DNA from: Akkermansia muciniphila | GTDB lineage: Bacteria > Verrucomicrobiota > Verrucomicrobiia > Limisphaerales > UBA9464 | Assembly (NCBI GenBank): GCA_945883815.1 | Contig: CAMCYJ010000008.1 | Coordinates: 1,285-65,284, forward strand | Direction: 5' to 3' | DNA: 64,000 nucleotides | Part shown: one piece after another, positions 1-64,000 of the stretch | How positions within the stretch are numbered: position 1 is the stretch's first letter | How the letters are laid out: each line of letters opens with the position of its first letter | Made by a program: the position numbers and the translations under genes | The notes under the pieces: model-generated | Database searches by the model: none | What the model saw: only the letters and a program-made list of their open reading frames with translations | Told to the model about the DNA's origin: nothing

Positions 1-142
1 CAAGGAAAATTGTCCCTCAAGTTTGGGTCCCATTTCTTGGTGCGGGTTGTTCAATTCTGAGGCTCTAGAATTCGACAACTAACGAAACCGTTCTTCGGGA
101 TTGGTGAGCCAAGAACTCGACACCTGACTGCAGGCAACCCGA

Positions 143-1348
143 TCAGAGTAAGTGGCCCATCCGGTCTCGTTTGGTTTTCAGGTAGCGCTCATTGTCCGGA
201 TTGGGCGTCACTCGAATGGGGAGTTGCTCGATGATCTCCAACCCATGACCCTGCAAACCCACCACTTTCTTCGGGTTGTTGGTCAGCAGGCGGATCTTTT
301 TCACTCCCAGATCCGACAGCATCTGAGCCCCAATGCCGTAGTCTCTCAGGTCCATCGGAAAGCCCAGTTGCAGATTGGCTTCTACGGTGTCCAAACCCTG
401 CTCTTGCAGCTTGTAGGCTTTGATCTTGGCACCCAGCCCGATGCCTCGCCCCTCTTGCCTCATGTAGAGAATGACCCCTCGACCTTCCTTTTCGATTCGC
501 GCCATGGCCGCGTGCAGCTGGGGGCCGCAGTCGCATCGGCGAGAGCCGAAAACGTCTCCGGTCAGGCATTCGCTGTGCACCCGAACCATGACCCCTTTTT
601 TGCCGGACACTTCACCTTTCACCAGAGCCAGGTGCTCGGATCCATCCACTTTGGAGGAGTACAGGTGCAGCGTGAAATCACCGTAGTCGGTGGGCATACG
701 GATCGATTCGACCCGGTCGATCAGTTTTTCGGAATTCCTTCGAAATTGGATCAGCGACTCGATGGTGCAGATCTTGAGTTTGTGTTTCTTTGCGAAACGC
801 AGCAGCTGTGGCAAACGGGCCATTGACCCGTCATCATTCATGATTTCGCAGATCACGCCTGCAGGGCGCAGGCCTGATAGAGTGGCCAGATCAACGGCCG
901 CCTCGGTATGCCCGGCTCGGCGCAGCACCCCTCCGGCCTTGGATCGCAAGGGGAAGACATGCCCTGGTTGGACAAGATCCGCGGGAGTGGCCGTGGGGTC
1001 CACCATGACTTGAATCGTTCTGGCTCGGTCGGCGGCGCTGATGCCGGTGCTGATGCCTTTGGCGGCATCGACGCTGACCTGGAAGTCGGTCTTATAAGCG
1101 TCACGGTTCTGCACGACCATCTGTTCGATTCCCAACTGTTTGAGCCGCTCACCCACGGTCGGAACGCAAATTAGTCCTCGCCCGTGTTTGGCCATGAAGT
1201 TGATCGCATCCGGGGTCACCTTTTCGGCAGCCAACACCAGATCACCCTCGTTTTCTCGATCCTCGTCATCCACGACAACCACCATTTTCCCTAGGCGAAT
1301 ATCGCCCAGTACGGAGGGTATGTCGTGAAATGGAACGCTCTTCTTCAT
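143..1348 (-). CDS. ribBA: bifunctional 3,4-dihydroxy-2-butanone-4-phosphate synthase / GTP cyclohydrolase II
   Basis: 401-aa ORF. N-terminal DHBP synthase signature [16 protein letters not shown]...[10 protein letters not shown]-terminal GCH-II cysteine motif [23 protein letters not shown]. Confidence 0.93.
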
Positions 1349-1417
1349 GTCAAGCGGTCAGTCGCGGATTGGTGATGGCTCTTTCGGGCAGTGGGCTTGT
1401 GAAGTGTCAGCTCAGAG

Positions 1418-1960
1418 TCACTCCAGCCCCAGCAAGCGGCGTCCTTCGGCGGTGATCATGCTTTGGTGCCAGGGTGGGTCCCAGACGATCTCAACCGATG
1501 CGTCTTCAACACCCGGCAGGGTGAGGATCTTCTGTTGGGCATCACCGGCGATGGTGGCTCCCATGCCACACCCAGGAGCGGTCAGGGTCATCTTCACGAA
1601 GACCTTTTTGGTGCCGCTGGGAAGAAGCTCGATCCCCATGTCGTAGACCAGTCCCAGATCGACGATGTTGACCGGAATCTCGGGGTCGTAACAGCTGCGG
1701 AGGGCTTCCCAGACCGCTTTCTCGTCTGTGTCACCGGTGACGGGTGTGGTCGATGCCGCGGCGGATGGAGTAATTCCCAAGGCGTCCGCATCCTTGGGCC
1801 CGATGCGGAACAGGCCGCCCATGGCATGGACGGTGTAGGACCCACCCAGAGTCTGGGTGATGTCCACCTCGGTTCCGGCCGGAAGGGTGACGACATTGCC
1901 GGCTGGGATTTGGATCGCGTCGCAATCGCGGGAAAGAACGACGGTGCTAACGGAATTCAT
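1418..1960 (-). CDS. long-form SufT-like Fe-S assembly protein (DUF59/MIP18 C-terminal domain)
   Basis: 180-aa ORF. The C-terminal half has the DUF59 pattern (CYDPEIPVNIVDLGLVYD...TLTAPGCGMG). The N-terminal extension is typical of long SufT. Confidence 0.7.
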   Translation of the reverse strand: MNSVSTVVLSRDCDAIQIPAGNVVTLPAGTEVDITQTLGGSYTVHAMGGLFRIGPKDADALGITPSAAASTTPVTGDTDEKAVWEALRSCYDPEIPVNIVDLGLVYDMGIELLPSGTKKVFVKMTLTAPGCGMGATIAGDAQQKILTLPGVEDASVEIVWDPPWHQSMITAEGRRLLGLE

Positions 1961-2024
1961 GGCGGGTGCAAACTAGCGCGGAGTCCGCGAAAGAGAAGTC
2001 AAAGGTCGTTCGGTGGGTGGATCA

Positions 2025-2180
2025 GGGACAGGCTCAATCAGGGGCGGATCAGGGACGGGCTCGTATTTTGCGCCTCTCGGCCGGCGGTAGGCTCATGGTG
2101 CCGGGGGCCGGGGCGTTTTGTTCCTCGGTGGGCAGAAGTCTGTAAGCCTCGGGAATCTGCGGCTTGATTGGGGACAGGCT
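2025..2180 (+). repeat. GGGACAGGCT motif cluster A (3 copies)
   Basis: Copies at 2025-2034, 2052-2061 (GGGACGGGCT, 1 mismatch) and 2171-2180. The first two sit in a 27-bp local duplication (GGATCAGGGACAGGCTC). Confidence 0.85.
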
Positions 2181-2326
2181 CTTGTTTGGATCGAACGCTC
2201 GTAACTACAGGAATGCTCAGGCTTTCGAGATTCATGGCTTCAACTCGGCTTCGACAGACGTTTTGGTTTCCGATGAATTGGATCCGTCGCATCCCGATTC
2301 AAATGCAGGTTCAAGATAGAAAACTT

Positions 2327-2360
2327 TTGACAGATTGGGTCCTGCCGCAGATTAACTAAT
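2327..2360 (+). promoter_or_regulatory. candidate sigma-70-like promoter for the riboswitch leader
   Basis: Perfect TTGACA at 2327-2332, followed 17-19 nt later by the AT-rich stretch GATTAACTAAT (2350-2360). It lies about 25-50 nt upstream of riboswitch helix P1. The -10 hexamer is ambiguous. Confidence 0.3.
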
Positions 2361-2382
2361 CCCGCTGCAGGGAACTGCGGCG

Positions 2383-2500
2383 CTCATCCAGAGTGGCAGA
2401 GGGAACGGCCCGATGAAGCCACGGCAACCGGTGGAGCTGACGTGCTCGACGGCCAGGTGCCAAATCCGGTCGGAACTAAAAAAGTTCCGGCGAAGATGAG
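2383..2500 (+). promoter_or_regulatory. SAM-I (S-box) riboswitch aptamer
   Basis: P1 halves are CTCATC (2383-2388) and GATGAG (2495-2500). The conserved core CAGAGTGGCAGAGGGAACGGCCCGATGAAGCCACGGCAACC and GGTGCCAAATCC matches the remembered S-box consensus (e.g. B. subtilis yitJ leader) almost base for base. Confidence 0.9.
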
Positions 2501-2521
2501 AAGCGTCGGCTCCCTTGGAGA

Positions 2522-2555
2522 CCCCTTCTCGCTTTGCGGAAGGGGATTTTTGTTT
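2522..2555 (+). terminator. intrinsic terminator (expression platform of the SAM-I riboswitch)
   Basis: The 7-bp stem CCCCTTC (2522-2528) / GAAGGGG (2539-2545) has a 10-nt loop and is followed by ATTTTTGTTT. It starts 22 nt after the aptamer. Confidence 0.8.
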
Positions 2556-2635
2556 CCCACCGCATCGGTTTTTCGGATGCGCGTCGTCAGGTCGTCGCGG
2601 CAGTTATTTTTCTTATGAGCCAGAGCAACGGATTC

Positions 2636-3880
2636 ATGAAGGCACTGAAGTGCCGGGAGTGCGGTCGAGAATACCCCTTGGGGGCAACGCATGTTTGCGA
2701 GTTCGATTTTGGACCGCTGGAGGTGGCCTATGACTACGAGCGCATCCGCCAGAGTCTCACCCGAGAGAAGATTTGTTCGCGTCCCCAGAACATGTGGCGA
2801 TACCGGGAACTCCTCCCGATTGCCGGTGAACCGACGGTCGGAGCCAAGGTGGGGTACACCCCATTGATCAAGGCAGATCGCTTGGCCGCCCGGTTGGGGA
2901 TTCGCGAATTGTGGATCAAGAACGACGCGGTCAACTATCCGACACTGTCCTTCAAGGACCGTGTGGTGAGTGTTGCCCTGAGTCGCTCAGTGGAACTCGG
3001 ATTCAAGACTGTCGCCTGCGCGTCCACGGGCAATCTGGCCAATTCGGTGGCGGCCAATGCCGCGGCCGCGGGTCTTCACTGCTATGTCTTCATTCCCTCG
3101 GACTTGGAGCAGGGAAAGGTCGTCAATTCGCTGGTCTACGGAGCCAATGTCGTCGCCATTCGCGGACATTATGACGAGGTGAACCGGTTGTGTGCGGAGA
3201 TCGCCGGCAAGTACGGGTGGGCGTTTGTGAACGTCAATATGAGGCCCTATTACGCTGAAGGTTCCAAGAGCATGGGCTTCGAGATTCAAGAGCAGTTGGG
3301 GTGGCGGATTCCGGAACACACGGTGGTCTGCATGGCTTCGGGTTCTTTGCTGACCAAGATCCACAAGAGCTATCAGGAGTTTTCCAAGCTGGGATTGGTG
3401 CAGAGCCAAGGGTGGAAAATCCACGGAGCGCAGGCCACGGGTTGCTCTCCGATCACGACTGCGCAGAAAGCAGGGTTGGATTTCTTCAAGCCAGTGAAGC
3501 CCAACACCATTGCCAAGTCGTTGGCGATCGGGACTCCGGCTGACGGCTTCTATGCTCTCAAGGTCATGAAAGAGACCGGCGGCCACGGGGACGACGTCTC
3601 GGACGATGAAATCCGCGACGGTATCCGACTGCTTGCTGAAACGGAGGGGATTTTCGCAGAGACGGCCGGCGGCGTGACCGTGGGTGTGGCCAAGAAGCTC
3701 ATCGCTCAAGGCAAAATCCCGGCCGACTCCAGCGCGGTGTTGTGTATCACCGGCAACGGACTCAAGACGTTGGAAGCCATGCTCGGCCACTGTGGTGAGT
3801 CGCGGGTGATCAAGCCCAGCCTTAGGGAGTTTGAGAGCTTGTTGGCCTCGGATCAGGTCGAGGTTGCTGGTTCTCGTTGA
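2636..3880 (+). CDS. threonine-synthase-family PLP enzyme with N-terminal zinc ribbon (ThrC-like; possibly a homocysteine synthase, see findings)
   Basis: The ORF spans 2534..3880. The likely start is ATG 2636 (MKALKCRECGREYP), with 2615 as an alternative. PLP-lysine motif PTLSFKDRV and a Trp-synthase-beta-like fold pattern (ACASTGNLANS, CITGNGLKT) are present. Confidence 0.85.
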   Translation: MKALKCRECGREYPLGATHVCEFDFGPLEVAYDYERIRQSLTREKICSRPQNMWRYRELLPIAGEPTVGAKVGYTPLIKADRLAARLGIRELWIKNDAVNYPTLSFKDRVVSVALSRSVELGFKTVACASTGNLANSVAANAAAAGLHCYVFIPSDLEQGKVVNSLVYGANVVAIRGHYDEVNRLCAEIAGKYGWAFVNVNMRPYYAEGSKSMGFEIQEQLGWRIPEHTVVCMASGSLLTKIHKSYQEFSKLGLVQSQGWKIHGAQATGCSPITTAQKAGLDFFKPVKPNTIAKSLAIGTPADGFYALKVMKETGGHGDDVSDDEIRDGIRLLAETEGIFAETAGGVTVGVAKKLIAQGKIPADSSAVLCITGNGLKTLEAMLGHCGESRVIKPSLREFESLLASDQVEVAGSR

Positions 3881-4202
3881 TCGATTTGGCATGGGGTGTC
3901 TGTGAACATCCACAGGCATGGTTGGCTCTGATTCCGCCCCAACTCCGCCGACATTGTGGTGGGGAACGGGCTGTCGAAGTCGAGCCCGGAGCCCCGAGAG
4001 AGGTGCTCCTGCAATTGCAGGAGCGCTTCGATGGGGTTTATGATCAGCTGCTTAATCCCGATGGAAGGTTCGTGGCGCGGTTCTGATTCTCGTCCACGAC
4101 GAAGTCGTTCGGTTTCAAGACATTCGGTTTCTTCGAGAACTTCAGACTTCGGTACGATCCGGGGATTCGGTGCGTCTGATACCAGACTTTGCGGGCGGTT
4201 GA
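3877..4202 (+). pseudogene. MoaD/ThiS-family sulfur-carrier (beta-grasp, C-terminal GG) gene interrupted by a 1-nt frameshift
   Basis: The N-terminal part is in frame 1 (LIPPQLRRHCGGERAVEVEPGAPREVLLQLQERFDGVYDQLLNPDG) and stops at 4084-4086. The C-terminal part is in frame 0, read by hand from 4065 (KVRGAVLILVHDEVVRFQDIRFLRELQTSVRSGDSVRLIPDFAGG, stop 4200-4202). The TTG start at 3877 overlaps the upstream TGA stop (TTGA); an alternative TTG start is at 3922. Confidence 0.75.
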
Positions 4203-4281
4203 GACAAGCACTCGGATCCCTTTCACATTCACAGATCCCGCTCTGGTTCCGCATGGAATCCACCGAAACCCGCTGCCGGCT

Positions 4282-4872
4282 TTACATGTCCTGAAGATAC
4301 AGTTGGCGGTTCCGCCAAAGGTAGGTGGCACCGCTGTAAAGGGTCAGGGCCACCGCGATCCATTGAGTGGCTTGTGCAAAGGTAACGATCCAGGGTCTGC
4401 CCAGTACAGGCCAAGCAAAGAGGGCTTCGCCGACCGATCCCCACTGCGGGTAGCTCATGGCCAAGAGTGTGGCCAGGATGGTGGTGATTTGGGACACCGT
4501 CTTGTGCTTGCCCAGTCGCTCGGCGGCCAAAACAACATTCTTGGAAGCCGCCAGCAGGCGGAGTCCGGTGATGGCGAGTTCTCGGCCGACTATTACCGCC
4601 ACCATCCATGCTTCGATTTGTCTCAGCTCGATGAAGGCGATGAAGGCGGAACAGGTGAGGATCTTGTCGGCCAAGGGATCCATCAGCGTTCCAAAGGCAG
4701 TAATCAGCTTGCGGTCACGGGCGATCTTTCCATCCAGGAAGTCGGTGAGGCTCGCCAAACTGAAAAGGACCAGTGCCCACGACCGATTTCCCGGAAACGG
4801 CGCGAATGCCGCCACCCAAAACAAGCCCGTCAGCGCGAAACGGGAGACGGTCAATTGGTTGGGGAGATTCAT
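4282..4872 (-). CDS. pgsA: CDP-diacylglycerol--glycerol-3-phosphate 3-phosphatidyltransferase
   Basis: 196 aa. Contains the CDP-alcohol phosphatidyltransferase motif DFLDGKIARDRKLITAFGTLMDPLADK and is multi-pass hydrophobic. Confidence 0.88.
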   Translation of the reverse strand: MNLPNQLTVSRFALTGLFWVAAFAPFPGNRSWALVLFSLASLTDFLDGKIARDRKLITAFGTLMDPLADKILTCSAFIAFIELRQIEAWMVAVIVGRELAITGLRLLAASKNVVLAAERLGKHKTVSQITTILATLLAMSYPQWGSVGEALFAWPVLGRPWIVTFAQATQWIAVALTLYSGATYLWRNRQLYLQDM

Positions 4873-4905
4873 CGGCCGGTTCAGTGTGTCGTGCAGCGGT
4901 GGGAC

Positions 4906-6054
4906 TCAGCGAGTGGTTTTTGATGCCGGCAAGCTGCGGATGGTCTTCAGCAGAGTATCCATTTCCGATTCGGACCCGATCGTGATCCGCAAATAAGATT
5001 CCAGATCGGCAGCGGCGAACCACCGGACTAGGATTTTTTTCTGGCGCAGGTCTTCCAGCCACTGACGCGCCGGTGGACCCGGCGGTCGGGCCAAGATGAA
5101 GTTGGTCTGGGAGGGCAGAACCTGCCAACCCAGGTCGGTCAATGCTTGCGCCATCCGACTCCGGGATTCACACACGCGCCGGAAGTTGCGCTGGTAGTAG
5201 GGTAGGGCTTTGAGTGTGGCAGATGCCGCGATTTGGCCTATACCATTAACGTTATAGCTATCTCGAATCCGGTGCAGCGCAGCGATCAATTCGGGATGGC
5301 CTACCCAGTAGCCGATCCGTTGGAAGCACAACGAATAGGCCTTGGAGAAGGTTCGAGAAATGATCACATGGGGATGCTTGAGGCACAGCTCCATGGCGTT
5401 TTCGTCTGCGAAGTCGACGTAGGCCTCGTCTAGGACCACCACCCCTTTCATAGCGCTGCACAGGGCTTCCAGCTCGTGGGTGGAGTATCCGCGACCACTC
5501 GGTGCATTCGGGGTGGTAACGAAGGTCAGTGCAGCCTGGAAGTCCCAGCGTTTGCCCCGACGCAGTTGGGGAACCGAGGGGATTGCGAAATCGCTCAGCA
5601 ATGGCACGGGATACGGGGTGGCTCCGTGCGTTTCGGCCAGCACGGAGTATAGCGAGTAGCTGGGCCAAAAATATTGGACTCGGCTTTTGGAAGACTCGCT
5701 CGCGGTGGAATCTCTGTTGGTCGCAGGCTCCACGAAGGCTCGGACACCCAGGGCAAGCAATTCGTCCGAGCCGTTTCCAATGATGATCTGATCGGGCGAG
5801 CACTGGTGCAGTGTGGCCAATTGTTCCCGGAGCAATTGAGCCGAGGGGTTGGGGTACAACCTCATGCGGCCATCAATCGCCGCCTTCATTGCCGATAAAA
5901 CCTTCGGTGCCGGCGGGTAGGGATTCTCGTTGGTATTGAGTTTGATCAACCCTTTCACCTTGGGTTGCTCACCCGGCACATAGGCATGCAGTTCGCGGAC
6001 CAAGGGGCGAACCAGCTTGGCTGGTGATCCGTTGCGATAGGAATGTTTCGACAC
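4906..6054 (-). CDS. hisC: histidinol-phosphate aminotransferase
   Basis: 382 aa. Contains NTNENPYPP, GNGSDELL and the PLP-lysine region SRTFSKAYSLCFQRIGY. Confidence 0.9.
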   Translation of the reverse strand: MSKHSYRNGSPAKLVRPLVRELHAYVPGEQPKVKGLIKLNTNENPYPPAPKVLSAMKAAIDGRMRLYPNPSAQLLREQLATLHQCSPDQIIIGNGSDELLALGVRAFVEPATNRDSTASESSKSRVQYFWPSYSLYSVLAETHGATPYPVPLLSDFAIPSVPQLRRGKRWDFQAALTFVTTPNAPSGRGYSTHELEALCSAMKGVVVLDEAYVDFADENAMELCLKHPHVIISRTFSKAYSLCFQRIGYWVGHPELIAALHRIRDSYNVNGIGQIAASATLKALPYYQRNFRRVCESRSRMAQALTDLGWQVLPSQTNFILARPPGPPARQWLEDLRQKKILVRWFAAADLESYLRITIGSESEMDTLLKTIRSLPASKTTR

Positions 6055-6096
6055 AGCGATTTGGACCGGAACAGCTGTGCGGCAGCCACCGGCTTA

Positions 6097-6350
6097 GGGA
6101 CAGGCTCTTAGCATTCGATTCCGTTCCACCAAAGGACAATCTCCGAGGATCCGGCACGACAGGTCAGTTTGGATGGGATTTCATCGACCAAGGGACAGGC
6201 TGCGGCACCGTAGGGACAGGCTGCGGCAACCTCTAATTGCAGAGGGTTATTCGATGTGATGGTCCTGATTCCAAGGAGGTCGAGGATGAGAATGAGTTCA
6301 GGGACAAAGGAACAGAGGGACAGGCTCGAGAGGGGACAGAGGGACAGGCT
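6097..6350 (+). repeat. GGGACAGGCT motif cluster B (5 perfect copies plus degenerate ones)
   Basis: Copies at 6097, 6192, 6213, 6317 and 6341, all in + orientation. The 6192/6213 pair is a 21-bp tandem (AGGGACAGGCTGCGGCA). The 6317/6341 pair is a 24-bp tandem (AGAGGGACAGGCTCGAGAG). Confidence 0.9.
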
Positions 6351-6482
6351 CGAGAGAGGGCACACGAGAGAATACATGGACATGCTCGCGATTTTTCGGA
6401 AGGGAAGGGCCAAGGTCTCGCTTGCCTGAATGGGGGGCAGACGTAGCTTTGCGCTCCCCGCTCTGGCGGGGTTCCTTAATCC

Positions 6483-9350
6483 ATGAGCCTTGCGTCACTG
6501 TTTCAGCATCCCGATTCGTTCGCCCACCGCCATATCGGCCCTCGCCCTGAGGAGTGGGATGTCATGGCTCAGGTCTGCGGACATGCTTCGTTGGATGCAT
6601 TGGTGGCGGCCGCAGTCCCCGCACTGATTCGCCGAAATGATTCGATGAGTCTTCCTCAGTCTTTGGGAGAAACCGCTGCTTTGGGTCGATTGCGTTCTAT
6701 CGCCGCCAAGAACCAAGTCTACAAATCCTACATTGGTCTTGGCTATCACGACACGATCACGCCGCCGGTGATTCAGCGAAACATTCTGGAGAATCCGGGT
6801 TGGTACACGCAGTACACCCCGTATCAGGCGGAGATTTCACAGGGCCGTTTGGAGGGATTGCTGAACTTCCAGACCATGGTGTGCGATCTGACGGGGTTGG
6901 ACATTTCCAACGCTTCCCTTCTGGACGAGGCCACGGCCTGCGCCGAGGCAATGACTCTGTGCCGTCGAGTCAAGGAGGCAGATGCCGATCGCAACACGTT
7001 CTGGATCGCTTCGGACTGCCACCCGCAAAACATCGATCTGGTGCGGACACGGGCTGAGGCGTTGGGTCTGCAGGTCGTGGTGGGCGATTGGAGGCAAGCT
7101 TTGCTCGGGCCAGAGGTTTTCGGTGTCTTGATCCAGTATCCAGGCAGCTCGGGCGAGGTGGGTGATTATTCGCATTTGGTGAAAGCAGCCCATGAGGCCG
7201 GTGCTTTGGTGGTCTTCGCCGCGGATTTGCTGGCGTTGACGCTGTTGAAAACTCCAGGCGAATGGGGCGCAGATGTTGCCGTTGGCAGTGCCCAGCGCTT
7301 TGGTGTCCCGCTGGGTTTTGGAGGTCCGCATGCGGCCTATTTTGCGACTCGGGACGCATTCAAGCGATCCATGCCGGGTCGTTTGGTGGGCGTCTCCAAG
7401 GACTCCCGCGGGCGCCCCGCCTTGCGGTTGTCGCTCGGGACTCGCGAACAACACATCCGACGCGATAAGGCGACCTCAAACATTTGCACGGCCCAGGCGC
7501 TCCTGGCCAACATGGCCATGGCCTTCGCAGCCTACCATGGGCCCGAGGGCCTGACGGCCATCGCCCGACGGGTTCATGGACTGACAGGACTGCTGGCGGC
7601 GGGGCTCCGGCGGTTGGGGTTCCGACTGGCCGCAGACACGTTCTTCGACACGCTGACAGTGCTAGTGCCCGATGCGGCGTCCGTGCACAAGGCCGCCGAG
7701 GCGCTCCATATCAACCTTCGTCGCCTGGATGCGCAGCGTATTGGTATCGCATTGGATGAAACCACCGGCCTGGAGGAGGTGCTGCAAATTCTCAGAGCCT
7801 TTCATGGGGGGCAGTCGTTGCCTTTCGCCCTGGAAGACTTGTCTGCGTGCGCTCCGGTGCTGCCGCAACGTTCCAGCACCTTCCTGACCCATTCGGTCTT
7901 CCAGAAGCACCGCAGCGAGACCGAGATGCTCCGGTATCTCCGGCGCCTGGAATCCAAGGACCTGTCGCTCTGCCACAGCATGATCCCTCTGGGGTCCTGT
8001 ACCATGAAGCTCAACGCATCTGCGGAGATGTTCCCGGTCAGTTGGCCGGAGTTTGGCGCCATTCATCCGTTTGCGCCGTTGTCGCAGACCCGTGGTTACC
8101 AGCAGTTGTTCGAAGAACTGGAAGCGTGGTTGGCTTCGTGCACCGGATTTGCGGGTGTTTCGCTGCAACCGAATTCGGGTTCTCAGGGCGAATACGCGGG
8201 ATTGCTCATCATCCGAGCCTGGCACCGCAGTCGGGGAGAAGGGCACCGGAATGTATGCCTCATTCCCAGCAGCGCCCATGGGACTAATCCCGCTTCGGCG
8301 GTGATGGCGGGAATGACGGTGGTTCCGGTGGCGTGCGATTTGGAGGGCAATATCGACGTCGTGGATATCCGGCAGAAGATCGCAGAACACGGGGCAGCCT
8401 TGGCCGCTCTGATGATCACCTATCCCAGCACCCACGGTGTGTTCGAAGTGGCGGTGAAGGATATCTGCCAGTGGGTCCATGAAGCCGGTGGCCAGGTTTA
8501 CATGGATGGGGCGAACATGAATGCCCAGGTCGGTCTGACCTCTCCAGGAACCCTCGGAGCCGATGTGTGTCACCTGAACCTGCACAAGACCTTCTGCATT
8601 CCGCACGGCGGCGGCGGCCCCGGCGTGGGCCCCGTTTGTGTGGCCGCCCATCTGGTGGATTTCTTGCCGGGTCACGCTGTGGTGAACTTGGGGGGCGAGG
8701 ATCCGATCGGCGCGGTGAGTGCCGCACCCTGGGGCAGTGCTTCGATTTGCGTCATTTCATGGATGTATATCCAGATGATGGGCGCCGTGGGGCTGACTGC
8801 GGCCACCCGGGTGGCCATCCTGAACGCAAATTACATCGCCCAGCGACTGCAGCCCTATTTCCCGACGTTGTACCGTGCCAACGGGTGCGTTGCCCATGAG
8901 TGCATTCTGGATCTTCGCCAGTTCAAAAAAGTGACCGCCGAGGACGTGGCCAAACGATTGATGGACTACGGTCTCCATGCGCCCACCCTGAGTTGGCCGG
9001 TGGCGGGAACGTTGATGGTTGAACCGACCGAGTCGGAGCCTCGGGCCGAGTTGGATCGGTTCTGCGAGGCCATGATTGAGATCCATGGCGAAATCCTGGA
9101 GGTGGAATCGGGGCAGGTGGACGCCAAGAACAATCTACTCAAGAATGCTCCTCATACTGCGGATCAGATCGCAGGAGAGGTCTGGGATCGTCCCTATACC
9201 CGCGAGCGGGCGGCGTTCCCGGTAGCGGGTCTGAAGGATTTCAAGTTCTGGCCCGCATCGGGTCGGGTCGACAATGTGTTCGGCGATCGAAATCTGGTTT
9301 GCTCCTGCGTCGGGATGGAGGCCTACGGTACTCCGGTCTCGGAGCGGTGA
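6483..9350 (+). CDS. gcvP: glycine dehydrogenase (decarboxylating), single-chain P protein
   Basis: 955 aa with full-length GcvP similarity, including the PLP site [18 protein letters not shown]. Confidence 0.95.
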
Positions 9351-9683
9351 GTGCTGCTAGTCTTCTTTTTCAATCCATCATCCATTGATGTCCAAGATCG
9401 CCCTCGGGCGGTCTCGTTTTCAAGGACACAGGGGATTGCCGGTTTGTCTTCGATTTCTGGTCCCAAGGGAGCGAATTGAGCTTAATCCGAGACCGATGGG
9501 TGAAGTCTGGTCCTTTTGTGGAAGGCTCCTCGAATTGATTGGAGAATCCATTGTTTGGATAAACCAGAGAGGGCTTTAAACCAGAGGGGGAACGACAGGC
9601 GCCGATTGTGAGCGTGGGGTTCGGGGAGGGGGGGCTGTGTCAAAAACTTGGACAAAAATTCAGACAAAAACTGGGACGAGAAA

Positions 9684-9758
9684 TGGTGCGCGATACAGGG
9701 TTCGAACCTGTGACCCCTACCGTGTCAAGGTAATGCTCTACCACTGAGCTAACCGCGC
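9684..9758 (-). tRNA. tRNA-Val (anticodon GAC), CCA encoded
   Basis: Cloverleaf folded by hand. Acceptor stem is GCGCGGT/ATCGCGC. D arm is GCTC-AGTGGTA-GAGC. Anticodon arm is TTACC-TTGACAC-GGTAG. T arm is ACAGG-TTCGAAC-CCTGT, followed by discriminator A and CCA. Confidence 0.9.
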
Positions 9759-9776
9759 AACGCTTGAAGCGCGGCG

Positions 9777-9804
9777 AAGTTAGTTTTCGTGCAGTTTAGT
9801 GCAA
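9777..9804 (-). promoter_or_regulatory. candidate promoter of tRNA-Val
   Basis: The minus strand reads TTGCAC-N16-TAACTT, ending 18 nt before the tRNA 5' end. Confidence 0.3.
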
Positions 9805-9974
9805 GGTTTTTGTTGGTTCTTTTCATGGGCCCGTTGCGCCCGCTAATGGCGCCAAAATGTTTGTTACCAGCCAAGGGGTTGATTCTCTGGGGGTGTCTTC
9901 GGATCCCTAATGACCGTCAACTGGCCCCAGATTCCGTTTTCCCCGACGGGTGAGGGCCTTTAGCCTCTTGCCGC

Positions 9975-10712
9975 ATGAGCACCTATTCGACCCGGTATTA
10001 CGAGGGACTGAAGGAGGATTCCGCCGTTTCAGCACGGGAGGTTGTCCCGCTGGTGCTGGGGTTGCTTTCGGCCAGGTCGGTGGTGGATGTCGGGTGTGGA
10101 TCCGGCACGTGGGCTCAGGCGTATGCTCAAGCCGGTTGCGAGGTGCTGGGAATCGACGGCGACATCGTTCAGGTGGATCAGTTGCTAATTCCAGCGGATC
10201 GATTTCTGAGGCGCGATTTGTCGCAACCGCTGCGATTGGATCGGCGCTTCGATCTGGTTAATTGCCTGGAGGTTGCCGAGCACTTGGATGCGTCTCGTGC
10301 GGATGGTTTTGTGGCGGACTTGTGCGCTCTGGGCGACGTGGTTGCCTTCAGCGCTGCGATCCCAGGGCAGGGCGGCACTCATCATGTGAACGAGCAGTTC
10401 CAAAGCTATTGGATCGAGCGGTTCCGTTCACAGGGTTTTGTGCCGCTGGATTGCCTCCGGCATCAGATCTGGGGCAATGACCGGGTGGCCTGGTGGTATG
10501 TGCAGAATCTCTTCCTGTTTGTCCGGGAGAGTCGTCTGGCCGATTTCCCCAAAGCCCGGGAGGCTTCTCGGCCTTGGCCCCAGGACCTCGTCCACCCGAG
10601 GGCTTATGTGACCGCAACCGTGCCGTCACAAATGTCGCCCCGGATGCTCAAAGAGGTGGCTTTGGCCCTCCCTCATTTTCCGGGGAAGATTCTCAAGCAT
10701 TTGGGAAAGTAG
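9975..10712 (+). CDS. class I SAM-dependent methyltransferase
   Basis: 245 aa. Contains SAM motif I VVDVGCGSGTWA and the post-I/II pattern (FDLVNCLEVAEHL). Confidence 0.75.
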   Translation: MSTYSTRYYEGLKEDSAVSAREVVPLVLGLLSARSVVDVGCGSGTWAQAYAQAGCEVLGIDGDIVQVDQLLIPADRFLRRDLSQPLRLDRRFDLVNCLEVAEHLDASRADGFVADLCALGDVVAFSAAIPGQGGTHHVNEQFQSYWIERFRSQGFVPLDCLRHQIWGNDRVAWWYVQNLFLFVRESRLADFPKAREASRPWPQDLVHPRAYVTATVPSQMSPRMLKEVALALPHFPGKILKHLGK

Positions 10713-10820
10713 GAGGCGGTTTGTTTGCTGGATGGCTTGGTCTTCGCGGTGACGGATTCAGGCGAGGACAGCAATCAGGTGGTTGTCCTTCGGGGCCGAT
10801 CGGGGTTTTACGACGGGCTC

Positions 10821-11975
10821 TCAGGGTTTCGCTGCCAACTGGCGGTTGATTTCCTTCAGCGTGAACCGGACTGAAACAATGTAGGGCGGTTTGCCGGCAT
10901 CCCAGTGGCCGTAGGTGGTTGCCAATACGGTGCCGTCGCTCAGCACTTCCACTCCCGGATAGGCGCAATCCCAAGCGTGTTGGTTGTCACCCAGCCGGAT
11001 TCGGCAGAGGCCTTCCCGACCTTCAAGGATGTCAGAGAATTGGCCCACCCAGGCGATCCAGTCTCCGGCCGTTGGGGATCCTTTGGCTGTGTCCCGGAAC
11101 GAAATCACCAAGCGCCCATCGCGTGCATATTTTGCTGTATGACGGTCGCCGGTGAGGCTCAGAGGCAGTTCCTTTGGAGCGCTCCAAGTTGCACCCTCAT
11201 CGGTGGAAACGATGAAGTGGGAATTGCGCTTTCGACGGTTCTCCCGCAACAGCAGCACCAAGGAGCGTCCGTCCGGAGAACGGACCGAGCCGGGTTCGCA
11301 GAGGTGGATTTCGGAATCGGACCAGAGAACCCTGGGCTGAGACCAGTTGAGTCCGCCGTCTTCCGAGTGGACCTGATACAGTCGGAAGACCTGAGGGTTG
11401 CTGGCTTGGGCGCCTTTGGAGAAGTATCGACCGTCATCGTGGAACCAAGCCATGTAGTGGCCGGGTTTGTTGCGGACTGCTTCCACCGACCCCATCACCA
11501 CGATGCCACCCCAATCGCCGGCGGCCTTCAGGGGCGACCAGGAAGAACCATCGTCCTCCGATACGGAGAGGCGAGCCGGCCAGAGTCCTGACCAGACGAT
11601 CAAGCGACGGTGCCCTTGCGCATCGATAACTCGGTGGATGGTGGGCGTTTCGAGAGAGGTAGCCCAATTTTCCGGAACGGGCAGTCTTGGGCTCCAAGTC
11701 AGGCCGCCGTCGGTGCTCCGTTTGAGCTGAATGGCTCCCTTGCCGTGACCCTTGGGGTAGGTGCAGAGGACCGTGCGACCATCCTCTAGAATCACGGTTG
11801 TAGGGTGTCCAAGGTATTGCCCTTCTTCGCGGTCCACGATGGTTCTCCGAGCCGTCTCCGAGGCCAGATTCACCAGAGGAATGGCTCCCATGACGCTGAG
11901 TTCTAGGGACAGGCTCCAAAGCAGGGCTGACAATAACAGCGGGGCGAGGTTGAAGTGGCGAACCCGTGGGATCAT
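10821..11975 (-). CDS. BNR/Asp-box repeat sialidase-like glycoside hydrolase (secreted)
   Basis: Four Asp-boxes are present (STDGGLTWS, SEDDGSSWS, SEDGGLNWS, STDEGATWS). The likely start is ATG 11975 (MIPRVRHFNLAPLLLSALLW, signal-peptide-like). The ORF extends to 12011. Confidence 0.8.
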   Translation of the reverse strand: MIPRVRHFNLAPLLLSALLWSLSLELSVMGAIPLVNLASETARRTIVDREEGQYLGHPTTVILEDGRTVLCTYPKGHGKGAIQLKRSTDGGLTWSPRLPVPENWATSLETPTIHRVIDAQGHRRLIVWSGLWPARLSVSEDDGSSWSPLKAAGDWGGIVVMGSVEAVRNKPGHYMAWFHDDGRYFSKGAQASNPQVFRLYQVHSEDGGLNWSQPRVLWSDSEIHLCEPGSVRSPDGRSLVLLLRENRRKRNSHFIVSTDEGATWSAPKELPLSLTGDRHTAKYARDGRLVISFRDTAKGSPTAGDWIAWVGQFSDILEGREGLCRIRLGDNQHAWDCAYPGVEVLSDGTVLATTYGHWDAGKPPYIVSVRFTLKEINRQLAAKP

Positions 11976-12028
11976 GCAGGAAAGCAAATACGACTGGCCC
12001 ACGATCGCCAAGAACCCTTCTGAAAGGG

Positions 12029-12122
12029 AGCCTGTCCCTTGGAGTGTATTCTGAAAGGGAGCCTGTCCCTAATAGGATAAATACTAAATAATAACGATAA
12101 CGAATTAATTTTAGCCTGTCCC
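12029..12122 (-). repeat. GGGACAGGCT motif cluster C (3 copies, minus orientation) flanking an AT-rich island
   Basis: AGCCTGTCCC occurs at 12029, 12060 and 12113. The first two lie in a 31-bp duplication, CTGAAAGGGAGCCTGTCCCT. The AT-rich stretch spans 12071-12112. One further copy in + orientation sits at 11906-11915, inside the signal-peptide codons of the sialidase-like gene. Confidence 0.85.
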
Positions 12123-12193
12123 TCTTGGGTTGGTATTGAGTGAGGGCGGGGGAGTGGTTCCGTCGTGGGGATGGGGATGGGTGTGGATTGGGG

Positions 12194-12425
12194 CTACATC
12201 CCGCGGAAGAGGCCGCTGTAGCTGCGGCTGACTTCCAGGATCTCCGGACAGTCCCGGAGTCGGATCCTCGGCTGTCCGTCGGTTTCGCGGATGACTTTGG
12301 AGATCACACGCAAGTTGACCACGGTACCTCGCTGGATTTGCCAGAAGACTTCGCTGTCCAGTCCTTCGATCAATTCCTTGATGGGGAAAAGATGGGTGGG
12401 TTCACAGTGGATTCTCTTGGGATGG
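12194..12425 (-). pseudogene. LytTR DNA-binding domain remnant (C-terminal about 75 aa, no start codon)
   Basis: Hand translation of the minus strand gives HPKRIHCEPTHLFPIKELIEGLDSEVFWQIQRGTVVNLRVISKVIRETDGQPRIRLRDCPEILEVSRSYSGLFRGM, with the stop at 12194-12196. This fits the LytTR pattern F..IHRS.IVNL......VSRSY. The frame is open back to 12600 but contains no ATG and no receiver or N-terminal LytTR portion. Confidence 0.6.
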
Positions 12426-12647
12426 TTTTGTCCCGCCGCCGTGGAGCGGAGGGTGCTTACAGCGGGCCTCAGGCAGGGGCACCCCGGAAGCCTTCCGCGA
12501 CCAACGGGGCTTTCCGGCGGACAAGCGGTCGCCGGTAGACGACCAGCCGCACTGGGTGGGGCTTCGGAGCAATGACTCCTGAACTTGAACCCGCTGATTC
12601 ACCGGGCCCATTTCCTTCGTGGAGAAGAAAATGGGCCGGCAACCACA

Positions 12648-15600
12648 TTAGGGGCTGATTAGGCGGAAGAACCGACTTTCTTCCGGCACCTCCAATGTGA
12701 GGGAGCTGTACCCGTTGACATTGCGAATGGGGTCTCCGGAGTTGCTCCACGTGGAGAGGTTGGTCGAGCTTTGTAGCCGGTAGGTTTGGGTCCCCAGCGT
12801 GAAGCGCACGATGCGCAGGGCCGGGGCGAGGACCACTGCGCCATCGGGCGCTTCGGTGGGGCGGAGCGGGTTGTAGCCGAAGCGGAGCTCTTGGGCGTCC
12901 GGCAATCCGTCGCCATCGGTGTCGGCGGCTTCGGGTGAGGTGCCGATGGCCAGCTCGTAGCGGTCGTCCAAACCATCGCCATCGGTCTCGCGCGGTTGAA
13001 GGGCGGCCACGGTATGGAATCCGCCGGCTGAGACGAGCAGGGCACCGTTGGCCGCTTCGGGAATGCGCAGAGAACCGGCAGAATCCCCGCCCCACGAGAC
13101 CAGTTCACCCGAGTCGCGGAGAGCCACGGTATGGTTGTAACCCGCTTGGATGCGGATCACCCGATCCAGCCCGGCTGGAATCCTCAGTTGTCCGTCCCCA
13201 TTGGCTCCCCAGGCGACAACGGTGCCGTCAGAGCGGAGGGCCACGGTGTGGGAGTCTCCGGCGGTGACCGCGACCACGTTTTTCAAGTCGGCCGGCACCG
13301 TACATTGACCCGTCCGATTGTTGCCCCAGCAAACGACCGTGCCGTCATTGAGGAGGGCGATGGCGTGACTCCAACCGGCGGCGATGGCGCGTACGTTCTG
13401 AAGTCCGAATGGGACATTGAGCTGCCCGTTGTAGTTGGTGCCCCAAGCCGAGACCGTGCCGTCGGCCAGCAAGGCGAGGCTGTAGTCGCCGCCGGCTGCG
13501 ATGGCTGTGACCGGCGCGCGAAACATCGGAGCGGTGGCCTGACCGGACGTGTTGCGTCCCCAGCCGGTGACATTTCCTTCAGCGTCGAGGGCCAGTGAGT
13601 GGTTGCCGCCGGCCGCGACGGCGATCACCCCGCGCAACGACCCGGGAACGGAAAGTTTGCCGTCGGTCGAATCACCCCAGGCCACCACGGTGCCGTTGGT
13701 GAGCAACGCCAGCGTGTGCCAGGTTCCGGCGCTGATCTGTCGGAGGGTGCCCAATGCCTTCGGCACGGAAGTCTGCCCGAGAGTGGCGTCACCCCAGGCC
13801 AAGACGCTGCCTTCGATTTGGCCCGCGTCGCCATTCCCACGGTCTGGCCCCTGGAGACGGTAGAAGGCGTGGGTCGGGAGGGCGTTGGTGAAGCGGCGGG
13901 ACCAACCCGCGGTCTCGCGATGGGCTTCCTCGAGATCTTCCCAGGCTGTGCCGTCCGGGGACCCTTGAAGACGGTAGCCCTCTCCGCCCAGCACGAAGCT
14001 CTTGAGGGCGATGGCCGGTTCGAGGCCCAACCATCCATCAGGCCGCTCCGTGGCGATCGTCGGATCGAAACCGTTTTGCAGTTCAGTCCGGTCGCCCAGT
14101 CCGTCGCCGTCGGTGTCCGCGAGGCTCGGGTTGGATCCCAGTCGGTTTTCGATGCCGTCCTCCAAGCCGTCGTTGTCCGTGTCCGGGGTTGCCGGGTTGG
14201 ATCCTTCGGCCAACTCCAGAGAATCGGCCAAACCGTCGGTATCGCCGTCGGGCAACCGTTGCAGTGCCACCAGGTGATGGGCTCCTGAAGCCAGTTGTCC
14301 GATGTTTTTGAGCCCTGCGGGCACTCGTGAAACCGGGGCGTTGGTGTCGCCCCAAACGATCACCGATCCATCCGCGGTCACGGCCGCTCCGACCGAAGCG
14401 GTGACGGCGATGGACTGTGCGGGCATGGCCTGGGGCGATGGGGTTCCTGCGGAGCCTGGGGTGGTGGTCACCGCGCCATTGCGGTGGAGCAGGAGACCTT
14501 GGTCTCCCCGCGAGGCAAATCCGACGATGCCTGTGAGGTTGGTCAGTCCAGGACGACCCACTGTCCGGAATTGGCCAGAGGCGCTGATCCAGCCTGAGGC
14601 CGCGGCGCCGGCGAAGATGCGTCTGGCCGTGCGTCCATGGAGGTTGGTCTGACCTGCCGTGGCGTCACCCCAGGCCCAGATCCTGCCGTTTCGATCGAGG
14701 GCCAGGGTGTGCAAGTCGCCGGCGGCAATGGCCATGGCGTTGGTGAGTCCGACTGGCACGGTAGCCTGTCCCCACGTGTTGTCGCCCCAGCAAACGACCT
14801 GACCCTCGGAAGTCAGGGCCACCGAGTGAGCCGCCCCAGCGGCAATGGCCACCACCGAGGCCAGGTCGTTGGGAATGCGAGCCTGTCCCTCGGAATCCAG
14901 TCCCCAGCCGACCACGGTGCCGTTGGTGCGGAGAGCCAGGGAATGACCGAAGCCCGCAGCCACCGCGGTGACGAGGCCGATGTCACCGGGAAGCGTCGCC
15001 TGGCCGAAGGTGTCGTCGCCCCAAGCCATCACTGTGCCCACGATGCGTTCGGGCGTGGGTGATCGCTGAAAACGCAGGACTTCGACCCGCAGGTTTCGGC
15101 TGGTCTGGATCCGATTGGTTGAATCGAGAGAGGCTTCCAGACAGTAGATTCCAGCCTCTTCTGGAAGGATGTCGTGCAGGACCAGACTGACGTTGGTTTG
15201 TCCCACGAGGGCTTTGCCGTCGCGGAACCACTGGAATGTTGGAACCTGAGCCGCCGGGGCAGGGGGGGTGGGCGGTGCATTGGTGACGCTGCCGCCGGAT
15301 CCGCCCGTGCCGGTTCCCGGATCTGTACCGGGATCAGCGCCCGGATCAGCACCCGGATCAGCCGGTGGGGTGGGCGGAGGGACCACCGGTGGCACCACCA
15401 CAGTGGCGTTTGCTGTGGCTGGTTTGAGGGCGAGCGCACGCAGCACCAGCCTGTCCCCGGCAAGGATTTGCCGATCGCGATCGAGCAACTCGAAGACCGG
15501 ATAACTGTCGGTCGACAACGGATCGGTGCCCGCGGCCAGTTCTGCTCCGTCCGGGGAACCGTCGGAGTCGCTGTCGGGATCCAACGGGTTGAGGCCCCGG

Positions 15601-17297
15601 CGCAGTTCCTCGGTGTCCGGAATGCCATCGCCATCGGAATCGGAGCTCTGAGTGAGTTCGGCCAAATCAGGGACGCCATCACCGTTGGAATCGGAGGAGA
15701 GCGGATTGAGGTTCCTGCGGAGTTCGATGCCGTCCTCCAATCCGTCTTGGTCGGTGTCCGGCACGACGGAATTGAGCCCCAACGCAACCTCGGTGGGATC
15801 GTCGACACCATCTTGGTCGCCGTCGAGTCGTGCCCGGATTCCGGCCGCAGCCTGGAATCCGGCGCTCAGGGTAAAGAGATTGGTCTGGGGGGTGGATTGA
15901 GCCGCCACGGCCGGGGAGCCCCAGCCGAGCGCATTTCCAGGGGCGCTCACGGCCAGCGAGTAGCCGGAGCCGGCACTGATGGCGATGGATGGCTGCAATC
16001 GAGGTGGCACAGGAACCTGCTTTTGGGCGGTGTCCCCCCAGGCGAACAGCCCTCCCTCTCGGGAGAGGGCCAGCGTGTGGTAGTCGCCGGCGGCGATCCG
16101 GGCGATGCGGGAAAGGTTGGAGGGGATTCTAGCCTGTCCCCGGTCGTTGGATCCCCAGCAGACCACCGATCCGTCCGATTTCAGGGCCACGGTGTGGGCT
16201 GCGCCGGCGGCGATGGCCACCACTCCGGAAAGTCCGGCCGGTACCGCCGATTGCAGGCTGCTGTTGTCACCCCAACAAACGACTGTGCCATCAGGACGCA
16301 GGGCCACCGAGTGGAAATGACCCGCGGCCACGGCGATGGCACCTGTCGATTCCGAAGGAACGGCCGTTTGTCCGTAGCGATTGTCGCCCCAGGCCCGGAC
16401 GATTCCGTTGGTCGACAGCGCCAAGGTGTGGAAGGCCCCGACAGCGACCTCCTGGACTGGGGACAGGCTACTAGGGGTGATGAGTTGGCCGAGGGTGTTG
16501 GTTCCCCATCCCCATAGTTTCCCATTGGAATCGAGGGCATAGGCATGGACGAAGCCCCGGGCGACGGCGACGGCGTTGGTCAATTTCGGGGGGGTGGAGC
16601 CGACTTCCCGCCCCCAAACCGCGAGTTCACCGGCCGGTCTCGGAAATTCCCGCAAGGGACGGGCTCCCAGGACGTCGATCCGGGTACCCTTGGGTTCACG
16701 TTGAACCGTGGTCTCCAATCGGGCCTCCAGCGTGTATCGGCCTGAATCCGGCCGTTCGACTCCGAAAAGGACCAGGTTCACGTTGGTTTGATTGGCCAAC
16801 GTTTTGCCGTCGCGGAACCACTGATAGGTGGTGTAGTTGGTGACTACTTCCTGGTTGGTGGTGTAGGTGGGCCCGCCTCCCTCTGGCGGAGGATCGTTGG
16901 TGACGATGGTGATGTTGGTCTTGAGTGACAGGGGTTTGAGCGACAGCGGTCGCAATCGGAGGAGATCTCCGCTGAGCAACTGTCGATCCCGGTCGGCTGT
17001 CTGGAAGAGGGGGATGCTGTTCTTGTCGCGGGGCAGCGTGTTGGCTGTGAATTCCGCAAGGTCGTTGGCGCCATCCCCGTCGGTATCCATGACGAATGGA
17101 TCACTGCCAAAACGCAGTTCCTGCACATCGCTGAGGCCGTCACCGTCTGAGTCGGGTTCCGGGAACGCCTTGGCCCGGGCGGTTTGCGTGGAGTTTGCGC
17201 CCAGCAGGATGGGACTCACGCAGACGCTCACGATGAGAGCCGAAAGCAGGGCCGTCATCGACACGTTGAAAGGGGTTGGTAGCAGGCGCATGGGCAT
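12648..17297 (-). CDS. giant secreted modular protein: 3 RCC1-type beta-propellers, thrombospondin-type-3-like Ca-binding repeats, Ig-like modules and FYRL/FFRL beta-sandwich modules
   Basis: 1549 aa with an N-terminal signal peptide. There are more than 15 RCC1-like blades (e.g. VVCWGDNxxGQxxVP, AGxxHxxAL). DxDxDGxxD repeats occur at aa 48-80, 490-595, 1016-1075 and 1437-1470. QWFRDGK..QTNV.LVL Ig-like modules occur at aa about 150-210 and 686-742. Confidence 0.85.
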   Translation of the reverse strand: MPMRLLPTPFNVSMTALLSALIVSVCVSPILLGANSTQTARAKAFPEPDSDGDGLSDVQELRFGSDPFVMDTDGDGANDLAEFTANTLPRDKNSIPLFQTADRDRQLLSGDLLRLRPLSLKPLSLKTNITIVTNDPPPEGGGPTYTTNQEVVTNYTTYQWFRDGKTLANQTNVNLVLFGVERPDSGRYTLEARLETTVQREPKGTRIDVLGARPLREFPRPAGELAVWGREVGSTPPKLTNAVAVARGFVHAYALDSNGKLWGWGTNTLGQLITPSSLSPVQEVAVGAFHTLALSTNGIVRAWGDNRYGQTAVPSESTGAIAVAAGHFHSVALRPDGTVVCWGDNSSLQSAVPAGLSGVVAIAAGAAHTVALKSDGSVVCWGSNDRGQARIPSNLSRIARIAAGDYHTLALSREGGLFAWGDTAQKQVPVPPRLQPSIAISAGSGYSLAVSAPGNALGWGSPAVAAQSTPQTNLFTLSAGFQAAAGIRARLDGDQDGVDDPTEVALGLNSVVPDTDQDGLEDGIELRRNLNPLSSDSNGDGVPDLAELTQSSDSDGDGIPDTEELRRGLNPLDPDSDSDGSPDGAELAAGTDPLSTDSYPVFELLDRDRQILAGDRLVLRALALKPATANATVVVPPVVPPPTPPADPGADPGADPGTDPGTGTGGSGGSVTNAPPTPPAPAAQVPTFQWFRDGKALVGQTNVSLVLHDILPEEAGIYCLEASLDSTNRIQTSRNLRVEVLRFQRSPTPERIVGTVMAWGDDTFGQATLPGDIGLVTAVAAGFGHSLALRTNGTVVGWGLDSEGQARIPNDLASVVAIAAGAAHSVALTSEGQVVCWGDNTWGQATVPVGLTNAMAIAAGDLHTLALDRNGRIWAWGDATAGQTNLHGRTARRIFAGAAASGWISASGQFRTVGRPGLTNLTGIVGFASRGDQGLLLHRNGAVTTTPGSAGTPSPQAMPAQSIAVTASVGAAVTADGSVIVWGDTNAPVSRVPAGLKNIGQLASGAHHLVALQRLPDGDTDGLADSLELAEGSNPATPDTDNDGLEDGIENRLGSNPSLADTDGDGLGDRTELQNGFDPTIATERPDGWLGLEPAIALKSFVLGGEGYRLQGSPDGTAWEDLEEAHRETAGWSRRFTNALPTHAFYRLQGPDRGNGDAGQIEGSVLAWGDATLGQTSVPKALGTLRQISAGTWHTLALLTNGTVVAWGDSTDGKLSVPGSLRGVIAVAAGGNHSLALDAEGNVTGWGRNTSGQATAPMFRAPVTAIAAGGDYSLALLADGTVSAWGTNYNGQLNVPFGLQNVRAIAAGWSHAIALLNDGTVVCWGNNRTGQCTVPADLKNVVAVTAGDSHTVALRSDGTVVAWGANGDGQLRIPAGLDRVIRIQAGYNHTVALRDSGELVSWGGDSAGSLRIPEAANGALLVSAGGFHTVAALQPRETDGDGLDDRYELAIGTSPEAADTDGDGLPDAQELRFGYNPLRPTEAPDGAVVLAPALRIVRFTLGTQTYRLQSSTNLSTWSNSGDPIRNVNGYSSLTLEVPEESRFFRLISP

Positions 17298-17475
17298 GAT
17301 TGTTTGCTATGCGCCGCCCCCCCGTCCGGTGATGGTCAGGAAATCAACGCTTTAATTCGGGTGGCTTTGAGCAGGAAGAGTAGCGCCTAATCTTGCCAAT
17401 AACAGAAAACTTCCGGTGACAAATCTTCGCCGGAGGTTGAAACCGCAAACCAAGCCGGCCGGCGGTGGAAGGCGC

Positions 17476-17832
17476 CTACTGAGTCACGTTGAGCACCTGG
17501 ATGCCCTCGGCGGCCGAGGGATCAATGGCGTTCAATGCATTGATCGCTGTGGTCGCGGTGCTGGTGTCCGGATCTTGCATGAGGGCCTTGAGGTCGGGAA
17601 CCGCTGCCTTGGCGGCAGGTCCGATTTGGCAGAGTGCGTAGGCGGCCAGTCGGCGGATCACCGTATCGTCCGACTTGAGCAGCGGGATGATGTCTTTCAC
17701 CGCGGAAGCGGACTTCGGGCCCCCAGCGGCGAGTTCACTCAGTGCATTGGCCTGAGCGTCGGTACCGCCCTTAAGTTGAGCCACCTGAGCAGTCACCTCG
17801 ACCGCCTTGGCGGCGTCCTCGGATGTTGCCAC
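17476..17832 (-). CDS. small HEAT-repeat protein
   Basis: 118 aa with PBS-lyase/HEAT-like repeats (IIPLLKSDDTVIRRLAAYALCQIGPAAKAAVPDLKALMQDPD). It lies directly upstream of, and on the same strand as, the giant RCC1 gene. Confidence 0.6.
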   Translation of the reverse strand: MATSEDAAKAVEVTAQVAQLKGGTDAQANALSELAAGGPKSASAVKDIIPLLKSDDTVIRRLAAYALCQIGPAAKAAVPDLKALMQDPDTSTATTAINALNAIDPSAAEGIQVLNVTQ

Positions 17833-18074
17833 CAGTGTCTCGTCTGGGTCTTCGGGGCAAAAAAGGGGTGCCGGAGTTGTGGACCGAACGCCGGATTAAC
17901 CTCGGATCAACGGGGTTTGCACCCGCAGCGCAGGCACAGGAATTTTTGAGGACTCCGGTGGAATGCCGGGTGTCAGCAGGTGCGTTTGCCAGTTCAGCAC
18001 CGGCAAACACAGTCCGAGGACCGTCTCCGATCGGGTTCTTGCGGTGGTCGTTTACCCGGATCGGCTTGTCGGAC

Positions 18075-19595
18075 TCAAAGCAGACGAGGCTGTCTCATGG
18101 AGGCATCCAACTCGGAGGTGAGGGCACCGGCCCGGGAACGACGACGTTCGATGATGTGCTTGTCCGTCGCCGGGTCGTAGTCGACCGGGTAATTGCCGTC
18201 GTAGCAGGCCAGGCAGAATGCGTTCTTGGGACGCCCCGTGGCTGCGACCATGCCGTCGAGGCTCAGGTAGCCGAGGGAATCCGCGTTCAGGAATCGGCGG
18301 ATTTCATCCTGCGTGTTGGTGGCCGCCATCAGCTTGCTGCGCTCCGGGAAGTCGATGCCGTACACACACGGATTGATGTGGGGCGGGCAGCTCACCAGCA
18401 CGTGCACCTCCTTGGCTCCGGCCTCCTTCAGCGAGGTGACCCGGGCCTTGCTGGTGGTGCCGCGCACGATGGAATCATCCACGATCACCACGCTCTTGCC
18501 GCGCACCAGATCGGCAATGAGGTTGAGTTTCACCCGGACGTTGAAGTCCCGGATGAACTGCGAGGGCTGCAGGAAGCTTCGGCCGACGTAGTGATTTCGC
18601 ACGAAGGCCATTTCGAAGGGGATGCCGCTTTCCAGCGAGTAGCCCAGCGCGGCGCAGTTGCCTGAATCGGGCACCGGCACGATGACATCGGCCTGAATCT
18701 TGTGTTCGCGAGCCAGCTGGCGACCCATTTCCACCCGCACCTTGTAGACGTTGCGGTTGGCGATGTTGGAGTCGGGGCGGGCGAAGTAGACGTACTCGAA
18801 AATGCAGAACGCCTCGCGCTTCGGGGTGGGGAACGCTTGGATGCTGCGGACCCCGTCGGAATTGATGATGACGATCTCGCCCGGTTCGATATCGCGGACG
18901 TACTTGGCCTGGATCAGATCGAATGCGCAGGTCTCGGAAGACAACACGAAGGCCCCGTTGTCCATGCGACCGAGGGCCAGCGGGCGGAACCCGTGGGGAT
19001 CGCGGGCCCCGATCAGCTCGTTCTCGGTGAGGATCACTAGCGAATAAGCGCCTTCGATGCGGCGCATGGTCTCGATCAAGGCGCTCTCGTGCCCGGCGCG
19101 GGCGGGTTGGGCCAAGAGATGCAGGATGATCTCGCTGTCCACCGTGGTCTGGAAGATGGATCCGCTGGCCTCGAGTTCTTCGCGCAGCTGGGCCGCGTTG
19201 GTGAGGTTGCCGTTGTGGCCGATGGCGATGCGTCCCTTGGCGCAGTCCACGGTCAGGGGTTGGGCATTGACGATGTTCGACGAACCGGTGGTCGAATAGC
19301 GCGTGTGCCCAATGCCGGTATGGCCTACCAGACGATGCAGAATGTCGCTGGTGAAGACCTGCGGCACCAGGCCCATGCCCCGGTGGATGTTGAAGGTCTT
19401 GCCGTCGGTGGTGACGATGCCCGCGCTCTCCTGTCCGCGATGCTGGAGGGCGTAGAGGCCGTAGTAGGTCAGTTCGGCGGCATTCGGATGCCCATGGATG
19501 CCAAAGACCCCGCAGTAATGCTTCGGATGGTGTTGCACGAGACGCCGGGAGAGTCCGGAAGCCGGCGTCGAAGGCAAAGGGCTTTTTTGCCCCAT
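18075..19595 (-). CDS. purF: amidophosphoribosyltransferase
   Basis: 506 aa. A propeptide precedes the catalytic CGVFGIHG. The PRPP motif VVIVDDSIVRGTTS and C-terminal Fe-S cysteines are present. Confidence 0.95.
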   Translation of the reverse strand: MGQKSPLPSTPASGLSRRLVQHHPKHYCGVFGIHGHPNAAELTYYGLYALQHRGQESAGIVTTDGKTFNIHRGMGLVPQVFTSDILHRLVGHTGIGHTRYSTTGSSNIVNAQPLTVDCAKGRIAIGHNGNLTNAAQLREELEASGSIFQTTVDSEIILHLLAQPARAGHESALIETMRRIEGAYSLVILTENELIGARDPHGFRPLALGRMDNGAFVLSSETCAFDLIQAKYVRDIEPGEIVIINSDGVRSIQAFPTPKREAFCIFEYVYFARPDSNIANRNVYKVRVEMGRQLAREHKIQADVIVPVPDSGNCAALGYSLESGIPFEMAFVRNHYVGRSFLQPSQFIRDFNVRVKLNLIADLVRGKSVVIVDDSIVRGTTSKARVTSLKEAGAKEVHVLVSCPPHINPCVYGIDFPERSKLMAATNTQDEIRRFLNADSLGYLSLDGMVAATGRPKNAFCLACYDGNYPVDYDPATDKHIIERRRSRAGALTSELDASMRQPRLL

Positions 19596-19622
19596 CGTCC
19601 TCCGACGCGCGAGGCGACCGGT

Positions 19623-22148
19623 CTAGGGATCCGTGTCTTTCGCGCTGAGGAGTTCGATGGCCAGGCTGTAGCTCTCCCCGAGGGCGTTGGTGACGGCGAA
19701 GAGGGTGCGCGGATGACCGTTGGTGACCTGCAGCGGGCCGTTTGCGGCCAGCGCCTCGAGCTGCTTCAGCGCGAGCGCGGTGTCGAAGCCGCTGCCTTTG
19801 TTGTGGCGCCCTAGCGACCAGAAACAATGGCACCTGAATGAGATGGAATCTCGACCCGGGTCCGTATCCCAAGTGGCGTGGGCTCTTCCCTCCTCGCTGC
19901 CTCCGATCCGCAGACCGAGGGCGTGGCCCGGAGGAACGTTGGCTGTCCAATCAGCCGTGATGCTGCTTTCTCCCAGAGGACGCTGGCTTGCCAACCGAAC
20001 GGCCGCCACGGCCGGCTCGCGACCCTCGGGCAGCGTGCGTCGGAAGGTCAAGCCGCCGGCACACCAGGATCCGTCGGCGTTGGTCAGCCCGAATAGCGTC
20101 AAGGGTTGACCTTCCGGTAGCCGGAGGGTGCGACCTGCTAGCCGGAAACGTAATTCCTCGGTTAACGCTGGCCCGGAGCCCTCGAAGTTCTCTGGAAGAC
20201 TGAACAACATGCTAAGGATTTGGCTGCGCCTCTTGTCATTCAGGAAGTTCGACGGTTGCTCCTGTTTCGATTCCCGTTGTCCATCGGATCGCTTCGTCCA
20301 GACCTCCAGCGATTCCCCGGGTCGAAACGGTGTTTGGGACGTGCAGTAGGGATCAAGAGAGCTCGTGAGGTTGGTGACACCGTCGAAGATGATTTCCTTG
20401 AAGGCCGGCGGAACCGACCCTTCGACCCAGGAATTGGCTGGAAGGATCTGGAGTCCAGGTGTCGCCCTATCCAACCCAGGTCGTGATGCGACGGGTGGGC
20501 CCAGAACGGGGGGCGGTACTACCGGCGGCCACGTGCCCGGTACGACCGGGGTCTTGTCGAATTTGTTCGCGAGCCGGTGAACGAGGCTTTCGAGTCGTCC
20601 GCCACCAAGGCTTGCCACTGTGACCGAGATCAGCAGAACCACTGGTAGGGTAAAGTCTCTGATTTGCCGGCCTAATCTTATTGGGGAAGGCTTCGGGTTG
20701 CTGGCCTGCATGAGCAGGACGAAGGGAAATGCGGCCACTGCAAGGTGTGCGAGCGCCAGGCCCAGTCGAATCGATGGGTCCAGCCCGAATACCGGGCGGG
20801 TAGCCATCCAGGCGACCCCCGCCAGGAGCGGGAAGAACAATGCAGCCTGTCGGTTCAGCGCCCGACGACCACCAGTTTCCAGGGTGCTCAACCACTGATC
20901 GGCCTTGAGTTTGGCTAGAGAATAACGATCGGAACGAAGTCCATAGAATACGATTAAGAAAACGGCCCAACCTGTATAGTTTCCTTCACTCCAACCCATC
21001 AAGGCCCGCACCGCTTCGTTGAATCCGGCCAATGCGAGAATGCTAGCGACCATCCATTGGTAGGTCAGTGCCCAAGGCACCAGCGACCGGTGGAGTGCGG
21101 GGGTGTTTACCTGGATGGGCGGCGGTTGGATCGGGGCTGGCGTCGCCGGGGCGGTGAGCGCCTCGACGCGGGTGCGGAACTCGGTGGCGGTCGGGAAGCG
21201 GAGCTCGGGCGCCACGGCCAGCGCCCGTAAGACCACCTCGTCGAGTCGGACATCGATCTGGATCCGGCGGGAGGGATTCTTGAGGGAGTGGCCCGGCAGT
21301 TCCCCAGTGAGCAGTTCGTACAGCACCACTCCTAGCGAGTAGATGTCGGCGCGGTGGTCGACCGGGCCGCGGGCCCGTTGTTCCGGGGCCATGTACTGCG
21401 GCGTGCCCGCGGCCGAGGCCCCGAGGGTGTCCGGCCCGCCCGCGCCCGCAGGCGGCGCGTTTACGGGCACCGTGTTCGCTGCGGCCGTGCCGGGGCCTCC
21501 CGCCGTCGCAGACCCGAGCAGCTTGGCGATGCCAAAATCAGCCACCTTCACCCGGCCCTGCTGATCGAGCAGCAGGTTCTCCGGTTTGATGTCGCGGTGC
21601 ACCACGCCGTGATCGTGCGCGTACTGGAGTGCCTCGCAGACGGGCGGGACGATGGCCAGCGCCTGTTCCGGGGTGAACCGGCCGGCCGTCATCGCCTGGC
21701 GCAAGTTGACCCCGTCCACGTATTCCATCACCAGATGGTAGAATCCGCCCGACTCGCCGAAGTCGTGGATGGTGACGATGTTGGGGTGATTCAATGAGGC
21801 CAGCGTCCGGGCCTCGGCGGTGAACCGCTCGGCGAAGCCCGGGTGGGTGCTGCGTTCTGGGGCCAGGATCTTGAGCGCTACGAACCGGTTGAGAGCTTTC
21901 TGCCGGGCTTTGTACACCACGCCCATGCCGCCGCGGCCGAGGCACTCGAGGATTTCCAACTGGGGAAAGTGCGGGGCCAAGGCCGCCGGGCTGAGGGGTT
22001 CGGAAGGCGTTTGGGCTGCCCCACCCGGTTGCGTGGGAGCCATCGCCGCCGAGAAGAGGCATCGGGGGCAGGGATTTTGCGAGGCGGCCGGGTCAAGGGC
22101 CGAGCCGCATCGCGGACAGTGGCTGGCCGAGGGAGTCGAGAGGCTCAT
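19623..22148 (-). CDS. membrane Ser/Thr protein kinase with N-terminal zinc ribbon and uncharacterised extracytoplasmic C-terminal domain
   Basis: 841 aa. Contains CPRCGSAL..CPRCLF. Hanks kinase motifs are present (GRGGMGVVYKA, HRDIKPENLL, ADFGIA, GTPQYMAPE). Several TM segments are followed by an unassigned domain of about 330 aa. The start overlaps the sigma gene stop (ATGA). Confidence 0.88.
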   Translation of the reverse strand: MSLSTPSASHCPRCGSALDPAASQNPCPRCLFSAAMAPTQPGGAAQTPSEPLSPAALAPHFPQLEILECLGRGGMGVVYKARQKALNRFVALKILAPERSTHPGFAERFTAEARTLASLNHPNIVTIHDFGESGGFYHLVMEYVDGVNLRQAMTAGRFTPEQALAIVPPVCEALQYAHDHGVVHRDIKPENLLLDQQGRVKVADFGIAKLLGSATAGGPGTAAANTVPVNAPPAGAGGPDTLGASAAGTPQYMAPEQRARGPVDHRADIYSLGVVLYELLTGELPGHSLKNPSRRIQIDVRLDEVVLRALAVAPELRFPTATEFRTRVEALTAPATPAPIQPPPIQVNTPALHRSLVPWALTYQWMVASILALAGFNEAVRALMGWSEGNYTGWAVFLIVFYGLRSDRYSLAKLKADQWLSTLETGGRRALNRQAALFFPLLAGVAWMATRPVFGLDPSIRLGLALAHLAVAAFPFVLLMQASNPKPSPIRLGRQIRDFTLPVVLLISVTVASLGGGRLESLVHRLANKFDKTPVVPGTWPPVVPPPVLGPPVASRPGLDRATPGLQILPANSWVEGSVPPAFKEIIFDGVTNLTSSLDPYCTSQTPFRPGESLEVWTKRSDGQRESKQEQPSNFLNDKRRSQILSMLFSLPENFEGSGPALTEELRFRLAGRTLRLPEGQPLTLFGLTNADGSWCAGGLTFRRTLPEGREPAVAAVRLASQRPLGESSITADWTANVPPGHALGLRIGGSEEGRAHATWDTDPGRDSISFRCHCFWSLGRHNKGSGFDTALALKQLEALAANGPLQVTNGHPRTLFAVTNALGESYSLAIELLSAKDTDP

Positions 22149-22918
22149 GCATCGGTTTCCTGCCGTGGCACGGGCGAAGGGTTACCGGGATTCATCGACT
22201 TTCTTTCCAGGGCCGCAAAGAGCGCCTGGAGCTCCGATTCAATCCCCTCGGGATGTTCCAGAGTGGCGGCGATCTCGGCGCGCAGCCGGTCACGGAATCG
22301 CCGCCGGAGTCGGTGGATCGCCACCTTGAGGGCCGTTTCGTTCATCCCGTTGCGCCGGGCCAGGTCCTTCTGGTCGCCGTGGCCTGCATCCCCGGTGAGC
22401 CAGGGCTTGGCCTCTTCAAAGAATTCGCCGCGCCCCTCGTGGATGCATTCCTGCTGCAGGGACTCCATCGCCCGCCGAAGCACAGTCAGCGCCCATTGCC
22501 GGTCGTAGGCTTCGTCGGGCGAGAGTTGGCCCGGGTCGGGAAGCGCCAGCGGTGGCCGCCCATCCGGTGAGGCATCGGTCGATAGGTGTTCGATCGCCGC
22601 GCCCCGCTTGAGGCGTCCCTCGGCCTCCCGCTGTCGGGCTACGAAGTGCTTGAGGGCCCCGAGCAGGTAGGATCGGAACCGCCCCTGGTCTTCGCTGGCG
22701 TGGGCGATGGCGCCGCCAGCCAGCAGTCGGGCGAAGAATGCGTGGGAGAGTTCCAGTGCCGAGTCCGGGTCCGGCAGGGTGCGTCGCAAGAAGGCCGTGA
22801 CCGGTTCGTAGTACGCAGCGCACAGCTCCGAAAGTGCCCGTTGACCCTCGGGCGAATCAACTTTTGCCCGCCGGACCTGTGTCCAACGGGTCTCGCGGAA
22901 TTGGGGGCCGAGCATCAT
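22145..22918 (-). CDS. ECF-type RNA polymerase sigma factor (kinase-associated type)
   Basis: 257 aa with sigma-70 region 2-like and region 4-like segments (C-terminal LKVAIHRLRRRFRDRL). It shares a 4-nt overlap with the downstream kinase gene. Confidence 0.8.
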   Translation of the reverse strand: MMLGPQFRETRWTQVRRAKVDSPEGQRALSELCAAYYEPVTAFLRRTLPDPDSALELSHAFFARLLAGGAIAHASEDQGRFRSYLLGALKHFVARQREAEGRLKRGAAIEHLSTDASPDGRPPLALPDPGQLSPDEAYDRQWALTVLRRAMESLQQECIHEGRGEFFEEAKPWLTGDAGHGDQKDLARRNGMNETALKVAIHRLRRRFRDRLRAEIAATLEHPEGIESELQALFAALERKSMNPGNPSPVPRQETDA

Positions 22919-22932
22919 CCACCACCCTAGAC

Positions 22933-23406
22933 TCAGGCCAGGTGCTCTGCCAGTTGGCCGGTGGTATCCCGCAGGCGTTGACTGAGGAGCCGCGCGATTC
23001 GAAGCAGAAATTTGGCCGCCAGCTTGGGTTGGCTGTCGAGAAGCCGGTCGAAATCGCCACGCTGCAGGACGAACAACCGGACATTGGTGTCGGCTATCAC
23101 TGTGGCCGAACGCGGTTCCCGGTTGAGGACCGACATTTCGCCGAAGGCTTTGTCCTTACCAAGGCGACCGATCACCGACTGAGACCCGTCTGAGGCGGAT
23201 TTTTGGACGGTCACACTTCCCTCAATCAGTATCCCCATGAAGGAATCCGTGTCGCCTTCCTTGCACAGGACCGTTCCAGGACCACCGGAGCAGGCTTTCA
23301 TGTATTCGGCCAAGAGCATCAGGTCGGTTCGTGTGAAGCTCAGCGACCAGACCGACTGCTCCAGCAGGTCGGCTTGTTGCTGGTTGCTCAAAGCGTGTAC
23401 TTTCAT
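22933..23406 (-). CDS. stand-alone cyclic-nucleotide-binding domain protein
   Basis: The likely start is ATG 23406 (MKVHALS...). cNMP-binding signature FGEMSVLNREPRSATVIA is present. No HTH or other output domain is seen. The ORF extends to 23559 through AT-rich sequence. Confidence 0.8.
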   Translation of the reverse strand: MKVHALSNQQQADLLEQSVWSLSFTRTDLMLLAEYMKACSGGPGTVLCKEGDTDSFMGILIEGSVTVQKSASDGSQSVIGRLGKDKAFGEMSVLNREPRSATVIADTNVRLFVLQRGDFDRLLDSQPKLAAKFLLRIARLLSQRLRDTTGQLAEHLA

Positions 23407-23561
23407 GGTGGGCGTGGGTTGAATAAAAACTGTTTTTGATGATTGTTGAAGAGTCTGGATCAAACAATTCAGATTTATTGGGTAATTGAACGGCAGATTG
23501 CGTGGTTTTGACGGATCCGTAATGAAGGTGCCATGACGACAGGTTGTTATTGTCGACACTG

Positions 23562-26036
23562 ATGAATGCTGAAGTTGAGAATGCCGGCAGCGAAGGCAGG
23601 ATCGCCGCCTTCAGTCGACAGCATCAAACCGGCCTGGTGACCCTGATGTTCACCGATCTGGTGGGTTCCACCCAACTCAAGCAGCGCATGGGCGACTGGC
23701 TCGGAGTGCGGCGTATCCAAGAACACCACGCCATGGTCCGAGGATTGTTGGCCGAGTTTGCGGAGGCGGCCGAGATTAGCACCGCCGGCGATTCGTTCTT
23801 CCTGGTGTTCGCACGCCCATCCGACGCTGTGGTCTTCGCTCTCAGGCTTCAAAAGGAGCTCCGGGATTCAGCCCATGCCGACGAGACTCCGCTTCGGGAC
23901 CGCATCGGCATCCACCTCGGTGAGGTGGTGATCGAGAAGGGGCAGAGCCGGCGGGTCCACGACTTGTACGGAATCCAAGTCGACCTTTGTGCCCGCCTGA
24001 TGTCGCTGGCCGGGGCCGATCAGATCCTCACCAGCTCGCTGGTCTTTGAAAGCGCCCGCGATGCCTTGGCGCGTGGGTCTGACGATCTGGCCGCGGTGCG
24101 CTGGGAGCGGCATGGCCGCTATACCCTGAAGGGCATCAACCTGCCGGTCGATGTCCATGAGGTCGGTGAGGCGGGCGTCGTTCCGTTCTGGAAGCCGCCG
24201 GGAGCATTGGCCGAGGAGCGGGTTTCTCAGGCTCCGCTGGCGCCTCCTCCCGAGACGGCTCTCGCGACCCCGATTACCCGCCCGGTCAAACGAGTGCCTT
24301 GGACGGCCCTGGGCGTGGGGGTTAGCCTGCTGATCCTGGGAGGCCTGCTCGGCTGGCGGTGGATGTCGCCCCGGACGGAGCGTCTGGCCATCCTGCCGTT
24401 CCAATCCCCCGAGGCGGGCCCCCGGGCCGACGATTTCGGCATCGGTCTGGCCGAACGGGTCGAGGCCCGGCTCCAGGAGCAGGTCGCCGAATCCAAAACC
24501 CTGCGCTTCTCGCCGCTGCGCGACGCGGTGGACAACGGCGTGACCAACGCGGTGCTGGCGGGTTCCAAGTTGGCGGCCGACCTGGTTGTCGAGGGGAGCT
24601 TGTCTGGCGGGCTCAACCGTCGGCGCCTGGTGGTGAGCCTGCAGGCCCGCGCCCCGAACGGGGCCTTCATCGAACGACGCTCGGGCGAGTTCTCCCAGAA
24701 GTCGGAGGAGACCCTGGTCCAGTTCGAGGTGCGTCTGGCCCGGCAGTTGGCCGAATGGCTGGGGGCTTCCGGATCGAAGGGGGGTGGCTCCGGTGGTTCC
24801 CAAGTGCCGGCCGTTTCCGAGGAACCCTCGCCCCCGGTTGATCCACAGGTGGCTGAGTTGCACCTGGAGGGTCTGGGTGCCCTCCGGAACCGACATGTGA
24901 AGGGCAGTCTCGAGAAGGCGGTCCGGGACCTCCGGTTGGCCCACACCCAACGCCCGGAGGATCGCGATATTTGTGCCGATTATGCCGAGGCGCTGTTCTG
25001 GACCTTCGACCAGAATCAGGATCCCGAGGATCTTATCCTGGCCGAGACGGTCGCCGAGAGGAATGCCCTGCGGAAACCCGCGTCCGGGCGAGCCAGCGCT
25101 GTCCTGGGGATGATCCTGGTGTTGACCGACCGACCTTCTGAGGCAGTACCGCATCTCCGCAAAGCCTTGGAGCTGAGTCGATCCAACAGTCGGGCCCGGG
25201 TGGATCTGGCGTGGGCTCTGGGAAAGATGGGGCAGACTGAGGAAGCCTCCGCCGAGTTCGACCGGGCTACCGCCCTGGATCGTGGCGATTGGTACGCCTA
25301 CAATCTGAGGGGCTTGTTTTTGATGGGCGAGGGGCTTTTCGACTTGGCTGAGCAGGAATTCCAGAAAGTCGCTCGGATAGCACCCGGCAATTACCAAGGG
25401 ACTGCGAATGCCGGCACCCTGGCCCTGCTGCATCGTGGAGATAGACCTGCCGGGAGGAAACTCTTGGAAGAAGCCCTCGCTAACAACCCTTCGCTGGTGA
25501 TGGCCGGCGAGATCCGTATGAGGTTGGGATGGGCGTTGCTGGTGGATGAGCCGGACCGAGCCCTGAGGGAATTGGAAAGAGCAACCCGAGAGGCTCCCGG
25601 CAACATCGGGTGTGCCATGGTCCTTGGCGAAGCGCTGATGTCCCGAGGCGACTCAGAAGGCCATGCACGCGCACTAGTGGAGTACGAGCGCGCTCTCCGG
25701 TCGCTGGATCAGAGAATCCGGCGTCTCTCCAAGCACGCCATCAATTCTGCGAATGATCGCATGGATCGGTCCCTTTGCCTGGCCGCTTTGGGACGTTCCG
25801 CCGAGGCGATGACCGAATTGGGGCGTTTGCTCTCCGAATCTCAAAAGAACCCGGATGCATGGTTGGTCAGCGCGATCGTTGAGTCGATGGCGGGACAGAA
25901 AGACCGGGCGTTGGAGTCAATGCGAATGGCCCACCGACTCGGCATATCCGAGGAACGCATGAGCGAAGAGTGGCCGCTAAGACCGTTGCTCAAGGATTTC
26001 AAGGGCGATGAACGCTCGTTGAAGAAAAAAACATGA
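23562..26036 (+). CDS. class III adenylate/guanylate cyclase with TM segment, periplasmic region and TPR repeats
   Basis: The cyclase catalytic core is at the N-terminus (VTLMFTDLVGSTQL...GDSFFLVFA...RIGIHLGEVV). A TM helix lies near aa 255-275. The C-terminus has TPR-like repeats. An alternative TTG start is at 23544. Confidence 0.88.
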   Translation: MNAEVENAGSEGRIAAFSRQHQTGLVTLMFTDLVGSTQLKQRMGDWLGVRRIQEHHAMVRGLLAEFAEAAEISTAGDSFFLVFARPSDAVVFALRLQKELRDSAHADETPLRDRIGIHLGEVVIEKGQSRRVHDLYGIQVDLCARLMSLAGADQILTSSLVFESARDALARGSDDLAAVRWERHGRYTLKGINLPVDVHEVGEAGVVPFWKPPGALAEERVSQAPLAPPPETALATPITRPVKRVPWTALGVGVSLLILGGLLGWRWMSPRTERLAILPFQSPEAGPRADDFGIGLAERVEARLQEQVAESKTLRFSPLRDAVDNGVTNAVLAGSKLAADLVVEGSLSGGLNRRRLVVSLQARAPNGAFIERRSGEFSQKSEETLVQFEVRLARQLAEWLGASGSKGGGSGGSQVPAVSEEPSPPVDPQVAELHLEGLGALRNRHVKGSLEKAVRDLRLAHTQRPEDRDICADYAEALFWTFDQNQDPEDLILAETVAERNALRKPASGRASAVLGMILVLTDRPSEAVPHLRKALELSRSNSRARVDLAWALGKMGQTEEASAEFDRATALDRGDWYAYNLRGLFLMGEGLFDLAEQEFQKVARIAPGNYQGTANAGTLALLHRGDRPAGRKLLEEALANNPSLVMAGEIRMRLGWALLVDEPDRALRELERATREAPGNIGCAMVLGEALMSRGDSEGHARALVEYERALRSLDQRIRRLSKHAINSANDRMDRSLCLAALGRSAEAMTELGRLLSESQKNPDAWLVSAIVESMAGQKDRALESMRMAHRLGISEERMSEEWPLRPLLKDFKGDERSLKKKT

Positions 26037-26491
26037 AAACACCCAGCAAAACCAAGAAACCATCCGTCTCCAAGACCTCGGCCGTCGCCAAGGCCTCCAA
26101 GGCGGCACCCAAACTCAAGAAGGTCGATGCGTTGGCGGTGGCCGATGTCGTCATTGGCTTGGACACGTTCGGCCGCGTGACCTACTCCACCAATACCTTG
26201 GCGCCGGTCCTAGATGGTGAGTTAGCCGTCCGACCTGGGGCCGCGGTGACTTTTTCATGCCATATCGGAGCGTTGGCGGTTGGCCTCCTGCCCGTTAAGA
26301 CCGAGGGACCCAGAATCGAGTTCAGGGTGGGGAGTGCACCGACTGGAGGCCGAATTTCGTTTGAAGTTCCCAAGGAGGCGAAAACGAGTCTTTACAAATA
26401 TACGTTCACGATATTCTTCGATAACTCGAAGCCCAAGACGAATATCGGCAGCGCAATGACGGTAGACCCGAGATTTCGCGTTCTTCTCTGA
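26033..26491 (+). CDS. hypothetical protein, translationally coupled to the cyclase
   Basis: 152 aa. ATGA overlap with the cyclase stop. It has a Lys/Ser/Ala-rich N-terminus followed by a beta-rich region. I recognise no family. Confidence 0.55.
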   Translation: MKTPSKTKKPSVSKTSAVAKASKAAPKLKKVDALAVADVVIGLDTFGRVTYSTNTLAPVLDGELAVRPGAAVTFSCHIGALAVGLLPVKTEGPRIEFRVGSAPTGGRISFEVPKEAKTSLYKYTFTIFFDNSKPKTNIGSAMTVDPRFRVLL

Positions 26492-26650
26492 TCTTCCAGG
26501 ATTCAGACCTGCACCGCCGGGCCCGTGCCGGTCTCATGACCAATAAGTGTCCTGCGGTCGGCGCGGTTTTTGTTTTTTGTGCCGGCGTGCCCGAGGTCCT
26601 GCTGGCGGTCCGGCAGGGCTTCGGGCAATCTTTTCCACGATCACTCTCCT

Positions 26651-29308
26651 ATGAAGCCCTTCTATCGTCTTGCCCTGCTCCTGGCCCTGGCCGGACGGGG
26701 ACTCGCCGCCGAGACGGCGGTGCCCACCAGCCTGCTCCAACTGGCCGACCCCGACCTGGAAGTCACGGTCTGGGCATCGACTCCGATGCTCAAGAACCCA
26801 ACGAACCTCGACTTCGACCCTCAGGGCCGGATTTGGGTGGCTGAAGGGGTAAATTACCGCGGCCACTACAACCGCCAACCGGCCGGTGACCGCATCGTCA
26901 TCCTGGAGGATTCTGACGGGGACGGCGTCGCCGACAAGCAGAGCGTGTTCGTGCAGGAACCGGCGCTCCGGGCGCCCATGGGCGTGGCAGTCATCGGCAA
27001 CAAGGTGGTCGTTTCGATGGCTCCGGATGTGATCGTCTACACCGACGTCAACGGCGACCGGAAGTTTGATCCCGCGGTCGACAAGCGCGAGGTGATCCTC
27101 ACCGGATTCCACGGCAAGAGCCACGACCACACCATCCACAGCGTCACCGTGGGGCCTGATGGCCAGTGGTACTGGAACGCCGGCAATTGCGGGGCCATGT
27201 TCACTGACCGCTCGGGTAAGACCTTTCGCGTCGGCAGCGCTTATAACCCTGGCAACGCCGAACTGGGCTGGCATCCGACCCAGATCGCTGGCCAGAAGAG
27301 CGATGACGGTCATGTGTGGATCGGTGGGTTCGCCGCACGCATGAATCCCGATGGCTCGGGTGTGCACATCATCGGCCACAATTTCCGCAACAGTTATGAG
27401 CAGACGGTCACCTCTTATGGCGATGTCTTCCAGAACGACAACGATGATCCTCCGGCTTGCCGCACCGCCTTCTTGATGGAGTACGGCAATGCGGGGTTCT
27501 GCTCGCTCGATGGCCAACGCTCTTGGGGAGCCGACCGCCGACCGGGGCAAAGCACTCCGACCGCCGAGTGGCGTCAGGAAGACCCGGGTTCGATGCCCGC
27601 GGGTGATGTGTACGGGGGCGGTTCGCCGACGGGCATCGCCTTCTATGAAGACGGTGCGCTGGGCCAGAAATACCGCGGCTTGCTGCTGAGCTGCGAGCCG
27701 GGCCGCAACGTCGTCTTTGGCTACTTGCCCAAACCCGACGGAGCCAACTTCAAGCTCGAGCGCTTCAACTTCCTGACCAGTAATGCGGAGGGAAATTATT
27801 CCGGTACCGATTTCAAGGGCGGCAGCCGCGGTGAGCAGACCCTCAAGGTGATGTTCCGCCCGAGCGATGTGGCCGTTGGGCCGGACGGAGCCATTTACGT
27901 GACCGATTGGTTCGACGCCCGTGTGGGCGGTCATGCCGACTGGGATGAAACCACCTCGGGAACGATTTACCGCATCGCTCCGAAGGGGTTCCGCTCCAAG
28001 GTGCCGCAGGCCCAGTTCGACACGCTCGACGGGGCGCTCGCAGCCCTGAAGAGTCCGTCGGTCAACATTCGCGGCACGGCTCAGGAGGCTGTACTCAAGC
28101 ACGGCGACAAGGCCGTGAAACCACTGGCGCGTTTGCTCAAAGATGAGAACGCCTTCGTCCGGGCCCGGGCCGTTTGGTTGCTGGCCCGCGTGGGCAAGTC
28201 GGGCCCGAAGCCTGTGGAGTCCCTGCTGAAGGATTCGGATCCGCAAATGCGCATCGTGGCCTTCCGCGCTCTGCACCGGACTCGCAAAGCGTTGCCGGAA
28301 CAAACCGCATCGCTGGCCAAAGATCCGTCTCCGGCCGTCCGACGCGAGGTGGCGCTGGCCTTGCGCGATCTGCCATTGGAGCAGACCCGCGGGCACTTCC
28401 TCACCTTGGCCAAAGGTATTGATGGATCCGACCGCACCCTGCTCGAGGCTTGGGGCGCCGGAGCTGCGGGCCAGGAGTCGGCCTTGTACGACCAGGTCAA
28501 ACCCGTGCTCAACGATCCCAATCCGTTGCGCTGGTCGCCTGCTTTCGCCGCCATGGCTTGGCGCCTGCATCCGCCGCAATCCATCGGGGATTTCCGCACC
28601 CGCGCTTTGTCGACGAATCTGGACCTGGCCGCCCGCAAATCAGCCCTGACCGCCATCGGCTTCAACACCGTCCCGGCAGCCTCGACCGCCATGTTGGACG
28701 TCGCGGCCCAGGCCGAGGGCGTCATCAAGGCGGAGGCCATCTGGTGGCTCATGAATCGCAAAGACAATGTCTGGAAGGATCATGGCTTGGCCGCACCGCT
28801 CAAGGCTCGTGGCATTTACGATCCGGAGGCGGTGGAGTTGATCTCGGCCACCATTCCGCAGGCCGAGAAGCCGTCCTTCTCGGTGGCCGATGTGGCGGCT
28901 CTGAATGGTTCCGCCGCGCGCGGGCAAGAGCGTTTCAATGCGATCTGCGCCAGTTGTCACCGGGTGGGGAACAATGGTGTGGAATATGCCCCCAATCTCA
29001 CGGGTTGGGCCAAGCGCCAGACGGCCGAGGTGTTCTTCAACTCGGTCATCAATCCAAGTGCCGACATTGCCAGCGGATTCAACGGCACCGAGCTCAAGTT
29101 CAAGGATGGCACCGAGATCCATGGCGTGGTGATCAGCGAGGGAGATCCGGTGGTCATTCAGAGCGCGGCGGGCCTGGTCCAGTCGGTGCCCAAGAACCGG
29201 ATCGCCGAACGCAAGGGCTTGGGTCGATCCCTCATGATGAGCGCCGACCAATTGGGTCTGAAGGCTCAAGATTTGGCCGACCTCCATGCGTTCCTGAAGA
29301 ACCAGTAA
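26651..29308 (+). CDS. PVC-type heme-binding CxxCH protein (dehydrogenase-like beta-propeller + HEAT repeats + cytochrome c domain)
   Basis: The start is at ATG 26651 (MKPFYRLALLLALAGRGLAA signal). HEAT-like repeats are present (DENAFVRARAVWLLARVG, DPSPAVRREVALAL). The C-terminus carries FNAICASCHRV (CxxCH). Confidence 0.85.
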   Translation: MKPFYRLALLLALAGRGLAAETAVPTSLLQLADPDLEVTVWASTPMLKNPTNLDFDPQGRIWVAEGVNYRGHYNRQPAGDRIVILEDSDGDGVADKQSVFVQEPALRAPMGVAVIGNKVVVSMAPDVIVYTDVNGDRKFDPAVDKREVILTGFHGKSHDHTIHSVTVGPDGQWYWNAGNCGAMFTDRSGKTFRVGSAYNPGNAELGWHPTQIAGQKSDDGHVWIGGFAARMNPDGSGVHIIGHNFRNSYEQTVTSYGDVFQNDNDDPPACRTAFLMEYGNAGFCSLDGQRSWGADRRPGQSTPTAEWRQEDPGSMPAGDVYGGGSPTGIAFYEDGALGQKYRGLLLSCEPGRNVVFGYLPKPDGANFKLERFNFLTSNAEGNYSGTDFKGGSRGEQTLKVMFRPSDVAVGPDGAIYVTDWFDARVGGHADWDETTSGTIYRIAPKGFRSKVPQAQFDTLDGALAALKSPSVNIRGTAQEAVLKHGDKAVKPLARLLKDENAFVRARAVWLLARVGKSGPKPVESLLKDSDPQMRIVAFRALHRTRKALPEQTASLAKDPSPAVRREVALALRDLPLEQTRGHFLTLAKGIDGSDRTLLEAWGAGAAGQESALYDQVKPVLNDPNPLRWSPAFAAMAWRLHPPQSIGDFRTRALSTNLDLAARKSALTAIGFNTVPAASTAMLDVAAQAEGVIKAEAIWWLMNRKDNVWKDHGLAAPLKARGIYDPEAVELISATIPQAEKPSFSVADVAALNGSAARGQERFNAICASCHRVGNNGVEYAPNLTGWAKRQTAEVFFNSVINPSADIASGFNGTELKFKDGTEIHGVVISEGDPVVIQSAAGLVQSVPKNRIAERKGLGRSLMMSADQLGLKAQDLADLHAFLKNQ

Positions 29309-29332
29309 TGGGTTTTTCCAATCGCTTGTCGC

Positions 29333-29372
29333 CGCCGTCGCCGGACTCCTCTGGCGACGGCGTTTCCTTTTT
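29333..29372 (+). terminator. rho-independent terminator
   Basis: The 10-bp stem CGCCGTCGCC (29333-29342) / GGCGACGGCG (29353-29362) has a 10-nt loop and is followed by TTTCCTTTTT. It starts 25 nt after the stop of the preceding gene. Confidence 0.8.
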
Positions 29373-29389
29373 CCGACAGACTCACCGCC

Positions 29390-30499
29390 ATGCATCTCAT
29401 CCTGAGTGCTCCCGAAAACCGGATCTTCCTCGAGCAGGAGGTGGTTCGCGCATTGCCCACAGCGGTCTTGGAACCGGTGGGCGATTCGATGCTGGCGTTG
29501 AAAGCGCCCGGATCGTGGGTCGAGATTTGTGCGGCGATGGGTCTCACGGCCTTTGCACGCCAATGGTTGCCTGATGCTCGAACGTTTCCGGTGCCCTCCA
29601 TTCGTGCGGCTGCTGAGAATTTGGTCACGGAGCTCATCGGATGCCTGCCCGACGGTGCCCCGTGGCGCCTGCATGTTGAACCTCGCTTCGGAATCGCGGA
29701 AGCCGGACGGCACCGTTGTGAACTGATCCGCGATGCGGTCATCGAACAGTTGCGCAAGCGGAGACGCTCGTTGCTGCGAGGCTTGGATGCGGTGCCCAAG
29801 GTGAGCGCAGGGGAGGCGGCTGCGTTGTTGGGAGCCTGTCCCTTGTTTCAGCCGGAGGAGTCGCTCGTCCAATTGCTGCTGACTTCGCTGGAGGTGGGTT
29901 TCCTTTCGGTGCTGCCCGCTCCAGGACCCTCCGCTGCGATGGGTTGGATCAGCCCGTTTCCCCAAGGCGAAGTGCCCGTGGCCGTGGACAAGGCGGCACC
30001 CAGTCGGGCCTTTGCCAAGCTGGCCGAAGCCGAGCGGCGTATGGGGCGAGCGATCGCGGCGGGAGAAACTTGCGTGGACCTGGGCGCGGCCCCGGGGAGC
30101 TGGACTTATCAACCCGTCCAGCGCGGAGCTCGGGTGATCGCTGTGGACCGATCGCCGCTGCGGGATGACCTCATGCGCAGCCCGCGGGTCACCTTCCATC
30201 AAGGAGATGCGTTTCGATTCGTGCCCGAGACTCCGGTGGATTGGCTGCTGTGTGATGTGATCGCCGCGCCGGAACGCAGCATAGGACTGGTGCTGGAGTG
30301 GGTGCGCGAACGCCGCTGCCGGCACTTCGTGGTGACCATCAAGTTCAAGGGACAGGAAGACTACGCCCAGCTCGATGTCCTCAAGCGCGAGATGCCGCGT
30401 TGGGTGGAGTCCTTCCAGTTGCTGCACCTCTGCGCCAATAAAAACGAAGCCTGCGTCTTCGGGACCGTGGGCAACGGTCCACTGAAGAACGCAGGCTGA
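29390..30499 (+). CDS. rlmM: 23S rRNA (cytidine-2'-O)-methyltransferase RlmM-like
   Basis: 369 aa. A THUMP-like N-terminal half is followed by an FtsJ-like MTase (APSRAFAKLAEA..., VDLGAAPGSWTYQPVQRGARVIAVD, WLLCDV). It is colinear with E. coli RlmM from memory. Confidence 0.8.
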   Translation: MHLILSAPENRIFLEQEVVRALPTAVLEPVGDSMLALKAPGSWVEICAAMGLTAFARQWLPDARTFPVPSIRAAAENLVTELIGCLPDGAPWRLHVEPRFGIAEAGRHRCELIRDAVIEQLRKRRRSLLRGLDAVPKVSAGEAAALLGACPLFQPEESLVQLLLTSLEVGFLSVLPAPGPSAAMGWISPFPQGEVPVAVDKAAPSRAFAKLAEAERRMGRAIAAGETCVDLGAAPGSWTYQPVQRGARVIAVDRSPLRDDLMRSPRVTFHQGDAFRFVPETPVDWLLCDVIAAPERSIGLVLEWVRERRCRHFVVTIKFKGQEDYAQLDVLKREMPRWVESFQLLHLCANKNEACVFGTVGNGPLKNAG

Positions 30500-30556
30500 G
30501 CGATCCCCGAAGGGGCGGGCCTGGTCGGGCCATGGGCACCCTGAGGCGCCCAACCA

Positions 30557-33500
30557 TTAGGCGCGCAACCGGGCCAACAAGTCTTTGCTCTCGACGGTTT
30601 CTCCGACCGAGCACAGCAGTTCGGCGACGACTCCATCGACGGGTGCCGTGACCGTGGTCTGCATCTTCATGGCTTCCATCATCATCAGGCGGTCTCCCTT
30701 GGCGACCTTTTGGCCGACGGAGACTGCGATGCTGGTCACCAGGCCAGGGATGGGGGCGCCAATTTGCAGCGCATCGGCGAGGTCCGCCTTCGGGCGGGTC
30801 TTGGTTTGCGGGGTGACCTTCTTGTCGGCGATGAACGCCTCGCGCGTCATGCCGTTGAGCTCAAAGCTGATCGTGCGACGACCGTCCTTGTCCGGTTCAC
30901 TGACGTTGATCAATCGAATCACCAGCGATTTGCCGGACTCGATCTCCACGCTGATTTCCTCGCCCCGGCGCAATCCATAGAAGAAAGCCGGCGTGGGCAG
31001 CACGCTGACGTCGCTGTACTGCGTGAGGTGCTTGGCGAATTCGGCGAAGACGGCCGGGTACATCAGGTGCGAGTACAAGTCGTCCTCGGTCGCCTCGCGG
31101 CGCAGCTTGTCGGAAAGCTCCCGACGCAACTTGTCGAGGTGGATCGGTTCGGCGCGGTTGCCGGTGCGTCCGGCCTTGAAGGCAGCTTGGGCTTCCTTGA
31201 AGCGCTTCTCGCCCAAGACCACTTTTTGGACCGCCTCGGGAAAGCCGTTCTGCGGCCAACCGAGCCCGCCACCCAGCATGTCGATGACACTTTCAGGAAA
31301 GGAGGTGGATCCGGGTTCGAGATTCACGACATCCGCCGGGCGGATGCCTTTGCTGAAGCAGAAGAGCGCCATGTCGCCCACGACCTTGCTGGAGGGCGTC
31401 ACCTTCACGATGTCGCCGAAGAGCTCATTCACCTCGGCGTAGGTCTGGGCGATCTCGGGCCACCGGTGCGAAACCCCCATGCTGGCGGCCTGCTCTTTGA
31501 GGTTCGTGTACTGGCCGCCGGGCATCTCATGGATGTACACCTCGGCCGAACCCGTCTTGGGGGCGGTGTCGAAGGGTGCGTAGTATTCGCGGACTTTCTC
31601 CCAGTAGTCGGAGAAGCCGTTGAGGGCCTCGAGGTCGAGCTTTGTGTCGCGTGGTGTGTTTTGCAGCGCGGCCACCACCGAGTTGAGGTTCGGCTGCGAG
31701 GTGCTGCCGCTCATGGATGCGAGCGCCAAATCCACCACATCGACCCCGGCGTCGCTCGCCCGTAGAATGCTCGCGGCGTTGATGCCGCTGGTGTCGTGGG
31801 TGTGGAAGTGGATGGGAATCCCCACCTCGTCCTTCAACGCCTTGACCAGCTTCTGAGCGGCGTAGGGTCGGCACAGGCCGGCCATGTCCTTGATGGCCAG
31901 GATGTGTGCGCCCATGCGCTCCAATTCCTTGGCTAGCTTGATGTAATACTTGAGCGAGAAGGTGTCGCGGCGGCTGTCGAGGATGTTTCCGGTGTAGCAC
32001 AAGGCCCCCTCGCACAAAGCGTGCGTGGCCTGCACGGCGTCCATGGCCACGCGCAAGTTGGGCAAGTAGTTGAGCGAGTCGAAGATGCGGAAGATGTCCA
32101 TGCCCGAGGCGGCCGCATGCTTCACAAATCCGGCGACGACATGATCCGGGTAGTTGGAATAGCCCACCGCATTGGAACCCCGGAAGAGCATCTGGAAACA
32201 GACGTTCGGGATTTTCTCGCGCAATTGGCGCAGGCGTTCCCAGGGGTCTTCACTGAGGAAGCGCATGGCCGTGTCGAAGGTGGCTCCGCCCCACATTTCC
32301 AGTGAGAACAGACCAGTCTTGGAGTCACCCACGCTGCGCGCCAAGGCATCGGAGCAGGCAAGCATGTCGAAGCTGCGGACCCGCGTGGCCATGAGCGACT
32401 GGTGGGCGTCGCGGAAGGTGGTGTCGGTGATGAGCAGGCGTTTCTGCTTGAGGGTCCACTCGGCGAATTTCTTGGGGCCCAGTTCGAGCAGCAGGTCGCG
32501 GGTGCCCTTCGGCAGCGGGGTGGCCAGATCGGTCTTGGGCAGCGGTGCCGGGTCAAAGGACTTGGCGGGTTTGTATCCCTTGGAATGCGGGTTGCCATTG
32601 ACGATGACGTTGCCCAGGAAGTTGAGCAGCTTGGTGGCCCGGTCCTTGCGGCTGCGGAAGGCGAAGAGTTCCGGCGTGGTGTCGATGAGCGTGGTCGTGG
32701 CCTGACCCGCGCGGAACTGCGGATGGAGGATGACGTTCTCGAGGAAGGGGATGTTGGTCTTCACCCCGCGGATCCGGAACTCCGAGAGCGCCCGGTCCAT
32801 GCGGTTCATGGCGATCTCGTAGGACTGTCCTGAAGCAATCACCTTCACGAGCATCGAGTCGTAGAAGGGGGTGATGACTGAGCCCGAATAGCCCATGCCA
32901 CCATCGAGACGAATTCCGAAACCACCGGGCGAGCGGTAGGCCAAGATCTTGCCGTAGTCGGGAGTGAATTTGTTCTCCGGATCTTCGGTGGTGACTCGGC
33001 ACTGGATGGCGTAGCCGTTTCGGGGCACCTGATTTTGCACCGGCATTCCCACCTCCTTGGAGTGCAGCGCATGGCCTTGGGCGATGAGGATTTGGGCCCG
33101 CACAAGGTCCAAGCCGGTGATGACTTCAGTCACCGTGTGCTCCACTTGGATGCGGGGGTTCATCTCGATGAAGAACCACTCGTGGCGGTCGAGATCGTAG
33201 AGGAACTCGACCGTGCCCGCGTTGTTGTAGCGGATCTCACGCGCCAATCGGGCGGCTGCATCGCAGAGTTCCTGGACGATATTCTCGGGCAGTCCGAAAG
33301 ACGGGGCTACCTCGACGACCTTCTGGTGGCGGCGCTGTACGGAGCAGTCGCGCTCGAAGAGGTGGATGACGTTGCCGTGGCTGTCGCCCAGGATTTGAAC
33401 TTCGATGTGTTTGGCCCTGGGGATGTACTTTTCCAGGAAGACTGCCGGATTGCCGAAGGCGCGTTCGGCCTCGCCCTGAGCTTCATCGAGAAGACCGGAT

Positions 33501-34093
33501 AGTTCCGACTCCTTCTTGACCACCCGCATGCCGCGGCCGCCGCCACCAAAAGCCGCCTTGATGATGAGAGGGAAACCGATCTTGCGCGCGGCCTTCATGG
33601 CCTCGTCCCGATCGGAGATGGGGTCGTCGGTGCCAGGTAGGGTGGGTACGCCAATGCGCTGGGCCACGGCCCGTGCGGCGGTTTTGTCACCCATCATGTC
33701 CAACAGTTCGGGACTGGGACCGACGAAGGTCATGCCTGCCTTGGCGCAGGCACGGGCGAAGGCCGGGTTTTCGCTCAAGAATCCGTAGCCCGGGTGGATG
33801 GCGTCGACCCCCTTGGCCTTGGCGGTGGCCACGATGCTGTCGATGTCCAGATACGCGGCAACCGGCCCTTTGCCTTGGCCAATCAGGTAGGATTCATCGG
33901 CCTTGAAACGGTGGAGGCAGAAGCGGTCTTCCTGGGCGTAAATGGCGACGGTCCGCAGGTTCAGTTCGGTCGCCGCACGGAAGATGCGCACCGCGATCTC
34001 GGACCGGTTGGCCGCCAGAAGTTTACGGAATGGCCGCACGGTCGGCGGGACGATATCGGGATGATTTCGGGACGGCATGGTTGGCGTTCCCAA
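30557..34093 (-). CDS. pyc: pyruvate carboxylase (single chain)
   Basis: 1178 aa. A biotin carboxylase ATP-grasp N-terminus is followed by a carboxyltransferase TIM domain and a C-terminal biotinyl site MMMEAMKMQT. Confidence 0.95.
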   Translation of the reverse strand: MGTPTMPSRNHPDIVPPTVRPFRKLLAANRSEIAVRIFRAATELNLRTVAIYAQEDRFCLHRFKADESYLIGQGKGPVAAYLDIDSIVATAKAKGVDAIHPGYGFLSENPAFARACAKAGMTFVGPSPELLDMMGDKTAARAVAQRIGVPTLPGTDDPISDRDEAMKAARKIGFPLIIKAAFGGGGRGMRVVKKESELSGLLDEAQGEAERAFGNPAVFLEKYIPRAKHIEVQILGDSHGNVIHLFERDCSVQRRHQKVVEVAPSFGLPENIVQELCDAAARLAREIRYNNAGTVEFLYDLDRHEWFFIEMNPRIQVEHTVTEVITGLDLVRAQILIAQGHALHSKEVGMPVQNQVPRNGYAIQCRVTTEDPENKFTPDYGKILAYRSPGGFGIRLDGGMGYSGSVITPFYDSMLVKVIASGQSYEIAMNRMDRALSEFRIRGVKTNIPFLENVILHPQFRAGQATTTLIDTTPELFAFRSRKDRATKLLNFLGNVIVNGNPHSKGYKPAKSFDPAPLPKTDLATPLPKGTRDLLLELGPKKFAEWTLKQKRLLITDTTFRDAHQSLMATRVRSFDMLACSDALARSVGDSKTGLFSLEMWGGATFDTAMRFLSEDPWERLRQLREKIPNVCFQMLFRGSNAVGYSNYPDHVVAGFVKHAAASGMDIFRIFDSLNYLPNLRVAMDAVQATHALCEGALCYTGNILDSRRDTFSLKYYIKLAKELERMGAHILAIKDMAGLCRPYAAQKLVKALKDEVGIPIHFHTHDTSGINAASILRASDAGVDVVDLALASMSGSTSQPNLNSVVAALQNTPRDTKLDLEALNGFSDYWEKVREYYAPFDTAPKTGSAEVYIHEMPGGQYTNLKEQAASMGVSHRWPEIAQTYAEVNELFGDIVKVTPSSKVVGDMALFCFSKGIRPADVVNLEPGSTSFPESVIDMLGGGLGWPQNGFPEAVQKVVLGEKRFKEAQAAFKAGRTGNRAEPIHLDKLRRELSDKLRREATEDDLYSHLMYPAVFAEFAKHLTQYSDVSVLPTPAFFYGLRRGEEISVEIESGKSLVIRLINVSEPDKDGRRTISFELNGMTREAFIADKKVTPQTKTRPKADLADALQIGAPIPGLVTSIAVSVGQKVAKGDRLMMMEAMKMQTTVTAPVDGVVAELLCSVGETVESKDLLARLRA

Positions 34094-34255
34094 TGGTTAC
34101 GTAAAACAAGGGCGGCCTGACAAAGAAAACTCATGGCAGACTACGAAAGTCAGCGACCCTGGATGAAGGACACCGCGGCACTGAGTTGGTTTTGAGGTTC
34201 AGGTGGTTTTCATCATTCAGTTTTGAAGGACGGTGCCGCAAGGTAGTCGAGCTGC

Positions 34256-35128
34256 ATGCGCCACCCACCTCTGGTTGAAACGCACACGCCGGGCCCCGGC
34301 ACCCACGAGAGAATCCTCCGGGCGGCGGGTTGCCCGTCTCTGGTGCCTTATCAGATCGCCCATGTGGGTCTGGCCGAAGCGGTCGAACCTTACACCATGG
34401 TGCGTACCGACCTGCCGGGAAGCTACTTCTTGGCCTGCTTCAGGGGTGAAGGGCGCATCTGGCTCGACGGCCGATGGCAACGCTGCCGCGCCGGTCAGGC
34501 CTGTCTCTCGCCCGCCCATGTGCTTTGCGCTTTTCACGCGGTTCCTGGACATCGTTGGGATTTTGTCTGGGTGCGATACGAGGCCTCAGCTGGTCGAGGT
34601 CCCCTCGGAGCGGCCGGTGCGCCGGTATTGGCCGGATTTCCTTCGGAGGTTTTTCGACATGCGGTTGAGGGCCTCATGGCCGAACAGGCAGGCGAAGGAC
34701 GTCTGGCCGCACTCCACCATTGGGTCGAATTGGTTCAAGGCTATATCTCGCGCTTTGCCCAACCGTGGCACATTGACGACCGACTGAGCCAACTGTGGGA
34801 AGCGGTGGCCGCGAAGCCCGCCCATGCGTGGACCCTCACTGAGTTGGCTCGTCGCGCCCATTGCAGCGGTGAGCATCTGAGACGGCTGTGTCGTCGTCAG
34901 TTGGGTCGGTCTCCCATGCAGCAGGTGACCTACTTGCGTATTCGACATGGGGCTGGCCTGTTGGCCGAGACGGACCTGAAGCTCGAGGTCATTGCCGAGC
35001 GGGTGGGCTACGCCAACCCCTTTGTGTTCTCCAACACCTTCAAGCGTTGGACCGGGTGGCGGCCCAGTTTGTATCGGGATCGTCAGCGCGAAGTCGGACC
35101 CTATCCGGGGCCGGCCAGCATGGGATAA
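34256..35128 (+). CDS. AraC-family transcriptional regulator
   Basis: 290 aa. A cupin-like N-terminal half is followed by a C-terminal double HTH (WTLTELARRAHCSGEHLRRLCRRQLG...IAERVGYANPFVFSNTFKRWTGWRP). The start is uncertain. Confidence 0.85.
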   Translation: MRHPPLVETHTPGPGTHERILRAAGCPSLVPYQIAHVGLAEAVEPYTMVRTDLPGSYFLACFRGEGRIWLDGRWQRCRAGQACLSPAHVLCAFHAVPGHRWDFVWVRYEASAGRGPLGAAGAPVLAGFPSEVFRHAVEGLMAEQAGEGRLAALHHWVELVQGYISRFAQPWHIDDRLSQLWEAVAAKPAHAWTLTELARRAHCSGEHLRRLCRRQLGRSPMQQVTYLRIRHGAGLLAETDLKLEVIAERVGYANPFVFSNTFKRWTGWRPSLYRDRQREVGPYPGPASMG

Positions 35129-35245
35129 TGTCGGCCGGCCCCTTCGATCCATCCACTCGAACGGACCTGAAATAGGTCAGGGTGGGTTATCGGATGAATG
35201 CACCGGACCTTGAGTGTCGCTGTGCGTCGCTGGTGCCGAAACCGG

Positions 35246-35824
35246 TCACCGGGCAGCAACTGGCTGAGCGGGATGCACCGCGCTTCGATGCGGCGAGTGG
35301 CGCAGCAATCGAAAGCTGTTGGTGATGTACTGAGCCGTCTCCTGCGGACTGCGGAAATCGACCCCCACGAGAATATCGGCCTGCTGGTAGGCGGGTTTCC
35401 GTTGCTCCAGCAACTCGGCGATGCGGGCCTGTGGGTCCGGGGTTTGCAGGAGGGGGCGATGCCCCTGATAGCGAACGCGTTCGTGGATCACGGCCGGTGA
35501 GGCCCAAAGGCAGACAATTAGGGCGTGGGTTCGCAGTGAGGCGAGGTTTTCGGGTCGCACCACCAGTCCACCGCCGGTGGACAAGATCAGCCCCTGCTGC
35601 GTTTCGTATTCCCGGATCAGGCTCGTTTCCAGGTTTCGGAAGCGTGCTTCCCCTTCCTGGGCGAAGATCTCCGAGATCCGCCGGCCTTCCCGGGTCTCGA
35701 TCACCCGGTCGGTGTCGACGAATTCGAAGCCGAGCATCCCGGCCAGGATCTGGCCGACGGTGGATTTTCCGACGCCCATAAAACCGACAAGGGCGATGTT
35801 GTGATACGGGCGCGGCGACTGCAC
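35246..35824 (-). CDS. aroK: shikimate kinase
   Basis: 192 aa. Contains the Walker A motif GFMGVGKSTVG and DTD...GGG motifs. Confidence 0.9.
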   Translation of the reverse strand: MQSPRPYHNIALVGFMGVGKSTVGQILAGMLGFEFVDTDRVIETREGRRISEIFAQEGEARFRNLETSLIREYETQQGLILSTGGGLVVRPENLASLRTHALIVCLWASPAVIHERVRYQGHRPLLQTPDPQARIAELLEQRKPAYQQADILVGVDFRSPQETAQYITNSFRLLRHSPHRSAVHPAQPVAAR

Positions 35825-35964
35825 AGGGAGGATTGAACCTGTTTACCGTCACGGTTGAAATCCCGGAATGGGTCCCCCGGAGTTCAGGGCAAGGTCTCGA
35901 GCCCACAGACCTTCCGGACTTGTTGCCGGGGCTGGGAGCCCGCAGGCTGACACCCACATCGCCT

Positions 35965-36702
35965 ATGCTGCCGAGATTTATTCAGCGATTGCGTCACCGT
36001 CTGTTCGGTGGCGACACCAGTTACGACGCGGGTCTGGAAAATGAAGCCCAGTTCTGGCGAAAGGCCTTGGCTGATGGTGGCAAGCGATGGAGTGCCGAGG
36101 CCTTCCGTCAGCGGATGGATCCGGAGTTCGCATTCCCCACCCACTTGCAGGAACTGGTGGCCGCCTCGCCGGCCGCAAATCGGGATCCGATCCAAGTGCT
36201 CGATGTGGGGGCCGGTCCGCTGACCGCCGTGGGTTTCCACTGGCCGGGGCGACAGGTAGACCTCATCGCGGTGGACCCCTTGGCCGAGGTCTTCGACTCC
36301 ATACTGGACGATCTCCAGTTGGCGCCGCCCACACGTACCCGAAAGGCGGCCGGTGAAGACCTCCTCTCGGTATTCCCTGCCGACAGTTTCGACATCGTCG
36401 TCTGCTCCAATGCACTGGACCATAGTCGAGACCCGCTCCAATGCGTGCGTCAGATGTTTTCGGTGACGCGACCCGGCGGATGGGTTTTCCTGTGGCATTA
36501 CCGCAACGAAGCCGAAGAAGAAGGTTATGCCGGGTTGCACCAGTGGAATCTGGATGAATCAGCCGGCGATATGCTCCTCTGGAATCGCAAGGCTCGGCAT
36601 TCCTGCCGGATGGAACTCGGGAGCCAGGCCGTGGTGGATACCCGACCCGATCCGCAGGTGTCGCGGGCGATCGTGACCCGGATCCAAAAACGGGTAGCCT
36701 AG
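35965..36702 (+). CDS. class I SAM-dependent methyltransferase
   Basis: Contains motif I VLDVGAGPLT and a later region IVVCSNALDHSRDPLQCVRQMFSVTRPGGWVFL. The ORF opens at 35833. ATG 35965 is preferred because 35833 would leave only 8 bp to the divergent aroK. Confidence 0.7.
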   Translation: MLPRFIQRLRHRLFGGDTSYDAGLENEAQFWRKALADGGKRWSAEAFRQRMDPEFAFPTHLQELVAASPAANRDPIQVLDVGAGPLTAVGFHWPGRQVDLIAVDPLAEVFDSILDDLQLAPPTRTRKAAGEDLLSVFPADSFDIVVCSNALDHSRDPLQCVRQMFSVTRPGGWVFLWHYRNEAEEEGYAGLHQWNLDESAGDMLLWNRKARHSCRMELGSQAVVDTRPDPQVSRAIVTRIQKRVA

Positions 36703-36727
36703 GCAGTTTCCTATTACCCCTCTTGCC

Positions 36728-38119
36728 GTGAATCGCATCGCTGTCCTCAACGTGGTCGGTCTCAGTGACCGGCACATCGGTCCCCACACGCCGCGGTTGT
36801 CCGCGCTGCGCCAGCGGTGGCATCACGCCTCCATCGATCCGGCCATACCGGCGGTGACCTGCACCGCCCAATCCGACTACCTCACCGGCCGACGCCCCTC
36901 GGAGCATGGCATCGTGGCCAATGGCTGGTACGATCGTTCGCTCTCGGAGGTTCACTTTTGGAAGCAGTCCAATCACGTGGTCCAAGGTCCAAAGATCTGG
37001 GACGAGTTGAAAGCCCGAGATCCGCGCTTCACCTGCGCGAAGATGTTCTGGTGGTACAACATGTACTCTGGCGCGGACTGGTCGGTGACGCCCCGGCCGA
37101 TGTATCCGGCGGATGGACGGAAGTTCTTCGATGTCTACAGCTGGCCCTACGATTTGCGCCCCGCCCTGAAGCAGGCATTGGGCGACTTTCCGTTCCCGAC
37201 CTTTTGGGGGCCTGCCGCTGGAGTGCAGTCTCCGCAGGGTGCGCCCGATGCGGCCTCTCGGTGGATCGCCGGGTCGGCCAAGTGGATTGAGCAGAAACAC
37301 TTACCGACGCTGAACCTCGTCTACCTGCCGCATCTGGACTACAACCTCCAACGGTTGGGCCCGCAGCACCCTGCGGTGGCCGATGACCTGCGCCGCATCG
37401 ACGCGATCGTGGGAGATCTCTTGGACTTCTTTGCAGGGCGCGGGGTCCGTCCCATCCTGCTCAGCGAGTACGGCATTACCCCGGTGTCCCGCCCGGTGCA
37501 CCTCAACCGGATTTTCCGGGAGCGCGGTTGGATCACCATCAAGGAAGAGTTGGGACTCGAGCTTCCCGACATCGGAAACTCGAAGGCCTTCGCCGTGGCC
37601 GATCATCAGGTGGCACACATCGTGGTCAACGATCCTTCGATCGAAGACAAGGTTCGCGAGGTGGTGCTGGAGACCCCCGGGGTTGCGGAGGTGTATGGTC
37701 CGGCAGACAAGCGCATTCTGGGTCTGGATCACAGCCGCTCTGGAGACCTGATTGCCGTGGCCCAAGAGGATTCCTGGTTTACCTACTACCATTGGCTTGA
37801 CGATGCCAAGGCACCAGATTTTGCACGCTGCGTGGACATCCACCGCAAGCCCGGGTACGACCCGGTGGAACTCTTCCTGGACCCGGCGATTCCAGCCGTG
37901 AAGCTGAAGATCTTGTGGCGACTGCTGCAGAAGAAGCTCGGATTCCGGATGCTCATGGATGTCATCCCGCTGGATGCCAGCTTGGTGAAGGGGTCTCATG
38001 GCGCTCGTCCGGCGTCGCCTTTGGATTGGCCGCTGATCCTCTCCGAGCAGCGCCTGCCGGCCGACACGCTCCGGTCGACCGATGTTTACGGCGTCCTGAA
38101 ATCGGCTGTCCTAGGCTGA
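36728..38119 (+). CDS. alkaline-phosphatase-superfamily nucleotide pyrophosphatase/phosphodiesterase-like protein
   Basis: 463 aa. The N-terminal metal/nucleophile region is NVVGLS...PAVTCTAQSDYLTGRRPSEHGIVANGWYD, with later HLDY and DHQVAH-type metal ligands. Confidence 0.65.
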   Translation: MNRIAVLNVVGLSDRHIGPHTPRLSALRQRWHHASIDPAIPAVTCTAQSDYLTGRRPSEHGIVANGWYDRSLSEVHFWKQSNHVVQGPKIWDELKARDPRFTCAKMFWWYNMYSGADWSVTPRPMYPADGRKFFDVYSWPYDLRPALKQALGDFPFPTFWGPAAGVQSPQGAPDAASRWIAGSAKWIEQKHLPTLNLVYLPHLDYNLQRLGPQHPAVADDLRRIDAIVGDLLDFFAGRGVRPILLSEYGITPVSRPVHLNRIFRERGWITIKEELGLELPDIGNSKAFAVADHQVAHIVVNDPSIEDKVREVVLETPGVAEVYGPADKRILGLDHSRSGDLIAVAQEDSWFTYYHWLDDAKAPDFARCVDIHRKPGYDPVELFLDPAIPAVKLKILWRLLQKKLGFRMLMDVIPLDASLVKGSHGARPASPLDWPLILSEQRLPADTLRSTDVYGVLKSAVLG

Positions 38120-38199
38120 TCCTTCGGATCAACGCAGGTTCTGCAAAGACCAAATCCCGATGAGTATCGGGAGTTGGAGCGGCGTCCAATGAGGCATCC

Positions 38200-39117
38200 A
38201 TGAAGCCCATTAGGAATCCCCGCCTCAGGGCTATGCCGCTGATCTTGCTGATCTGCCTGGGTGCGGTGGCACAAACGGGGGGTTCCGATCCATCGTCGGC
38301 CCTTATTGTCGGCACCGGGCAACCTCCGGGTGCTGCGTTCTTGGGGCCGTTCCACATGGTGGTGCTCCATCTTCCCATCGGTCTCTTCAGCTTTGCTGCC
38401 TTCCTGGAATTGGTGGCGTGGTTCCGGCCCTTTGAAGGGTTGCGGCGAGTCTTGGCGGCCAGCCTCGGCCTGGGCGTGCTGATGGCCATCGTGACCGCAG
38501 TGCTGGGCTTGTACCGGTCTTCGGGAGGCGATTACTCGCCAGACCTCTTGATGCTGCATCGCAACACCGGGATCGCCATGACCGTCGTGGCGGGTTTGAC
38601 CCTGGTGCTCCACTCGGCGGTGCTGCAGTCAGCAAACCGATGGCTTTGGTGGTATCGGGGTTCTCTGGGAACCACGCTGGCTCTCTTGATGGCAGCCAGT
38701 CACTACGGTGGCAGTCTGACCCATGGAGAGGGGTTCTTGACCCAGAATGCTCCGCAGTTCATCCGCACTTGGATGGCTCGATGGGATCCACCGCACACCA
38801 ACGGTATTGTTTCCCGAGCAGACAGTGACACCAACGCCGTCGTGGTCACCCGGTTGTTCGAAGCCAAATGCCTTTCCTGTCATGGTCCTGAAAAACAGAA
38901 GGGGCAATTCCGCATCGACCAGCGCGAGTCGTTGCTCAAGGGCGGCGAGAGCGGGGTGGCTGCCGTGGTGCCGGGAGATCCGGGCAGGTCGGGGCTTTTT
39001 CGGATGATTCTGCTGCCAGTCACGCATGAGGAGGTCATGCCTCCGGCGGGCAAACAGCGTCTCGCCGATGCGGATATCCTTGCGGTGTTTCGATGGATTC
39101 AGGCGGGTGCGCCCTGA
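38200..39117 (+). CDS. membrane protein with C-terminal Planctomycete-type cytochrome c (PSCyt1) domain
   Basis: 305 aa. Four to five TM helices are followed by FEAKCLSCHGPEKQKGQFRIDQ...VMPPAGK...L..W (CxxCH). Confidence 0.75.
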   Translation: MKPIRNPRLRAMPLILLICLGAVAQTGGSDPSSALIVGTGQPPGAAFLGPFHMVVLHLPIGLFSFAAFLELVAWFRPFEGLRRVLAASLGLGVLMAIVTAVLGLYRSSGGDYSPDLLMLHRNTGIAMTVVAGLTLVLHSAVLQSANRWLWWYRGSLGTTLALLMAASHYGGSLTHGEGFLTQNAPQFIRTWMARWDPPHTNGIVSRADSDTNAVVVTRLFEAKCLSCHGPEKQKGQFRIDQRESLLKGGESGVAAVVPGDPGRSGLFRMILLPVTHEEVMPPAGKQRLADADILAVFRWIQAGAP

Positions 39118-39240
39118 GCCGTCAGACCCTCGGTGTTCGCTCGTCACGGGCCTCAATCCATTCCCCGATTGTTTTCTTCCCGATGGGATCTTTCCGGCGT
39201 GAGCGAATTCTCAAGAAAACTTTGTGAGCCTTCAGGGTTC

Positions 39241-40470
39241 TTACGGGGTTGTGTCGGTCGGAGGAAACACCCCTTCCCAGCGAGCAACGACGGCGGTGGC
39301 GAGGCAGTTGCCCACGAGGTTCACCGTGGTGCGGGCCATGTCCATGAGTTCATCCACGCCAATGATGAGCAGCACTCCTTCCAGCGGCAGGTCAAAGCTC
39401 ACCAGAGTGCCGGCCAAGATGACCTGCGAAGCCCGTGGGATGCCGGCCATGCCTTTGCTGGTCAGCATCAGGGTGAGCAGGATGACCAGTTGCTGGGAGA
39501 TCGTAAGATGGACCCCTGCGGCTTGAGCCACGAAGACCGAGGCGACCGCGAGGTAGAGCGTGGAGCCGTCGAGATTGAACGAATAACCCAGCGGCATGAC
39601 GAAGCTCACGATGCGCTTGGGCACCCCGAGGGCGGTGAGTCGTTTCATCGCATCCGGCATCGCGGCGTCGGAGGAGGTGGTGGTGAAGGCCAGCAGGATG
39701 GGTTCGCGGAGTTCAGTCAGGAATCGGCGCACCGGCACCCGGGCCCAGAGCGCCATCGGCAGCAGCACCGTGACCGCGAAGACGGCCAAGGCCAGGTAGA
39801 GCGTTCCGATGAGTTTGGCCAGGTTGGATAGCACCCCGAGGCCGCTGTGGCCGACCGTGTAGGCCATGGCCGCGCCGATGCCGACGGGCGCGAACTTCAT
39901 GACCACGCCGGTGAACTTGAACATCACCTCAGTCAACGACTCGCAGAAGCGGAGCATGGGAGTGCGTTGGGCTTCCGGTGTTTGAGCCAGTGCGATCCCG
40001 AAGAAAATCGCGAAGAAGACCACCTGAAGCACATCGTTGGCGGCCGCGGCCTCGAAGAAGCTTTTGGGCACGATGTGCTCGAGGATGCCGCTGAAGGTGA
40101 CCTTGGTGGCGGTGACCCCGGAGTTCGCCGAGCTGGCTGGCGGCAGCACCACGCCCACTCCGGGTTCGAAGACGTTCACGGCCACGAGGCCGATGGCGAG
40201 GGCGAGGGTGGTCACCACCTCGAAGTAGAGGATCGATTTCCAGGCGAGTCGGCCCACCGATTTGAGGTCTTCGCTGTGGCCGGCGATCCCCACTACCAGC
40301 GTCCCGAAGACCAAGGGCACCAGGATGCACTTGATCATCTTCAGGAACATGTTGGAGACGACCTTCAGACTCTGAGACTCGGCCGGGAAAGCCCATCCCA
40401 GCACGAGTCCGCCGAGCATGGCGATGAAGATCCAATGGGTGAGGGAGATGCTCCGCAAAAGTCGGGTCAT
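39241..40470 (-). CDS. dicarboxylate/amino acid:cation symporter (DAACS family)
   Basis: GltP/DctA-like multi-pass protein (SSSDAAMP-type hairpin motif TTSSDAAMPDAM, GVDELMDMARTTVNLVGN). The preferred start is ATG 40470 (MTRLLRSISLTHW). The ORF extends to 40509. Confidence 0.88.
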   Translation of the reverse strand: MTRLLRSISLTHWIFIAMLGGLVLGWAFPAESQSLKVVSNMFLKMIKCILVPLVFGTLVVGIAGHSEDLKSVGRLAWKSILYFEVVTTLALAIGLVAVNVFEPGVGVVLPPASSANSGVTATKVTFSGILEHIVPKSFFEAAAANDVLQVVFFAIFFGIALAQTPEAQRTPMLRFCESLTEVMFKFTGVVMKFAPVGIGAAMAYTVGHSGLGVLSNLAKLIGTLYLALAVFAVTVLLPMALWARVPVRRFLTELREPILLAFTTTSSDAAMPDAMKRLTALGVPKRIVSFVMPLGYSFNLDGSTLYLAVASVFVAQAAGVHLTISQQLVILLTLMLTSKGMAGIPRASQVILAGTLVSFDLPLEGVLLIIGVDELMDMARTTVNLVGNCLATAVVARWEGVFPPTDTTP

Positions 40471-40520
40471 GCTGGATTGAGCATCAGCTGACCCTGCCAC
40501 GGGAAACAAGGGCGGAGGGA

Positions 40521-40734
40521 GGGACAGGCTCTGGTCTGTTGACGAGGCGGACGAAGGGACAGGCTCTTTTGACGATCTTTTTTGGGGATTCTTTGGGTCG
40601 GGATCCGTGCGACGATCCAGTGTTTGCGGGCCGGTTGTGGAGGTTTGCAGTCTTTGGTGCTTGATTCAGCTTGGTTGGCCGCCAAGCCAACAGTGGGTGA
40701 CAGGCCGGCGGGATTCGCCAGAGAGGGACAGGCT
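40521..40734 (+). repeat. GGGACAGGCT motif cluster D (3 copies)
   Basis: Copies at 40521-40530, 40556-40565 and 40725-40734. The degenerate GGGTGACAGGCC lies near 40696. Confidence 0.85.
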
Positions 40735-40749
40735 ATCTTCGGCCTGTTT

Positions 40750-42078
40750 TCAGGCCAAGGCTCGGCAGATGGCGACGGCGGCGATCGCTCCGGCTGCATC
40801 GGCCGCCAAGCCGGCGAGGACTGCATGTCGGGTGCGCCGGATACCTATGGAGCCAAAGTATACTGCGATGACGTAGAAAGTGGTTTCGGTGCTGCCGAAG
40901 AGGGTTCCTCCCATGCGAGCAATCAAGCTGTCCGCGCCGTGGGTTTTCACCAGATCGGTGAACGCCGCCAGCGTGCCGCTGCCGGTCAACGGTCGGAGGA
41001 GCGTCATGGGCACCAGTTCGGGCGGATAGCCCACCCTGTTCAGCAGCGGTTCCAACCATCGGGTGAATCCCTCGATGCCACCGGCTCCTCGGAGGCATCC
41101 GATGGCCACCAACATGGCTACCAGATAGGGAATGATCCGGATGGCTGTTTCGAAACCCTCCTTGGCGCCAGTCACGAATTGCTCATGGACGGCCAAGCCT
41201 CGCAGTGCAGCGTAGATCGGAATAGCCACCAAGAGGAAGGGCAGGGCCACCAGCGACAAGGCATTGAGGGCCCGCAAGGCGACGGGAGCGGTATTGAGGG
41301 TTGCCTCGGATCCGGCCGGAGGATGCAAGGTGGCTTCGATGACGAATCCCGCGAAGCAAAGCAGCAGGACCAGCAATCCACAACGGCCAGCCCATCCCAA
41401 AGGACGCGGTGCGCTGAGAAGAACGGCCTCATGCGACTCTTTGGGTTCTTCTGCGGGGTAAGGTGAGGTGGGTGACGCAGTCAGGCCCTCTGCCATGCGG
41501 AACCAACGTAATCTCTGACTGGTTTTGACCACCAGTAATCCGGTCAGCGAAGAGCAAAGAGTGGCCAACAGCGTGGTGCCGACGATCCAGGTGGGGTTTT
41601 TGGAACCATTGGCTGCTAAAACCGCGATGGCCGTCACCGGGATCAACTGAACTGAACCGGTATTGATTGCCAGAAAGGTGCACATGGCATTGGAGGCCGT
41701 ATCCGGTTGGGGGTTCAGCCGTTGCAGCTCGCGCATGGCCCGAAGACCCATGGGTGTGGCCGCGTTGGTGAGACCCAGGGCGTTGGCTGTGACATTGAGG
41801 ACCATTGACCCAAGAGCGGGGTGTCCGGGGGGGACTTCGGGAAAGAGACGCCCCAAGACTGGCTTAAGAATTTGCGCCAGAGTGGTCACCAAACCAGCCT
41901 GCTCGGCCAAGCGAAGAATGCCGAGCCAGAGGGCCATGACCCCGATCAAACCCAGGGACACGGTCACGGCCGCATTGGCTCCCTGAATGGCCCCGTCGGT
42001 CATTCCTCCCAAGCGGCCGGTCATCCCAGCCAGCAGTGCCGCGACTGTCAGCAATCCAAGCCAGATCCCGTTCAGCAT
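40750..42078 (-). CDS. nucleoside-recognition (Gate) domain membrane protein, fused SpmA/SpmB-like
   Basis: 442 aa. The N-terminus MLNGIWLGLLTVAALLAG... is typical of SpmA. A second Gate-like half follows a linker. Confidence 0.75.
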   Translation of the reverse strand: MLNGIWLGLLTVAALLAGMTGRLGGMTDGAIQGANAAVTVSLGLIGVMALWLGILRLAEQAGLVTTLAQILKPVLGRLFPEVPPGHPALGSMVLNVTANALGLTNAATPMGLRAMRELQRLNPQPDTASNAMCTFLAINTGSVQLIPVTAIAVLAANGSKNPTWIVGTTLLATLCSSLTGLLVVKTSQRLRWFRMAEGLTASPTSPYPAEEPKESHEAVLLSAPRPLGWAGRCGLLVLLLCFAGFVIEATLHPPAGSEATLNTAPVALRALNALSLVALPFLLVAIPIYAALRGLAVHEQFVTGAKEGFETAIRIIPYLVAMLVAIGCLRGAGGIEGFTRWLEPLLNRVGYPPELVPMTLLRPLTGSGTLAAFTDLVKTHGADSLIARMGGTLFGSTETTFYVIAVYFGSIGIRRTRHAVLAGLAADAAGAIAAVAICRALA

Positions 42079-42158
42079 CTTCGCCTAGGGTGGAGAATCC
42101 ATATCCCTATTTCGATGCCGGAGTTGGATTTCTTTCAGGAAATCGCGCTTATCCTTCC

Positions 42159-42236
42159 TAGATGAAGCCTGTCCCTTAGATGAAGCCTGTCCCTTAGATG
42201 AAGCCTGTCCCTTCTTGGATGGATGGAGTCTGTCCC
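42159..42236 (-). repeat. GGGACAGGCT motif cluster E: 3 perfect 18-bp tandem units plus 1 variant
   Basis: TAGATGAAGCCTGTCCCT occurs three times (42159-42212). The variant AGTCTGTCCC lies at 42227-42236. Confidence 0.9.
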
Positions 42237-42350
42237 TCAAGCTTAACGGGGGTTCTAAATAGTGATTCAAATACTTGAAGATGTGGGCGGGTCCATCGTA
42301 AATTACGTAATCTGAAACTGGCCGGCATACCCACTGGCGCCTACCAACTC

Positions 42351-43091
42351 ATGCGCGTCGCGACTCCGCTCGATCCAGACCCCAAGGGGCCTGTTTACGA
42401 CGGAGGCCTGTTGGTTGACGCGGGGCCACCTGCAGTGATCGATTCCACTCCGGTGGTTTCGATTGCCCCTTCGCCCGATAGTCAGGAGGAGCCAGTTTCG
42501 ACTCCCGAAGAGTTGCGCAACAAATATCTGTTTCTGGATTTTCGAAAAGAGAACACCGCGTTGTTGACCATCCAAGAACGGCATAGCCGCGGTGATGTTC
42601 TCATCGACTCCAACAACTTGCGTTCCTCAATGGGCAAGACCACGCCGCTGAGTCAGGAAGCATTGTCTCAGTTGATGGAGGATGATCGATTTCGGAAGCC
42701 AGTGCTGTCGGTCACCGATATCCGGGTGTGCGGGCTGGTGCCTGGATCTCCAGGCATCCGGGGAGTTCGGTTGGACCTTTTTCTGAAGGATCGTGGAATC
42801 CATCTGCCACTCATCGAGGACCTGACGGTGGCTTGCGCGATTCATTATGCCATCACTGGGCGGCATCTCATTCCGCTGGGGCGCACTGTCAAGGCGGCCA
42901 ATGGCGTGATCCACACAAGCCGCACGGGGGGGCAATTGAAGGTGTTCTTGGATGATTTGGAGCGATTCTCCAACGACATCCTGCTGGTGGCTGCGGGAAC
43001 TGTTCCTCCAGGCGAGCAGTCCGTGTTGCCGAGTCGGCGCAGCGGCTTCATGCAACGCATCCAGCGGATGACCGGGCTCTCGTTTGGCTGA
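42351..43091 (+). CDS. hypothetical protein
   Basis: 246-aa ORF. A Pro-rich N-terminus is followed by a region that looks globular. I recognise no family. GC looks lower than in the neighbours by eye. The start is uncertain. Confidence 0.5.
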   Translation: MRVATPLDPDPKGPVYDGGLLVDAGPPAVIDSTPVVSIAPSPDSQEEPVSTPEELRNKYLFLDFRKENTALLTIQERHSRGDVLIDSNNLRSSMGKTTPLSQEALSQLMEDDRFRKPVLSVTDIRVCGLVPGSPGIRGVRLDLFLKDRGIHLPLIEDLTVACAIHYAITGRHLIPLGRTVKAANGVIHTSRTGGQLKVFLDDLERFSNDILLVAAGTVPPGEQSVLPSRRSGFMQRIQRMTGLSFG

Positions 43092-43323
43092 TTTGGGCCA
43101 GATGGACTGAAACCCGTTTTCGATTGTCCTGAGCCAGGGGCGATGGCTCGGTGATTCCAGACTTCCCGACTTCCCGGGTGACGCGGTGTGCCGGAAACAG
43201 TTGCCATGTTCCGGATTGCCCAGAGAAGTTTCAAATCAGCCCAGGAGTGCGTGCTCGACTCCATGAGGCCTCTCACGGATTTGTAGGTGGACCCTTCGGT
43301 GGATCTAGGAAGACTCTCAATCC

Positions 43324-44544
43324 ATGCACTCCACCGCCGTTCTTCTTTCTGTGCTGGCTGGCTCTTCGATGATGGTGCTGGCCGTGGAGCCGTTGGTTCC
43401 CCGGTTCCGTGCCGTCAACGTCGACACCAATGTGGCCGTCGGTTACGGGGTGACCGTGGCAGACGTAGACGGAGATGGCGGCCCGGACATCGTCTTGTGC
43501 GATGCCAAGCAGATCGCCTGGTATCGGCACCCGAAGTGGGAAAAACATGTCATCGCCGACAACCTCACGCCGCAAGATCATGTCTGCGTGGCCGCCGCCG
43601 ACATCGATGGCGACGGCAAGGCCGAGATCGCGGTGGGGGCCGGATGGAATCCCGGCGACACAGTGAATAGTGGGGCGCTCTTCTATCTGGAACCGCCCGC
43701 CGATCGGACTGCGCGCTGGACGCCGATCCGCCTGCCCCATGAACCCACGATGCACCGCATCCGCTGGGTGAAGGAACCGCAGGGCTGGGCGCTGTGGTCG
43801 GTGCCGTTGCACGGGCGCGGCAACAAGGACGGTCAAGGCGTCGGTGCCCGCATCCAGCGCCATCGACCGCCGGCCGATCGCCGCCAACCTTGGACTGTCG
43901 AGACGGTGGCCGATCAGTGGCACAAGACCCACAACTTCGATCCCGTGGTCCGGTCGGGCGCTCAGGCAGTGACCGAAGTGCTTGTGGGGTCGGCCGAAGG
44001 GGCGTTCCGGGGTCTGCTCGCAGGGGCCGGCGGTGCGGTTGCCAGTGCGGGTGGTGGGCCTGTGATATGGACTCAAATCGGCGGATCCGAAAATGGCGGC
44101 GTGGGTGAAATTCGCTCGCTGGGTGACGCGCTGGGGTCTGTGGTGGGCATTTCGCCGATGCACGGCAACCAGTTGGTGATCTTCCATCCGCCCGCTCCCG
44201 GGGCCGGTGCGACGACGGCCGCGCCGGGACTGGGACGATGCGAGGTCCTCGACGACGGGTTGATCGACGGCCATGCCCTGGCCTGCGGCGACCTGCTGGG
44301 CATCGGCCAACCGCAAATCGTGGCGGGATGGCGGGCCATGGGGCGGCCGCGTTCGGTAAAGGTCGGCGTGGCTCTCTACGTGCCGGTGGGGAACCGATGG
44401 ATGAAGGTGTGGGTGGATGACGACGGCATGGCCTGCGAGGACCTCACACTTGCCGACCTCGACGGCGATGGACGCTTGGACATCGTCGCGTCGGGACGTT
44501 CCACCCACAATCTGAAGGTGTATTTCAACGAGTCGACGCGCTGA
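43324..44544 (+). CDS. secreted FG-GAP/VCBS repeat protein
   Basis: 406 aa with a signal peptide. Contains repeated DxDGDG motifs flanked by hydrophobic strands (VADVDGDGGPDIV, AADIDGDGKAEIA, LADLDGDGRLDIV). Confidence 0.8.
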   Translation: MHSTAVLLSVLAGSSMMVLAVEPLVPRFRAVNVDTNVAVGYGVTVADVDGDGGPDIVLCDAKQIAWYRHPKWEKHVIADNLTPQDHVCVAAADIDGDGKAEIAVGAGWNPGDTVNSGALFYLEPPADRTARWTPIRLPHEPTMHRIRWVKEPQGWALWSVPLHGRGNKDGQGVGARIQRHRPPADRRQPWTVETVADQWHKTHNFDPVVRSGAQAVTEVLVGSAEGAFRGLLAGAGGAVASAGGGPVIWTQIGGSENGGVGEIRSLGDALGSVVGISPMHGNQLVIFHPPAPGAGATTAAPGLGRCEVLDDGLIDGHALACGDLLGIGQPQIVAGWRAMGRPRSVKVGVALYVPVGNRWMKVWVDDDGMACEDLTLADLDGDGRLDIVASGRSTHNLKVYFNESTR

Positions 44545-44554
44545 TCCGCCCGGG

Positions 44555-46852
44555 TCACTGGCCCGGCGCGGGGTTGGCAGGCGGGTTGGTGGAATCCTTC
44601 GGTGGGGTCGGGGCCGAGGTTCTGGACGACCGGTTTGGCAGGAGTCCGTAGCGCTTCATCAGTTCCTGACTCATCGGCATCGGCTGTGGGACCGGGGTCG
44701 GGGTCGCCGATTCCGGCGATGCGGGATTGGTTGATGGCGTCGGGGACACCGGAGACGTTGGTCGGGTCTGCAGCCCGTACCGTCGGGCCAACTCTGGATC
44801 CATCAGGAAGCGAGGATTGCTTCCGACCACAGGCTTTCTTTGGAAATGCTTCACGAAATCGTGCGACAGCCATCGGAATCCTCGCTGCCGGATGAGTTCA
44901 TCCACCAACTCCTCGGGCGACGGTCGGTTCGTGATGCCCAACGGGCTGAGGTACTCGGGAGTGAACTTGCCTTCCTTCTCGGCTTGGGTCGCGAATTGGA
45001 TGAACCACTCGCGACGCATTCGAAACGATGAGAGGTAATCGAACTCGGCGCGCTTTTGGCTCAGGCCGAAGTACAGCAGGCACCCCAGAAGCGATGCCGC
45101 CACCAGTCCTCCGCCAAGTTGTCCCCACTGGCGCGACACGGTGGACCACCCCATCCGCAGGCGTTGAGCGTTGAACCGTGCGGATTGGACGACGAACCCG
45201 ATCCAAATCGTGCCGAGGATCATCGCTCCGATCAGGGATGTTTGCTGGAGAGTTCCCAGAGACGGAAGCCACCGGGGCGGCATCTGGTTCAGCACCTTCG
45301 GATCCGTCACCTGGTCCAGGTCCGGTAAAACCCACCAGCTGCCCGATTGGCCATCCAACGTTAAAACCACCGCCCAGATGGTCAGGGCGCCGACCGCCCA
45401 GAGGCTGCCCAACAGCAGGGGAGTCAAGGCCACGGCCTTCATGCTGCTATGGCTGACGGAGGACGCGTAGAGGCTCGTTGCGAAGAGGGCGGCCAAGGCC
45501 ACGGCATACGCGGCGATGGGCAGCCACTCCGGCTTGCCGAAGGTGGTATCCAAGGCCTCCGCGTCGAAGCCCAGCCAGACCAAGGCGGCCGGCAAGATCA
45601 GACCCAGGGTCAGGGCCAATGCCGTAGCCACGCCCACCTTAATCCTCCACTGGCGTCCCATGGAGATCGGTTGGGTCCATTGCCACTCCAAGGTGCCCAA
45701 GACCCGTTCCTCGGCGATGGCGCTGGCTCCTGTGACGAGGAATATGAAGGCCCCGAGGATCCCGGCGCAGAGGGTCACTGTGGAGGTATTGGCCGCGGCC
45801 ACTCCCAACTCGCTTTCAGGAGCCCACTTGCGAACGAGGAGGCTCAGCCCCCATAGCCCCACCAGGATGCCTGCCACCAGCCAGGGCACGACATGCAGGC
45901 GAAGCTCCTTGCGGATGAGTTGTGCGGTCGCGGCCTGTCCGAGCCACCGACGGCCGAGCCATCGATCCCAGGCCCCGGTGAGGACATGGAGACCCGGTGC
46001 CGAGCCTCCTCCGGCGCCACCCTCGCGCCACTCCAGTCGTTTAAACACCCGCCAGCTCGCCAGGGCCATCGCACCGAGGTAAATCACGCCGCCCGCCCAG
46101 AGCAGCCACTGCTCCTCGCTGCTTCGATACAGAAGGTCCGGATAAACCCGGGCATGATACACATCCAGCACGGTTTGGAGGACCAAGTAGAGGGCCATCG
46201 GCACCGTCAGTGTGAAGACGAAACCCGCCAGGGTGCTGCGGCTGATCAAGGTGAAGAACGGGGCGGAGGCCAGGCCGACGATCAGGGAGCCCAGGGTCAT
46301 GGCCAGGATCTGAGGATCGCCCGCCACGGACCGTTTCGTGGTGAGGAAAAAGATCACCGCGGCCGTTCCGGCAATCCCACCGGCGACCCCGAGCTTTTCA
46401 CGATAGAGTTCACCACGGCTCCGGGGTTGCACCAGCCATTGGCCCACGGTGCGGTGTTCGTATTCGCTGCCGAAGGCGTTGGCGCAGAGCCAGAGGCAGC
46501 CCAGGCCGTACGCTTGGGCCGTCAGGCCGACATTCATTTCGGACACTCCCAGTTGGGCGACCAGGGCATTCACGGTAACTCCGAGGAACACGAGGCTCGC
46601 TCCGGGCATCTGGGCTCCGGTTTCCATTCGCAGCCTCGGGTTGGTCAAGAGCCCGCTCCCGGTCACCAGCAGGGTCAGCACGGACAGTATCACGGCCCAA
46701 GAGACCGGCCCGGAGAGCAGGGAAACCGGTTGCCATGTTTCTGCGGCCATCATCCAGCCCAGCCATTGACCGGCTGCCGGGGCCATCACCAACAGCATCA
46801 GCGGAATGAGCCGAGGCCAAGGGCTGCGCCAGGGAATTCTTGCGGCGATCAT
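44555..46852 (-). CDS. large multi-pass ABC-2-type permease-like membrane protein with Pro/Thr/Ser-rich C-terminal tail
   Basis: The start at ATG 46852 overlaps the ATPase stop (ATGA). The protein is 765 aa with at least 12 hydrophobic segments. The upstream 251 aa of the 1016-aa ORF lie out of frame over the ATPase gene and are rejected. Confidence 0.75.
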   Translation of the reverse strand: MIAARIPWRSPWPRLIPLMLLVMAPAAGQWLGWMMAAETWQPVSLLSGPVSWAVILSVLTLLVTGSGLLTNPRLRMETGAQMPGASLVFLGVTVNALVAQLGVSEMNVGLTAQAYGLGCLWLCANAFGSEYEHRTVGQWLVQPRSRGELYREKLGVAGGIAGTAAVIFFLTTKRSVAGDPQILAMTLGSLIVGLASAPFFTLISRSTLAGFVFTLTVPMALYLVLQTVLDVYHARVYPDLLYRSSEEQWLLWAGGVIYLGAMALASWRVFKRLEWREGGAGGGSAPGLHVLTGAWDRWLGRRWLGQAATAQLIRKELRLHVVPWLVAGILVGLWGLSLLVRKWAPESELGVAAANTSTVTLCAGILGAFIFLVTGASAIAEERVLGTLEWQWTQPISMGRQWRIKVGVATALALTLGLILPAALVWLGFDAEALDTTFGKPEWLPIAAYAVALAALFATSLYASSVSHSSMKAVALTPLLLGSLWAVGALTIWAVVLTLDGQSGSWWVLPDLDQVTDPKVLNQMPPRWLPSLGTLQQTSLIGAMILGTIWIGFVVQSARFNAQRLRMGWSTVSRQWGQLGGGLVAASLLGCLLYFGLSQKRAEFDYLSSFRMRREWFIQFATQAEKEGKFTPEYLSPLGITNRPSPEELVDELIRQRGFRWLSHDFVKHFQRKPVVGSNPRFLMDPELARRYGLQTRPTSPVSPTPSTNPASPESATPTPVPQPMPMSQELMKRYGLLPNRSSRTSAPTPPKDSTNPPANPAPGQ

Positions 46853-47751
46853 GGCCGACCTCCCGATTTCGCCACTTCCATGAAGATCTCCTCCAAGGTC
46901 AGGGAACTCACCGTAAGGTCGCGGCCGCCCAAGTCCTCCAAGCGTTGGCGGATCGGGCCTGGGTCGCCTTCGAGCAGCACTTCCAGGGTTCGGCCTTGGC
47001 GGCGGATGGAACGCGCCCTGGGCAGGGCCGAGTCGGGCGGTGGGTCTTGGGCGAACTCGGCGCGCACGCGCAGGAACCGCGACCGGGCCTCGTCGGCGTC
47101 GGCGGTCATGACGGCCTTTCCGGCATCCAAGATGGTGAAGCGGTCGATGAGCCCTTCGAACTCGCTGATCAGGTGCGTGGAAACGAGCACGGTGCGCTCC
47201 CCGGGATCGGCATCTTGATAGGCGCCGATGACCGTCTGGATGAACTCCCGGCGGATCAAGGGATCGAGGCCCGAGGTCGGCTCGTCGAGCACCAGCAGCT
47301 CGGGCTCGGCGGCGATGGCTCCGATCAGGGCCAACTGCGTGCGCTGGCCCTTGCTCAGCCCGCTGGTGGGCGCGGCGGGATCGAGTTGGAAGCGCTCCAG
47401 CAATCGTTTCTCGAGATCCGGGTTCCAGCGCGGCCGGAAACTCGCCAGGTAGTCGAGTGCCTCGCCCACGCGCATCCACGGATAGAACGCGACGAAGTCG
47501 GGCACATAAGCCAGCCGGGCCTTCACGGCCACTTCTTCGCGCACCGGATCCAGCCCGAAGACCCGGATCCTTCCCTGCTGAGGGCGCAGCAAGTTGAGCA
47601 GACACTTGAGGGTGGTGGTTTTGCCGGCGCCGTTGCGGCCGAAGAAGCCGTAGCAGCGGCCTCGTTCCACGGTCAGGGACAGGCCGTGGACCGCCTCGGT
47701 TCGGTCATAGCGGAGGCTCAGGTCGCGGATCTCGATGGCAGGAATGCTCAT
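46849..47751 (-). CDS. ABC transporter ATP-binding protein
   Basis: 300 aa. Contains Walker A GRNGAGKTTT, signature LSKGQRTQ and Walker B LLVLDEPTSGLD. Confidence 0.93.
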   Translation of the reverse strand: MSIPAIEIRDLSLRYDRTEAVHGLSLTVERGRCYGFFGRNGAGKTTTLKCLLNLLRPQQGRIRVFGLDPVREEVAVKARLAYVPDFVAFYPWMRVGEALDYLASFRPRWNPDLEKRLLERFQLDPAAPTSGLSKGQRTQLALIGAIAAEPELLVLDEPTSGLDPLIRREFIQTVIGAYQDADPGERTVLVSTHLISEFEGLIDRFTILDAGKAVMTADADEARSRFLRVRAEFAQDPPPDSALPRARSIRRQGRTLEVLLEGDPGPIRQRLEDLGGRDLTVSSLTLEEIFMEVAKSGGRP

Positions 47752-47820
47752 AGGGGGCGTCGGTTCGAAGGTTCGGAGATTCAGTGGCGGGCGATGGTGC
47801 TGGCGATGGGGCGGGAGAAC

Positions 47821-48234
47821 TCAATCCCGCGGGGCTTGATGGTCTTTCTGGCGCAGGTGGAAGGCTTCCAGACGCTCGATCAAGAGCGACTGGAGTTCGG
47901 GATCTGGAATTTGCAGGTGATGCGCCTGGATGATCACCGCGTCGAGCGCCTCGGCCAGTCGGCCTGACCGCACTGATTTGCGCAGCGGCGAGGCCCCGCC
48001 GTCTTTCAGGAAGCAGCCCGAGCCCTGACGGGTTTCGATCACCGACTCGGACTCCAGCTCGGCGTAGGCCCGGGCCACGGTATTGCGGTTGATGCGCAAG
48101 TCTTCGGCCATGGCCCGGACCGAGGGCAGGGGGTCGCCGGGGCGGATCAACCCGGTGGCTGCCGCCGCCTTCACCTGCTGGACAATTTGCAAGTAGACCG
48201 GGACACCAGATTGGAAGTCGATTCGGGCGATCAT
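47821..48234 (-). CDS. GntR-family (YtrA-subfamily-like) transcriptional regulator
   Basis: 137 aa. The winged HTH is PGDPLPSVRAMAEDLRINRNTVARAYAELESESVIETRQGSGCF, and the C-terminal domain is short. Confidence 0.88.
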   Translation of the reverse strand: MIARIDFQSGVPVYLQIVQQVKAAAATGLIRPGDPLPSVRAMAEDLRINRNTVARAYAELESESVIETRQGSGCFLKDGGASPLRKSVRSGRLAEALDAVIIQAHHLQIPDPELQSLLIERLEAFHLRQKDHQAPRD

Positions 48235-48252
48235 CGGGGGTACGGATGAAAA

Positions 48253-48273
48253 GTGTCCTATGACACTAGGACA
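48253..48273. promoter_or_regulatory. overlapping inverted repeats, candidate GntR/YtrA operator
   Basis: GTGTC-CTAT-GACAC spans 48253-48266 and TGTCCTA-N6-TAGGACA spans 48254-48273. They lie 19-39 bp upstream of the GntR start codon. Confidence 0.4.
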
Positions 48274-48327
48274 GTCAAATCAAATTCGTTCGAATGCCGC
48301 GCACCGGGAACAGCGTCGGACACAGAC

Positions 48328-50352
48328 ATGCGTTGGATTGCCTTTTTGTCGTCGCTCCCTGCTTGGGTCCTGCCCCTGTCGGCGGCTTTCCTGGTGGTCC
48401 GACCGGACGCTAATATCGGAGGCAATGGCGCGCCTCATCACCCGTTCCGAACCTTGCCCGAAGCGTTGAAGGCGGCCGCAGCGGCGCGTGTGGCCAATCC
48501 GGATGAGCCAGTGACGTTGCTGTTGCAGCGCGGGCGATATGAATTGAAGGAGACGCTGAAGATCGGCCCGGCCCACTCGGGAATCACCCTGCGGTCCGCG
48601 ATCCCCGGTCAGGCCGTGGTGAGCGGTGGCCGCCGCATCACCGGTTGGAAGGAGGCTCCTGGAGGTCAAGGCCTCTGGGAGGTTCGCCTTCCGGAATTCA
48701 CCAACGGCCGGCCGGCCTTCCATCACCTCTTCGTCAACGGCCAGCGGGCGCAGCGGGCCCGGACGCCGAACCGAGGATTTTTCCAAACGCGTGCTGCTCT
48801 GGGAACTCAATCCCCCATTGACCTCCCGTTTCGCCCCGGAGACCTGAAGCCCGAATGGGCCCGATACCCGGATGCTCAAGTGGTGCTGCTCATGAAGTGG
48901 ACCGACTGGCACCTGCCCCTGGTAGCTGTGGATACCGACAAGGGAGTCGCGGAACTTCTGGGCGGCCCCCGAGCCTCGTGGATGGACGAGCCGGATGCCC
49001 GCTATTGGGTGGAGAACGTGCCGGATGCCCTCGACCAACCCGGTGAATGGTATCTCGACACCCAGACTGGCTGGTTGAGGTACTTGGCTCCGAAGGGGCT
49101 TCGTCTGAATCGGGTGCCGGTCGTCGCTGCCCGACTCACTGAACTAGTTCGGGTCGAGGGCGATCCGGGTTCGGTCGAGTCCGCCTCAGAAAGCGTCGTT
49201 CAAGGAGTGACGTTTTCGGGCATCACCTTTTCCGAGACCGATGACGGCATACCCAGCGAAGGCCTCCAATCGCCCCAGTCGGCGGTCCCCATCCGGGGCG
49301 CATTCCGGGCCACCCACGCGACGGACTGCGTCATCGAGGACTGCACCTTCGCCAATCTGGGTGGGTATGCCCTCGAGCTGGGTCAGGGTGCTCAGCGGTG
49401 GCGGGTGGCGGGCAATGTGGTGCGCGATATCGGTGCCGGTGGACTGCGCATCGGTGAACCGGGCGACACTCAGCCCAGTGCCCGGGACGCCTGTCATTCC
49501 CACCAGATCACTGACAACGAGATTCTTCGGCTGGGCCGAGTCTTCCCGGCCGGTTGCGGGGTGATTGTCTTCCAGTCGGGCACCAACACCATCGCCCACA
49601 ACCACATCGCCGATTTGTATTACACCGGCATTTCGGTGGGTTGGAACTGGGGCTATCAGGAGACCCCGTGCCGCGCCAACGTCATCGAATACAATTTGGT
49701 CGAACGGGTAGGACAAGGCCGCCTCAGCGACATGGGTGGTTTCTACACCCTCGGGCCCCAGCCCGGCACGGTGATCCGCAACAACATCTTCCGCGACATC
49801 CAGAGTTACCGCTATGGCGGATGGGCGCTGTACACCGACGAGGGCAGCACAGGCATTGTGGTAGAAAACAACATCGCCACCCGTTGCACCGATGCCGGTT
49901 TCCACCAGCACTACGGCCGCGACAACGTGATCCGCAACAACCTCTTGGCCTGGAACACCAACCACTCCGTCATGCGCACCCGGTCGGAGCCGCACCGTTC
50001 CTTCTGGTTCACCAACAATGTGATCATCACCCAGTCAGGCACCTTACTGGGGAGCGACTGGAGCGGCGGCACGAACCAATTCACGAGCGATGGCAATGTA
50101 TGGTTCGACCGTCGTCAGGGCACCAACATCGCGGCCTATCGCTTCGCTGGACAGTCGTGGGAGCAGTGGCGGCAGCGCGGGCAAGAGGCCCACTCCCGCA
50201 TTGCGGATCCGCTGCTCGTCGATGAGGCGCATCCCGAGATGGGACTCCGAAAAAATTCACCGGCTTATGCGGTGGGATTCCGGCCCATTGATGTCAGCAC
50301 AGTGGGTCCGCGACCCAAAGATCATCGCCCGCGGCCTGTGGCTGCGCCTTGA
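48328..50352 (+). CDS. secreted right-handed parallel beta-helix repeat protein (pectate-lyase fold, probable polysaccharide-active enzyme)
   Basis: The start is at ATG 48328 (MRWIAFLSSLPAWVLPLSAA signal). Repeated NN-I/V turns are present (IRNNIFRDI, VENNIATRC, VIRNNLLAWN, FTNNVIITQ). Confidence 0.75.
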   Translation: MRWIAFLSSLPAWVLPLSAAFLVVRPDANIGGNGAPHHPFRTLPEALKAAAAARVANPDEPVTLLLQRGRYELKETLKIGPAHSGITLRSAIPGQAVVSGGRRITGWKEAPGGQGLWEVRLPEFTNGRPAFHHLFVNGQRAQRARTPNRGFFQTRAALGTQSPIDLPFRPGDLKPEWARYPDAQVVLLMKWTDWHLPLVAVDTDKGVAELLGGPRASWMDEPDARYWVENVPDALDQPGEWYLDTQTGWLRYLAPKGLRLNRVPVVAARLTELVRVEGDPGSVESASESVVQGVTFSGITFSETDDGIPSEGLQSPQSAVPIRGAFRATHATDCVIEDCTFANLGGYALELGQGAQRWRVAGNVVRDIGAGGLRIGEPGDTQPSARDACHSHQITDNEILRLGRVFPAGCGVIVFQSGTNTIAHNHIADLYYTGISVGWNWGYQETPCRANVIEYNLVERVGQGRLSDMGGFYTLGPQPGTVIRNNIFRDIQSYRYGGWALYTDEGSTGIVVENNIATRCTDAGFHQHYGRDNVIRNNLLAWNTNHSVMRTRSEPHRSFWFTNNVIITQSGTLLGSDWSGGTNQFTSDGNVWFDRRQGTNIAAYRFAGQSWEQWRQRGQEAHSRIADPLLVDEAHPEMGLRKNSPAYAVGFRPIDVSTVGPRPKDHRPRPVAAP

Positions 50353-50374
50353 GCCGATCGCCTGGCGTCGAAAG

Positions 50375-51403
50375 TCAGATCGCGGCGGCCGCCAGTTCAC
50401 TGAGATCGAGGGCGACCGAGAGTAATCCGGAGCGGAAGGCCTCTTGGATAGCCCGATCCATGAGTTCTTTTGGGGTCTTTTTCCCCAAGAGCCCGATCGT
50501 CTCGGACATCCGTTGTTGCAGTTTCCGCAGCGGTCGGATGAACGGGGCCGCGGAAAGGCAATGGCGGAGTTGGGTATGGGCTTGAATGATCCCTCGGATG
50601 TGGTTGGCATTCCCCGGCAACGACGGCTCTGTTTTGGCCGGGGCATCGGTTTTCCGGAGCACCGCCGTGACATTGCCGCCATCAGCTGAGGTGAACGTGC
50701 GGACGACTTCGAAACCTGCTTGGCGTCCGAGTGCGCCCAAGGTGGCGTCATTGAAGTTGTAGAGGTGAGCCCGATGGAATCGATGGGACGGGGCCTGACA
50801 CACCGCCTCCACGTTGGGGACTTCAATCCACAGCAACCCGCCGGTGCGTAGCCATCCCCGGATCAGGTGCATCGCTTGCAGAGGACTGTCCAAATGTTCC
50901 ATCACGTGGAAGAGCGTCACGGCCGAGAGGGAATCTGGTTCGATGGAGGCCTCCTGCCAACTGCCCGAGGTCACCGGAACCTCCAGACGCTCCCGGGCGA
51001 ACCGTGCATAGCCGGCGTTGGGCTCGATGCCGCGGGCGTCGAATCCCAACTGGCGGAGCATATACACGACCTCTCCGCCACCGGCCCCCAGGTCGAGCAC
51101 CGCTTCTCCACGAGGCAAATTGTCCCGAAGCTGCCGGCATCGCTCCACGGCGACGCGCGCTGCTCGCAAAGTGTGTCGGGGCTTGGGTTCGAGGGTTCCT
51201 TTGTAGTCCTGGCGGTATTCTTCCCGGTAGTAGGCCGCCAAGGCCTCCGCGCTAGGTCTTGGATCATTCCAGACCAGTCCACACTGTGGACACAGGACCA
51301 CCTGAAGGGGAGAGGCGTCCCGGTCTTGGGTCGCTACGATTTCTACGTTTTGGCTTCCACACAGTTCACAAGGAACTGTCGCGATCGTCTGAACTGGGAC
51401 CAT
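50375..51403 (-). CDS. class I SAM-dependent methyltransferase with N-terminal zinc ribbon
   Basis: The start is at ATG 51403 (MVPVQTIATVPCELCGS...CPQCG). Motif I is VLDLGAGGGEVV. The longer ORF to 51658 would run through the intergenic repeat copies. Confidence 0.75.
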   Translation of the reverse strand: MVPVQTIATVPCELCGSQNVEIVATQDRDASPLQVVLCPQCGLVWNDPRPSAEALAAYYREEYRQDYKGTLEPKPRHTLRAARVAVERCRQLRDNLPRGEAVLDLGAGGGEVVYMLRQLGFDARGIEPNAGYARFARERLEVPVTSGSWQEASIEPDSLSAVTLFHVMEHLDSPLQAMHLIRGWLRTGGLLWIEVPNVEAVCQAPSHRFHRAHLYNFNDATLGALGRQAGFEVVRTFTSADGGNVTAVLRKTDAPAKTEPSLPGNANHIRGIIQAHTQLRHCLSAAPFIRPLRKLQQRMSETIGLLGKKTPKELMDRAIQEAFRSGLLSVALDLSELAAAAI

Positions 51404-51516
51404 TGTGAAATAGCCTGACCCGAACCCGCCGACTGTCAAAGGGTTGCTGGTTCGCAATCGGGGGCGGTGTGCCTCATGGGAATCGTAGCCCACAGGTCGC
51501 TTGAGGTGACCCTTTG

Positions 51517-51582
51517 GGGACAGGCTCTTTAGAGACCTTTTTGGGGGACGTTTGTGAGGCATGATCCTCTTGGGGACAGGCT
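51517..51582 (+). repeat. GGGACAGGCT motif cluster F (2 copies)
   Basis: Copies at 51517-51526 and 51573-51582, each preceded by CTTTGG/CTCTTGG. The partial TTGGGGGACG lies at 51541. Confidence 0.85.
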
Positions 51583-51626
51583 TGTCGGTTTGAGTTGGCG
51601 GAAATTCTTCGACAGGCTGGAGGTCG

Positions 51627-52055
51627 ATGGAGCCTTTCCGATATCGCCACCGGGTCACCTATGCCGACTGCACCGTCGGGAACCACGTTTACTACAGCCG
51701 CTACCTCGACCTCCTCGAAGCGGCGCGCGGTGAATGGTTCCGCTCGATGGGCAAATCCTTCGATGAGTGGCACCACGGCCAGGGGTTGATCTTCCCTGTT
51801 CTCGAGGTTCAGCTGAAATACCGGAGTCCCGCCCGCTACGACGAGGTGCTGACAATCGAAGTGGGGGTACTCGAGGCGCGGGGCGTGCGGTTGAACGTGG
51901 GCTACCGAGTCGTGGGTTCTGAGGGGCAGGTGCGGGTTGAAGGGTACACCCACCATGTGTGCACCAATCTCGAGGACAAACCGCGTCGCCTGCCCGCGGA
52001 ATTGCTCTCAGCACTCGGAGTCCCGACGGGAGGCCCTCGCAACCCGGAGCCGTGA
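51627..52055 (+). CDS. acyl-CoA thioesterase, YbgC/4HBT hotdog family
   Basis: 142 aa. The N-terminal pattern YRHRVTYADCTVGNHVYYSRYLDLLEAARGEWF is typical of 4HBT thioesterases. Confidence 0.8.
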   Translation: MEPFRYRHRVTYADCTVGNHVYYSRYLDLLEAARGEWFRSMGKSFDEWHHGQGLIFPVLEVQLKYRSPARYDEVLTIEVGVLEARGVRLNVGYRVVGSEGQVRVEGYTHHVCTNLEDKPRRLPAELLSALGVPTGGPRNPEP

Positions 52056-52077
52056 ACCGATCGTCGGGCTGCCCGAC

Positions 52078-53583
<1,506 letters not shown>

Positions 53584-53713
53584 GGTCAGAAAAGCTGGCG
53601 GATGAAACACGGTCCTTGCCCGGCGGGCGACGGAAATCTCAGGGCCTTTCCGGACAGGCTCCCGCTCGACTGAACTTGGGCCTACGCCGGCCCGTGTGCA
53701 GGTTGTGTGCAGC

Positions 53714-55243
53714 TCAGAGGCCGCATTTTCGAAGCATGGCCTGAATGGCTTCTGGGCTGGACTCCAAATGGGCGGCTCCGGCCAGTAGGTCTGCGGCTTC
53801 CACCCCATACCAATGGCGTTTTTTTGGGTCGCACAGGCCAGCAATGTTGATGGGTGCCACCGTGTCAGACACTCGGGCGATCCAGTCGGTGGTGGGTTGT
53901 CGGCCGGCATCAGCAAGGAGGGACCGGAAGGCGGGGCCCATTCGTGGATGCCCACGCAGCAGAAATCCCGGGGCCAGATGGGGCTTTCCCAACCGGAGTG
54001 CCGTTTCGGAGAAGCTGGCGCTGGCGAAGTACAGCATGGTGAGTGCTTTGAATGCGTCGGGCTTGCCGAGCACTCGATAGGCTCCGCCGATCAGCCGAGC
54101 GGTGGCGTCGAGGTCGGCCAGTGTGTCGGCCTCATAGGCCGCAAGCGCACCCTCCGGGCAGCCGGCCTCCAGCGCCCGGGCCAGTCGATCGATCCCCAAG
54201 AGCGACAGCACAAATCCGGTGGAAAAGAGTGGGTCCACGAACCCGGCTGCCATGGGTAATTGTGCCCATCGATGCCCCACGCAGCGAGCGGTGCGGAACG
54301 CCAGGGGTTCGGTGACTGTCCAGGGCCGGATGAGTTGGGCTTCGGCGAATTGCCTCCCAATCGAGGGGAATCGCTTGAGAAACGCGTTCCAGGCTTTGGC
54401 TGGGTCGGCGGCCAAGTCGTTGGAGCGCTCGGTGGCTGAGTCAACCGCTTCGGCAAAACCAGCGCTGGTGATGCCGTTGTTGAAGCGCAGCACCCACATC
54501 CAGCCCCCCTCGAAGGTGTGGTGCAGGGCGGCATCGTCCGGAGGGAAGGGGGCCTCGGCGAACACTGGGTTGTTTTGTGACCAGGAGCCGACTCCGGTGA
54601 AATGCGAAAACAGGCCCCGTGTTCGTGGGAAGTCCTCGTACTGAGCCTCCGGTAGACCGAGGGTTTGATGCAGGTAGCCCCGGGGGCCGCTGGCATCGAC
54701 CAGAAAGCCGGCATGGGCCCGGAAGCTTTGCCCCCGGCATTTTCCCTCCAAGTGCACTCCGTCGGTTACCAGGTCGCAGGCAGTGAGCGTGGTTTCATCG
54801 CGGTACTCCACACCCAGCCGAACCATTTCCTCGACCAGAAAGGCATCGAAGTCGGGGCGATACCAGTGGGTGTCGGCCACGAAGTCGTTGGGGCTGGCCG
54901 CCACCAGGAGTTGATCGGAACGGTCGTCACGGCCTTGCCAGGGTTTCCCGGGTTCGTGATGGAAGTAGCTGAATCCGCGCTTGAGACCGCAACCCATGTG
55001 CGGGTAGCTGGCCTGCCAGGTGCCCCACTGGGATAGCGGGCGCAAGCGGGGCAGGTCATAGCGGTCAGCCAGGATCTCCAGCCAAAGGTTGGCCAAGGGT
55101 GTGGACGATTCGCCAATGGCGAAGCGCGGATGCCGTCCGCGTTCGATCATCAGCACTGAGCGACCGAGGCGTCGGGCGATCATGGCCAGAAGCGTTCCGG
55201 CAAACCCGGAACCGACGATGGCGAGGTCGAAGTCGGCGGACAC
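53714..55243 (-). CDS. FAD-dependent oxidoreductase, flavin-dependent halogenase-like
   Basis: 509 aa. Contains GSGFAG dinucleotide motif, AIGESSTPL and a GGWMWVL (WxWxI-like) motif. Confidence 0.6.
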
Positions 55244-55393
55244 GGACCGTACGTTACGGGCTGGGCGTCGGGTGGCCAGCCTGGAACCTCACCACCGAGG
55301 ACGGGAGAAGTCTCGCCCGGGATCAATTCCCAGACCTCTTGCCCACCACTCCACTCTCGACGTTCGGCGGGGTACAGGTACGGTCCACCCGTC

Positions 55394-56662
55394 ATGTTCA
55401 ACGACGCCCCGTCGGGGCCTGCCACCCCCGTCGCATCCAAGAAAGTGAACCTCCGCAGGCCGGACGTCATGCAGGCAGTCTCGGCGCAGGTGGTGACGCA
55501 CTACCGCAGCGAGTTGGTGGAACGTCTCCGAGCCAATGGCGGAACGTTTTCCTATGGAGGCCTGACCATCCGGTTGGCCAAGGAATTCGGCTTTTGCTAC
55601 GGCGTCGAGCGGGCCATTGATCTGGCTTATGCGGCGCGAAAGGTTTTTCCCGAACCGACCCGCATCTTCTTGTTGGGTGAGATCATCCACAATCCGGAGG
55701 TCAACGATCAGATCCGGGGCATGGGCATTGTGAGCATCTCGCCCAAGCCCAGCGATGAGGAGTTGTCCGGCCTACGGCTCAACGCCGACGACGTGGTCAT
55801 CATTCCGGCGTTTGGCACCGAGGTGTCCACCCGCCAGCGCATCGAGAGTTTTGGATGCCAGACGGTGGACACGACGTGTGGCGACGTCATGTCGGTCTGG
55901 AAACGGGTGCGCCAGTACAGCAAGGAGTCGGTGACCAGTATCATCCACGGCAAGGCCAAACACGAGGAGACCAAGGCGACGACCTCCCAGGCCACCGCCT
56001 ACGGCACGGGGCATTACCTGGTGGTGTTCGACCTCGCCGAGACCGATTACGTCTGCAATTACATCCTTCTCGGGGGCGACCGGAATGACTTCCTCAACCG
56101 GTTCAAGGGGGCCTACTCTCCGGGTTTCGATCCCGATTTGCACCTGGTGGCCGTGGGCGTTGCCAACCAGACCACCATGCTTCGCGGCGAGACCGAAGAG
56201 GTTCAGAAGCGTTTCCAGCGGGCCATGCAACAGAAGCACGGGGCCCAACAGGTGACCGAGCATTTCCGCTTTTTTGATACGATTTGCGGTGCGACCCAGG
56301 ATCGCCAGGATGCCTTGGAAAAAATGCTGCGCGAACCCATCGATCTTTTGATCGTGGTTGGAGGGTACAATTCTTCGAACACCTCTCATCTGGCAGAGAT
56401 GGGCGAGAAGGTGCTGCCCACCTACTTCATCAAGAATGCGGCCATGATGCAGTCGCCGGCCCTCATCCGTCATTGGAATCAGCACATCACCGCCGAGGTG
56501 ACCACTGCCGATTGGTACCGCACCGAAGGTCTTCTCACCGTCGGAATCACCGCGGGTGCGAGTTGCCCCAACAATTTGATCGAGGACACCATCAAGCGAT
56601 TGTTTGACTTTCGGGGTGTTGACATTCTCGAAGTGCTTCAACCGGAGGGTTTGCAACGATGA
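55394..56662 (+). CDS. ispH: 4-hydroxy-3-methylbut-2-enyl diphosphate reductase (long, cyanobacterial/plant-like form)
   Basis: 422 aa. Three conserved Cys contexts are present (FGFCYGVERA, DTTCGDV, DTICGATQDRQ), along with VVGGYNSSNTSHL. Confidence 0.9.
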   Translation: MFNDAPSGPATPVASKKVNLRRPDVMQAVSAQVVTHYRSELVERLRANGGTFSYGGLTIRLAKEFGFCYGVERAIDLAYAARKVFPEPTRIFLLGEIIHNPEVNDQIRGMGIVSISPKPSDEELSGLRLNADDVVIIPAFGTEVSTRQRIESFGCQTVDTTCGDVMSVWKRVRQYSKESVTSIIHGKAKHEETKATTSQATAYGTGHYLVVFDLAETDYVCNYILLGGDRNDFLNRFKGAYSPGFDPDLHLVAVGVANQTTMLRGETEEVQKRFQRAMQQKHGAQQVTEHFRFFDTICGATQDRQDALEKMLREPIDLLIVVGGYNSSNTSHLAEMGEKVLPTYFIKNAAMMQSPALIRHWNQHITAEVTTADWYRTEGLLTVGITAGASCPNNLIEDTIKRLFDFRGVDILEVLQPEGLQR

Positions 56663-56807
56663 AGTGCCTTGGTTCGCTGTTTTTGGCGGTTTATTTCAAA
56701 ATCCTTGAATTTCGGCTTGCCCGGAAGGCTCGAGCTTCCTATAGCGACCTACGTCTCCTGAAGCAGCGAGTTGGTTTGATCGTACGCATGATGCATTTTC
56801 AACCGGA

Positions 56808-56832
56808 GGCGGCACTTTGAGCCGCCCTTTTT
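56808..56832 (+). promoter_or_regulatory. GC stem-loop plus T5 overlapping the infC ribosome-binding site and start codon
   Basis: Stem GGCGGC (56808-56813) / GCCGCC (56821-56826). The loop ACTTTGA contains the TTG start. CTTTTT follows the stem. The SD GGAGG lies at 56805-56809. Confidence 0.35.
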
Positions 56833-57542
56833 CACGCCCGCAGCCGGGTCAGCCGCAGCACCGGATCAACGGAAAGATCCGAGCACGCGAGGTTCGCGTC
56901 ATCGGCATCGATGGGCAGCAGGTGGGGATCATGGATCTGGCCGCCGCCATCAACTTGGCCCGACAGAGCGCTGTCGATCTGGTCGAAATAGCCGCGACCG
57001 CCGTTCCGCCGGTTTGCCGCATTGTCGACTACGGAAAGTTTAAATACGAACTGTCCAAGAAGGAACGCGACAGCAAGAAGCACCAGGCGGTCAATCTGGT
57101 GAAGGAAGTCCAGTTGTCTCCCCGTATCGATCCTCACGATTTGGGCATCAAGAGGGAGCACACCATCGGGTTCCTCTGCGAAGACATGAAGGTCAAAGCC
57201 ACCTTGCGGTTCCGCGGTCGCGAAATGGCGCACACGGAAGTCGGCAAGGAAGTCATGAACAAGTTCCTGGAGCAGTTGGCTCCCTGGGGACACCCTGATT
57301 TCCCGCCGAAGTTGGTAGGCAAGGCGATCAACGTCATGATCAGCCCCCTTCCCAAGAACAAGCGGGCCAAGAACCCCAAGGAAGTCGAATCGGAGCCGGT
57401 CATCAAGGAAACGCCCAAGCCGGCTTCCAATGGCAAACCGGAGACGGCGAAAGTGGTGAGGGTATCGACCGATGCGGCCTCGCAGCCGGAATCCTTCGTT
57501 CAGAATCCGTTTTCGAACCTGTCGGTCCCGACAGAAGGCTGA
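56817..57542 (+). CDS. infC: translation initiation factor IF-3 with C-terminal extension
   Basis: INGKIRAREVRVIG...VDLVEIAATAVPPVCRIVDYGKFKYE...KEVQLSPRIDPHDL...LRFRGREMAH. TTG at 56817 is the only start codon in the open frame, and GGAGG lies 8 nt upstream. Confidence 0.9.
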   Translation: MSRPFSRPQPGQPQHRINGKIRAREVRVIGIDGQQVGIMDLAAAINLARQSAVDLVEIAATAVPPVCRIVDYGKFKYELSKKERDSKKHQAVNLVKEVQLSPRIDPHDLGIKREHTIGFLCEDMKVKATLRFRGREMAHTEVGKEVMNKFLEQLAPWGHPDFPPKLVGKAINVMISPLPKNKRAKNPKEVESEPVIKETPKPASNGKPETAKVVRVSTDAASQPESFVQNPFSNLSVPTEG

Positions 57543-57668
57543 ACCTTGCGATCAAGGCTTGGGTCAAGTTCCCCAGGCCTTGTTCCGTGTTTAGGGCTCT
57601 GTTTTGGGCTTTGCGTCTTGATGGACGTCTTTGTAATTGCCCGATCGCCGATCACCGGGGATGAAACC

Positions 57669-58193
57669 ATGGGCCATTTGCGTGCCATTGCTGCCATGTC
57701 GGAGAACCGAGTCATCGGAGACTCGGGTCGTATTCCTTGGCACCTTCCGGCCGACTTTCGTTGGTTTCGCCAAGTGACCTCGGGAGGCATTTTGCTGATG
57801 GGTCGAAAGACCTTCGAGTCCATCGGGAAGCCGCTGCCCGGGCGCCAGACCATTGTCCTGACTCGAAGCTCCGCATTGATTCCGGGAGTACGGACTGCCT
57901 CGGAGGTGGAGCCCTTGTTGGAGGAGCTCCGGAACGACCCACGTCCGGTCTGGGTGTGCGGCGGATCTGAGATTTATCGGCTGCTGCTGCCCCGATGCAG
58001 TGACCTTTTTCTGACTCGGGTGCCGGTCACCGCGACTGGCGATGCGGTCTTCCCCCCATTCGAGTCCGAGTTTGTCTGGATCGCCGAGGTGCTTCGCACT
58101 TCGGAGTTCCACGTTGAGCACTGGGTGCACCGATCCACACTGATCGCTGCCCACTCCCCAGCGGCCTTGACCGCCAGCGGATCGAGTTGCTGA
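57669..58193 (+). CDS. folA: dihydrofolate reductase
   Basis: The start is at ATG 57669 (MGHLRAIAAMSENRVIGDSGRIPWHLPADFRWFRQVTSGGILLMGRKTFESIG). Confidence 0.88.
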   Translation: MGHLRAIAAMSENRVIGDSGRIPWHLPADFRWFRQVTSGGILLMGRKTFESIGKPLPGRQTIVLTRSSALIPGVRTASEVEPLLEELRNDPRPVWVCGGSEIYRLLLPRCSDLFLTRVPVTATGDAVFPPFESEFVWIAEVLRTSEFHVEHWVHRSTLIAAHSPAALTASGSSC

Positions 58194-58270
58194 TCGATCG
58201 CCGGACCGGCGGTGGCATCGCTACAGGAGGGGCAAAGCCCCACTGAGACCCTGCTCAGCCCCTTGGGCCT

Positions 58271-59188
58271 TCAGCTAATCGGTTGGATGACCTGAAGGGA
58301 GGCGATGAACTGCTTCATGGCCGGCGACAACACCTTGGACTTCTTGTGGATCAGTCCGATGGGGCGGTCGAGTTCGATGTCGACAAAGGGCATGGCCACC
58401 AGAGTGTTCTTGGAAACCTCCTGAGCCACCGTTCCAGCCGGGACAATGCTCACCCCGGCACCGATCTCCACGGCCCGCTTCACGGTTTCTATGTTGTCGA
58501 ACTCCATGACGTGCTTGATGGCGATTCCGTGTTCCTTGAGTTCGCGGTCGATCGCTTTCCGTGTGGGGATATCGGGCTCGAAGCCGATGAACTTCTGTCC
58601 TTCAAGGTGGGAGAATTTGAGGCCCTTGGACTTGGTGAAGGCGTGTCCGGGCGCGCAGATGAGAACCATCTTCTCTGGCTTGAGGGCGATGGTCTCCAGC
58701 TTGGATTCCTTCTGCGGATAGGCCACCAGACCGATGTCGACCACGTTGCCCAGGACATCGTCATACACCTGGTTGGCGCGCTGGTATTCGACGTGGACCT
58801 TCACCGACGGGTGCAGCTTGAGGAAGCGCTTCACGTAGGGCTGCAAGTCGTGCAGTCCGATGCTGTAAATGGCCGCGATGCGAATGGTGCCCGAGATGAT
58901 GTCCCGCATTTCCTGAAGCTTGTGAACCAAGCCCTCGTAAGTCAGAATGATCTGTTTGCCGTGTTCGTAGAGCATCTCGCCCTCGCGGGTGAGTCGGAAC
59001 TTCTTCTTGCTGCGCTCGATGAGTAGGGCCTTGAGCTGCCGTTCCAAAGAGGTGATTTGCTGGCTGACCGCGCTCTGGGTGATGTTGTTGATCAGTGCCG
59101 CCTTGGTGAACGATTCCGTCTCGGCGAGGTCGCAAAAAACTTTGAAGGACTCGATTTGCACGGAGGGACGATACTGCGAACTGGCCAT
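58271..59188 (-). CDS. LysR-family transcriptional regulator
   Basis: 305 aa. The N-terminal HTH is FKVFCDLAETESFTKAALINNITQSAVSQQITSLE, followed by a LysR substrate-binding fold. Confidence 0.9.
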   Translation of the reverse strand: MASSQYRPSVQIESFKVFCDLAETESFTKAALINNITQSAVSQQITSLERQLKALLIERSKKKFRLTREGEMLYEHGKQIILTYEGLVHKLQEMRDIISGTIRIAAIYSIGLHDLQPYVKRFLKLHPSVKVHVEYQRANQVYDDVLGNVVDIGLVAYPQKESKLETIALKPEKMVLICAPGHAFTKSKGLKFSHLEGQKFIGFEPDIPTRKAIDRELKEHGIAIKHVMEFDNIETVKRAVEIGAGVSIVPAGTVAQEVSKNTLVAMPFVDIELDRPIGLIHKKSKVLSPAMKQFIASLQVIQPIS

Positions 59189-59222
59189 CTGCCATCAGGA
59201 TTTTTCCTCTAAAAAGGAGCGC

Positions 59223-59278
59223 AAAAGGGGTCGGTCCATCATATTTACACAAAAGGGGTCCGTTTATCACATTTACCA
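59223..59278. repeat. two imperfect 28-bp direct repeats in the LysR/rluA-family divergent region
   Basis: AAAAGGGGTCGGTCCATCATATTTACAC (59223-59250) and AAAAGGGGTCCGTTTATCACATTTACCA (59251-59278) share 22 of 28 positions. Confidence 0.7.
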
Positions 59279-59427
59279 AGCCTGCTGTTTTGGGTCTGCC
59301 ATCCCCCCTATCCACGACTCGGGTAGCCGCCCGAGTGGATCTCGTACGTCGTGGACGCTGGATTCTCCTTGTGGCCGATGATCAACGGTAAAACGGATCA
59401 AGAATGGCGTGAGGTTGCCTCCGGAAT

Positions 59428-60408
59428 GTGGTTGTATGGGCCGTGGCCAAGCCGGATTGCTTTGAACTGCACGATGGGTCGATTGTGAACATCCTCTATG
59501 AGGATCGTGGGGTGCTGGCCATCGATAAGCCTGCCGGCTGGATGCTGGGGCCGGATGACGGGGACCATGTCGACCGTAGTCTTCATCGGGCTTTGGTTGA
59601 TTCCATCGAGGCGGGGGATTGGTGGGCTCGATCCCGGAACCTGAAGTTCCTGCGTTTTGTGCACCGTCTGGACGCGCCGACCACCGGAGTCCTGCTCTTC
59701 TCCAAAAGCCAAGGAGCCATGCCTGCGTTGTCGCGGGTGTTCGCTGAGCGGACTGTTAAAAAGGCCTACCTGGCGGTGACCGACGGCGTTCCTCGATTAG
59801 GCGAATGGGTGTGCCAAGAGCCGCTGGGGCCCGATCCGACGGAGCACGGCAAGCACCGGGTGGATCATGGGCCCGAAGGCAAGCCGGCCGAGACGGCCTT
59901 CCGGGTGCTGGGTGCCCGCGAGGGCAGGGCGCTGGTATTGGCGTTGCCGGTCACAGGACGGACTCATCAGATCCGCCTGCACTTGGCGCATGCCGGATGC
60001 CCGGTCGCTGGCGACATTCTCTACGGCCGTAAGGACTTCCACGGACTGGCGCTGCGGGCTTTCCGTTTGGAATACCCCGACCCCTTCCTGCACCGATCGA
60101 CGCTCATCATCGCGCCGACGGAAGCGTTCTGCCGCCGCTATGGTTATGATCCGCTGCTCGTGCCGGAGGAGTTGCGAACCCGCCCGCGGCGACCGGTTGT
60201 TCCCGGTGCAAAGGTTCCTGCTGGCAAGGCCGCCGAAGGAAAGACTCCCGCGAGTTCACGCAGCGCTGCCGGGGCTCACCCTCAGGCCAAGCCGGCCCCC
60301 GCTCCGGGTCAGCCGAACCGGGTGGTCAAAGAGCTGGCTCAGCGACCGGCTGGTCAGCGACCGCCCGATCGGTCCCGAGGCCAGCACGGTGCCGCCCCGC
60401 AGCAGTAG
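59428..60408 (+). CDS. RluA-family pseudouridine synthase with Pro/Ala/Gly-rich C-terminal tail
   Basis: GTG start. Contains VLAIDKPAGW, the catalytic motif HRLDAPTTGVLLF and GRTHQIRLHLA. The last 90 aa or so are low complexity. Confidence 0.85.
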   Translation: MVVWAVAKPDCFELHDGSIVNILYEDRGVLAIDKPAGWMLGPDDGDHVDRSLHRALVDSIEAGDWWARSRNLKFLRFVHRLDAPTTGVLLFSKSQGAMPALSRVFAERTVKKAYLAVTDGVPRLGEWVCQEPLGPDPTEHGKHRVDHGPEGKPAETAFRVLGAREGRALVLALPVTGRTHQIRLHLAHAGCPVAGDILYGRKDFHGLALRAFRLEYPDPFLHRSTLIIAPTEAFCRRYGYDPLLVPEELRTRPRRPVVPGAKVPAGKAAEGKTPASSRSAAGAHPQAKPAPAPGQPNRVVKELAQRPAGQRPPDRSRGQHGAAPQQ

Positions 60409-61056
60409 GGCGTGGCTGAAGATCGGGGTGATTTCTTCCACGTGGTGGGTCACCAGAACCAGCGTCGGGGCGTTGGGCCTGAGTGAAAGCCGGCCCAGGA
60501 ACTCCAGGAATAGCTCCCGGGCCACAGGGTCTAACCCGGTGCACGGCTCGTCGAGGATGAGCAATCGGGCATCGGACATCATGGCCCGTGCGATGAGCAC
60601 GCGCTGGCGTTCGCCCTGCGACAAAACCGCCCACGGCCGCTTGGCCAGGTGGCCGATTTCCACCGACTCCATTAGTTCGCGGGCCCTTGCGGCGTCAGCG
60701 CGTTTTGGAGTTCCCCAGTAATCGATGATCGCGTAGCGCCCGCTGACCACCGTATCGAGGGCAGGCTCGGTGTCGTTCATCATCTGGCGCACCGACGAGC
60801 TGACGATGCCCAGCTTCATCCGGAGCTCCCGCCAGTCGGCCTGGCCGTACTGTTCGCCCAGGAGGGCGATGTCGCCGTGGGTGGGCATCAGGTAACCCGC
60901 CAGCGCCGACAATAGACTCGTCTTGCCCGAACCATTGCCGCCCAACAGCGCCCAGTGCTCGCCGGGCATCACCCGCCACGACAAGTCGGTCAGGATCGGG
61001 ACCCGATCGCGGAGGATGGTTAGGTGGGTGATGTCGAGGACCGGTGCCGAACTCAT
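60256..61056 (-). CDS. orphan ABC-type ATPase (ModF/YlmA-like, no adjacent permease)
   Basis: The start is at ATG 61056 (MSSAPVLDI...). The protein is 266 aa. Contains Walker A GGNGSGKTSLL, signature LSQGERQRV and Walker B LLILDEPCTGLD. The longer 451-aa ORF N-terminus is rejected. Confidence 0.8.
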   Translation of the reverse strand: MSSAPVLDITHLTILRDRVPILTDLSWRVMPGEHWALLGGNGSGKTSLLSALAGYLMPTHGDIALLGEQYGQADWRELRMKLGIVSSSVRQMMNDTEPALDTVVSGRYAIIDYWGTPKRADAARARELMESVEIGHLAKRPWAVLSQGERQRVLIARAMMSDARLLILDEPCTGLDPVARELFLEFLGRLSLRPNAPTLVLVTHHVEEITPIFSHALLLRGGTVLASGPIGRSLTSRSLSQLFDHPVRLTRSGGRLGLRVSPGSAA

Positions 61057-61168
61057 GAAGCCGGAGACACTCGGGAATCCGCGTGCAAAAGGGAAGCCGG
61101 GGCCGGGCGGGGCATCGAGTGCAAAACACCTGCGTTTGGATCGATCCGATCCCCTTGCGTCAGTCGCT

Positions 61169-62332
61169 TTACGCAGGCATGGCGGTGGATGCGGATCGGC
61201 TGCGCGATTCGATCCGCCCGATGGCCCAGGCGGCGTGCTCGGCGATGAGCGGCTCGGGATCCAGCGCCGCCCGGCGTAGGGCCGGCAACGCCCGGGCATC
61301 ACCGACATTGCCCAGAGCCACGCACACATTGCGCAGCAGCCCGCGGCGTTTGGTGCGCAGCAGGGGCGTGCCCGCGAATCGCGACTTGAAGGCCGCGTCG
61401 TCGAGCTCGAGCCATTCGACGAGGTCAGGCTTGGCGAGGTCGGCGCGATGGTGGGCTCGCAGGATGGATCCCTCTCGGGCGAAGCGGTTCCAGGGACAGG
61501 CGGCCAGGCAATCGTCGCAGCCAAAAATGCGGTCACCGATGGCCGGACGCAGATCCTCCGGGATGGAACCGCGGTGTTCGATGGTGAGGTACGAGATGCA
61601 CCGACGGGCATCCAGCGTGAAGGGCGCGGGCAGTGCGCCGGTGGGGCAAGCGCTCAGGCAGCGAGTGCAGGACCCGCAGCGGTTGTGCTCGGGCACATCG
61701 GGTTCCAGTTCGGCCGTGGTCAGGATCTCCGCCAAGAGGAACCAATTGCCCAGACTCCGCGAAATCAGGTTGGTGTGCTTGCCCACGAATCCGATGCCAG
61801 CGCGTTGGGCCAAATCGCGCTCCAGGATGGGCCCCGTGTCGACATACCACAGCGATCGCTGCGACACCGAAGCCGCGGCATCCAGGAATTCGGTGAGAGC
61901 CTGCAGGGGCGGCTTCAGCAGGTTGTGGTAATCGGGATGCTGCGCGTAGCGGGCCACCACTCCCCGCGGCCCTGTGTCCGGGTCTGCGGTCGAGCCGTGG
62001 CCTGAATCAGATTCGTCTTCGGCTCCGAAGCCGGAGCCCGGATCGTGCTCCTCAGCACGTGGGCCGTCCACGGGGCCCCGATGATAACTCACCGCCAGGG
62101 TCACCACGCTGCGGATACCCGGCAGCACCCGGCCCAAATCCGCCCGTTTCTCCGGAGCCTTGGCCAGCCAGGCCATGTCTGCATGACGCCCCTCAGCCAA
62201 GGCCCGCTCAAAGTCCGGAGCGGAGGCTGGCGGCTCGGCCGTTGTCACTCGGCAGGCGTCGAAGCCCAGCTCAATGGCCTTCTGCACGAGGGCGGCTTTG
62301 AGCCCGGCCTTGGGCTTGGCCCCGGGGCTCAT
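61169..62332 (-). CDS. queG: epoxyqueuosine reductase
   Basis: The start at ATG 62332 (MSPGAKPK...) overlaps the upstream stop (ATGA). Two 4Fe-4S motifs are present (CGSCTRCLSACP, CDDCLAACPWN). The C-terminus has a HEAT-like tail. Confidence 0.88.
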   Translation of the reverse strand: MSPGAKPKAGLKAALVQKAIELGFDACRVTTAEPPASAPDFERALAEGRHADMAWLAKAPEKRADLGRVLPGIRSVVTLAVSYHRGPVDGPRAEEHDPGSGFGAEDESDSGHGSTADPDTGPRGVVARYAQHPDYHNLLKPPLQALTEFLDAAASVSQRSLWYVDTGPILERDLAQRAGIGFVGKHTNLISRSLGNWFLLAEILTTAELEPDVPEHNRCGSCTRCLSACPTGALPAPFTLDARRCISYLTIEHRGSIPEDLRPAIGDRIFGCDDCLAACPWNRFAREGSILRAHHRADLAKPDLVEWLELDDAAFKSRFAGTPLLRTKRRGLLRNVCVALGNVGDARALPALRRAALDPEPLIAEHAAWAIGRIESRSRSASTAMPA

Positions 62333-63834
62333 CGACCCAGCATGCGGCGCAGCACGTTGTGAGTGATTTGCTGCACCCGCGGGTCGGGGCCCTTGGGCTC
62401 GGTGTACACCTTGGGGTGCAAGTAGCCCGGCGGCTCGGCGAGGCCGTCGGCCCACCAGCAGGTCGATGCGTTGAAGACGATGTTCGTCTTGGGGCCTGAA
62501 TACGTCGTCGCGGTGTAAATGCCGCCGTTGGGTTTTCCTGGAGCGTCCTGCGTGGGGCCGGTGGCCACGATTTCGAGGCCCTTGATCGGCGCGGGATCGC
62601 CGTGCCATTCCCAGCCGATGAGGCCGGGGATCCGGTCGCCCTCCTTCATTTGGGTGTCGCGGTAGATCCAATGGTCAGGCCGTGTGCAAATCCAGTCAGC
62701 GCCGCCGGTGACCGGCCCCGTGCTGTGGGCGCCAACCAATTCGTTGGCGTAGGGGCGCTCGTGTGTGAGCGAACTCATGGACACGAATTCGCGGGTGCCT
62801 CCCGGAGGGCCGTACACACCGACCCGTTCGAAGGACCGCAGCTTGGGGTCGCCCTCCAAAATACGTCCGCACACGGCATTGCCCGAGAAGAAGCCCACGC
62901 TCACGCCAGCCAGAATGGCCGCCTCGACGTTGCGGTACATTTGGATCGTCCAGTACTCGTCGTGGCCGACGCTCAGGAAGCCATCGGCGCGCAACAGACC
63001 GGCGCGGTCGAAATGCGTGTCGGCATTGGAGATGTAGCTCACGTCGTAGCCGTGCGCCTCGAGCCAGTACACGAAGGGGTATTCCCATAGGAAAAATTCC
63101 CCGGAACCGATGGAGAGCGGTTGATCCACGATCTGGCAGTACTTGCCATAAGGCCGGTTGAAGCCCACGCGCACGCCGCCGCCCCAGTACCACTCGTTCT
63201 TGCCGTCGTCGTAGAGCGAAAACTGGGAGGGCCAGCGGTTGTAGGCCTGCCAGGTGTTGTCGGAGCACTGGAATAAGTAGCTCGCCTCGCGCTGGTCGCG
63301 GACGATGAAGATGATGTAGCTCTGCAGGCCCTCCTTGAGCTCGGTGAGCTTGGCCATGTAGACGCCGCTGACCCAATCCTCAGGGATCAGCAATTGGGCA
63401 CAGGGCTCCCACTGGCAGAGGCGATCCCGCTTCGGCCCCACCTCAGGGTCGGCCTGCACTCGGCCCTTGAACGGGCCCATGTGGCGCATGAATCGACCGG
63501 CTTTCCCGCCGTAGAAGCCCATGCGGTAGATGTCGATGGTGAAGTCCGATGCCGGATTGGTGCTGACGTGGAAGGTCAGGTACTGGCCCGCGCTGACGCT
63601 GGTCCGCGAGGCGTAGCCCTCGATCCACGGGCATCGGTATCGGGTCGTCGGGTCGATCCGGGTCTTGGTGAGCATCCAATCGCGAGTTCCCGGGTTCAGG
63701 TTCTCGAGCCGGATCTTGTTCAGTCCGCGGTCATGGGCCAACGGAGCTGCGGATCCGCCCAACGCTATCGCGCCGGCCGCCCCGGCCATCGCTTTCACCG
63801 CCGTCCGACGGGAGACAGGGTTCGTGTTCATCAT
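62329..63834 (-). CDS. Tat-secreted protein, DUF6605 / N,N-dimethylformamidase large-subunit-like family (family assignment from memory)
   Basis: 501 aa. Carries the twin-arginine signal SRRTAVKAMAGAAGAIALG. The motifs TWQAYNRW and VGHDEYWT recall that family. Confidence 0.55.
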   Translation of the reverse strand: MMNTNPVSRRTAVKAMAGAAGAIALGGSAAPLAHDRGLNKIRLENLNPGTRDWMLTKTRIDPTTRYRCPWIEGYASRTSVSAGQYLTFHVSTNPASDFTIDIYRMGFYGGKAGRFMRHMGPFKGRVQADPEVGPKRDRLCQWEPCAQLLIPEDWVSGVYMAKLTELKEGLQSYIIFIVRDQREASYLFQCSDNTWQAYNRWPSQFSLYDDGKNEWYWGGGVRVGFNRPYGKYCQIVDQPLSIGSGEFFLWEYPFVYWLEAHGYDVSYISNADTHFDRAGLLRADGFLSVGHDEYWTIQMYRNVEAAILAGVSVGFFSGNAVCGRILEGDPKLRSFERVGVYGPPGGTREFVSMSSLTHERPYANELVGAHSTGPVTGGADWICTRPDHWIYRDTQMKEGDRIPGLIGWEWHGDPAPIKGLEIVATGPTQDAPGKPNGGIYTATTYSGPKTNIVFNASTCWWADGLAEPPGYLHPKVYTEPKGPDPRVQQITHNVLRRMLGR

Positions 63835-64000
63835 CTGCCTCCGAGACTAATCCCCACTCCCGCCCGATGCACTCGGAGAGTTCTGTGGCGCAGTATGTGT
63901 CGCCGAAATCCCGACCGGGCTCGGAGCGATGAACCGATGCCGGAACCCATGGTGGAACCGATGCCTGAGCCGGGTGCCTAAACCGCTGCCTGAACCGCTG

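Follow-up and report, generated by a model that had tools for sequence, protein, structure and literature searches.

Organization of the locus and its leader

The DNA that we have analysed, referred to here as the window, is a stretch of 64,000 nucleotides. At the locus of interest a SAM-I (S-box) riboswitch and an intrinsic terminator precede a gene of the threonine synthase (ThrC) family of PLP enzymes, which is followed by the remains of a gene for a small sulfur carrier of the ThiS/MoaD family (Table 1). The aptamer, initially annotated at 2383-2500, matches the Rfam model RF00162 over its whole length (model positions 1-108 of 108) with 76.1 bits and an E value of 4.4e-16, above the gathering score of 44.4 bits. 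The terminator that had been placed downstream of it was also confirmed, the scan giving a hairpin of 8 pairs, 5 of them G-C, followed by the tail ATTTTTGTTT; a hairpin with a T-run is present in 76 of 79 related leaders. To these elements we add an antiterminator, in which the 3' strand of P1 (2490-2503) pairs with the 5' arm of the terminator (2526-2537). The MFE fold of 2490-2570 has GCGAAGAUGAGAAG paired with CUUCUCGCUUUGC, at -31.5 kcal/mol. We consider this a real SAM-I riboswitch with a mutually exclusive terminator and antiterminator, and predict that it responds to SAM.

Two further elements lie 5' of the aptamer. TTGAC(A) is found 52-56 nt upstream of it, behind an A-rich tract, in 76 of 77 related leaders; in the window the -10 candidate is weak, and a scan of the leader with the sigma-70 consensus did not find a complete promoter. 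The second element is a hairpin, here called P0, which falls outside the RF00162 model and has a dG of -14.1 in the window. A hairpin occupies this position in 77 of 78 leaders, with 35 distinct stem sequences.

Table 1. Features of the locus in window coordinates
Feature	Position	Strand	Basis or remark
-35 box TTGACA, promoter-like	2327-2332	+	kept in related leaders
-10 candidate GATTAA, weak	2350-2355	+	
Leader hairpin P0, 8 bp, GGAA loop	2363-2382	+	abuts the P1 5' strand
SAM-I (S-box) riboswitch aptamer	2381-2502	+	RF00162 match
Antiterminator (predicted)	2490-2537	+	alternative pairing of P1 3' strand and terminator 5' arm
Intrinsic terminator	2522-2555	+	stem-loop 2522-2545, T-run 2546-2555
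ThrC-family PLP enzyme, 421 aa, N-terminal Cys-rich (zinc-ribbon-like) extension	2615-3880	+	PF00291
Pseudogene, carA-type ThiS/MoaD-family sulfur carrier	3918-4202	+	frames, alignment to L002-L004

Identity of the ThrC-family enzyme

The enzyme gene starts at ATG 2615, a start that is kept in relatives and lies 60 nt past the T-run, and its product has 421 aa; these values replace the gap of about 80 nt and the 415-aa protein of the initial annotation. Its assignment to the threonine synthase family stands, with 226 bits against PF00291 and 273 bits against TIGR00260, the thrC equivalog. The TIGR00260 score exceeds the cut-off of 167 and counts against the MetM reading discussed below. The top-scoring model is NF006050, with 283.9 bits, below its cut-off of 303, and the cysM models give 38 bits, with cut-offs near 400. 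The catalytic lysine, K114, is part of an SFKDR motif and corresponds in the alignment to K61 of Thermus thermophilus ThrC, and the dN/dS of the gene (0.018-0.031) indicates strong purifying selection.

The association with the riboswitch is widespread. Of 80 Verrucomicrobial loci, 78 have the riboswitch in front of the enzyme gene, and the Rfam test of relatives gave orthologous RF00162 matches of 72-84 bits in 14 of 14. The layout of riboswitch and enzyme, with or without a carrier, is shared by actinomycetes: in Nonomuraea gerenzanensis an RF00162 match of 68.7 bits is followed by a 53.6%-identical enzyme and by a 91-aa carrier ending in AVAGG, and in Actinoplanes derwentensis a match of 72.7 bits is followed by a 56%-identical enzyme with no adjoining carrier. 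On the same replicon, 9.3 Mb away, N. gerenzanensis has a canonical ThrC that is 65% identical to the ThrC of Mycobacterium tuberculosis, so the two enzymes are paralogues. The best 120 protein matches to the three queries used (the window enzyme, the Micromonosporaceae protein P0123 and the Nonomuraea enzyme) came only from Verrucomicrobiota, Micromonosporaceae and Streptosporangiales, and no Streptomyces homologue was found in the plasmid collection.

In a neighbour-joining tree, the validated ThrCs 2ZSJ, 1UIM, 6CGQ and 2D1F were split from the riboswitch-linked clade, to which the window enzyme belongs, in 200 of 200 bootstraps. The enzyme is 52-55% identical to the actinomycete riboswitch-linked homologues, compared with 34-38% to the validated ThrCs, and 24 alignment positions are fixed within each of the two groups and differ between them. 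Five residues of T. thermophilus ThrC (T88, N154, S155, R160 and N188) are, we assume, those that bind the phosphate, and ThrC presumably needs them to hold it in place for the addition of water. Only N154 is kept (window N206); the other four are replaced (T88 by L141, S155 by V207, R160 by Y213 and N188 by S242), and these replacements occur in all 14 riboswitch-linked sequences.

Could the gene nevertheless encode a genuine threonine synthase, controlled by SAM so that the two branches drawing on O-phosphohomoserine, to threonine and to methionine, are kept in balance, with the carrier as an incidental neighbour? The TIGR00260 score would agree with this, as would the name 'threonine synthase', uniform in the databases for all clade members among the matches listed, and the persistence of the enzyme with no adjoining carrier in the window's subclade and in Actinoplanes. 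A cyanobacterial homologue of the clade, from Microcystis, has also been reported to act to some extent as a threonine synthase and deaminase in vitro, MetM activity not being clearly seen (PMC12172450). Against it stand the separation from all validated ThrCs in the tree, the replacement of four of the five presumed phosphate-site residues in every clade member, the canonical ThrC that Nonomuraea retains as well, and the carrier that adjoins the enzyme in 69 of 80 loci and in Nonomuraea. Moreover, with an OFF switch, high SAM would mean less threonine synthesis, the reverse of the situation in plants, where ThrC is activated by SAM. We therefore regard a threonine synthase at this locus as improbable; the annotated 'threonine synthase' is most likely a homocysteine-making enzyme that has been misannotated.

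A precedent from Streptomyces, mentioned in the initial annotation, was found in the MetM/MetO system of Streptomyces albulus (Hasebe 2024, cited in 10.1101/2024.10.14.618325 and PMC12172450). According to these sources, MetM converts O-phosphohomoserine to homocysteine, and the C-terminal thiocarboxylate of MetO is the sulfur donor. MetM is described as 'often misannotated' as threonine synthase (10.1101/2024.10.14.618325, Appendix 4), and a SAM riboswitch lies upstream of S. albulus metM (PMC12172450). We think it probable that the window holds a methionine operon of the MetM/MetO type under SAM-I control, with a decayed carA, for which we infer substrate, product and sulfur donor; the assignment to the MetM type is based on the clade, the layout and published descriptions, the nearest sequence proxies being the actinomycete riboswitch-linked homologues. 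The idea that this 'thrC' belongs to carrier-dependent homocysteine synthases controlled by a SAM riboswitch, with which the analysis had begun, is supported by the tree, by the Nonomuraea paralogue and by the synteny of riboswitch and carrier in relatives.

The carrier gene in the window and in related genomes

The carrier gene had been thought to start where TTGA overlaps the stop of the enzyme gene, and to end in IPDFAGG. The ORF that begins with the TTG at 3877 has 69 aa and stops at 4084-4086, and alignment with the intact orthologues of L002-L004 puts the true start at ATG 3918. The IPDFAGG tail does exist at 4179-4202, with Gly-Gly directly before the stop (4200-4202), but only in the -1 frame relative to the TTG-3877 ORF, to which it is not joined. 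Frame analysis found no ORF of at least 20 aa that reaches this stop, and the frame of ATG 3918 runs into a stop at 4041-4043. Three lesions separate the gene from those of L002-L004: 2 nt are missing after 3924 and 1 nt after 4064, and an imperfect tandem duplication has inserted 15 nt at 4102-4116. Even when repaired by hand, the carrier gives 17.7 bits against PF02597, under the threshold of 22.5, as against 47-68 bits for intact orthologues (47.1 and 67.7). The remnant retains 75% identity to intact carA; its dN/dS is 0.26-0.29 as against 0.05 between intact copies, a 5-6-fold increase, and it has the substitutions S->A, N->H and A->D at positions that are at least 90% conserved in carA. 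Read from its frames and substitutions, the carrier gene of the window is a decayed pseudogene, and the functional enzyme/carrier pair initially proposed for the window is not supported.

We have considered whether the carrier is intact after all, its frameshifts being sequencing or assembly errors or being bypassed by programmed frameshifting, so that the window would have a working MetM/carrier pair. The two deletions add up to 3 nt, and ATG 3918 and the GG tail consequently share a frame; the identity that the remnant retains to intact carA also speaks for this account. However, programmed -1 frameshifting was rejected as a rescue, as the frame of ATG 3918 is stopped, the overlap of the frames (4056-4086) has no slippery heptamer, and in relatives the lesions differ or the gene is deleted, which means that the frameshift sites are not conserved. 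Sequencing error was rejected as the cause on the parallel decay in relatives and on the dN/dS and the conserved-site substitutions, since these, together with three indels, are not what such errors produce; the other long ORFs of the window, of up to 1549 aa, are uninterrupted. An intact carrier is thus very unlikely, and we retain the pseudogene.

In the relatives, 69 of 80 Verrucomicrobial loci have an intact GG-terminal PF02597 carrier 3' of the enzyme (43 with carB only, 15 with carA only and 11 with both), in a strict count of intact ORFs; tblastn coverage overcounts, as its HSPs cross stop codons (L007). carB is MetO-like, and its paralogue carA has a conserved Cys. The carriers of the clade end exactly at GG, which implies no Mec-type trimming. 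A stand-alone gene for a NIL-domain protein is usual in the clade, right after carB. Of the 8 genomes closest to the window, at least 5 have lost carA or carry a broken copy, through independent events: in L005 and L007 it has lesions independent of those of the window, and in L001 and L006 it is absent. The 64-kb window contains neither a second carrier nor a NIL gene. Pfam scans of 40 ORFs of the window detected no E1/ThiF, JAMM, rhodanese, metX/Y, thrB, hom or canonical thrC, and the riboswitch-linked gene was the sole match in the window in a tblastn search with M. tuberculosis ThrC.

Proposed working of the locus and comparison with known systems

We propose that a promoter near 2327 drives the riboswitch leader. 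When SAM is bound, P1 would form and with it the terminator, and transcription would end ahead of the enzyme gene, which makes this an OFF switch. At low SAM, the terminator would instead lose its 5' arm to pairing with the 3' strand of P1, allowing read-through. The enzyme then probably uses O-phosphohomoserine, from which phosphate would be eliminated and to which sulfur would be added at the gamma carbon, giving homocysteine. The SAM-I regulon is centred on methionine and SAM. Some other SAM-regulated replacement reaction, with another phospho-amino acid or nucleophile, is very unlikely: cysteate synthase is indeed a ThrC homologue that shares the N-terminal Cys-rich extension, and the homocysteine synthase role of the Verrucomicrobial members is a prediction from sequence, but the weak match to the cysteate synthase model TIGR03844 (63 bits) is far below its cut-off of 325, the regulon points to methionine, and the riboswitch-enzyme-carrier layout of actinomycetes agrees with the published description of MetM/MetO (PMC12172450).

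Returning to homocysteine synthesis, the ancestral Verrucomicrobial operon may have had one or two carriers (carB and/or carA) and often the NIL-domain protein. The lineage of the window would have kept carA alone, which later decayed, the riboswitch and the enzyme remaining under strong selection. If so, the enzyme would have to take its sulfur either from free sulfide or from a carrier whose gene lies elsewhere. A bolder extension, which we find rather doubtful and offer tentatively, is that the MetM-type enzyme here is independent of a co-encoded carrier, using free sulfide or a general carrier, and that the ancestral module had four parts, namely the enzyme, two carrier paralogues and the stand-alone NIL protein. 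If this were true, carrier independence would explain the repeated loss of carA beside a tightly selected enzyme and riboswitch, and the NIL protein would be a so far overlooked part of thiocarboxylate-dependent homocysteine synthesis.

As to novelty, the layout of riboswitch, metM and metO is already published and included in GapMind. What appears undescribed, as initially suspected, is its occurrence in Verrucomicrobiota: our literature search found no description of a riboswitch-linked MetM-type system in this phylum, and the enzyme appears to be a new phylum-level member of a known system. Since the basic system has been published, what the locus adds concerns distribution, annotation and details of evolution; it offers no new mechanism. 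'Threonine synthase' labels lead to a misreading of methionine biosynthesis in reconstructions of Verrucomicrobiota and many other phyla, and false auxotrophies may follow; the SAM riboswitch, being conserved, offers a simple genomic marker by which true ThrC and MetM-type enzymes can be told apart. That the carrier has been lost repeatedly beside a strongly conserved enzyme raises the question of how strictly the family depends on a protein thiocarboxylate, and the tight linkage of carB and the NIL gene suggests that the pathway may have a further component.

How does the locus relate to other routes? The homocysteine pathway of methanogens and Desulfovibrio, with DUF39 and NIL/ferredoxin proteins, starts from aspartate semialdehyde (PMC5764234). 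There, homocysteine synthesis has a genetic link to a NIL domain, and relatives of the window encode their stand-alone NIL protein right after carB; unlike that pathway, the locus has no DUF39 and no ferredoxin domain, and the window itself lacks the NIL gene. In the HcyS/MetY system of Wolinella succinogenes (Krishnamoorthy and Begley 2011, cited in PMC5764234), a protein thiocarboxylate brings the sulfur of homocysteine. This is the common ground with a MetM-type reading, and the differences are that MetY is an O-acetylhomoserine sulfhydrylase of fold-type I, that its substrate is O-acetylhomoserine and that a JAMM protease step is involved.

Rv1336 (CysM) of M. tuberculosis is a [CysO]-thiocarboxylate-dependent cysteine synthase (PMC12910592). 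CysM/CysO resembles the proposed system in that its PLP enzyme is of fold-type II and acts on a phosphorylated amino acid with a carrier thiocarboxylate; unlike the window enzyme, CysM converts O-phosphoserine to cysteine and belongs to the CysK/CysM family, not to ThrC. Canonical ThrC (1UIM, 2ZSJ, 6CGQ, 2D1F) shares with the window enzyme the fold, the SFKDR motif of the PLP-lysine and probably the substrate O-phosphohomoserine, but it is without the N-terminal Cys-rich domain that extends the window enzyme. Regulation differs too: a riboswitch survey lists thrC of Bacillota with T-box elements only (PMC12452182), whereas a SAM-I riboswitch is found here. The closest likeness, drawn from layout and published description, is to MetM/MetO of S. 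albulus, with which the clade has in common a ThrC-homologous PLP enzyme, a SAM riboswitch 5' of it, the misannotation as threonine synthase and, in most relatives of the window, an adjoining small GG-terminal carrier of the ThiS/MoaD type. It differs from MetM/MetO in its phylum, in the pseudogene state of the window's carrier, and in the two carrier paralogues and the usual NIL gene of the clade.

A SAM-I leader ahead of a ThrC-family gene

Our analysis shows that a full-length SAM-I aptamer (RF00162; 76.1 bits, gathering score 44.4, E 4.4e-16) is the single riboswitch found with Rfam in the whole window. Twenty bases 3' of it lies a terminator-like hairpin followed by ATTTTTGTTT, and when 2490-2570 was folded alone a competing structure was obtained, with GCGAAGAUGAGAAG (P1, 3' strand) base-paired to the terminator's 5' arm and loop. 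Aptamer, terminator and competing pairing are predicted to form a classic S-box OFF switch, whose P1 helix would free the terminator when SAM stabilises it. The gene that follows encodes a fold-type II PLP enzyme (PF00291, 226 bits). The riboswitch, the terminator and the ThrC-family gene proposed in the initial annotation are all confirmed.

Table. Features of the leader, the operon and its surroundings (window coordinates)
Feature	Position	Strand	Remarks
ribBA	143-1348	-	
FeS_assembly_P protein	1418-1960	-	
A-rich tract + TTGACA	2310-2355		fixed distance 5' of aptamer
Leader hairpin	2363-2382		8 bp, GGAA loop; directly abuts 5' strand of P1
SAM-I aptamer	2381-2502	+	
Terminator-like hairpin	2522-2545		8 pairs, 5 G-C
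ThrC-family enzyme	2615-3880		ATG start, 421 aa; N-terminus MSQSNGFMKALKCRECG conserved in relatives
Carrier lesion 1	after 3924		2-nt deletion, immediately 3' of ATG GTT G
Carrier lesion 2	after 4064		1-nt deletion
Carrier lesion 3	4102-4116		15-nt imperfect tandem duplication
CDP-alcohol phosphatidyltransferase	4282-4872	-	
Class I/II aminotransferase	4906-6054	-	
gcvP	6483-9350	+	
tRNA	9687-9758	-	

A scan of species-representative genomes gave 80 relative loci (L001-L080), all from Verrucomicrobiota of Limisphaerales/Pedosphaera type, with enzymes 79-97% identical to that of the window. The synteny check in these relatives placed RF00162 immediately 5' of the enzyme in all 14 loci tested with Rfam, six of them carrier-less, and a profile built from these matches extended the riboswitch to 78 of the 80 loci; of the other two, one has merely 129 nt of upstream sequence and L069 truly has no riboswitch. 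In 76/79 leaders the aptamer is separated from the start codon by a hairpin and T-run. The P1-abutting hairpin lies outside the Rfam SAM-I model. In 77/78 related leaders a hairpin sits at the same place, its stem built from 35 different sequences: the structure is conserved and the sequence is not. The A-rich tract and TTGAC(A) box keep their spacing to the aptamer in 76/77 leaders; conservation of the -10 region is poor, and the window's subclade has GATTAA there. Many of the contigs with the operon (enzyme identity 80-97%) bear labels such as Akkermansia muciniphila, Bifidobacterium, Klebsiella, Chitinophaga, Kapaibacterium or Cyanophyceae, and are evidently mislabelled or mis-binned MAGs.

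The window shares synteny with L002-L006 over 143-9350. Within its 64 kb there is no second carrier, NIL gene, E1, JAMM, rhodanese, metX/Y, thrB or canonical thrC. A carbamoyl-phosphate synthase large-chain homologue at 52078-53955 (-) has just 624 aa (domains D1-D3), and is either a split carbamoyl-phosphate synthase carB or a truncated gene.

The enzyme among threonine synthases

Is this protein a threonine synthase? It scores above the cut-off of TIGR00260, the thrC equivalog, and just under that of its best model, NF006050. Its closest matches among solved structures are genuine threonine synthases (2ZSJ, 1UIM, 6CGQ and 2D1F; 154-185 bits), which can be aligned only from about residue 60 and are missing its N-terminal Cys-rich extension (CxxC...C). 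Annotated thrC genes of haloarchaeal megaplasmids (~35% identity; matches H2-H21 in a plasmid collection) carry the same extension, so possessing it does not set the riboswitch-linked clade apart.

A neighbour-joining tree built from 42 sequences splits validated ThrCs and a canonical ThrC of Nonomuraea gerenzanensis from all others in 200/200 bootstraps, and the Verrucomicrobial enzymes form one clade (200/200) beside riboswitch-linked actinomycete proteins. Twenty-four alignment positions are invariant inside the riboswitch-linked and ThrC groups and different between them. Thermus thermophilus ThrC K61 and N154 are kept in the window enzyme; T88, S155, R160 and N188, which we take to hold the substrate phosphate, are among the 24 and correspond to L141, V207, Y213 and S242. 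ThrC retains phosphate as the base directing water to C-beta; the replacement of these presumed phosphate-holding residues fits an enzyme that would release phosphate and take another nucleophile at C-gamma.

Full-length homologues at 50-58% identity, one from Micromonosporaceae, came from searching 50%-identity representatives exhaustively, and genomic context was usable from two cultured actinomycetes. In Actinoplanes derwentensis, RF00162 (72.7 bits) directly precedes a 56%-identical homologue with no adjoining carrier. In N. gerenzanensis, RF00162 (68.7 bits) precedes a 53.6%-identical enzyme and, 25 nt on, a 91-aa carrier ending IIPAVAGG; the canonical ThrC, which shares 65% identity with that of M. 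tuberculosis, lies on the same replicon, 9.3 Mb off. Carrier genes of the relatives come as two paralogues, carA and carB. Since the N. gerenzanensis carrier resembles carB (49% identity, 93 bits) more than carA (39-40%), carB appears to be the orthologue of MetO type, MetO being the Streptomyces albulus carrier, and carA, the window's type, a clade-specific paralogue.

Carrier genes in the window and its relatives

The initial annotation placed an intact carrier gene, ending in IPDFAGG, at the TTGA overlap with the enzyme stop, and this did not hold. The ORF that begins at TTG 3877 is 69 aa long and closes at 4086; relative to it the IPDFAGG tail (stop 4200-4202) lies in the -1 frame, and frame analysis found no ORF of at least 20 aa ending at that stop. 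The reference loci L002-L004 (enzyme 97% identical) have an intact 90-aa carrier, MVEVLIPPQLRR...IPAFAGG, starting at an ATG 41-42 nt past the enzyme stop; alignment with them reveals the three indels. ATG 3918 shares its frame with the GG tail and not with the 47 codons flanked by the two deletions, and reading from this ATG stops at 4041-4043. Even repaired by hand, the remnant scores 17.7 bits with PF02597 (threshold 22.5; intact orthologues 47 and 68), and it differs where carA is conserved to 90% or more (RGSVL to RGAVL, VNDE to VHDE, PAFAGG to PDFAGG). Its dN/dS against L002-L004 is 0.26-0.29, versus 0.05 among intact carriers, and that of the enzyme is 0.018-0.031. Long neighbouring genes (955, 1178 and 1549 aa) are uninterrupted. 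Combined, these lesions, the Pfam score, the substitutions, the raised dN/dS and the intact neighbours indicate real gene decay rather than sequencing error or programmed frameshifting.

Within the group made up of the window and the seven relatives nearest to it, whose enzymes are 91% identical or more, an intact carrier is retained in the L002-L004 lineage alone. The lesions differ among the window, L005 (ATG to ACG, a stop, indels) and L007 (in-frame stop), and L001 and L006 show no trace of the gene. The most interesting remaining point is evolutionary: in a clade that possesses two paralogous carriers as well as a NIL partner, the carrier has been lost repeatedly beside a strongly conserved enzyme.

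By a strict census 3' of the enzyme, 43 of the 80 loci have carB only (...IPAIAGG), 15 carA only (...IPAFAGG, with a conserved Cys in LRxLCGGE), 11 both, 6 none and 5 fragments or pseudogenes. The tandem loci, with carA (...AFAGG) followed by MetO-like carB (...AIAGG), are L020 (7286-8260), L008, L010, L013, L014, L017, L018, L021, L022, L028 and L057. In 52/54 loci the gene that comes next after carB encodes a stand-alone NIL-domain protein (PF09383, 47 bits); elsewhere, NIL domains are linked to MetN and the DUF39 homocysteine pathway. Every carrier ends exactly at GG except the carB copy at L073:6543-6818 (AIAGGR), which would need C-terminal trimming because one residue follows its Gly-Gly. 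L048:8543-11937 contains four direct copies (87-100% identical) of a 107-nt repeat spanning the upstream 16 nt and first ~30 codons of carB, with small cassette-like genes between them, including a nucleotidyltransferase/HEPN-like pair; similar fragments occur in L050, L034 and L076. This array looks like an insertion hotspot at the carrier 5' end.

Relation to the MetM/MetO pathway

Comparative evidence supports well the reading of the gene as a putative SAM-repressed, MetM-type homocysteine synthase misannotated as ThrC, as initially suggested. Its partner carrier is not intact in the window. Membership of the MetM family is suggested by context, clade and actinomycete proxies. Our literature searches found no description of the operon in Verrucomicrobia, but exactly such a system is already described. 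According to Appendix 4 of GapMind 2026 (10.1101/2024.10.14.618325), S. albulus converts O-phosphohomoserine to homocysteine by a thiocarboxylate pathway comprising the carrier MetO, the hydrolase Mec, the ligase MoeZ and the synthase MetM. A SAM riboswitch upstream of S. albulus metM and homologues in cyanobacteria are reported in PMC12172450. According to the same paper, the Microcystis homologue acts as a threonine synthase and deaminase and shows no clear MetM activity, which is the main experimental caveat on the homocysteine-synthase reading. The kind of system is thus published, and what appears new here is its occurrence in a new phylum.

Follow-up and report, generated by a model that had tools for sequence, protein, structure and literature searches.

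A variable site flanked by purF and a 912-aa gene probably holds three separable signalling modules

Within the window, the 64,000-nucleotide stretch of DNA analysed here, a membrane Ser/Thr kinase, a predicted ECF-like sigma factor, a stand-alone cyclic nucleotide (cNMP)-binding protein and a cyclase-homology protein with its companion orf152 are encoded side by side (Table 1), and we consider it likely, with a probability of about 0.6, that they represent three separable signalling modules at a variable site with purF on one side and a 912-aa gene on the other. This reading draws on domain identities, family-wide sigma-kinase linkage, gene presence and absence, deletion scars, purifying selection and a duplication in the kinase ectodomain, all of which were directly observed or computed. 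An earlier note on this DNA had proposed that the cNMP-binding protein could gate the sigma factor or the kinase; its account of a kinase-partnered ECF-like sigma factor with no anti-sigma factor, and of a cNMP-binding protein with no output domain, holds, but the gating finds no comparative support. The locus is a natural experiment in which one genus presents the receptor, the cyclase and the sigma-kinase pair in every combination at one site, and the separability of the modules across the genus argues against any function read from gene adjacency in a single genome.

In the arrangement that we favour, the kinase would sense an extracytoplasmic cue through a periplasmic domain built of two duplicated modules of ~130 aa each and, by analogy with EcfP/PknT and EcfK/PknS, may phosphorylate the sigma factor, which would then engage RNA polymerase, the cassette working without an anti-sigma factor. 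The cNMP-binding protein would be the product of a resident gene upstream of purF, a presumed cyclic-nucleotide receptor acting on another protein. The third unit would consist of the cyclase-homology/TPR protein and orf152, and would probably provide the adjoining receptor with its nucleotide.

Organisation of the locus

The ORFs, their overlaps, the 14-bp gap, the 155-bp AT-rich region and a palindrome inside it were all found as previously described. Both transcription units presumably have their promoters in the AT-rich spacer, which shows little conservation among orthologs, and the palindrome AAAAAC-T-GTTTTT (23425-23437) turned out to be a chance match: it is absent from the orthologous spacers, that of the closest relative included, and an inverted repeat with arms of at least 6 bp is expected in 10-16% of shuffles of the spacer (P = 0.10-0.16).

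Table 1. Coordinates of genes and sequence features, as positions in the window
Feature	Position	Strand	Description
purF	18075-19595	-	conserved right-hand flank of the variable site; 27 nt downstream of the kinase gene, same strand
Ser/Thr kinase	19623-22148	-	841 aa
Ectodomain module 2	19626-20021	-	kinase residues ~710-841; ends in NGHPRTLFAVTNALGESY
Ectodomain module 1	20025-20414	-	kinase residues ~579-708; ends in EGQPLTLFGLTNADGSW
Hydrophobic region	20574-21053	-	about five predicted membrane spans, kinase residues ~366-525; hydropathy scan and reading of the translation
CxxC-N13-CxxC zinc-ribbon-like motif	22056-22115	-	kinase residues 12-31, followed by LFSAAMAPTQ
Sigma factor	22145-22918	-	257 aa; divergent, predicted ECF-like; N-terminal motif FRETRWTQV; ATGA overlap with kinase
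cNMP-sigma spacer	22919-22932	-	14 nt, from cNMP stop codon to sigma start codon
cNMP-binding protein	22933-23406	-	157 aa
Divergent spacer	23407-23561	.	155 bp; 43% GC against ~62% around it
Cyclase	23562-26036	+	824 aa; ATGA overlap with orf152
orf152	26033-26491	+	orphan protein, translationally coupled to cyclase
912-aa DUF7133/HEAT/cytochrome c gene	26570-29308	+	conserved left-hand flank of the variable site

The sigma-kinase cassette

A contig search of Verrucomicrobiota genomes recovered at least 583 relatives, a family with hundreds of members. Among the best 80 loci, about 75 have a kinase directly adjoining the sigma gene, and when the ORFs of these loci were clustered only the sigma (80 loci) and the kinase (77 loci) were conserved, with no third conserved gene among them. 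In this genome, too, each of the three sigma paralogs has a linked kinase. The sigma factor and the membrane Ser/Thr kinase are a two-gene signalling unit, common in Verrucomicrobia, and the missing anti-sigma factor, already remarked upon for this pair, is the rule for the family in the best 80 loci.

The sigma factor itself is divergent. None of the Pfam models, Sigma70_r2/r4 included, matched it, the TIGR02937 match (22.5 bits) lies below the cut-off of 42.9, and a PDB search with the single sequence found no sigma factor; a 63-sequence family profile gave a weak match to R. sphaeroides SigE (2q1z, E 0.017). An AlphaFold2 model (pLDDT 85) consists of two helical domains with a ~27-residue linker between them, its top Foldseek matches being the ECF sigma factors AlgU (8z6g, prob 1.0), BldN, SigW and SigL, and its sigma2 domain fits region 2 of E. 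coli sigmaE (4lup) with TMt 0.80 and rmsd 2.5 Å. As modelled, the protein is ECF-like, a two-domain protein with sigma2 and sigma4 only.

The kinase matches Pkinase (PF00069) over residues 65-293 (171.7 bits, 2.5e-50), and the motifs GRGGMGVVY, FVALK, HRDIKPEN, DFG and MAPE can be read in its translation, which identifies it as a predicted Hanks-type Ser/Thr protein kinase with intact catalytic motifs. The N-terminal CxxC-N13-CxxC motif recurs in 75 of 80 partner-kinase ORFs. Short alleles of 666-703 aa, without residues ~362-480, are common. The internal duplication of the ectodomain, which the earlier note had recognised from two motifs (kinase residues 679 and 810), was confirmed and proved far stronger than was apparent then: a profile of orthologs only gives a weak repeat (31 columns, E 1.3e-3), and with an 80-sequence profile hhalign aligns the two halves over 127 columns (99.4% probability, E 7.5e-22). 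The two-module unit (~255 aa) is found one to four times in other Ser/Thr kinases, and the last ~55 kinase codons are nearly invariant among orthologs.

To our knowledge, experimental work on kinase-activated ECF sigma factors is limited to a few proteobacteria. There is a published basis for an adjacent kinase phosphorylating a sigma factor (PMC13147305, PMC8999054, PMC7826278), and in EcfP/PknT of Vibrio parahaemolyticus and EcfK/PknS of Xanthomonas citri an ECF43 sigma factor is activated by the adjacent Hanks-type kinase (PMC8999054, PMC13147305). As in these systems, the sigma gene described here adjoins the gene of a membrane Ser/Thr kinase whose extracytoplasmic sensor domain is variable, an anti-sigma factor is absent, and the kinase is the presumed activator. 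Unlike EcfP and EcfK, the sigma factor matches no Pfam sigma model, and the partner kinases carry the N-terminal zinc-ribbon-like motif.

A further difference concerns region 2.2. In ECF43 the acidic DAED motif of this region is lost and a conserved phospho-acceptor Thr is found instead (QTTA) (PMC13147305), whereas the family described here reads xARELxH(A/D/E)FF, the aligned positions being (A/S)-A-R-E with the fourth acidic in 98% of 63 members and without a conserved Ser/Thr at that place. Conserved Ser/Thr residues lie elsewhere (the N-terminal FxTTRWTxV, S22, S83 and T219), the Thr-rich N-terminal motif being invariant in the family. Because the acidic residue is kept and the ECF43 Thr is absent, activation of the sigma factor may differ from that of EcfP, and the acidic region 2.2 residue, the Thr-rich N-terminus and the zinc-ribbon-like motif of the kinase together suggest an activation site other than that of ECF43. 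Some kinase-linked ECF groups do keep a DAED-like motif (PMC8999054), and genomics has predicted kinase-linked groups, mostly in Planctomycetes, namely ECF59-62, ECF217, ECF267 and ECF283 (PMC7826278). The present family resembles these in its occurrence in the PVC superphylum and in its conserved sigma-kinase microsynteny, and it may correspond to one of them or be unclassified.

Directly upstream of the sigma gene, 31 of 67 relatives outside the genus carry the sequence GTAACC-N-CGTCAGG, the predicted self-activating promoter of the family. No copy was found anywhere in this genome, the divergent spacer included; the sigma factor here has lost the family's own promoter. The cNMP-sigma spacer is constant in length in 10 genomes of the genus, and no terminator-like site was found on its minus strand. 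Since the spacer is constant, a terminator absent and the family promoter missing, the cNMP gene probably heads the sigma transcription unit, as had been suggested, and because the cassette lies 14 nt behind the cNMP gene and has no self-activating promoter, the cNMP, sigma and kinase genes are probably co-transcribed.

The cNMP-binding protein

The cNMP-binding protein matches PF00027 (cNMP_binding) with 76.6 bits (cut-off 27.5, 1.5e-21). Its phosphate-binding cassette FGEMSVLNREPRSAT is intact, conserved in all 13 orthologs, and meets the CNB pattern G-E...R-[ST]-A. The protein ends ~30 residues past the CNB barrel, in agreement with the absence of an output domain reported earlier. We rejected its identification as a CRP/FNR transcription factor: the C-terminal helix-turn-helix is absent, and the CRP model PRK11753 gives 35 bits, far below its cut-off of 266, covering profile positions 33-137 only. 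In most orthologs the start lies 18 nt further upstream (MQPTPxIKV, 162-163 aa); in this genome that position reads ATT and the ATG at 23406 is used instead.

Orthologs of the protein occur in this genus only, and its gene lies upstream of a sigma gene in just one clade of the genus. The cNMP-purF linkage holds also in genomes without the sigma and kinase genes, and dN/dS of the cNMP gene is 0.10-0.17 in every site state, with or without sigma/kinase or cyclase. As it stays intact at such values whatever its neighbours, the cNMP gene has a function of its own.

The cyclase-homology protein

Guanylate_cyc (PF00211) matches the cyclase with 61.7 bits (cut-off 21.9, 8.7e-17), together with TPR families. 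A catalytic domain (residues ~21-215) is followed by a membrane span (~245-268), a TolB-like stretch and TPR repeats, the predicted architecture of a receptor-type class III cyclase-homology protein. The Ma1120 cyclase of Mycobacterium avium, described as active, provides the closest solved structure (4wp3, 1.2e-18). Like receptor adenylate cyclases such as Ma1120 and Cya/Clr, the protein encoded here has a single-span, receptor-like architecture and a class III domain in which the two metal-binding Asp residues are present (FTD and GDS in the alignment to Ma1120). The Asp and the Arg of the substrate/transition-state set are present as well. Unlike canonical cyclases, the protein has Ser for the purine-binding Lys and VD for VN, with Asp rather than Asn four residues before the Arg; the Asn is missing in Ma1120 too. 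Every ortholog shows the two replacements, and so does the entire kinase-fused subfamily. Of 29 related loci, at least 20 encode a Ser/Thr kinase with a cyclase of this subfamily (EISTAGDSF, G.QVD.CAR) as its N-terminal domain, and one of the fusions has a cNMP-binding gene directly upstream, which hints at a general cyclase-kinase cross-talk in this order.

Gene content of the site across the genus

In one clade of one freshwater genus, the site between purF and the 912-aa gene occurs in five states, from empty to all five genes. All five genes are present in G000, G004, G001, G005, G020, G011, L133 and L135; the cyclase is missing from the cNMP-sigma-kinase state (G019, G014, G008, G022 and G002); cNMP, cyclase and orf152 make up the site in G021; the cNMP gene stands alone in G006 and G023; and the site is empty in G016. 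A tandem cNMP-cNMP-purF arrangement occurs in L130-132. The cyclase-less genomes retain a decayed stub of 137-157 bp of the cyclase 5' end, 69-75% identical to the window, and kinase remnants are still present in G021; because of these deletion scars, two of the five states are secondary. Synonymous divergence is mosaic along the island, and since that between G000 and G004 is 0.56 for cNMP and 0.12 for sigma, these two genes were not inherited as one unit.

A possible cAMP-to-sigma link

The inventory of this genome comprises two cyclases, two cNMP-binding proteins and three sigma-kinase cassettes. With only two of each in the genome, the adjacency of cyclase and cNMP genes is unlikely to be due to chance, and the gathering of cyclase, cNMP and sigma-kinase within 7 kb would be unlikely under random placement, given the rarity of them all. 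The predicted receptor resembles cAMP-CRP systems, of which Sinorhizobium Cya/Clr is an example with a receptor cyclase (PMC10127613), in carrying a canonical FGE...RSA nucleotide-binding cassette beside the cyclase, but differs from them in that it lacks an output domain, whether DNA-binding or of another kind. This genome yielded no CRP-type regulator; therefore the cNMP-binding protein must act through a partner protein, for which the adjoining sigma factor or kinase is an obvious candidate.

On the gating reading, cyclase output would control sigma activity through the stand-alone cNMP-binding protein, a nucleotide-gated partner of either sigma or the kinase that might, for example, sequester or release sigma in a cAMP-dependent manner or modulate the kinase. 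The 14-nt spacing in every genome with both genes, the lost sigma promoter, the two cyclases and two cNMP-binding proteins in a genome with no CRP-type output domain, and the usual fusion of this cyclase subfamily to Ser/Thr kinases, once with a cNMP-binding gene directly upstream, are in favour of such gating. Comparison across genomes lends it no support: the cNMP gene was found upstream of sigma in none of ~75 sigma-kinase loci outside the genus and nowhere near the other two cassettes of this genome, it persists intact and at equal dN/dS where sigma and kinase are missing, whether lost or never present (G021, G006, G023 and L130), sigma and kinase are retained after deletion of the cyclase, and cNMP and sigma differ in synonymous divergence. 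The earlier note had itself named a neighbourhood restricted to this genome as evidence against its proposal, and the five-gene arrangement is confined to one clade of one genus, which for the most part tells against it. Gating is therefore rather unlikely in our judgement; the independent gain and loss of the three modules leaves a cAMP-to-sigma link conceivable but unsupported. Slightly less probable again is a more specific version, with a horizontally acquired, promoterless sigma-kinase cassette placed under a cAMP module and the cNMP-binding protein gating either the sigma factor or the cytoplasmic zinc-ribbon/kinase region of the kinase. If true, the cAMP link would be a new route feeding a second messenger into sigma-factor control; we know of no description of an ECF sigma factor that is activated by phosphorylation and also receives a second-messenger input.

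Direct signalling from the cyclase-homology protein to the Ser/Thr kinase, as in the fusions of related genera, with the cNMP-binding protein a bystander, is favoured by the fused loci, but the kinases in the fusions are remote relatives of the sigma-linked kinase (E 1e-12 to 1e-30; partner kinases reach ~1e-100), and five genomes without the cyclase keep the kinase, G021 showing the reverse, which makes it improbable. That the island is decaying accessory DNA whose genes no longer form a working pathway, as empty and partial states and frame changes in the kinase (G019, G022) and the cyclase (G021, L134) might suggest, is very improbable given five intact frames in G000, dN/dS well under 1 (0.13-0.46) for every gene, and intact kinase catalytic motifs and nucleotide-binding cassette.

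Separable modules remain our preferred reading. Within the cyclase unit, orf152 occurs in every genome whose sequence covers the cyclase region, including a divergent 156-aa form in G020, with dN/dS of 0.27-0.33; only six clusters among 5.8 billion proteins contain it, all of them in this genus.

A kinase-linked ECF-like sigma factor and its relatives

The locus, correctly described in the earlier note, is a typical representative of the kinase-linked ECF-like sigma factors, a class already known; its sigma-kinase cassette adjoins what is probably a cyclase/receptor pair, and the site is variable and recombining. Our ORF reading bore out all five genes with their strands and spacings (Table). 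Pfam and NCBIfam models supported the Hanks-type identity of the kinase, placed a cNMP-binding domain over nearly the entire 157-aa protein, and showed that in the cyclase gene product a class III cyclase domain precedes a single membrane span and TPR repeats. No Pfam or NCBIfam family matched orf152, which has a dN/dS of 0.27-0.33 and, judged from its sequence, is a real gene. It is known from the window's genus only, where it accompanies the cyclase wherever the cyclase region is covered, and one species genome (G020) carries a divergent 156-aa form. The palindrome AAAAAC-T-GTTTTT of the divergent spacer, to which the earlier note drew attention, was ruled out as an operator, given that 10-16% of shuffles are expected to match by chance and that it is missing from every orthologous spacer.

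Table. Features of the locus and related sites (window positions unless another contig is named)
Feature	Position	Strand	Remarks
Ser/Thr kinase gene	19623-22148	-	
Kinase C-terminal segment	19626-19790		last 55 or so codons
Kinase CxxC motif	22056-22115		also in kinase ORFs of the sigma loci L044-L123; then LMAEAMxPTQ, ahead of kinase domain
Sigma gene	22145-22918	-	ATGA overlap with kinase gene
Sigma residues 7-10	22889-22900		within FRETRWTQV
cNMP-binding gene	22933-23406	-	14 nt upstream of sigma
Divergent spacer	23407-23561		155 bp, 43% GC
Cyclase gene	23562-26036	+	ATGA overlap with orf152
orf152	26033-26491	+	
Second cNMP-binding protein	contig C76 of the window's genome (G000) 17659-18153 (extracted locus L128 6660-7154)		frame about 165 aa, 26% identity, output-less
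Tandem cNMP genes	contig L130 7001-8021		directly upstream of purF

The sigma factor is far more divergent than had been taken for granted: it had no Pfam match, its TIGR02937 score of 22.5 bits was below the cut-off of 42.9, and as a single-sequence query it matched nothing in the PDB. An AlphaFold2 model built from the family alignment of 63 sigma relatives reached a pLDDT of 85; nearly all of the structures that matched this model best were ECF sigma factors, and the modelled sigma2 domain matched region 2 of E. coli sigmaE with a TMt of 0.80. The assignment as ECF-like therefore holds on fold evidence and not on curated sequence models. ECF43 and several other ECF groups adjoin a Hanks-type kinase instead of an anti-sigma factor, and sigma phosphorylation has been directly demonstrated for EcfP/PknT and EcfK/PknS (PMC7826278, PMC8999054, PMC13147305). 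Membership in ECF43 was ruled out by the motif in region 2.2, which is QTTA in ECF43, whereas the window's sigma family has (A/S)-A-R-E at the same positions, where 98% of the aligned members have an acidic residue. The invariant Ser/Thr residues of the family lie outside region 2.2, chiefly in an N-terminal F-x-T-T-R-W-T-x-V motif. The third position of this motif is Thr in 81% of the 63 relatives and Glu in the window's genus, a natural acidic substitute at a candidate phosphosite.

Pairing with a kinase is a trait of the whole family. The window's genome, a MAG of 3.96 Mb in 189 contigs that is about 91% complete, contains three paralogs of the locus sigma, each adjoining a Ser/Thr kinase, and a scan of species-representative genomes confirmed at least 583 sigma relatives. 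Nearly all of the best 80 carry a Verrucomicrobiota label and come from MAGs or from isolates, among them Chthoniobacter flavus and Brevifollis; in about 75 of the 80 loci a kinase ORF directly adjoins sigma, mostly downstream and overlapping. When all ORFs in the 80 loci were clustered all-against-all, only two families were common to more than eight loci, sigma in all 80 and the kinase in 77, with no conserved anti-sigma or other third partner gene, as the earlier description of a sigma/kinase pair lacking an anti-sigma factor had held. An N-terminal CxxC-N(10-13)-CxxC motif is found in 75 of the 80 partner kinases and could be a sigma-docking element that replaces the anti-sigma domain.

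Of the roughly 67 relatives that lie outside the genus, 31 have a highly conserved element of ECF type, GTAACC(T/A)TTC...CCAA.ACGTCAGG, directly upstream of sigma, and the sequence suggests that sigma transcripts are near-leaderless in the relatives with this promoter-like element. About 10 nt after GTAACC(T/A)TTC-N-CCAA.ACGTCAGG stands TGGCATGAT (loci L049-L074 and others). The family motif is absent from the window, the genus loci and the window's entire genome; PWM scores went no higher than 13, against a maximum of 46.5. Because there is no family promoter copy and the cNMP-sigma spacer is a constant 14 nt across the genus and contains no terminator, it is most likely the cNMP promoter that drives the cassette here.

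Kinase ectodomain and alleles

The internal duplication of the kinase ectodomain was confirmed when one half was compared with the other (99.4% probability, E 7.5e-22, 127 columns), and the two 17-residue motifs reported earlier turned out to be the closing stretches of a pair of homologous modules, each about 130 aa long. Self-BLAST of the ectodomain found no repeat and an hhalign comparison restricted to orthologs gave a weak signal, so that the matter was settled only by a deep profile. That profile came from 79 proteins related to the C-terminal 297 residues, recovered from 1.84 billion representative proteins; of nine checked, eight are Ser/Thr kinases whose N-terminal layout is the same, and in these a unit of about 255 aa is present one to four times in tandem. 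The AlphaFold2 model of the ectodomain had a pLDDT of 60, and its Foldseek matches to antibody Fab chains (TM about 0.2) were discarded as meaningless.

Five hydrophobic segments precede the ectodomain. Kinase alleles are either long (about 800-845 aa) or short (666-703 aa), the latter through in-frame loss of about four membrane spans, and from the sequence the ectodomain would lie outside the cell in both forms. That the short alleles are pseudogenes was ruled out for G011 (locus L025), in which the deletion is in-frame and common to many alleles. Frame changes were seen in the kinases of G019 (L028) and G022 (L027) and in the cyclases of G021 (L034) and metagenome contig L134. The C-terminal segment of the kinase, FDTAxALKQLEALAA...SAKDTDP, is almost invariant, while the rest of the ectodomain is 60-85% identical among orthologs; this could reflect constraint, or else recombination with a boundary in common with the purF flank.

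A possible link between cyclase, receptor and sigma factor

Class III cyclase domains and cNMP-binding domains each number two in the window's genome, and both of the cNMP-binding domains belong to small output-less proteins. One cyclase is unlikely to stand beside one receptor by chance, so the earlier reading of a divergent cAMP module is reasonable as regards the pairing, although cAMP itself as the product is an assumption. The cyclase has both metal-binding Asp residues, the specificity Asp and the catalytic Arg; the purine-binding Lys is replaced by Ser and the canonical Asn by Asp. Since Ma1120, the closest solved enzyme, likewise has no Asn at this position, sequence alone is no guide to the activity of the putative cyclase. 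Given that both cNMP-binding proteins are output-less and that no CRP-type regulator was found in the genome, the receptor must work via some partner protein. The second cNMP-binding gene lies at a contig end, adjoining a radical-SAM/BATS gene.

The proposal that this partner is the sigma factor or the kinase is not borne out by conservation, since the link is limited to a single clade and is modular within it. The cNMP-binding protein has orthologs (at least 64% identity) in the window's genus only, where they are present in 13 of the 23 species genomes; matches beyond these, at no more than 39% identity, lie in unrelated contexts and were dropped. Among the best 80 sigma loci, the cNMP gene is upstream of sigma only in the five of this genus, and no cyclase lies within 6 kb of sigma in those outside it. 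At the site bounded by purF and the 912-aa DUF7133/HEAT/cytochrome c gene, the species genomes of the genus have all five genes (G000, G004, G001, G005, G020 and G011, as well as metagenome contigs L133 and L135), cNMP-sigma-kinase without cyclase or orf152 (G019, G014, G008, G022 and G002), cNMP-cyclase-orf152 without sigma or kinase (G021), cNMP alone (G006 and G023) or an empty site (G016). Two of these states, the one without cyclase and orf152 and that of G021, arose by deletion, because cyclase-less genomes retain a decayed 137-157-bp stub of the cyclase 5' end with a mutated start codon, and G021 retains remnants of the kinase. More distant contigs (L130-L132) have two tandem cNMP genes, then purF; the copies in L130 are 66% identical to each other, with no sigma, kinase or cyclase near. 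The FGE...RSA cassette of the cNMP protein is kept everywhere, and its dN/dS against the window's genome stays at 0.10-0.17 whichever state is considered, also where sigma/kinase or the cyclase is absent; by this measure there is no sign that selection was relaxed once the proposed partners had been lost.

The cyclase domain has its nearest relatives (45-57% identity) at 29 loci from the same taxonomic order. They share its unusual motifs EISTAGDSF and G.QVD.CAR, and in at least 20 of the 29 loci the domain is N-terminal in cyclase-Ser/Thr-kinase(-WD40) fusions. Fusion proteins of this subfamily are 700-1900 aa long, often with WD40 repeats (loci L137-L165, L166, L167 and L168), and in L168 a 242-aa cNMP-binding gene lies directly upstream of one. 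Owing to these fusions, the rarity of the modules and the loss of the promoter, some cyclase-kinase cross-talk in the order is plausible; cAMP gating of sigma as originally proposed is unlikely, at about 15-20%.

Recombination and origin of the island

Synonymous divergence from the window's genome is mosaic along the island, indicating that the modules were exchanged by recombination and not inherited as a block. In G004 it is 0.03 for orf152, 0.12 for sigma, 0.17 for the kinase, 0.26 for the cyclase and 0.56 for cNMP, and in G006 the flanks are at 0.3-0.5 against 2.8 for cNMP. A distant clade of the genus has six or seven sigma paralogs, each at most 43% identical to the window's sigma, and relatives of 60-63% identity are present in other families, a distribution that fits either a cassette gained horizontally or an ortholog lost from the distant clade.
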